Assembly: GCA_049424145.1 (NCBI GenBank)
Contig: JBMSSC010000031.1
Coordinates: 1-24,474, forward strand
Reading direction: 5' to 3'
DNA: 24,474 nucleotides
Origin: Bdellovibrionia bacterium
Lineage (GTDB): Bacteria; Bdellovibrionota; UBA1018
Both the position numbers and the translations under genes were made by a program. This document shows positions 1 through 24,474 of this stretch, piece by piece. Under the pieces are notes generated by a model. That model ran no database searches. It worked only from the letters and a program-made list of their open reading frames with translations, and had not been told where the DNA came from. Every line of letters begins with the position of its first letter. The first letter of the stretch is position 1.

Positions 1-473
1 GGGTCGTGGTGGTGGGGGGAGGCGGGAAATCGGGTGTTCTTTGCCTCTATGAGGCGAAGAAAAAACCGGGAGTCAAAACCATTGCGCTGGATTACCAACC
101 AGAGGCCATGGCGCGCTTAGGGAAGCTCTCCTTTGTGGATCATGCCATTCAGGTGGATGCCCGAAACGCTGTGGAGGTGATGGAAAAAGTCCGTCGTCTC
201 ACCGAGGGCAAAATGGCAGACGTGGTGATCAACGTGGCGAACGTGCCAGAGACGGAGATGAGCTGCGTTTTGGCGTGTAAGGCTGGGGGATTAGTTTACT
301 TCTTTAGTATGGCTACGAGCTTCACCAGGGCCGCTTTAGGGGCTGAGGGTGTAGGCGCCGATGTTCAGTTGCAAATTGGAAATGGATACTGTTTGGGGCA
401 TGCTGAAGTCGCTCTGAATTGCATTCGTGAGAGTGCGGAGTTAAAAGAGTTGTTCTATCAGACCTACGTTTGA
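1..473 (+). CDS. kdd: L-erythro-3,5-diaminohexanoate dehydrogenase, C-terminal part (5' truncated by window edge)
   Basis: VVGGGGKSG nucleotide-binding loop and the Kdd-typical YFFSMATSFTRAALGAEGVGADV..IGNGY segment; directly upstream of kamDE; frame is open to the left edge. Confidence 0.9.
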   Translation, partial: VVVVGGGGKSGVLCLYEAKKKPGVKTIALDYQPEAMARLGKLSFVDHAIQVDARNAVEVMEKVRRLTEGKMADVVINVANVPETEMSCVLACKAGGLVYFFSMATSFTRAALGAEGVGADVQLQIGNGYCLGHAEVALNCIRESAELKELFYQTYV

Positions 474-476
474 AAC

Positions 477-495
477 TGCGGGTTGCAAGCCCGCA
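477..495 (+). other. Short intergenic stem-loop between kdd and kamD
   Basis: TGCGGGT-tgcaa-GCCCGCA, 7-bp stem with one G-U pair and no U-tract; just upstream of the kamD ribosome-binding region. Confidence 0.4.
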
Positions 496-513
496 AGGGA
501 GCTATGAGGTGTT

Positions 514-2082
514 ATGGCCCATCTTTCTTTAGATCGCAGTCAAATTGAGGAATGCCGCACATTGGCCGCTTCCATTGCCAAGCCCGTGGGACAACTCATT
601 GAGAGTCACACCACGGTGGCCATTGAACGAGCCGTCTTAAGATTACTGGGCGTTCAAGGGGCTTTGCAAAGAGCTCAAAACCAGTGGTTTCCAGAGGTCA
701 ATCAGATCATTCAGGATCTTCATCAGCAAAAGGTCTTAGGCAAAGGGGTTCTCCATTGGTTTGTCAACGGACTATTGCAGACCAATCTTTCGGTTCAGGC
801 TCTGGCCACGGCCTGTGCCTCCGGAAAGGTTCAACTCACCTCCTTACCTCAGTCCCCTGAGAAACAAATTCGCGCGGAAGCTCAAGCCCTCTGCCAAAAG
901 GCTCGAGAAAACCTCGTCGCTCAGCGTGAGCTTCGAGATTCTTTGCGGAAAAATCTAAACGACACGTTTGATGCCACGGGAAAAAGTGGGCCACTGATCT
1001 ATGTGATTGTGGCAACGGGGAATATTTTTGAGGATGTCATTCAAGCTCAGGCCGCAGCTCAGGCCGGAGCTCAGGCCATTGCCGTCATCCGGAGCACGGC
1101 TCAATCGCTTTTGGATTTTGTCCCGCACGGGGCAACAACAGAGGGTTTTGGAGGAACCTACGCTACGCAGGAGAACTTCAGAATCATGCGCAAGGCGTTG
1201 GATGAGGAGGGTCAGAAATTAGGTCGTTACATTCGGCTGACGAACTATTGCTCAGGGCTTTGTATGCCTGAAATTGCTGCTTTAGGGGCAATGGAAAGGC
1301 TGGATTTTCTGCTCAATGACGCGATGTACGGAATTTTATTTCGAGACATCAACATGCAAAGAACGCTCATTGATCAGCACTTTTCTCGCAGGATCATTGC
1401 GCTCTCTCGCATTGTGATTCATACGGGAGAAGATAATTACTTAACCACTGCCGATGCGGTAGAGAATGGTCATCAAGTTTTAGCCTCTCAATTCATCAAC
1501 GAGCGGTTTGCATGGGAGGCTCAGATGACCTCAGATCTGATGGGGCTGGGGCATGCGCAGGAGATGGATCCTGAGCACCCCAATGTATTTTTGCTTGAAA
1601 TTGCACGCGCTCAGATGACTCGAGATATTTTCCCTGAGTCACCGATTAAGTTCATGCCTCCCACGCGGCATAAGTGTGGTGATATCTTCTACAGTCACTT
1701 GATGGATGCGATGTTTAACTTGGTGGGGGTGCTCACGGGGCAGTCGATTCAGCTTCTAGGAATGGCAACTGAAGCCATGCACACCCCACTGCTTCAAGAT
1801 CGGTGGATGAGCATTAAGAATGCCAAGTACATCTTTAACGGAGCTAAGGATCTAGGAAAAGACATTGAGTTTAAGGCGGATGGAGTGATTGAGGAGTGGG
1901 CTGCCCGCGTACTGGATGAGACCGTCGCTCACTTAAGAGGGATTGAACAAAAGGGTTTGTTTCAAGCCATTGAGCAAAAAGCTTTTGCAGAGGTCAGTCG
2001 AACTCCACGAGGCGGTAAGGGATACGATGGGGTGATCTTACGCGAGCCCGAGTACCTGAATCCTTTTTTTGAGATCCTCTAA
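514..2082 (+). CDS. kamD: Lysine 5,6-aminomutase alpha subunit (TIM barrel)
   Basis: 522 aa; motifs HTTVAIER, YVIVATGNIFED, AVIRSTAQSLLD, GATTEGFGGTYATQENFR, NYCSGLCMPEIA, ILFRDINMQRT, KFMPPT. Confidence 0.95.
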   Translation: MAHLSLDRSQIEECRTLAASIAKPVGQLIESHTTVAIERAVLRLLGVQGALQRAQNQWFPEVNQIIQDLHQQKVLGKGVLHWFVNGLLQTNLSVQALATACASGKVQLTSLPQSPEKQIRAEAQALCQKARENLVAQRELRDSLRKNLNDTFDATGKSGPLIYVIVATGNIFEDVIQAQAAAQAGAQAIAVIRSTAQSLLDFVPHGATTEGFGGTYATQENFRIMRKALDEEGQKLGRYIRLTNYCSGLCMPEIAALGAMERLDFLLNDAMYGILFRDINMQRTLIDQHFSRRIIALSRIVIHTGEDNYLTTADAVENGHQVLASQFINERFAWEAQMTSDLMGLGHAQEMDPEHPNVFLLEIARAQMTRDIFPESPIKFMPPTRHKCGDIFYSHLMDAMFNLVGVLTGQSIQLLGMATEAMHTPLLQDRWMSIKNAKYIFNGAKDLGKDIEFKADGVIEEWAARVLDETVAHLRGIEQKGLFQAIEQKAFAEVSRTPRGGKGYDGVILREPEYLNPFFEIL

Positions 2083-2126
2083 TTGGGTTTGGTATTTTGT
2101 GAAACTGGATCAGATCGAGGTGTTGG

Positions 2127-2975
2127 ATGTCAAAAGTCGCTGAGGTGAACTTAAAAAAACTGAGGCCTTACGGCGATATCATGGATGATGGGACCGTGCA
2201 GTTGGCGTTTACTCTACCCGTGGAAGTCTCCCCTGAGGCCCGTGAGGCGGCCGTACAGTTGACTCAAAAGATGGGCTTTGAGCAAATTAAAGTGGCCACC
2301 ATGGAGAAGGCGTCTCATGGGTTTTCGTTCTTTGTGATCTATGCTCGGCTCAAGCACACGGTGGACTTCACTCAGATTCGGGTTTTAAAGGTGGAGGCTC
2401 CCAAACGCTCGCGTGAGGAAATTGATGAGATCATCCGCACGCAGATTGGAAGAAAGCTGGTCATCCTAGGGGCCTGCACCGGGTATGATGCTCATACGGT
2501 GGGAATCGACGCCATCATGAACATGAAGGGGTTTTCAGGGGATTATGGTTTGGAGCGCTATCAGTGGCTGGATGCTCGAAACTTGGGTGCTCAAGTGCAG
2601 AACGAGGACTTACTCAAGCTTGCTGTTCAAGAGAATGCCGATGCCATCTTAGTTTCCAAAGTGGTGAGTCAGCATAATATTCATATCCGAGATTTAAAAG
2701 AGCTGATTCAACGAGCGGAGAAGATGGGATTGAAAGATAAGTTGATTTTTGTAGCAGGAGGACCACGAGTAACGCATCCCATGGCCTTGGAGTGCGGTTT
2801 TGATGCGGGCTTTAGTGTGGGAACAAAACCCTCCGATGTGGCCAGTTACGTGGTTGAGGAGTTTATTAGGCGTAGGGAGGCCAAAAGTGAGAAATCGAAA
2901 ACCAGTTCGGGATCTCAGGCCAAAGCGCCACTGCTTGCAGAGCAGTCCAAAGAAAAAGGTCAGGGGAAAAAATAA
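2127..2975 (+). CDS. kamE: Lysine 5,6-aminomutase beta subunit (AdoCbl/PLP-binding)
   Basis: PYGD..DDG.VQL.FTLP N-terminus, DxHxxG cobalamin motif (YDAHTVG), PLP lysine in AIMNMKG, GFDAGF; GAGGTG SD upstream; extra Lys/Ser-rich C-terminal tail. Confidence 0.95.
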   Translation: MSKVAEVNLKKLRPYGDIMDDGTVQLAFTLPVEVSPEAREAAVQLTQKMGFEQIKVATMEKASHGFSFFVIYARLKHTVDFTQIRVLKVEAPKRSREEIDEIIRTQIGRKLVILGACTGYDAHTVGIDAIMNMKGFSGDYGLERYQWLDARNLGAQVQNEDLLKLAVQENADAILVSKVVSQHNIHIRDLKELIQRAEKMGLKDKLIFVAGGPRVTHPMALECGFDAGFSVGTKPSDVASYVVEEFIRRREAKSEKSKTSSGSQAKAPLLAEQSKEKGQGKK

Positions 2976-3946
2976 TGGAAAACAAGAGCCGAGCGTTAAC
3001 AGGGCGATCTGAGGAGCGAGTCCGCGTGGAGGCCTGTCTTCGGGCCCAGAGGAATGTGCTGATTGAGGGTCCGGTGGGCGTGGGAAAAACTCACTTGGCT
3101 TTAACCGTAGCCAAAGCGATGAAGCGCCCGGTGTTTCGAGTGGATGGGGATAGTCGATACTCGGAGCAAAAGCTCGTAGGTTGGTTTGATCCTCCCACGG
3201 TGATTAAAAAGGGGTTTACGGCTGAGGCGTTTATGCCGGGTCCGTTGGTCGAAGCGATGCAAAAAGGGGGCGTCCTGTTTATTAATGAGCTCAATCGCTT
3301 ACCTGAGGGAGTGCAAAATGTTCTTCTTCCGGCCATTGATGAGCGGATGATTTTGGTGCCCCGGTTGGGAGAAATTCAAGCCGTGGGCGGCTTTCTCGTG
3401 ATTGCCACGCAGAACCCGAAGGAGTTTGTGGCCACCTCCCATCTCAGTGAAGCGATCTTGGATCGCTTTGAGCTCGTGATGTTAGATTATCAGACGGAGC
3501 AGGAAGAAGTGAAAATCGTGGAGGATCGACTCTGTTTGCCTCGCTCACTCAAGCCAGAGCAAAGCCTTCTGGCCTTGGCTTCCGTCAGGCTCGTGCGATT
3601 GACTCGCTCTCATCCCCAAGTGAAACGAGGGGCTTCACTTCGTGCTGCGCTCAGTTTAGCTGAAATTGCTGGGGTCTTAATTGCAGAGGCCTTGGCTCAA
3701 GAGTCCGTCCCTCCTCAGGAGCAGTGGAAGCATTGGAAGGCAGCCTTTTTCACGGCGGCTCAAATGGCTCTGCCCACTCGCATTGAGATTGAGCGAGACA
3801 TGGACGCGGGGGATTCGTATCAGGCGCAGATGGAGAGCCTGATTGAGGCTTGGGTGAATGAAACTCTCGAGGGTTTAGGTCCATCCGGGGAGTCTTCGCT
3901 TGAGGAGGAAGAGGAGTCTCAGTCAGGCGTAAAAAAAAAGACTTAA
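2975..3946 (+). CDS. MoxR-like AAA+ ATPase
   Basis: Walker A GPVGVGKT, Walker B-like LFINELNR, ATQNP sensor, LSEAILDRF arginine finger; TAATG stop/start overlap with kamE; ends in an acidic linker (EEEEESQSG). Confidence 0.9.
   Translation: MENKSRALTGRSEERVRVEACLRAQRNVLIEGPVGVGKTHLALTVAKAMKRPVFRVDGDSRYSEQKLVGWFDPPTVIKKGFTAEAFMPGPLVEAMQKGGVLFINELNRLPEGVQNVLLPAIDERMILVPRLGEIQAVGGFLVIATQNPKEFVATSHLSEAILDRFELVMLDYQTEQEEVKIVEDRLCLPRSLKPEQSLLALASVRLVRLTRSHPQVKRGASLRAALSLAEIAGVLIAEALAQESVPPQEQWKHWKAAFFTAAQMALPTRIEIERDMDAGDSYQAQMESLIEAWVNETLEGLGPSGESSLEEEEESQSGVKKKT
3931..3940 (+). other. Candidate -1 frameshift / slippage site (A9G; A_AAA_AAG in the AAA+ reading frame)
   Basis: GTA AAA AAA AAG ACT TAA closes the AAA+ frame; the -1 frame has no stop from 3904 to 5001 and is the vWA frame. 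Confidence 0.65.
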
Positions 3947-4011
3947 TTCAAAACGAAGCTCGGCGTCAATCGGAGCGTAGGGAGCTTTATCAAAGTCTGT
4001 TTCAATCGCCT

Positions 4012-5004
4012 TTGGGTCAGAGTCAGTCGTGGTTTTCTCCTCCGGAGCTTCTTCAGTCCCTTTTTGCCCCGAGCGCTCCTCCAGACTCCTTCAATTCCGA
4101 GGCGAGTTTATCCGATGTTTTAGCCCAGGTTTCTCAGGCCAGTCCTTGGGACGTTGCGATTCGCTACCATGAGATTAAATCTCAGCTCCAATCCAAGCGC
4201 CTCACCCAAACGCTCCGCTCGTTATCGGCACAGGCCATCTTAGAGCGAGCGCGAAAGCTGCTGGGTTCACTCGTTCATCCAGAGGTGCAGCACTTTGCCC
4301 CCTTAGATGAGATTCCAGTCGAAGCAACGCAGGTGGACTTGGATCTAGAGGAGACCTTGGAGCACGCTCCGTTTGCCTTCAGCGAGCAGCGGGGTTTACC
4401 ACCGGGAGTCCAGTCCACGGTGACCGCCCAGGATCTATGGATGAGTTATCGATTGGTGCGTCGACAATCCGTGGTGCTCAGTGTGGATACCAGTCTTTCC
4501 ATGACTGGAGAGAAACTGGCGCTAACAGCCGTGGCTCTTGCCGTGGTTTTGCTGCAGTTTCCCGAGGATTTCATTGGCATTGTGGCTTTTGAAAATGAAG
4601 CCTGGGTTTTAAAAAAGCCCGAGGAGAAAATCTCCATTGCGCAGTTGGTGGAACGATTCCTCGATGTTCCTGCTCAGGGCTACACGCATTTGGAGGAGGG
4701 GTTAGTGGCCGCCTTAAAGCAGGTCAGGGCGATTGGCTCACGCTTAGGAGGAAGGCCCTGCTCGACCCTCCTTTTAACCGATGGCAAGTACACGGCGGGA
4801 CGGGATCCGGCCTACTTGGGTTGTCAGTTTCCCCATCTCGTGGTGATGAAGATGGGGAAGGAGCAGGCTGGCTTAGGTTTGTGTCGTCAGCTTGCGCAAG
4901 AGGGCTCCGGTGTGCTTCGCGAGGTTCGTGAATTGGAGTCGCTCCCTGCGCTCATGTATGGCGTGGTGAAGGATCTATTGCGAGGCAGGTCTGTCCTATG
5001 TTAG
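4012..5004 (+). CDS. vWA domain protein (MoxR partner); frame is open from 3904, so it may be translated as a fusion with the AAA+ gene
   Basis: Intact MIDAS motif: DTSLS, GYTH, LTDG; DLEETL segment typical of pre-vWA linkers; the TTG at 4012 has no SD at normal spacing. Confidence 0.85.
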   Translation: MGQSQSWFSPPELLQSLFAPSAPPDSFNSEASLSDVLAQVSQASPWDVAIRYHEIKSQLQSKRLTQTLRSLSAQAILERARKLLGSLVHPEVQHFAPLDEIPVEATQVDLDLEETLEHAPFAFSEQRGLPPGVQSTVTAQDLWMSYRLVRRQSVVLSVDTSLSMTGEKLALTAVALAVVLLQFPEDFIGIVAFENEAWVLKKPEEKISIAQLVERFLDVPAQGYTHLEEGLVAALKQVRAIGSRLGGRPCSTLLLTDGKYTAGRDPAYLGCQFPHLVVMKMGKEQAGLGLCRQLAQEGSGVLREVRELESLPALMYGVVKDLLRGRSVLC

Positions 5005-5087
5005 GGTTTTCGGATCGGTCAAAATTTAAAATCAAGTCAAAAAAAGCTGAAAACGTTCTGGACCTTTTGGAAGTTTTTTAAAATGGG

Positions 5088-5411
5088 ATGAAAAAAAGAG
5101 AATCCAAGTTTTCAAAGGGTGAAAGAAAGCCTAAAAACCAGGAGTTCAAATCCAGCTCATGGGCTCTGAATTCAGGACTAAAAGAAGAGCTGGCAGAGGA
5201 TCGGAGGAAACCAAGTATGTTAGATGATTACAAACTCAAGGGCCGGACGCGTCGGATTGAAATTGATTTAGAGGAAGAGGTTGCCGAAAACCTTTTGAAG
5301 ATGGAAAAGCATAAAAAACTCTCCAAGTCGGAGATTGCTAATACGGCGCTCAAGCGCTTTATTGTCTCGCACAAAGATTTTCTGCCCGCTTCTGATCAAA
5401 AATCATCCTAA
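5088..5411 (+). CDS. Small protein with a predicted C-terminal ribbon-helix-helix (CopG/Arc-like) DNA-binding fold
   Basis: RRIEIDL (alternating strand), EEEVAENLLKME (helix), LSKSEIANTALKRFI (helix with SxSE.. N-cap) matches the RHH pattern; basic N-terminal extension. Confidence 0.65.
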   Translation: MKKRESKFSKGERKPKNQEFKSSSWALNSGLKEELAEDRRKPSMLDDYKLKGRTRRIEIDLEEEVAENLLKMEKHKKLSKSEIANTALKRFIVSHKDFLPASDQKSS

Positions 5412-5427
5412 GCTTGCGGGTGAGAAT

Positions 5428-5470
5428 AAAAAAAAGGACTTCAGTGATCCAACTGAAGTCCTTTTTTTTT
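5428..5470. terminator. Bidirectional intrinsic terminator
   Basis: A8-GGACTTCAGT-gatcca-ACTGAAGTCC-T9, a perfect 10-bp stem between convergent genes. Confidence 0.92.
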
Positions 5471-5495
5471 ATCCATTTACCTTATTATTTTTGAT

Positions 5496-7475
5496 TTAAT
5501 GCGAGGTGGATTGATCCACTAGCTCAGCAATGTCCATCACTTTGACTTTGGATTGCATTTCCTTGGCCTTCACGCCATCCGTAAGCATGGTCATACAGAA
5601 GGGGCAGCTTGAGGCGATGATCCCCGCGTTGGTGCTTAAGGCTTGCTCCGTGCGAGTGATGTTGATTCGCTTACCAATCTTCTCTTCCATCCACATTCGT
5701 CCTCCGCCTGCACCGCAGCACATGCTTTGATCGTGGTTGGCTTTCATTTCCACCAAGTTAATGGCAGGCAGAGCTTGAAGCGTGCTTCGGGGCTCTTCAT
5801 AGACCTCGTTCCAGCGCCCTAGGTAGCAGCTGTCGTGGAAAGTAACGGTCTCATCCAGGGTTTTCGAAGGCTTAATTTTCCCCTGGGAAATGAGTTGGGC
5901 AATGAACTGGGAGTGGTGATGCACTTCGTAGTTTCCACCAAAATCCTTGTACTCGTTTTTAATAGTATTAAAGCAGTGAGGGCAGGCCGTGACGATGGTC
6001 TTGACCTGATAGCGATTGAGAGTCTCAATGTTGGCACGAGCCAGGGTTTGATACAGGTACTCATTGCCAATGCGTCGAGCGGGATCGCCGGTGCATTGCT
6101 CCTCCGTCCCTAGGATGGCAAACTTAACTCCCGCTTTTTTCAGGAGGCTTGCAAACGCACGGAGCACTTTTTTGTTTCGATCATCGTAGGCTCCGGCGCA
6201 TCCCACCCAGAGCAAGACATCCACATCGGAGCTCTCAGCCATGGTCTTAATGGAGAGGCCCTCAGCCCAGTTGGCACGGTCGGAGGGACTGAAAGCCCAC
6301 GGCGTGGCATTGACTTCCATGTTCTTAAAGACCCCTTGAACTTCGGCTGGAAATTTTGATTCCATCATGACTAAGTTGCGTCGGATGTCGTAGATCTTAT
6401 CCGTGTGCTCGATGAATACCGGGCATGCAATCTCACAGGCTCGGCAGGAGGTGCAGGCCCAGATAACGTCCTCCGTAATGTTTTCATCCAAGATGGGGCT
6501 TACGTCATCATAGTTTTTGTTTAAAATCCGCTCTTGGTTGCGGTACATGTTGTTTTTTAAATCCAAGATCAGCATCTTGGGGCTGAGCGGTTTTTCAGTG
6601 TTGTAGGCCGGGCACAGGTCTTGGCATCGCCCACACTCGGTGCAAGAGTAGTAATCTAAGGGGGCCTTCCAGCTGAAGTCCGTGACTTTTGCCGCTCCGT
6701 ATTGAGTGACGCTTTCATCTTCAAAGGCAATGGGGGTCATGGCCTTTTCCCGCGGTAAGTGCTTCAGAAAGGTATTGGGGCCTGCGGCGACGATGTGCAG
6801 GTGCTTGGAGCTGGGGATGTAGACGGAAAAGCCCAGCACGATGAGCATGTGAATCCACTTAAAGAACTGACTGAGATTCTCATAGCTTGAGGCTTCAAAG
6901 TTTAGCCCCTTGAACGCGCCTGAGACGGCTTTGGAAATGGGAAGTGAAGGGGTATACCAGGGCTGCGCTCCGAGAATATGAAAGGCATTCATCAGGAGAA
7001 TGGAAATCATTAATGCGCCTGTGAGGGTTAAAACGATGAGCGCGTCCTTAGATTTTCCCAATCCTGGGGGACGCACAATGAGCCTTCGGTAAAACGCGTA
7101 GGAAACCGCCAGGAGAACCAAGGCAGTCAGGAGGTCTTGCGTAAAGAGTAAACCGGAGTAGGCCGTTTCCCCAATGAACTCAAAATTGGCCGGTGCATAG
7201 AGTGTGGTGGCAAACTGTTCGAGAGTGCCAATGCTGATGATCAGAAAGCCCCAAAAAATCGTGGCATGCATGATGCCAGCTGATTTTTTTCTTAAAACTG
7301 CCTTTTGTCCCAGAACATTGGCTAAAGTGGTGAGAATCCGCTCTGAGATTTGTCCCACCGCGGGAGCTTTTCCCTGATGGTTTTTCATCATCTGATAGAG
7401 ACGATGAAATCGGTAGCCGGAATACCCAAAAGCACTTCCTGCAACGATGAGAAAAGCAAAGGTCTGCCAAGTCAT
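5496..7475 (-). CDS. fadF: Membrane-bound Fe-S oxidoreductase, FadF/HdrD-like (probable ETF:quinone oxidoreductase)
   Basis: N-terminal multi-TM domain with His residues, two 4Fe-4S motifs (CTECGRCQDLCP, CTSCRACEIACP), two CCG domains (CTG..CPHC; CCGAGGG..CPFC); downstream of etfBA. Confidence 0.85.
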   Translation of the reverse strand: MTWQTFAFLIVAGSAFGYSGYRFHRLYQMMKNHQGKAPAVGQISERILTTLANVLGQKAVLRKKSAGIMHATIFWGFLIISIGTLEQFATTLYAPANFEFIGETAYSGLLFTQDLLTALVLLAVSYAFYRRLIVRPPGLGKSKDALIVLTLTGALMISILLMNAFHILGAQPWYTPSLPISKAVSGAFKGLNFEASSYENLSQFFKWIHMLIVLGFSVYIPSSKHLHIVAAGPNTFLKHLPREKAMTPIAFEDESVTQYGAAKVTDFSWKAPLDYYSCTECGRCQDLCPAYNTEKPLSPKMLILDLKNNMYRNQERILNKNYDDVSPILDENITEDVIWACTSCRACEIACPVFIEHTDKIYDIRRNLVMMESKFPAEVQGVFKNMEVNATPWAFSPSDRANWAEGLSIKTMAESSDVDVLLWVGCAGAYDDRNKKVLRAFASLLKKAGVKFAILGTEEQCTGDPARRIGNEYLYQTLARANIETLNRYQVKTIVTACPHCFNTIKNEYKDFGGNYEVHHHSQFIAQLISQGKIKPSKTLDETVTFHDSCYLGRWNEVYEEPRSTLQALPAINLVEMKANHDQSMCCGAGGGRMWMEEKIGKRINITRTEQALSTNAGIIASSCPFCMTMLTDGVKAKEMQSKVKVMDIAELVDQSTSH

Positions 7476-7573
7476 AACTCTATCCCCAGGTTCTCACCCT
7501 CTGATGCGAAGCCCCGGGCACACAGCTCCATGGGATCGATCAGAGGGTGGTCGATATTTAAGATCACTCGATC

Positions 7574-8542
7574 TCAGTGATCACGAATCTTTTTGAGCTC
7601 TTCTTTGATCAGGGGAACTAGGGTAAAGAGATCCCCCACCACGCCATAATCCGCAACTTGAAAAATCGGGGCCTCAGCATCCATGTTAATGGCAACGATC
7701 ACCTTTGAGGTTCTCATGCCAGCAAGGTGTTGAATGGCTCCGCTAATTCCACACGCCATGTACAAGGAAGGCGAAACCACTTTCCCAGTCTGCCCCACTT
7801 GGTCGCGATGAGGTCGAAAGCCTTCATCCACTGCGGCGCGAGAAGCCCCTACGGCTGCTCCGATGACATCAGCCATTTCCTCGAGGATTTTAAAGTTCTC
7901 AGCACTCTTGAGGGATCTTCCACCAGAAACCACAATGGAGGCCTCTGTGACATCCGGTCGACCCACAGAGCCTTGGGTCACTTCAATGACCTTCGTTTTG
8001 AGGTTGGCCAGGTTTGCAGACACGGAGCGAACTTCCGCTTTTTTCGAAGGGTCTGCTGCTGGGGTGCTGAAGGTATTGGGTCGAACGGTAGCCATTTGCG
8101 GACCCGAGCCTAAAAACTCCACTTCAGCAGTGGCTTTACCCGCAAAAATGGGGCGCCTCACTTGGATCTTTTGACCTGCAAAAGTGACCTGGGTGCAATC
8201 CGTTGCAATGCCGACACCGAGTCGAGCCGCAAGGCGGGGAAGTAAATCCCTACCTGTTGGGGAGTGACTGGCTAAGATCACATCGGGGGATTCGGCACGG
8301 AGGATCGGGAGTGCCGCAAGAGTGTAAGCCTCCGCACTATAAAGCTTAAGGCTTGCGTGTTGAACCAGGTGAACACTCTTGGCTCCGTAATGACCCAGCT
8401 CTGCAGCTAGTCCTTCCACGCCTTCTCCCATGAGAATGGCATGGGTTTCGTTTCCAGCTTGAGCTGAGGCCGCAATGAGCTCAAACGTGGATTTTTTTAA
8501 ACGACCCTCTCGATGTTCTGCGATGATGAATACTTTTGCCAT
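7574..8542 (-). CDS. etfA: Electron transfer flavoprotein alpha subunit
   Basis: VVSGGR, GASRAAVD, QVGQTGKVVSP, GISGAIQHLAGM FAD-binding motifs. Confidence 0.95.
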   Translation of the reverse strand: MAKVFIIAEHREGRLKKSTFELIAASAQAGNETHAILMGEGVEGLAAELGHYGAKSVHLVQHASLKLYSAEAYTLAALPILRAESPDVILASHSPTGRDLLPRLAARLGVGIATDCTQVTFAGQKIQVRRPIFAGKATAEVEFLGSGPQMATVRPNTFSTPAADPSKKAEVRSVSANLANLKTKVIEVTQGSVGRPDVTEASIVVSGGRSLKSAENFKILEEMADVIGAAVGASRAAVDEGFRPHRDQVGQTGKVVSPSLYMACGISGAIQHLAGMRTSKVIVAINMDAEAPIFQVADYGVVGDLFTLVPLIKEELKKIRDH

Positions 8543-8544
8543 GA

Positions 8545-9321
8545 TTAGACCACCTTTGCTTCTTCGTGGAGCAGACGAACCAGTTCTTTTGCCTGAGCAT
8601 CCGGGGTGCCACTGATCTTTTTTCCAGCCTGCTTGGGGGGAGGTAATTGAAAGTTTTTGTAACGAACCTTTTGATGGGCTTCTGAGGTGCCCACGTCACT
8701 GGCGGAGAGAACTTTGATCTCTTTCTTTTTGGCCTTCAGAATGTTGGGTAAGCTTGCATATCGGGGTTCGTTCATGCCCTTTTGTGCCGCAATGAGCACG
8801 GGGAGTGAAGCTTCAATCCATTCAAAGGCGCCGCCTTCGACTTCCCGTTTGCACTTGACCTGGGTGGGGCCGTACTCCACTTGCAGAGCCACGGTGACAC
8901 ACGGAATGTCCAAGTACTCAGCGATCAGTTGACTCACTTGGGCTGCGCCATCGTCAATGGCTTCTTTTCCCGTAAAAATTAAATCCACTTTTGCCTCTTT
9001 TTTCAAAGCCCCCGCAATGGCCTGAGCCACCCAGTTGGAATCTGCCGTCTCCGGCAGATCGATGCGGATGGCCGAATCGGCCCCCATGGCGAGAGCTTTT
9101 TGGATGCTCTCCACACAACGAGCAGGGCCCGCTGAGATCACCGTCACGGTGCTTCCCGGGGTTTTCTCCTTGAGTCGAAGGGCCTCCTCAATGGCAAATT
9201 CATCATAAGGAGAGATCATCCACTTGGCTCCGCTCAGATCCACACCACTTTGATCCGCGTTGAGTTTAATCTTCGTTTCCGTATCGGGTACCTGTTTGAT
9301 GCACAAATAGATATTCATCAT
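8545..9321 (-). CDS. etfB: Electron transfer flavoprotein beta subunit (start moved to ATG 9321 or 9318)
   Basis: MNIYLCIKQVPDT, PYDEFAIEEAL, ALAMGAD, GKEAIDD, NEPRY; family homology begins at MMNIY. Confidence 0.95.
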   Translation of the reverse strand: MMNIYLCIKQVPDTETKIKLNADQSGVDLSGAKWMISPYDEFAIEEALRLKEKTPGSTVTVISAGPARCVESIQKALAMGADSAIRIDLPETADSNWVAQAIAGALKKEAKVDLIFTGKEAIDDGAAQVSQLIAEYLDIPCVTVALQVEYGPTQVKCKREVEGGAFEWIEASLPVLIAAQKGMNEPRYASLPNILKAKKKEIKVLSASDVGTSEAHQKVRYKNFQLPPPKQAGKKISGTPDAQAKELVRLLHEEAKVV

Positions 9322-9325
9322 TTTC

Positions 9326-10501
9326 TTATACCGATCCTTTGAGTGCTTCTGCAACTTGTTTTAATACCGAGAGATCCGAACAAAAGGTGAATCGAACATA
9401 TCCTTCTCCTGCCTCTCCAAATCCATTACCCGGAGTTCCAACGATGCCCTGATTTTGGATTAGTTTTAACACATAATCCTCCGAGGACAAGCCCGGGGGC
9501 AGCTTTGCCCAGGCATAAAAAGTGGCCTCAGGAGACTGACACTGCAGTCCAGCGGCTTGGATTGCCGGGATGAGAATATCCCGACGCTTTTGGTAGATTT
9601 GTCGAAGTTCGGAGCAAAAAGACTCGCCATGGTTGAGGGCTTCAATTCCCGCTTCTTGGCAGGCGTTGAATGCGCCTGAGTCCACGTTGGTTTTAATTTG
9701 AGCCAGGCCTTGCACCAGGCGAGCGTTCCCGACTAAGGAGCCCAGTCTCCAGCCCGTCATATTGTAGGTTTTGGATAAACTATGAAACTCACATCCAATG
9801 TCCATCGCTCCAGGGGCTTCAAGGAAGCTCGGCTGTTTTTTGCCGTCAAAGTAGATCTCCGAATAGGCATTGTCGTGGCAGACGATGATTTGATGCTTTT
9901 TGGCAAAAGCCACCACTTCTTTGAAAAACTCCACCGTGGCACTCGCCGAGGTGGGGTTGTTCGGGTAGTTCAGAAACATCATCTTGACTTTCGGTCCAGA
10001 GGATACGAGTTGTTCCAGCTCGTTGAAGTCTGGGAGAAATTGGTTCTTCTCCAGGAGTTGAAAGCGAAGCGGAATTCCACCAGCAAAATAGGTGCTGGCC
10101 TGGTAGACCGGATAGCCTGGATCGGGAACCAAGACGGCTTCACCGGGATTCACAAACGCCAAGGGGAAGTGGGCAATGCCCTCTTTGGATCCAATCAAGG
10201 TGAGAACTTCGGACTCCGGTTTGACTTTCACTTGAAAGCGGTTTTCATACCAACGAGCCACGGCTTTTCTAAACTCCATCATTCCCCAGTACGAGGGGTA
10301 TTGATGATTCTCAGGCTTCTTTGAAGCCGAAACGAGGCGATCAATGACAAACTGGGGCGTGGGCAGATCTGGATCTCCAATGCCCAGAGAAATCAGGGTT
10401 CGCCCTTTTTTGAGTTCTTCCTGTTTGATTTGATCAATCTTAGCAAAAAGATAAGGAGGAAGTTTTTTTAGGCGATCAGCCAAAGTAAAAGAGTCGTTCA
10501 T
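9326..10501 (-). CDS. dapL: LL-diaminopimelate aminotransferase (class I PLP aminotransferase)
   Basis: LPPYLFA, LGIGDPD, LIGSKEG, NYPNNPT, HDNAY, SLSKTYNMTGWR; follows dapA-dapB; AGGA SD upstream. Confidence 0.88.
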   Translation of the reverse strand: MNDSFTLADRLKKLPPYLFAKIDQIKQEELKKGRTLISLGIGDPDLPTPQFVIDRLVSASKKPENHQYPSYWGMMEFRKAVARWYENRFQVKVKPESEVLTLIGSKEGIAHFPLAFVNPGEAVLVPDPGYPVYQASTYFAGGIPLRFQLLEKNQFLPDFNELEQLVSSGPKVKMMFLNYPNNPTSASATVEFFKEVVAFAKKHQIIVCHDNAYSEIYFDGKKQPSFLEAPGAMDIGCEFHSLSKTYNMTGWRLGSLVGNARLVQGLAQIKTNVDSGAFNACQEAGIEALNHGESFCSELRQIYQKRRDILIPAIQAAGLQCQSPEATFYAWAKLPPGLSSEDYVLKLIQNQGIVGTPGNGFGEAGEGYVRFTFCSDLSVLKQVAEALKGSV

Positions 10502-10504
10502 GGT

Positions 10505-11236
10505 TTAGGAGTCCTTTCGAATTAAAGCGTGAAAATACTGCTCCATCCCTAAGAGTCCATGAGGGACTTTTTGGGCGCGGTTCTGCGCCAACCACAGAGC
10601 AGCTTGAATGGCTCCACGAGCAAAGATGGAGCGATCCTGAGCGTGGTGTTTCAAAGTGATTTGATCCGAAGCCCCGTAGAAGGTCACCTCATGGTCTCCA
10701 ATGACTTCTCCTGCGCGGATGCTGTGGGTTTGAATGGAGGTGGGCTCGGTGGCTCGGATGGCTTTTTGTAAGGCCAAGGCCGTTCCACTGGGAGCATCCA
10801 GCTTGTGACGGTGATGGGTTTCGACTAGAACGGGAGTGTACCCCAGGCGTTCTAATAAGGCCGAGGACTGCTGTAAGATGAGCGCTAAGGCTGAAACCCC
10901 TGTGGAAAAGTTCGAGGCTTGAAGAACTGGTGTTTTTGAGCCCAGCTCCACTAAGAGTTTCTCGTCCTCTGGGAGCCACCCCGTGCTTCCTACTACCAGA
11001 GCAGGAAGTCGCATCGCAGTTTTTTTGGACTTCAATAGCATCTCCTCCGCCAGTTTTTTAAAAAAAACAGGATTCGAAAAGTCAATCACGACATCGGTTT
11101 GAAACAGGGAGTCCAATGAGTCCCCGCGGTTGACCTGCGCCGCCACTTCAGCAACACGGGTAAACTCCTCTCGAATCAAACGCACAACGGATTGACCCAT
11201 TCGTCCTCTGGCACCGAGAACTCCGATTTGAATCAA
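10505..11236 (-). CDS. dapB: 4-hydroxy-tetrahydrodipicolinate reductase (start moved to TTG 11236)
   Basis: GARGRMG, IDFS, GSTG, ASNFSTG, ETHHRHKLDAPSGTA, FARGA; AAGGAGG SD lies 5 nt before TTG 11236. Confidence 0.93.
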   Translation of the reverse strand: MIQIGVLGARGRMGQSVVRLIREEFTRVAEVAAQVNRGDSLDSLFQTDVVIDFSNPVFFKKLAEEMLLKSKKTAMRLPALVVGSTGWLPEDEKLLVELGSKTPVLQASNFSTGVSALALILQQSSALLERLGYTPVLVETHHRHKLDAPSGTALALQKAIRATEPTSIQTHSIRAGEVIGDHEVTFYGASDQITLKHHAQDRSIFARGAIQAALWLAQNRAQKVPHGLLGMEQYFHALIRKDS

Positions 11237-11277
11237 AGCAGCCTCCTTATCGCATCCCCTGGGAGGGACTTTTAACG

Positions 11278-12195
11278 TCATACTGACGGAGTTTGATCTA
11301 GGCCACACCGCTTGAGGCTCCTTTGCAGAATCTCTTGGCTCTGTTCTGTGAGTGGAGCCAAGGGTCGGCGGACCCATGAGCGGCAGAGGCCTCGTTGCTC
11401 AAGTGCAAATTTAATCGGTGTGGGATTCGATTCAATAAAAAGATCACGAAATAAAGGGTAGTATTTGCGATGCAGCTGACGCGCCCTTTTGATGTCTTGG
11501 TGATGAAAAGCCGAATAGAGCTCCACCATCGCCTGAGGGATTAGATTGCTTGTGACGGAAACCACGCCCGTGGCTCCGAGGCAGAGCGCAGGTAAGAAAG
11601 TGGCATCATCCCCCGACAGGAGGTTGAGCGACAGGTTTTGCATTCCAAGCTCATCAAAAATGGAGCTTAAAAATCCAAGGTCCCCAGTCGCCTCGTTCAG
11701 AGAGCGAATTCTTGGGTGTCGCGCCAGTTTTGCAATCGTCTGAGGCGTGAGGCTCACCCCTGTTCTTCCTGGAACATTATAAAGCATCAAATCACACTCA
11801 ATCTGATCCGCAATAGCAAGAAAATGGTTTTCGAGCCCCGATTGAGAAGGCTTGTTGTAGTAAGGGGTGACGACTAAAACTCCATCCACTCCTTGGTCCG
11901 AAGCCCAGCGTGAGAGCTGAATGCTCTCCTGGGTGTCATTGGTTCCTGTGCCCGCATAGACCTGCACGGAGGAGTCTTTGAGTTCCTCGAGAGTCGTGCG
12001 AATGAGTTCCATCCGCTCTTGGAGCGTTAAAGTCACGGCTTCTCCCGTGGAACCACAGGGAATAACCCCATTGACTTGAGCTGCTTTTTGCTCTCGTAGC
12101 AGGGCTCGAAAGGCCGGGAGATCCAGTTGTTGGTTCTCATCGAAGGGGGTCACTAAAGCCGTCCAGATCCCGTGCGTACCTTGCTTTGCTTGCAT
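11278..12195 (-). CDS. dapA: 4-hydroxy-tetrahydrodipicolinate synthase (start ATG 12195); Schiff-base Lys position reads Asn
   Basis: TALVTPF, GSTGE, TPYYNKP, LYNVPGRTG, SGDD, ESNP.PIK; the usual KEATG motif reads NEATG. Confidence 0.92.
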   Translation of the reverse strand: MQAKQGTHGIWTALVTPFDENQQLDLPAFRALLREQKAAQVNGVIPCGSTGEAVTLTLQERMELIRTTLEELKDSSVQVYAGTGTNDTQESIQLSRWASDQGVDGVLVVTPYYNKPSQSGLENHFLAIADQIECDLMLYNVPGRTGVSLTPQTIAKLARHPRIRSLNEATGDLGFLSSIFDELGMQNLSLNLLSGDDATFLPALCLGATGVVSVTSNLIPQAMVELYSAFHHQDIKRARQLHRKYYPLFRDLFIESNPTPIKFALEQRGLCRSWVRRPLAPLTEQSQEILQRSLKRCGLDQTPSV

Positions 12196-12262
12196 AGAAA
12201 CTTTCTTAACACAACTTCCGAAGTGGAATAAGAAAAAGAATCTCAGTCTGGGCGGGAACGGC

Positions 12263-12436
12263 TTAGTGCGAAACGAACGGGGCAGGTGGCTTTTCGCTTG
12301 CTGTTGGCAGAGGTAAACTCGCCTCATCTTTCTTTTGGGGCAGAACCTCTAGAGGGGGCAGCGGAGGACCCTTGACGCCGCAAGCGCTGAAGATCGAGAG
12401 CGACACCCAGAAAAACCACTGAACCTTTGAACTCAT
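12263..12436 (-). CDS. Small lipoprotein, LptM/YifL/LppL-like
   Basis: Hydrophobic signal, lipobox FSAC, then CGVKGPPLPP resembling the CGxKGPLxxP family motif; about 57 aa from ATG 12436 with AAGG SD; this family often neighbours dap/lys genes. Confidence 0.75.
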   Translation of the reverse strand: MSSKVQWFFWVSLSIFSACGVKGPPLPPLEVLPQKKDEASLPLPTASEKPPAPFVSH

Positions 12437-12495
12437 GTGTGAACCTTGATGTGAACTCATTTTTAAATCCATGTGCATCCCGCAAACCACCTCAA

Positions 12496-13932
12496 TTAGA
12501 AACGCAGCGTTAACCCTAAGCTGATGTCATCAAAGCCGCCATTGAAACGGGCAAACCATCCCGGTCCCACTTGTAGGAGAAGTCCCCCTCCGATTGCCGG
12601 TAGGATCGAGTTTAGTGCCACCAGTGCACTACTCACTCCCGAGGATTGGGCAATCACATTGGCTTGAAGAACGCCTCCGTAGAAGTAAATTCCAAACGAT
12701 TCGCTAAAGAAGATGTTGTAGCGCAGGGCTCCTAAAAAAGACAAGAGGGTGTAGGAGTCTCCTGCGGTTCCAAAATTAATGGCTTTATAAATGAACCCCC
12801 CAGCTTCCAGAGCAACGGAGTCCTGCAGGCGCGCGGACTCAAAAATCACACGGCGACCTACGGTGAGGCCATATTTGAAATGCCCAGCAGCAAAACTGTA
12901 GTAGCCACCTCCAGTCGGCATGCGGTTTGTGGTGTACCCAAAACCAGCGCTCACCCAGTGAGCGGAGCGATCCAGCAATTTGATTTCATCTATTGAGGCA
13001 GATTCATTTTTCGAAGAATCCAACGGCCCCTCGTCAAAGAACTCCTCCTGGGTGCGATTGGAGTTCTGAGGGGGATTCAGAGTTTCCGGAGGAGGGGGGG
13101 GTTGAGGAGGAGCAGGTGGCGGGATTTTTTTCTCGAGGGTCTCCAGAGTTTTTTCCAGATTTTTTTGTGAGGCTTCCGCGTTCTTGCTGGATGTCTCCAG
13201 CGTGCTCATTTGAGATTCAATCTCACTTAATTTTTTCTCTAAGTGGGCCAGCTTACGTTGCTTCAGAATTTCTGAAATGGACCTAGGTCTGCCTCGCTCA
13301 TCTCGTTCAGAATAAAGAGCATCCATGGCTTCTTTTTCTGCGATCGTCTCCAGGGTCGTGCCCGCATCCAGCTCAGGATCCAAGCGGAGGACTTCTTCAG
13401 CAAGCTCTGAAACTCTCCAAGAGGGATCTTCAAATTCAGCCTCTGGAATCTCAAAGAGGTCGGATTCGTACTCCAGGTCACTTTGCTTGACGATGGCAAC
13501 ATACGATTCCTCCGGTTGCAAGGCGTCATAACCGGGGTACTTTTGGATGATCTGAGCCACCACGGTCTCATCCTTCGGCTGGGAGCGGATCACGCGAAGT
13601 CCCATGATGGAGCTAGCCTCGTTTTTAATCAGCAAAACCTGAGTGGGTCTGGGAACATCGGCATCATCGAATTTCAATAGGTAAAGGCGCTTGGATTCAG
13701 CGTATTTTAACACGCGAACCCGGAATTGCCGGGCTTGAACGGGAAGGGCTTTTTTTGGATCCGGCTGGGGATCGGATGGGTTTTTAAGATTCCCTGGCGA
13801 GTCAAAAGAAGACTGACGTAAAGTCTGTGACTCAATGCTGCTCTGCGCAAAGCTCGGGTTCACTCCGCCGGTCGAAAAAAATGAGAGGAGAAAAAAAAAG
13901 ACTAGAACGTGAAATCCTATTTTGGAAGCCAT
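12496..13932 (-). CDS. Secreted protein with coiled coil, proline-rich linker and probable C-terminal outer-membrane beta-barrel (start 13932 or 13965)
   Basis: Signal peptide (..PSFA-Q), heptad-like LEKKLSEIESQMSTLE..LEKTLETLEKK, PPPAPPQPPPPP, alternating Gly/aromatic strands and terminal Phe (LGLTLRF). Confidence 0.7.
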   Translation of the reverse strand: MASKIGFHVLVFFFLLSFFSTGGVNPSFAQSSIESQTLRQSSFDSPGNLKNPSDPQPDPKKALPVQARQFRVRVLKYAESKRLYLLKFDDADVPRPTQVLLIKNEASSIMGLRVIRSQPKDETVVAQIIQKYPGYDALQPEESYVAIVKQSDLEYESDLFEIPEAEFEDPSWRVSELAEEVLRLDPELDAGTTLETIAEKEAMDALYSERDERGRPRSISEILKQRKLAHLEKKLSEIESQMSTLETSSKNAEASQKNLEKTLETLEKKIPPPAPPQPPPPPETLNPPQNSNRTQEEFFDEGPLDSSKNESASIDEIKLLDRSAHWVSAGFGYTTNRMPTGGGYYSFAAGHFKYGLTVGRRVIFESARLQDSVALEAGGFIYKAINFGTAGDSYTLLSFLGALRYNIFFSESFGIYFYGGVLQANVIAQSSGVSSALVALNSILPAIGGGLLLQVGPGWFARFNGGFDDISLGLTLRF

Positions 13933-14135
13933 CTCGATCCTTTTCCACGATCCGATCGGATTCATCTGAAGCGCCTCTGCGTGCTTTGCATGAGGCGGTT
14001 GCGCTGGGCTGCTTTGGTTTCCTTCTTTTTCGTAGTATACAATTAAACAACGAAATAGCTATCTTGAGCTTTAAATATCCACATTCAATGTTGGATTGAG
14101 TACTCAAGATGACTCAACTTCAGGGATACTCAGGG

Positions 14136-14180
14136 AAAAAAAAAGAGGAGTCAAACTGGATATCCAGCCTGACTCCTCTT
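14136..14180 (-). terminator. Intrinsic terminator of the citrate synthase gene
   Basis: GAGGAGTCA/TGACTCCTC outer stem plus CTGGA/TCCAG inner stem, with A9 on the + strand (U9 on the minus transcript), 21 nt after the stop codon. Confidence 0.9.
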
Positions 14181-14201
14181 GAGGATTGATTTTAAACCGA
14201 C

Positions 14202-15332
14202 TTATCGTTGGTGGATCGGCACCAGTTTTCGGTCCGTCGCTCCGGTGTAAAAGGCGCGTGGGCGATAAATCCGATTATTGGCGTATTGCTCGAGAACTTG
14301 AGCAGTCCACCCTGAAATTCGGCTTACGGCAAAGATCGGAGTGAAGTCACGGGGTCTGAGTCCTAAAGCCGTGTAGACTAAGCCACTGAAGAAGTCGACG
14401 TTCGGCATGAGCCCTTTTTTCAGTTCCATCTGCTCCTGAATGCGCACGAGCATGCGATGGTAGTCCTCCAACCCTGCTTTTTTACAGGTTTGGAGCGAGA
14501 GTTCCTTTAAAATTCGCGCACGAGGGTCCCCATTTTTGTAGACGCGGTGCCCAATGCCCATGACCTTCTTTTTTGCATGAACGGCATCATCAATGAAGGC
14601 ATCGACTTTCTCATAGGAACCAATGTCCTTTAACATCAGCATCACTTGTTCATTGGCACCGCCATGGAGGGGGCCTTTTAAGGAGCCAATGGCCGCAGTG
14701 ATCGCGCTGTAGTAATCCGTTGTGCTGGAGGAAACCACGCGGGCAGTAAAAGCTGAGGCATTGAGTTCGTGATCGGCGTGAAGCACGAGGGCCGTATCAA
14801 AGAGTTTTTCCTCCTCAGCCGTTGGTGCTTTTCCTCGGATCATATTCAAAAAGTTCCAAGCCAAGCTCTTTCCTGCTTCCGGGGCAATGGGTTTTTGGCC
14901 TTGTTCGAGGCGTGAGAGAGTGGCGACGATCGTGCCTAATGCAGCCGTGAGAGCCAAAGCTTTGGAGCGAACAGCAGGCAGACTAATGTCCTCGGCCGTG
15001 GCATCAAAAAGGGCATAATAAGAAACGGCAGTGCGAAGCTTAGCCATCGGATGGGCTTGAGTTGCAGCAATCCCCTCAAGCAAAGTGGCGAACTGAGGTT
15101 GAAGCTTCTGATGCGTGCTTAAACTGGCCTTGAGTGCATCGAGTTCAGCTTTCTTCGGGAGCTCTGCGTTCCATAAAAGGGAAATGACCTCTTCAAAGCC
15201 GCAGTGAGCCGCAAGGTCTTCAATGGTGTATCCACGGTAAAGAAGCGTTGTGTCATGAATGGTGCTAATCTCGCTCGTACATGCGACAATGTTCTCTAAA
15301 CCTTTGTTTGCGGTCTCTGGGGCTTGGGCCAT
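14202..15332 (-). CDS. gltA: Citrate synthase, short type (2-methylcitrate synthase not excluded)
   Basis: KGLE, LLYRGY, HADHELNAS, GPLHGGAN, GIGHRVYK..DPR, PNVDF, RIYRP; AAGGA SD. Confidence 0.88.
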   Translation of the reverse strand: MAQAPETANKGLENIVACTSEISTIHDTTLLYRGYTIEDLAAHCGFEEVISLLWNAELPKKAELDALKASLSTHQKLQPQFATLLEGIAATQAHPMAKLRTAVSYYALFDATAEDISLPAVRSKALALTAALGTIVATLSRLEQGQKPIAPEAGKSLAWNFLNMIRGKAPTAEEEKLFDTALVLHADHELNASAFTARVVSSSTTDYYSAITAAIGSLKGPLHGGANEQVMLMLKDIGSYEKVDAFIDDAVHAKKKVMGIGHRVYKNGDPRARILKELSLQTCKKAGLEDYHRMLVRIQEQMELKKGLMPNVDFFSGLVYTALGLRPRDFTPIFAVSRISGWTAQVLEQYANNRIYRPRAFYTGATDRKLVPIHQR

Positions 15333-15586
15333 AAGATATCCTTCTTCACTTCTGAGCAGTTCAAACTCATTTTATCAATGATTACTGCGTTTATTTTGGG
15401 TTCGTAGGGTTTCGCCCAATTGAGTTCGGGCTTTGCTCACACGTCTTGCCTCTGGAGTTTATTTCCAAAATCTCTGACGGTGTAATGTTAATTTACAGGA
15501 TCGCCCAATTCAGTGCAAATCGATTCTTGTCTTGTCAGAATCCCTTTTTCTGTGACAGAAAATGGGAAGCAGGGGGTCATTACAAG

Positions 15587-16252
15587 TTGCCAAACGAAAA
15601 AATTTTCATTGCTGTGGCTGGAAATATTGGGTCGGGTAAAACCACGCTCACCACGATGCTTTCCGAAAAGTTTGGATGGACCCCGCACTTTGAGGTGGTT
15701 CAAGACAATCCGTATCTGGCTGATTTTTATCAGGATATGGCTCGCTGGGCCTTTCCGCTTCAAATTTTTTTTCTGACTCATCGCTTCACGGCGCATCGCC
15801 AAGTGAGCCAGGGCACTTGCAGTGCGATTCAGGATCGAAGCATTTACGAGGACGCTCATATTTTTGCTCGAAATCTCTATGAGCAAGGGGTGATGCAAGA
15901 GCGGGATTACCGAACCTATCAAGAGCTCTATCAAACGCTGTGTGGGTTTCTGACGCCTCCTGATTTGGTCGTGTATTTGAAAAAATCAGTTCCCTCGTTG
16001 GAGAAGCAAATTGCCAAAAGAGCCCGGGCGTATGAGCAAAAGATTCCTACGAATTATTTAACCAGTTTGAACGACTACTATAATGACTGGATGGAAACCT
16101 ACTCGCTGGGCAAAAAGTTGATCATCCCCAGTGATGATTTGGATTTTTTAAAAAACCAAAATGACTTTGATTCATTATCCGAGCAGATTTTTGAGGCCCT
16201 AGGGCAACGCGACCTTTTTTTGACTCCGGAGCGAGGAAAAAAAAGAACATAG
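15587..16252 (+). CDS. Deoxynucleoside kinase (start moved to TTG 15587)
   Basis: IAVAGNIGSGKTT P-loop, NPYLADFY, LQIFFL, DRSIYED, PDLVVYL; AGGGGG SD at 15571-15576. Confidence 0.92.
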   Translation: MPNEKIFIAVAGNIGSGKTTLTTMLSEKFGWTPHFEVVQDNPYLADFYQDMARWAFPLQIFFLTHRFTAHRQVSQGTCSAIQDRSIYEDAHIFARNLYEQGVMQERDYRTYQELYQTLCGFLTPPDLVVYLKKSVPSLEKQIAKRARAYEQKIPTNYLTSLNDYYNDWMETYSLGKKLIIPSDDLDFLKNQNDFDSLSEQIFEALGQRDLFLTPERGKKRT

Positions 16253-16422
16253 CTCAGTCACCACGCAGGGCCGGGGGGCAAAAAACGCTCAGGCTGGATT
16301 CAGCTCCAGCCCGCATGTCCGAAGGGAGCTTCAGATTCCCTCGATCGGGTTTCTGCACTGCGTTCTTCTGTCGACCTCCTCCCTCTTCATGAGGCTAAGA
16401 GGGAAAATTCTGCCGGAGAGTA

Positions 16423-16449
16423 TTAAGTTTCCCACCTGCTGACCGAAAC
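16423..16449 (+). promoter_or_regulatory. Putative sigma28 (FliA)-type promoter
   Basis: TTAAGTTT-N11-ACCGAAAC versus consensus TAAAGTTT-N11-GCCGATAA, 16 nt before the ATG and its AAGGAGG SD. Confidence 0.55.
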
Positions 16450-16465
16450 AGCTGAAGGAGGGGTC

Positions 16466-17182
16466 ATGAAAAGGCAAATCAAAAAAGCAGCGATCTGTGC
16501 ACTGATGATGTTACCGTTGACGGCTTGCTCCTCCTCGGGCGTGAAAGATGAAGCCGATGGTGGAGAGGACATCTCTCGGATTCCCTCGGATGCAGGAACC
16601 GATGCACTTCCAAAACCTTCAGCCGAGTTGGAGGGTCAGGGTGCCAGCACCGCTGCGCCCGTCTCCTTCAGTGGCGAGTCCATGAACTACACGGTTCAGG
16701 CGGGCGATACGCTCATGAAGATCGCTTTTGAAACCTATGGTGACCTATCGCTTTGGAGACGCATTTTAGAAAAAAACCGCAGTAAAATCTCATCGCCTGG
16801 AGCCTTACGCGAGGGGATTGTGCTTGAGTTAGAGAAACCCCAAGACGCCGTGGTGATTGAGAGAAACGGGGAAAAGTACCAGATTCAACCGGGAGATACG
16901 CTCGGGAAAATTGCAAACTCGGTGTATGGAACTCCAAAAAAATGGAAGAAAATTTGGCAAAATAACCCCAAGCTCATCCGAGATCCGAATAAAATTTATG
17001 CAGGTTTTCTTTTGTACTATGTTCAGGATGAGTCCCTGAAGGCTCAAAACCAGAGTCAAATCTCTGGGTCGCAACAGGTGCGATTCGCGCCTACGCCGTC
17101 AGGGATTGCCCCAGAAACCGACGCTCAAGGTGTAAGTGCGCCTGTGCCTCCTTCCGCTGAGGGTTCATCTCAGAATGAATAG
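16466..17182 (+). CDS. Lipoprotein with two LysM peptidoglycan-binding domains
   Basis: Lipobox LTAC; YTVQAGDTLMKIA..YGD and YQIQPGDTLGKIA..YG..W..I..N..I.DPNKI LysM repeats; strong SD. Confidence 0.92.
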   Translation: MKRQIKKAAICALMMLPLTACSSSGVKDEADGGEDISRIPSDAGTDALPKPSAELEGQGASTAAPVSFSGESMNYTVQAGDTLMKIAFETYGDLSLWRRILEKNRSKISSPGALREGIVLELEKPQDAVVIERNGEKYQIQPGDTLGKIANSVYGTPKKWKKIWQNNPKLIRDPNKIYAGFLLYYVQDESLKAQNQSQISGSQQVRFAPTPSGIAPETDAQGVSAPVPPSAEGSSQNE

Positions 17183-18221
17183 AACAGGTCTCCACCTCCT
17201 CAGACTGATTCGAAACCTTTTCCTGCTGGGGAGCTTGGTTGTTTTGGTCAGCTGCGCAACGGGAGAAGTCCAAGAGGATGAAGTTCCTCTAACCGCTGAG
17301 AGCTCCTCTTCTTTGACGTTAGAATCGGATGCTGCAGATGGGTCTTCGGATCAACCTTTACTTCCTCCGATCAACTCAGATGAGGCGGCAGCAGCTCCAT
17401 CTTCTCAAACGGCACCTCAGGCTTCTTCAGACCAGGCTACCTCAGATCAGGCTACCTCAGATCAGGCTACCTCAGATCAGGCTACCTCAGATCAGGCTAC
17501 TTTAAATGACGCTCAGCCTGTTTCTCCCGTTTCCTCGTCTGAAGAAGGCCCTCAAACTTCAGCTCAGTCAGCTCCTACTTTGGCTCAGGACTCATCCATT
17601 TCAGCGGCCTCTGGGCCCGTACTTTCTGGTGATTCCGGAACCTATCAGGTGATCCAAGGGGATACCTTGATGAAGATTGCCTTTAAACTCTGGGGAGATC
17701 CGTTTGGTTGGAGAAAACTCTATCAACAGAACCGCTCCATCATTTCCAATCCTGATCTCATTTACCCAGGCGCTCAACTGACTTATTCAGTGCCTCTGCC
17801 CGATCAAAAAAATCAGCCCAACCCAGGTCGTCCGTACTTGGTCAAAAAAGGGGATACCCTGCTGACGATTTCGCAACAGGTTTATGGCACGGCTAAGAAA
17901 TGGAAACATCTTTTAAATCACAATAAAAACGCGATTCGCAATCCGGAGAAGATCATCGTTGGTATCACTCTCTATTATTCGGATGCACCTGCGTTTGCCC
18001 AGTCTGAACGCAAGAACTCAGGCTCTCGTTTGAATACTCAGCTTGCCCAGGTGAGTACTCAAGCCGGAAAAGATCTTGCGTTTCAAGGCATTGGTGCAAG
18101 CTCGCAGTTGAGGAAGCTGCAGTCGGTGGCTACTCAGAAGCTCTCTGCTTCTTTGAAGAGCCAGTCCGTCCAAGCCTCCAATCGCTTCGTTTTCACTGAA
18201 GCTCTCCGCCAGTTTGAGTAG
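17175..18221 (+). CDS. Second lipoprotein with two LysM domains and a long Ser/Ala/Gln/Asp-rich linker (start ATG 17175)
   Basis: Lipobox LVSC; YQVIQGDTLMKIA and YLVKKGDTLLTIS LysM repeats; start overlaps the upstream stop by 8 nt. Confidence 0.9.
   Translation: MNRTGLHLLRLIRNLFLLGSLVVLVSCATGEVQEDEVPLTAESSSSLTLESDAADGSSDQPLLPPINSDEAAAAPSSQTAPQASSDQATSDQATSDQATSDQATSDQATLNDAQPVSPVSSSEEGPQTSAQSAPTLAQDSSISAASGPVLSGDSGTYQVIQGDTLMKIAFKLWGDPFGWRKLYQQNRSIISNPDLIYPGAQLTYSVPLPDQKNQPNPGRPYLVKKGDTLLTISQQVYGTAKKWKHLLNHNKNAIRNPEKIIVGITLYYSDAPAFAQSERKNSGSRLNTQLAQVSTQAGKDLAFQGIGASSQLRKLQSVATQKLSASLKSQSVQASNRFVFTEALRQFE
17418..17500 (+). repeat. In-frame 15-bp tandem repeat (CAGGCTACCTCAGAT), encoding QATSD
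   Basis: One degenerate copy (17418-17432), four perfect copies (17433-17492) and a partial copy (17493-17500). Confidence 0.97.
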
Positions 18222-18425
18222 TCGTGAGTACTCACTCGAGCGCCGGGCTGATCGTAGCTCCTTCGTCCTCGCCCAGCCAGATCTAAGACTCCATCCGATT
18301 GGACCCGTAGGGTTTTCACTGCTCCATCCGAAAAACTCAAAGGGATCCCGGCTGAGTAGCTGAGTTCTTTCGTGAACAACAAACCTTTTCCAAAATCAGA
18401 AATCCCAGGGTATTCTAATGGGGCA

Positions 18426-19232
18426 ATGCAAGACGGTTTGAGTTTTAAGCGGGCGAGTCTTTTTTGGTTCGGAATCTTTTTCATTTCAGCGTGTGCAAGT
18501 TCAGTCAGTCCGCCTGAAGTCAGCCCGGAAGAGAGGCTTCGTCGAGACCCTGGGTTTAACTCCCAGTTGTCTGACCAATTGGAGCGTCGCTTAAAGATCA
18601 AAAAAGATCCCGTTGTCTCAATTTTTTTAAGAAAAGTGGCCGTTCAATTGGCGGAGTCTTCTTCAGAATTCAACGGGGCTCCCTTGGGGGTTTGGCTCTT
18701 TCAAGATGAAAAAGGCAAGTTCAGCTCCTACTCTTTGCCCGGGAATCGAATTTACCTTTCAGTGGACTTATTACGAAACCTTCGCTTTGAAAATGAAGTG
18801 GCCGCTGTTTTGGGGATTCAATTGGGTCACCTTCTGCAAAGGGATCTCCTCCTTCGTTACCTAAAGGGATCTCAGTTAAAATCGCAAGCTCGTTTAACCA
18901 GCTCGCTGTCTGTTTTTCCTGAAGATTTAGGCGCAACGAGTTTTGATTACTGGGGCTTCAATGGCCTTTTTGCGTTTGATGAGGAGGCTTACCTCTCAGC
19001 AGCTAAAATCAGTGTGTCTCTGCTTTATCAAGCTGGCTATGATCCAAGGGGCATCTTATCTTTGTTCAAAATATTTCAGAATAATTCAAAGCAATCTCCC
19101 TACGAACTGAGTACAATTAGTAAAATGATTGAACAAGTTCGCTTTGAAATCGCCAAGCAACCGCCTTTATTAAGCCCAATTGTCCGATCTCAGGCTTTTG
19201 TTGAAATTCAGCGTAGGATGCAGAACTTGTGA
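18426..19232 (+). CDS. M48-family (BepA/LoiP-like) lipoprotein lacking the zinc-protease motif
   Basis: Lipobox ISAC; SLPG.RIY, ENEVAAVLG..LGH and AGYDPRG are M48 hallmarks, but HExxH reads IQLGH; start uncertain (18372, 18426 or nearby TTG). Confidence 0.75.
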   Translation: MQDGLSFKRASLFWFGIFFISACASSVSPPEVSPEERLRRDPGFNSQLSDQLERRLKIKKDPVVSIFLRKVAVQLAESSSEFNGAPLGVWLFQDEKGKFSSYSLPGNRIYLSVDLLRNLRFENEVAAVLGIQLGHLLQRDLLLRYLKGSQLKSQARLTSSLSVFPEDLGATSFDYWGFNGLFAFDEEAYLSAAKISVSLLYQAGYDPRGILSLFKIFQNNSKQSPYELSTISKMIEQVRFEIAKQPPLLSPIVRSQAFVEIQRRMQNL

Positions 19233-20293
19233 AACGATTCCGAAAGGAGCTGGGGAAAATGTTGGATCAGCTAGTTTGGGGTGAGGATGAAGTTTTAAAA
19301 TGGGTGAAAAAATCCAAGACGATTGAGTCCTTCTCCAGGCTGCCAGGAGACGCCAGCACGCGTCGTTATTACCGTGTGGCCTCTCAAGGAGTCAGTTATA
19401 TTGTGATGAGAACGGATCCGTTTTCAGAGCAAGAGGATCGCTATCCTTTTTTGGTGATCCAAAAACACCTAAAAGAAAATCAAATCGATGTTCCTGAAGT
19501 GTTTGAAGTGGATGCCCAGTCGGGTTTTCTGATTTTAGAAGATTTGGGCGATGTGACCTTTTTGAAAAAACTGCAGGCAGTGGAGACCTCTGACACCGAA
19601 CGGCACCTGTACGAAAAAGCAATTGACCAAATTGTGCAGCTGCAGTTGGTAGCAAGTCCAAGGGCGGATTCCAAACCTCTAGAGGCGTTTCGTCTCCGAT
19701 TTGATTTTGAAAAACTCATGTGGGAAGTGAACTTTACGATTGAGAATTTTTATCAAATCTACCTGAAGCGAGAGCTTGCGCCAAAGGACTTAGCCATCTT
19801 AAAAGAATCCTTCAGCGAGATCTGTTCCACTTTGGCCAATGAGCCTACGGTGTTAACCCATCGCGATTTTCATAGTCGGAACATCATGGTGTGTAGAAAC
19901 CCGAAATCAAAAACTGAGCGGTTTGTCATGATTGATTTTCAAGACGCCAGAATGGGGCCTCCTCAATATGACTTAGCCTCTTTACTTCGGGATTCTTACT
20001 ATCAATTGGACGAAAAGCAGATTGCAACTCTGGTGGATTACTATGTGATTCGCTGGGAGGCCATTTCAGGTAAAAAAATCGATCGAGGCCACTTTCATCT
20101 GCTTTTTGACCTGATGTCAGTGCAGCGCAACTTTAAAGCCATCGGAAGTTTTGCTTCGTTTATGAGTAAGCGAGGGGATCCCACGTATTTAAAATACATT
20201 GGAAATACGTTTGAGAACATTCGTCGAGTTTTACTGAAGTATCCCAGGTACTCTCGCTTAAGAGAAGTGCTGTTTCAGTATTACTACTTTTGA
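19229..20293 (+). CDS. amgK: Anomeric MurNAc/GlcNAc kinase (APH-family phosphotransferase)
   Basis: LPGDASTRRYYR, LEDLGD, HRDFHSRNIM, IDFQDA..GP..YDLASLL.D, QRNFKAIG.F; adjacent to a MurU-like gene; GTGA overlap with the upstream gene. Confidence 0.85.
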   Translation: MKRFRKELGKMLDQLVWGEDEVLKWVKKSKTIESFSRLPGDASTRRYYRVASQGVSYIVMRTDPFSEQEDRYPFLVIQKHLKENQIDVPEVFEVDAQSGFLILEDLGDVTFLKKLQAVETSDTERHLYEKAIDQIVQLQLVASPRADSKPLEAFRLRFDFEKLMWEVNFTIENFYQIYLKRELAPKDLAILKESFSEICSTLANEPTVLTHRDFHSRNIMVCRNPKSKTERFVMIDFQDARMGPPQYDLASLLRDSYYQLDEKQIATLVDYYVIRWEAISGKKIDRGHFHLLFDLMSVQRNFKAIGSFASFMSKRGDPTYLKYIGNTFENIRRVLLKYPRYSRLREVLFQYYYF

Positions 20294-20303
20294 GCCTCAC
20301 CCC

Positions 20304-21368
20304 ATGATCTTAAAAGAACCAAAGCGCCTGCAGATTCAATCGGCGATGCTCATGGCGGCAGGCTTGGGAACCCGGCTTAGGCCCTTTACGAACCATCAGA
20401 CCAAGGCGCTCATGCCGTTAATGGGTGTTCCAATGGCTCAGTGGGTGATCGACTCCCTGGTGCACAGCGGAGTTCAAAGGATCGTTGCAAATGTTCATCA
20501 CCACGCTGAACAAACCGCACGGCAGTTGTTGGGGCTGAATCGGGGGAGCGCTCAGATGATCCTCAGTGATGAGTCGCAGGGGTTGTTGGGCAGTGCCGGA
20601 GGACTCAGAACGGCGTTACCAAGCTTAGGGTCGGATCCCTTCTTTCTCGCCAATGCCGATGTCTTAAGTGACCTCAATTGGCAGACGCTTTCGGAGGCTC
20701 ATTTTAAGCTCAAAGCTCAATGGGATGTTTGGATGACGTTGATGGTTTTTCCCGAGGCTCCTTGGGGAGCTCGTTATCGGGAGATTCATTGGGATTCGAG
20801 CACGGGGTTAATCACCCACTTAGGGGCCATGTCAGAGCGGAAGCCTTTTTTCATCGGTGCTGCGGTCATGGAGCCCAAAGCGCTTGAATCCCTCCTGCCC
20901 CATCAACCGGCAGATTTTGTGAGCCAGGTTCTTCTTCCTGCGATCGAAGAGAAACGAGCTGGGGTGTGTGTAAGTCAGGGCAGTTGGTATGATATCGGAG
21001 AGCCCGCCCTTTGGCTGAAAGCTCATTTGGCCTTGATGGAGAAATTCGAGCTTGGGGATTGGAAGAGTCCGGTTGAGCAACTGTGGCAGAAGCGGCTGAT
21101 CTCCCAGAACCGTCGCCTGAGTCCTCAGGTTTGGGTCTCCGAGCGGACTGAGCTTGTGCAAGCCCCCGCTTCGTTTACGGGGCCTTGTTATTGGGATTTT
21201 GAACCGGAAACCACGGATTCAACTCGGGTGCGTCAGGTGATGAGCCAAGGACTGGGTCCAAATAGCGTGCTCTATGGGGTTCCCAGTGGACCCCAGTTGA
21301 TGAACCAGGGGATTGGCTTGGGCGGACATTGGGTGTCCCTTGGGGGAGCTAAAAAGTGGGTTTTTTAA
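20304..21368 (+). CDS. murU: MurNAc-alpha-1-phosphate uridylyltransferase-like nucleotidyltransferase
   Basis: AMLMAAGLGTRLRPFT...KALMP, NVHH, LGSAGG, NAD, WYDIG; follows amgK; carries a C-terminal extension. Confidence 0.8.
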   Translation: MILKEPKRLQIQSAMLMAAGLGTRLRPFTNHQTKALMPLMGVPMAQWVIDSLVHSGVQRIVANVHHHAEQTARQLLGLNRGSAQMILSDESQGLLGSAGGLRTALPSLGSDPFFLANADVLSDLNWQTLSEAHFKLKAQWDVWMTLMVFPEAPWGARYREIHWDSSTGLITHLGAMSERKPFFIGAAVMEPKALESLLPHQPADFVSQVLLPAIEEKRAGVCVSQGSWYDIGEPALWLKAHLALMEKFELGDWKSPVEQLWQKRLISQNRRLSPQVWVSERTELVQAPASFTGPCYWDFEPETTDSTRVRQVMSQGLGPNSVLYGVPSGPQLMNQGIGLGGHWVSLGGAKKWVF

Positions 21369-21487
21369 AGATTTTCTAAGTTCATGAAATAACAACAATA
21401 AATGAAGTGTTTCAATGCCTTAGCCGGTTTTTGAAGTGAGGGCTCGTGAGGGTTGGTGTGGTCATATGAGGGGCCATTCTAACAAAA

Positions 21488-21533
21488 TTTTACTTCAGTT
21501 TGAAGTATTGATTTTTACTTCAGTTTGAAGTAT
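21488..21533. promoter_or_regulatory. Two identical palindromic operators upstream of the TA operon
   Basis: TACTTCA-gtt-TGAAGTA at 21491-21507 and 21516-21532, inside a 21-bp direct repeat with 25-bp period. Confidence 0.85.
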
Positions 21534-21548
21534 GTGGGGAGATGGAAA

Positions 21549-21821
21549 ATGACGCAGGTTTTTAAAGCCAAAAAGTTTGAAAAGGACCTAGGGCGAGTAC
21601 CTGAAGCGATTCGAGTTAAGGCGATCTTCTGGGTTGGGTTAGTCGAAAGCCTAGGCCTTAGGGAGGTTCGTAAGCGCCCAGGTTTCCACGATGAGCTCTT
21701 GCGGGGTGATCGAAGGGGGCAGCGTTCTGTGAGGCTTAATCAGGCGTATAGGCTGATCTATCGAGAGGTGGATGGTCATTTAGAGATTTTGTTACTGGAG
21801 GTTAATAAGCATGAGTACTAA
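21549..21821 (+). CDS. RelE/HigB-like type II toxin (start ATG 21549)
   Basis: About 90 aa, basic; HDELLRGDRRGQRSVRLNQAYRLIY is a RelE-superfamily signature; toxin-first gene order; GGGAG SD. Confidence 0.85.
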   Translation: MTQVFKAKKFEKDLGRVPEAIRVKAIFWVGLVESLGLREVRKRPGFHDELLRGDRRGQRSVRLNQAYRLIYREVDGHLEILLLEVNKHEY

Positions 21822-22128
21822 AAAGAAATCGGGTTTGTATTCGGACGAACTCCGTAAAAAGTATGGGCGCATTTCCTTTGGAAGATTCTTGCAATCTTGG
21901 CGAGAGACAGAAGGGATGACCCAAGCTCAGTTTGCAAAGAAGTTGGGTCTTTCTTCGGCAAATCTATGCGACCTAGAGCACGGCCGCCGGATTCCATCAC
22001 CTGATCGAGCAAGAAGAATTGCGAAGAAGTTAGGACTCCCTGAAAAGGGCCTGGTTGCCATTGCCATGGAAGATGCTCTTTACCGGGAGGGGATGAAGTA
22101 TTCTGTGGAGTTGAAGGAAGTGGCGTGA
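21811..22128 (+). CDS. HigA-like XRE helix-turn-helix antitoxin
   Basis: GMTQAQFAKKLGLSSANLCDLEHGRRIPS HTH; 11-nt overlap with the toxin gene; GGAGG SD. Confidence 0.85.
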   Translation: MSTKKKSGLYSDELRKKYGRISFGRFLQSWRETEGMTQAQFAKKLGLSSANLCDLEHGRRIPSPDRARRIAKKLGLPEKGLVAIAMEDALYREGMKYSVELKEVA

Positions 22129-22193
22129 AGAAAAGGTGTTAGGTAAAGAAGCTGTTTTGAGATTTTAGTGGTGTTCTAGTTAATTGTAGGTTC

Positions 22194-22736
22194 ATGCAAT
22201 TTTACGGTAATGAATGTGGACTGCACCCCAAAGTGAGACAGAGTGATCTGGTTCTGGTTTGGAAGTTCGCGGTGTTCTCGGGTCTTCGGGCAGGGGAGCT
22301 CGCGGCACTTCGGTGGTGTGATGTCGAGTTCAGTCCGAACGGAGGGAAGCTCCATGTTCGGCGAACCAAGTGCCAGACCACGGGTGAGATCTTTGAGGGC
22401 ACGAAGAACCGCGAGACGCGCATCATTCCGCTTTTGAAGGAAGCAAAAGCGGCGCTCGAAGAATTGCGAGAATTCACGGGGACTCCCATTTCAAAACAGG
22501 TGGAGGTGTTCAATGGAATTTCCATGAAGCACCTCTCGCGCGATTTGAAAGTGGCTTGCCGGCACGCGGGTGTGACGGGGCGAGGAGCAAACCCACGGCT
22601 CGTTTCGATGCTGCTCGGGCATGGGGATTCACGGTCAACGGAACGTCAAGTTCACAAAAATGCGGACGTGGTGGAGTCGCACTGGGACGTCTTCCAAAAA
22701 AATCCGGATTCAGGTTCTGATTCTGGAGTGATTTAA
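22194..22736 (+). pseudogene. Tyrosine recombinase (integrase) catalytic-domain remnant
   Basis: Box I SGLRAGELAALRW.DV, TKN and LLGH are present; the HxxR segment is missing, the nucleophile Tyr position reads Gln (TERQVH), and N-terminal domains are absent. Confidence 0.85.
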
Positions 22737-22751
22737 AGTACTTAGAAAATT

Positions 22752-22770
22752 TGGCGTCCCCACGGGGAGT
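22752..22770 (-). other. tRNA 3'-end fragment (tRNA-Glu-like), att remnant; not a complete tRNA
   Basis: Minus strand reads ACTCCCCGTGGGGACGCCA, like the T-arm 3' side, acceptor strand and CCA of tRNA-Glu; the anmK stop lies 19 nt further on, leaving no room for a full tRNA. Confidence 0.75.
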
Positions 22771-22789
22771 TCATGGCTCGACTTTGAGC

Positions 22790-23968
22790 TCATGATCGGG
22801 TTTTTAAACGGTGAGTGAGAATTTTCTCAAGCACCTGAAGCCAGTTCTTTCCAGGAATGAGGCTACCTGGGGGGGCAAATAAGCGAGCTCCAGTCCATTC
22901 ACCTCCTAAGGGTTCTCCACGTAATGAAAGGTAGCCTAAGAGGGCAAACGCCGTGGCTTCGACAGACTCAATCCTCAGTCCGGGCTGATTTAAGGGATGA
23001 ACTTCGAGGGTGGGCAGTTGTTCTCGTAAGAGGGATAAGAGGGTTTGATTCTTCGCTCCTCCCCCGCATAAAAAAATGCTCTTTAAGGGGAGCCGGGCCT
23101 TCAGAATCCAGTTTCGGTAAGCCTGGGCAATGCTCTGGGCGGTGATGGCGGTAGCCGTGGCGACCAAGTCTTCTCCGCGTGCTCGGGTGAAAGAAAGCAG
23201 AAGCTCAAAGGGAAAATCATCTCGCCCGGTGGACTTGGGCGGTGGGGCTTGAAAAAATGGGAGCTTCAGGACTCGATCAAGGGCCTGCTGGTCGACTTGA
23301 CCTCTTGCGGCGTTTTTTCCCTGCGGATCATAGTGCAGACGGCCCGAGGTGAACTGAGTCATGGCCGCATCGATCCAAAGATTGGCAGGCCCCGTATCAA
23401 AAGCCAGGACTTTTCCCTTGGGTCCAAAGTAGGACAGATTACTAATGCCCCCTAGGTTATGAAAACTAATGCCTTGGCGTTTGGGATCTAGGCGTTGGGC
23501 TAAGAGTTGGTGAAAGCGCGGGGCCAGTGGAGCTCCCTGCCCACCGGCTGCTAGGTCGCCTTCACCAAATTGATGGACGACGGTGAGTCCTGTTGCAGCC
23601 GCAATGCGGGTGCCATCACCGAGTTGAAGCGTCGTTCCTTTGGCCCTGGCTTTGGGAAAATGGGCCACGGTTTGTCCGTGGTTGGCGATGACGTCTGGTT
23701 TTTTTGAGTGCCCCGAGATGATTTTTTTTAAACTCGATGCGTACCAAAGTCCCAAGTCGCGATTGAGCTCGAGCGCATGAAGGGTGGTATGAGTGGAGCC
23801 CGGCTTTTGAAACTCAAGCACTCGTTTTCGCAAAAGGCTCGGGTACCCCCGAGTGTCACTCCAAAGGACAGACCAGCCTTGAGAGTGAACTTCGACGCAA
23901 GCCGCATCCTGCCCATCACAGGAGGTCCCAGTCATGACTCCCAGGATTTTCAATGAATTCATGGCCAT
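22790..23968 (-). CDS. anmK: Anhydro-N-acetylmuramic acid kinase
   Basis: GVMTGTSCDG.D, HGQT, D.AAGGQGAPL, NLGGISN, FDTGPAN, PPKSTGR, CGGG.KN, EA.AFA. Confidence 0.93.
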   Translation of the reverse strand: MAMNSLKILGVMTGTSCDGQDAACVEVHSQGWSVLWSDTRGYPSLLRKRVLEFQKPGSTHTTLHALELNRDLGLWYASSLKKIISGHSKKPDVIANHGQTVAHFPKARAKGTTLQLGDGTRIAAATGLTVVHQFGEGDLAAGGQGAPLAPRFHQLLAQRLDPKRQGISFHNLGGISNLSYFGPKGKVLAFDTGPANLWIDAAMTQFTSGRLHYDPQGKNAARGQVDQQALDRVLKLPFFQAPPPKSTGRDDFPFELLLSFTRARGEDLVATATAITAQSIAQAYRNWILKARLPLKSIFLCGGGAKNQTLLSLLREQLPTLEVHPLNQPGLRIESVEATAFALLGYLSLRGEPLGGEWTGARLFAPPGSLIPGKNWLQVLEKILTHRLKTRS

Positions 23969-24021
23969 ATGAACCAGTAGTGTACGACCTTTGGGGCTTC
24001 ATTGACAAGACTGTTGATTCC

Positions 24022-24474
24022 ATGAAAAATGAAGAAATGGTCGTGCTTCAGGCTCCTCTCCGATTCAAAGCAGCTGCTTTTCTTCTGTTTCTGTCGGTTC
24101 CTCTGATTGCCCTGGAGGTGGCCATCTCGGCTCGAGTTCCGTGGTGGGATCTTCCTTGGGTGAGCCTCGGGTATTGGGCGATCGCCTGGACTTTGATCAC
24201 GATTCCGCTGGTGACTTGGGTGCTTTCGGCAAAACGGTGGGCTTGGAATCTTTGCTTGATCCTCTCGGTGCTTTGGGTTTTGGCAAGCCTTTGGACGACG
24301 ATCCGATTGCGCTATCCACCGCTGGGTTTTTTTACTCTCTTTCTCACGTTTTTCCTGTTCCTCGAACTCATTTGGCTCCGTGCAGAGCTTGGGCGTTCTT
24401 ACATGGATCCTGCTCTTGCCTGGTATCAGGGACTTCCCAAAGCCATTCAAGGACTGAGGGCATGGATCCTTCAG
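24022..24474 (+). CDS. Multi-pass membrane protein, 3' truncated by window edge (not in the supplied ORF track)
   Basis: Manual translation from ATG 24022 (MKNEEMVVLQAPLRFKAAAFLLFLSVPLIALEV...) has no stop up to the edge, with about four Trp-rich hydrophobic segments; divergent from anmK. Confidence 0.8.
   Translation, partial: MKNEEMVVLQAPLRFKAAAFLLFLSVPLIALEVAISARVPWWDLPWVSLGYWAIAWTLITIPLVTWVLSAKRWAWNLCLILSVLWVLASLWTTIRLRYPPLGFFTLFLTFFLFLELIWLRAELGRSYMDPALAWYQGLPKAIQGLRAWILQ

Follow-up and report, generated by a model that had tools for sequence, protein, structure and literature searches.

The MoxR-type AAA+ ATPase ORF at 2975–3946 and the vWA ORF that follows it, ending at 5004, are most probably a single recoded gene (probability about 0.88, judged from sequence). 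They lie in the window, the 24,474-nucleotide stretch of Bdellovibrionia bacterium DNA analysed here. Standard reading would yield a 323-aa NorQ/CbbQ-like ATPase terminating one codon past a run of nine A's, and slipping by one base within that run, into the −1 frame, would yield a 676-aa ATPase–linker–vWA protein (...GVKKK/DLIQNE...). Because the ATPase module is common to both, the short and long products can co-assemble in one hexameric ring, and the frequency of slippage would set the number of rings that carry a tethered vWA arm. The production of both products, and their ratio, are what we infer from this arrangement of reading frames.

The ATPase ORF begins with an ATG that overlaps the kamE stop (TAATG), encodes the Walker A motif GPVGVGKT and ends ...GGC GTA AAA AAA AAG ACT TAA. 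The −1 frame (..RRKKKDLIQNEARRQSERRELYQSLFQSPLGQSQ..) is open from 3904, past a TTG at 4012, to the stop at 5002–5004, and its translation contains a MIDAS motif of the DxSxS type, DTSLS, in the vWA domain. By coordinate arithmetic, the predicted fusion consists of 322 codons (2975–3940) followed by 354 codons (3940–5001), giving 676 residues (Table 1). The preliminary description of this DNA had claimed a candidate programmed −1 frameshift. Our reading of the sequence bears out its coordinates for the end of the AAA+ frame, the nine A's, the heptamer and the open −1 frame, as well as its statement that TTG 4012 lacks a Shine–Dalgarno (SD) sequence, no SD-like match being found upstream of that codon. 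It had also suggested confirming the nine A's, looking in homologues for conservation of the A run, the −1 offset and the open overlap, and searching for in-frame fusions in other genomes; the results given below agree with the claim on each of these points.

Table 1 Features of the probable recoded locus and its upstream neighbours, in window coordinates
Feature	Position	Strand	Details
kamD	514–2082	+	Lysine 5,6-aminomutase subunit; Pfam Lys-AminoMut_A 757.7 bits
kamE	2127–2975	+	Lysine 5,6-aminomutase subunit; OAM_dimer 100.4 bits, B12-binding 46.9 bits; directly upstream of the ATPase
MoxR-type AAA+ ATPase, 0-frame ORF	2975–3946	+	323 aa, short product; Pfam AAA_5 84.6 bits (cut-off 22)
−1-frame ORF, stop to stop	3904–5004	+	Stop 5002–5004; from 3940, the 354 C-terminal residues of the predicted fusion
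SD-like GAGGAG	3911–3916	+	Present; unsupported as stimulator
A9 run, proposed slip site	3931–3939	+	Contigs of two runs agree; A9–A11 kept in 92/96 junctions
In-phase slippery heptamer A_AAA_AAG	3934–3940	+	Overlaps the A9 run
−1-frame linker	3940–4011	+	No ATG, GTG or TTG; encodes DLIQNEARRQSERRELYQSLFQSP
0-frame stop TAA	3944–3946	+	One sense codon past the heptamer
Predicted hairpin	3955–3988	+	GAAGCTC (3955–3961) pairs with GAGCTTT (3982–3988)
Y-x-S-[IL]-F motif in linker	3988–4002	+	Recurs in relatives (alignment of −1-frame peptides)
Predicted linker peptides of the −1 frame			DLIQNEAR and ELYQSLFQSPLGQSQ, upstream of TTG 4012
vWA domain	4471–4785	+	Pfam VWA_2 33.3 bits (cut-off 27); residues 190–294 of the 3904–5001 translation

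The run of nine A's is present in assembled Logan contigs from sequencing runs of two studies. The contig from run X1, which may be the source sample, bridges 3400–4382 without differences, and that from run X3 bridges 3869–3986 with zero differences or gaps. Runs of A or T of at least nine are abundant in this genome (192 observed, about 18 expected from base composition), and many of them lie near gene starts. Of 911 runs of at least eight A's, six have a long ORF on either side, the two in different frames; the run at 3931–3939 is the sole one among these six with at least nine A's. The locus combines an in-phase slippery heptamer with a homopolymer of nine or more, a feature by which recoding sites are recognized.

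The offset between the two frames is invariant. The vWA frame is −1 in all 96 non-identical split junctions (a first set of 76, then 19 and 1), drawn from genomes of Bdellovibrionota plus a small number of other records. Several families of the phylum are represented among these junctions, and vWA identity falls as low as 26–36%; a later set of 20 regions was hand-picked to cover distant families and is a non-random sample. As the genomes are relatives, the junctions amount to fewer than 96 independent events. Runs of A9–A11 are found in 92 of the 96: the first 76 comprise 41 with A9, 29 with A10, 2 with A11, 3 with A7 and 1 with A6, and all 20 later junctions have A9–A11. The four loci with A6 or A7 are those of highest GC (0.64–0.67), and they keep an in-phase A_AAA_AAG or A_AAA_AAA. 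The additional A's of A10 and A11 junctions come from the preceding codon, and the frame relation is therefore unchanged.

The phase of the run is also maintained. In the first set, 57 junctions have A_AAA_AAG as their last in-phase heptamer, 12 have A_AAA_AAA, 6 have A_AAA_AAC and 1 has AAAGGGC (L017, which has A_AAA_AAG one codon upstream). The run ends in the phase ..A_AAA_AAN in 64/76 and is followed by G in 65/76. Outside the run, 47% of lysine codons are AAA (974/2071), and KKK is found just twice more in these ORFs, in neither case as an unbroken run. Site, phase and offset persist among diverged homologues, and synonymous positions are constrained, as is looked for at recoding sites. 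The 0-frame stop begins 4 nt past the run in 45 of the 76 junctions. Where the 0/−1 overlap is shortest, at 13–16 nt (L014, L025 and L028 are examples), the shift is confined to the run. A break that counts against this reading is seen at L046, which has A9 and an open −1 frame with the conserved motifs, and where vWA similarity resumes in another frame about 100 nt downstream.

At most loci the downstream ORF has no start codon near the run, and the trans-frame product matches single-frame homologues; both are further marks of a recoding site. Across the first 76 loci, the median distance from the run to the first −1-frame ATG, GTG or TTG is 97 nt. That codon falls within 30 nt of the run in seven loci, in one of which it is ATG, and 42 loci have no start at all before the PPE motif (located with a loose regular expression). 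An SD match of at least 5 nt accompanies the starts in two of the 76 loci, counting starts up to the PPE motif only. The peptide motifs [FY]-x-S-[IL]-F and F-L-P-P-E precede most candidate starts in the −1 frame.

Homologues in which the two halves form one frame exist elsewhere. All 120 longer homologues align to both halves, and five fused loci were found in Thermoplasmata. The metagenomic protein P0001, represented by its protein sequence alone, is fused in frame exactly at ...KKKDL..., and its AlphaFold model places KKK at the start of a disordered linker (residues 322–352). One fused protein reads ...EDEKKKDL... at the junction spot. L131, a 66%-identical relative of P0001 from the metagenome scan, is split at −1 with A10. 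The conserved poly-A run, the constant −1 offset and these fused homologues together strongly support the claim of programmed −1 recoding.

Three other explanations were weighed against a single recoded gene. The locus might consist of two ordinary genes, with the vWA protein starting independently at TTG 4012 and the A run encoding a lysine-rich tail or serving as an A-rich leader for ribosome loading. That codon does exist, A/T runs of at least nine are tenfold over-represented in this genome, with many near gene starts, and norQ/norD and cbbQ/cbbO, the closest solved relatives, are separate genes as a rule. Independent genes, however, would not hold one offset, yet all the junctions do. Nearby starts are confined to the seven loci noted above, SD matches to two, with none at TTG 4012. 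At every locus the −1 frame stays open past the run, and conserved peptide motifs precede the candidate starts. We regard two separate genes as very improbable.

A slightly smaller chance is given to phase variation at the DNA level, whereby replication would gain or lose an A and toggle a contingency locus between split and fused alleles, with no slippage of RNA polymerase or ribosome. Homopolymers are hot spots of replication slippage (PMC3711429), P0001 is fused in frame exactly at ...KKKDL..., and two X2 contigs end and begin at the run. The contig break, though, occurs at 3x depth and proves nothing, the P0001 fusion is known from protein alone, and every one of the 96 consensus junctions is in the −1 state, with none in frame or at +1, unlike what a switching locus would give. 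Least credible, and already contradicted, is the view that the true gene has ten A's and is a plain fusion, the split being due to a mistake in assembly or sequencing or to decay into a pseudogene. Homopolymers are error-prone in some sequencing chemistries, but 96 genomes and contigs that were assembled separately show the same state, A9 is what contigs of two studies give for this species, the extra A's of A10 and A11 alleles derive from the preceding codon with the frame relation kept, and both ORFs are intact and conserved. A single recoded gene is the reading that we retain.

The preliminary description had pointed out an SD-like GAGGAG and a downstream stem, two candidate stimulators of the shift. 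Both elements are present, and the stem pairs in the minimum-free-energy fold (−11.6 kcal/mol); their role as stimulators is not borne out. SD-like matches of at least 5 nt occur in relatives at 9/76 junctions (0.12), compared with 0.11 for background windows drawn from those ORFs. The window hairpin is matched in stability by 48 of 200 dinucleotide shuffles (z −0.64), and downstream folding across the 76 junctions has a mean z of −0.15, compared with +0.15 in control windows, so that no enrichment is seen for either element. Since neither is conserved or enriched in relatives, GAGGAG and the stem are probably not stimulators. Stimulators are not obligatory for slippage on poly-A.

As the main route for A9–A11 alleles, we lean towards slippage by RNA polymerase, which would place one extra A in the mRNA. 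This route is favoured because 92 of the 96 junctions keep at least nine A's, beyond what a ribosomal heptamer needs, and because no SD or stem is conserved. Also counted in its favour is the shifting reported for chelatase cassettes, 10, 40 and 63% for A7, A9 and A11, respectively (PMC3711429). Tandem −1 slippage of the ribosome on A_AAA_AAG is a less probable, though serious, candidate for the main route, favoured by the ..A_AAA_AAN phase in 64/76 junctions, the G that follows the run in 65/76 and the retention of the heptamer in A6 and A7 alleles. A contribution of both in roughly equal shares would take up the probability that remains.

The ATPase is NorQ/CbbQ-like. In addition to the AAA_5 match, NorQ (E 5.6e-14) and CbbQ (E 1.7e-6) are its closest solved single-module relatives by sequence, and they rank closest in fold as well; midasin, itself an AAA_5 protein, matches better (E 6.8e-37). 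The model of P0001, a 57%-identical relative and not the window protein, has a TM score of 0.82–0.83 to NorQ chains versus 0.45 to BchI (1g8p). No PDB entry matches the vWA half by sequence. Among the GvpN, NorQ and CbbQ families, equivalog level is not reached, the best NCBIfam match being GvpN (85.7 bits; cut-off 266.8). Chelatase-type identities were considered and rejected: BchD–ChlD (TIGR02031, 32.9 bits; cut-off 499.55), BchI–ChlI (TIGR02030, 25.4 bits; cut-off 466.95), CobS (23.4 bits; cut-off 558.55) and TIGR02442 (36.1 bits for the AAA+ half and 30.3 for the vWA half; cut-off 779.45). No CobN/ChlH (PF02514) match was found in the 95%-complete genome G000, and 5 of 14 control genomes were matched. 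With chelatase profiles so far below their cut-offs, no CobN/ChlH and a NorQ-like fold, the earlier assignment to a non-chelatase family stands. As the pair is not ChlI/ChlD and no CobN was found in the genome, the logic of frameshifted chlD (fs-chlD) genes is therefore met here in a different AAA+/vWA family.

A 2020 article by Antonov in Mol Biol Evol is said to deal with frameshifted chlD genes. As described by Antonov et al. 2013 (PMC3711429), Atkins et al. 2016 (PMC5009743) and Kuznetsov et al. 2022 (PMC9227772), fs-chlD genes likewise have two successive ORFs of about 1 kb each, an AAA+ ORF and then one offset by −1 (vWA here), a shift site of A_AAA_AAR or poly-A of 7–11, fused one-frame homologues in other taxa, and proposed short AAA+ and long AAA+–vWA subunits. 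They differ in AAA+ family, in their context, which is tetrapyrrole synthesis whereas here it is kamDE, and in the downstream structures reported at chlD sites (PMC9227772), which are unenriched here. The dnaX gene uses the same heptamer or run, by ribosomal frameshifting on A_AAA_AAG in Escherichia coli and transcriptional slippage on A9 in Thermus thermophilus, and, in the account given in PMC3711429, makes two products with a common N-terminal ATPase module at a set ratio, as we infer for this locus. The shifted dnaX product is the shorter one, whereas here the shift extends the protein, and no conserved counterpart of the E. coli dnaX stimulators, an SD and a hairpin, is seen here. NorQ/NorD and CbbQ/CbbO similarly pair a MoxR AAA+ hexamer with a vWA/MIDAS partner (PDB 9qh4–9qhg, 6l1q and 5c3c; PMC13036017), and NorQ/NorD has one vWA per hexamer complex, a parallel to the proposed mixed ring; unlike the locus described here, both pairs are encoded by two separate genes.

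The recoded gene mostly adjoins, in relatives, the genes of the B12 enzyme lysine 5,6-aminomutase (kamDE). Lysine 5,6-aminomutase, a B12 radical enzyme, undergoes suicide inactivation. The gene's usual coupling to kamDE makes its products a testable candidate helper for this enzyme. We tentatively suggest, as a possibility that we rate well short of even odds, that a mixed AAA+ ring, its tethered vWA arms fixed by the slip frequency, may be an ATP-driven reactivase or cofactor-exchange chaperone, undescribed so far, for the adenosylcobalamin-dependent lysine 5,6-aminomutase of Bdellovibrionota, where it would replace KamB/KamC. Titles and opening lines of abstracts in the open-access literature contained no such site in a MoxR–vWA or aminomutase setting, and none linked transcriptional slippage with a vWA ATPase; the family may be among the 146 clusters of PMC3711429. 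For programmed frameshifting in Bdellovibrio, the literature searched concerned prfB.

Annotation currently treats the locus as two entries, an ATPase and a 'hypothetical vWA protein' that lacks a start, and reading it as one gene corrects the annotation phylum-wide. A rare cellular recoding strategy, in which one AAA+–vWA gene gives short and long subunits, would thereby be extended from class I chelatases to MoxR chaperones, and recoding would offer a simple handle on the adaptor stoichiometry of their rings. If the proposed role in aminomutase reactivation is true, poly-A recoding would be a general stoichiometry device of MoxR–vWA chaperones, well beyond the chelatases.

The vWA ORF lies in the −1 frame relative to the ATPase ORF, whose 3′ end reads GGC GTA AAA AAA AAG ACT TAA and carries the A-run and its heptamer one codon before the stop (see the table). 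The −1 frame is open from 3904; it contains no ATG, GTG or TTG between there and TTG 4012, and no SD-like match was found before that TTG. On re-reading the sequence, the preliminary description was correct on the lack of an SD at TTG 4012 and on its coordinates for the end of the AAA+ frame, the run, the heptamer and the −1 frame. Upstream, the ATG of the ATPase shares bases with the stop of kamE (TAATG). The Walker B position of the ATPase reads hhhhNE instead of hhhhDE (LFINELN, residues 101–107, window 3275–3295); N104 and E105 are invariant across 26 split homologues, and the same N–E pair is invariant across 42 fused homologues. Just downstream of the vWA gene is a 107-aa Lys/Glu-rich ORF without a Pfam match (5088–5411), which is resembled by a C-terminal peptide (..LANTAIKRFISSHKDFMP..) downstream of the vWA ORF at the homologous locus L131.

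Features of the proposed recoded locus, in window coordinates
Feature	Position	Strand	Evidence
Zinc-type dehydrogenase gene, 3′ end	3–473	+	–
kamD	514–2082	+	Pfam Lys-AminoMut_A, 757.7 bits
kamE	2127–2975	+	Pfam OAM_dimer and B12-binding
ATPase ORF, 323 codons	2975–3946	+	Pfam AAA_5, 84.6 bits
vWA ORF, frame other than that of the ATPase	ends 5004	+	Pfam VWA_2, 33.3 bits
A9 run	3931–3939	+	sequence
In-phase heptamer A_AAA_AAG	3934–3940	+	sequence

The length of the run was checked in public sequencing runs, using assembled contigs only. One contig of run X1, which may be the source sample, spans 3400–4382 with zero differences. Run X3, which belongs to a different study, has a 118-nt contig spanning 3869–3986 with zero differences or gaps; both contigs carry the nine A's of 3931–3939. 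In a further, metagenomic run, X2, one contig stops and another starts right at the A-run (3660–3939 and 3931–4391) at approximately 3× depth, a break that may reflect heterogeneity in read run length or merely low coverage. An A9 run by itself is not rare in the genome of the window, where 192 A/T runs of at least nine compare with about 18 expected from composition (about a tenfold excess). However, the arrangement is rare: only 6 of 911 A runs of at least eight fall between long ORFs whose frames differ, and of these six that of the window alone has at least nine A's. The other five are A8 runs (for example, at C3:7535–7542 (−), C4:34409–34416 (+) and C66:12143–12150 (+), on contigs of the same genome), and at least one of them, the C66 run (GTG AAA AAA AAG), resembles the start of an ordinary gene encoding MKKK.

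The ATPase was found in 34 of the 41 related genomes searched. All 27 two-half loci fetched from close relatives have the vWA in the −1 frame and an A9–A11 run inside the 0/−1 overlap; three further loci are cut by contig ends. A scan of species-representative genomes added 80 loci, by record titles mostly from Bacteriovoracaceae, Oligoflexia and Bdellovibrionia MAGs, together with one Poribacteria MAG and several Thermoplasmata MAGs. From these 110 loci we removed 21 exact duplicates, 7 that were contig-cut or without a vWA match, 5 archaeal loci that are fused and 1 broken by N's (L092), leaving 76 distinct split loci, every one of which is −1 at the junction (76/76). The run is A9 in 41, A10 in 29, A11 in 2, A7 in 3 and A6 in 1; the four A6/A7 loci (L043, L093, L095 and L097) have the highest GC content (0.64–0.67), and keep both the −1 relation and an in-phase heptamer (A_AAA_AAG or A_AAA_AAA, within CGA AAA AAG or CCA AAA AAA). 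In a sample of the phylum, the gene is present in 94 of 301 genomes, and each place listed holds an open frame of approximately 270–390 aa, bar one 660-aa fused second copy. Twenty of these places were chosen by hand for distant families and second copies, rather than drawn at random: 19 are split, all −1 and all A9–A11, with vWA identity to the window down to 26–36%, and the twentieth is a fused paralogue without an A-run at the junction. One more −1 junction, with A10, comes from a metagenomic relative. In total, the frame is −1 in 96/96 junctions and the run has at least nine A's in 92/96; the genomes are kin, and these are not 96 independent events. As ORF lengths and linkers vary freely, the −1 relation has outlived many indels. 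At L046:4870–5020, the run is A9 and the −1 frame is open with the conserved motifs, and some 100 nt later the similarity to vWA resumes in the +1 frame, a sign of either a further break in the frame or a misassembly.

Several observations point to selection on the run at the nucleotide level and to translation of the −1 frame across it. Outside the run, Lys codons are AAA in 974 of 2,071 cases (47%), and KKK triplets occur only twice elsewhere in these ORFs, neither as an unbroken A run. The A's added in A10 and A11 runs belong to the codon before (GAA or CAA), which leaves the phase at the 3′ end of the run unchanged. Where the 0/−1 overlap is shortest (13–16 nt), a stop in the −1 frame overlaps the first bases of the run, and thus the shift must fall within it. 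The first −1-frame ATG, GTG or TTG lies a median of 97 nt past the run (n = 76); it is within 30 nt in 7/76 loci, and is ATG in only one of these 7. The −1-frame peptides have the motifs [FY]-x-S-[IL]-F and F-L-P-P-E in common, upstream of most candidate starts; the window has YQSLF at 3988–4002, ahead of TTG 4012.

In-frame fusions, which the preliminary description proposed to look for, do occur: all 120 longer homologues from a protein search align to both halves, as well as the archaeal loci mentioned above being fused. In one such protein, P0001, whose identity to the two halves is 57% and 55%, the junction reads ...EDEKKKDLTPS.... In its AlphaFold model (mean pLDDT 83) a single long segment is disordered (322–352); it begins with the KKK and lies between the ATPase and the helical-plus-vWA part. 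Another, P0002, has no Lys run and a linker similar to that of the A6/A7 loci. Locus L128 (G018:C93) is a 660-aa second copy, fused in frame, 46% identical in the ATPase, in a genome that also carries a split copy; its junction lacks an A-run, and kamDE is absent from its surroundings.

Standard decoding would yield the 323-aa ATPase, whereas an mRNA longer by one A, or a tandem −1 ribosomal slip on A_AAA_AAG, would yield an identical 676-aa protein (322 codons to 3940 and 354 from 3940). For A9–A11 alleles, we consider polymerase slippage the main route with a probability of roughly 0.55, because nearly all alleles hold at least nine A's, more than the heptamer needs, and stimulators are not conserved. 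The GAGGAG (3911–3916) and the pairing of 3955–3961 with 3982–3988 are indeed present, and their proposed role as stimulators is unsupported: SD-like matches (at least 5 nt) upstream of the heptamer occur at 9/76 junctions (0.12) against a background of 0.11 for windows within these ORFs, and the downstream 50 nt show no folding advantage over shuffles (mean z −0.15, versus +0.15 for controls 300 nt further; Mann–Whitney p 0.08; z −0.64 for the hairpin of the window). Polymerase slippage is also favoured by chelatase cassettes, for which PMC3711429 gives efficiencies climbing with run length, at 10, 40 and 63% for A7, A9 and A11. Ribosomal slippage as the main route is a weaker but serious contender, given that phase and 3′ G are conserved and that A6/A7 alleles retain only the heptamer; apart from the run, the two conserved local features are this G (next base in 65/76 junctions) and a 0-frame stop beginning 4 nt past the run (45/76).

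The recoding logic is that of the frameshifted 'magnesium chelatase'/chlD genes, as described in PMC3711429, PMC5009743 and PMC9227772. The family is another one and, as the preliminary description proposed, not a chelatase: ChlD, ChlI and CobS models score 23–33 bits against cut-offs of 467–559, and no CobN/ChlH match was found in the genome of the window. Among proteins of solved structure, those nearest in sequence are midasin AAA modules, NorQ and CbbQ; by fold, the P0001 model is nearest NorQ and CbbQ (TM 0.78–0.83), with only 0.45 to BchI. No description of this recoding site was found in searches of open-access papers, one supplement of PMC3711429 being outside them.

In the window (514–5004) and among loci L003–L127, the order is kdd–kamD–kamE followed directly by the recoded ATPase–vWA gene. 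Of the 66 unique loci whose upstream flank reaches 900 nt or more, 50 have a kamE match on that side, as do 15 of the 19 distant junctions; loci without kamDE keep the recoding site too. The genome of the window has no KamB match, the same search also being without a match in any control genome, and only sub-threshold, MutS-sized KamC matches. Judged from sequence, the interpretation as one recoded gene, minus the SD and stem, is supported, and the recoding is of a known kind, kept by all carriers examined among the Bdellovibrionota sampled. The predicted short and long products, having one ATPase module in common, could build mixed hexamers in which slip frequency would fix the number of vWA arms. 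Together, the kamE adjacency and the KamB and KamC results make the ATPase–vWA gene a plausible candidate helper of the B12 aminomutase.
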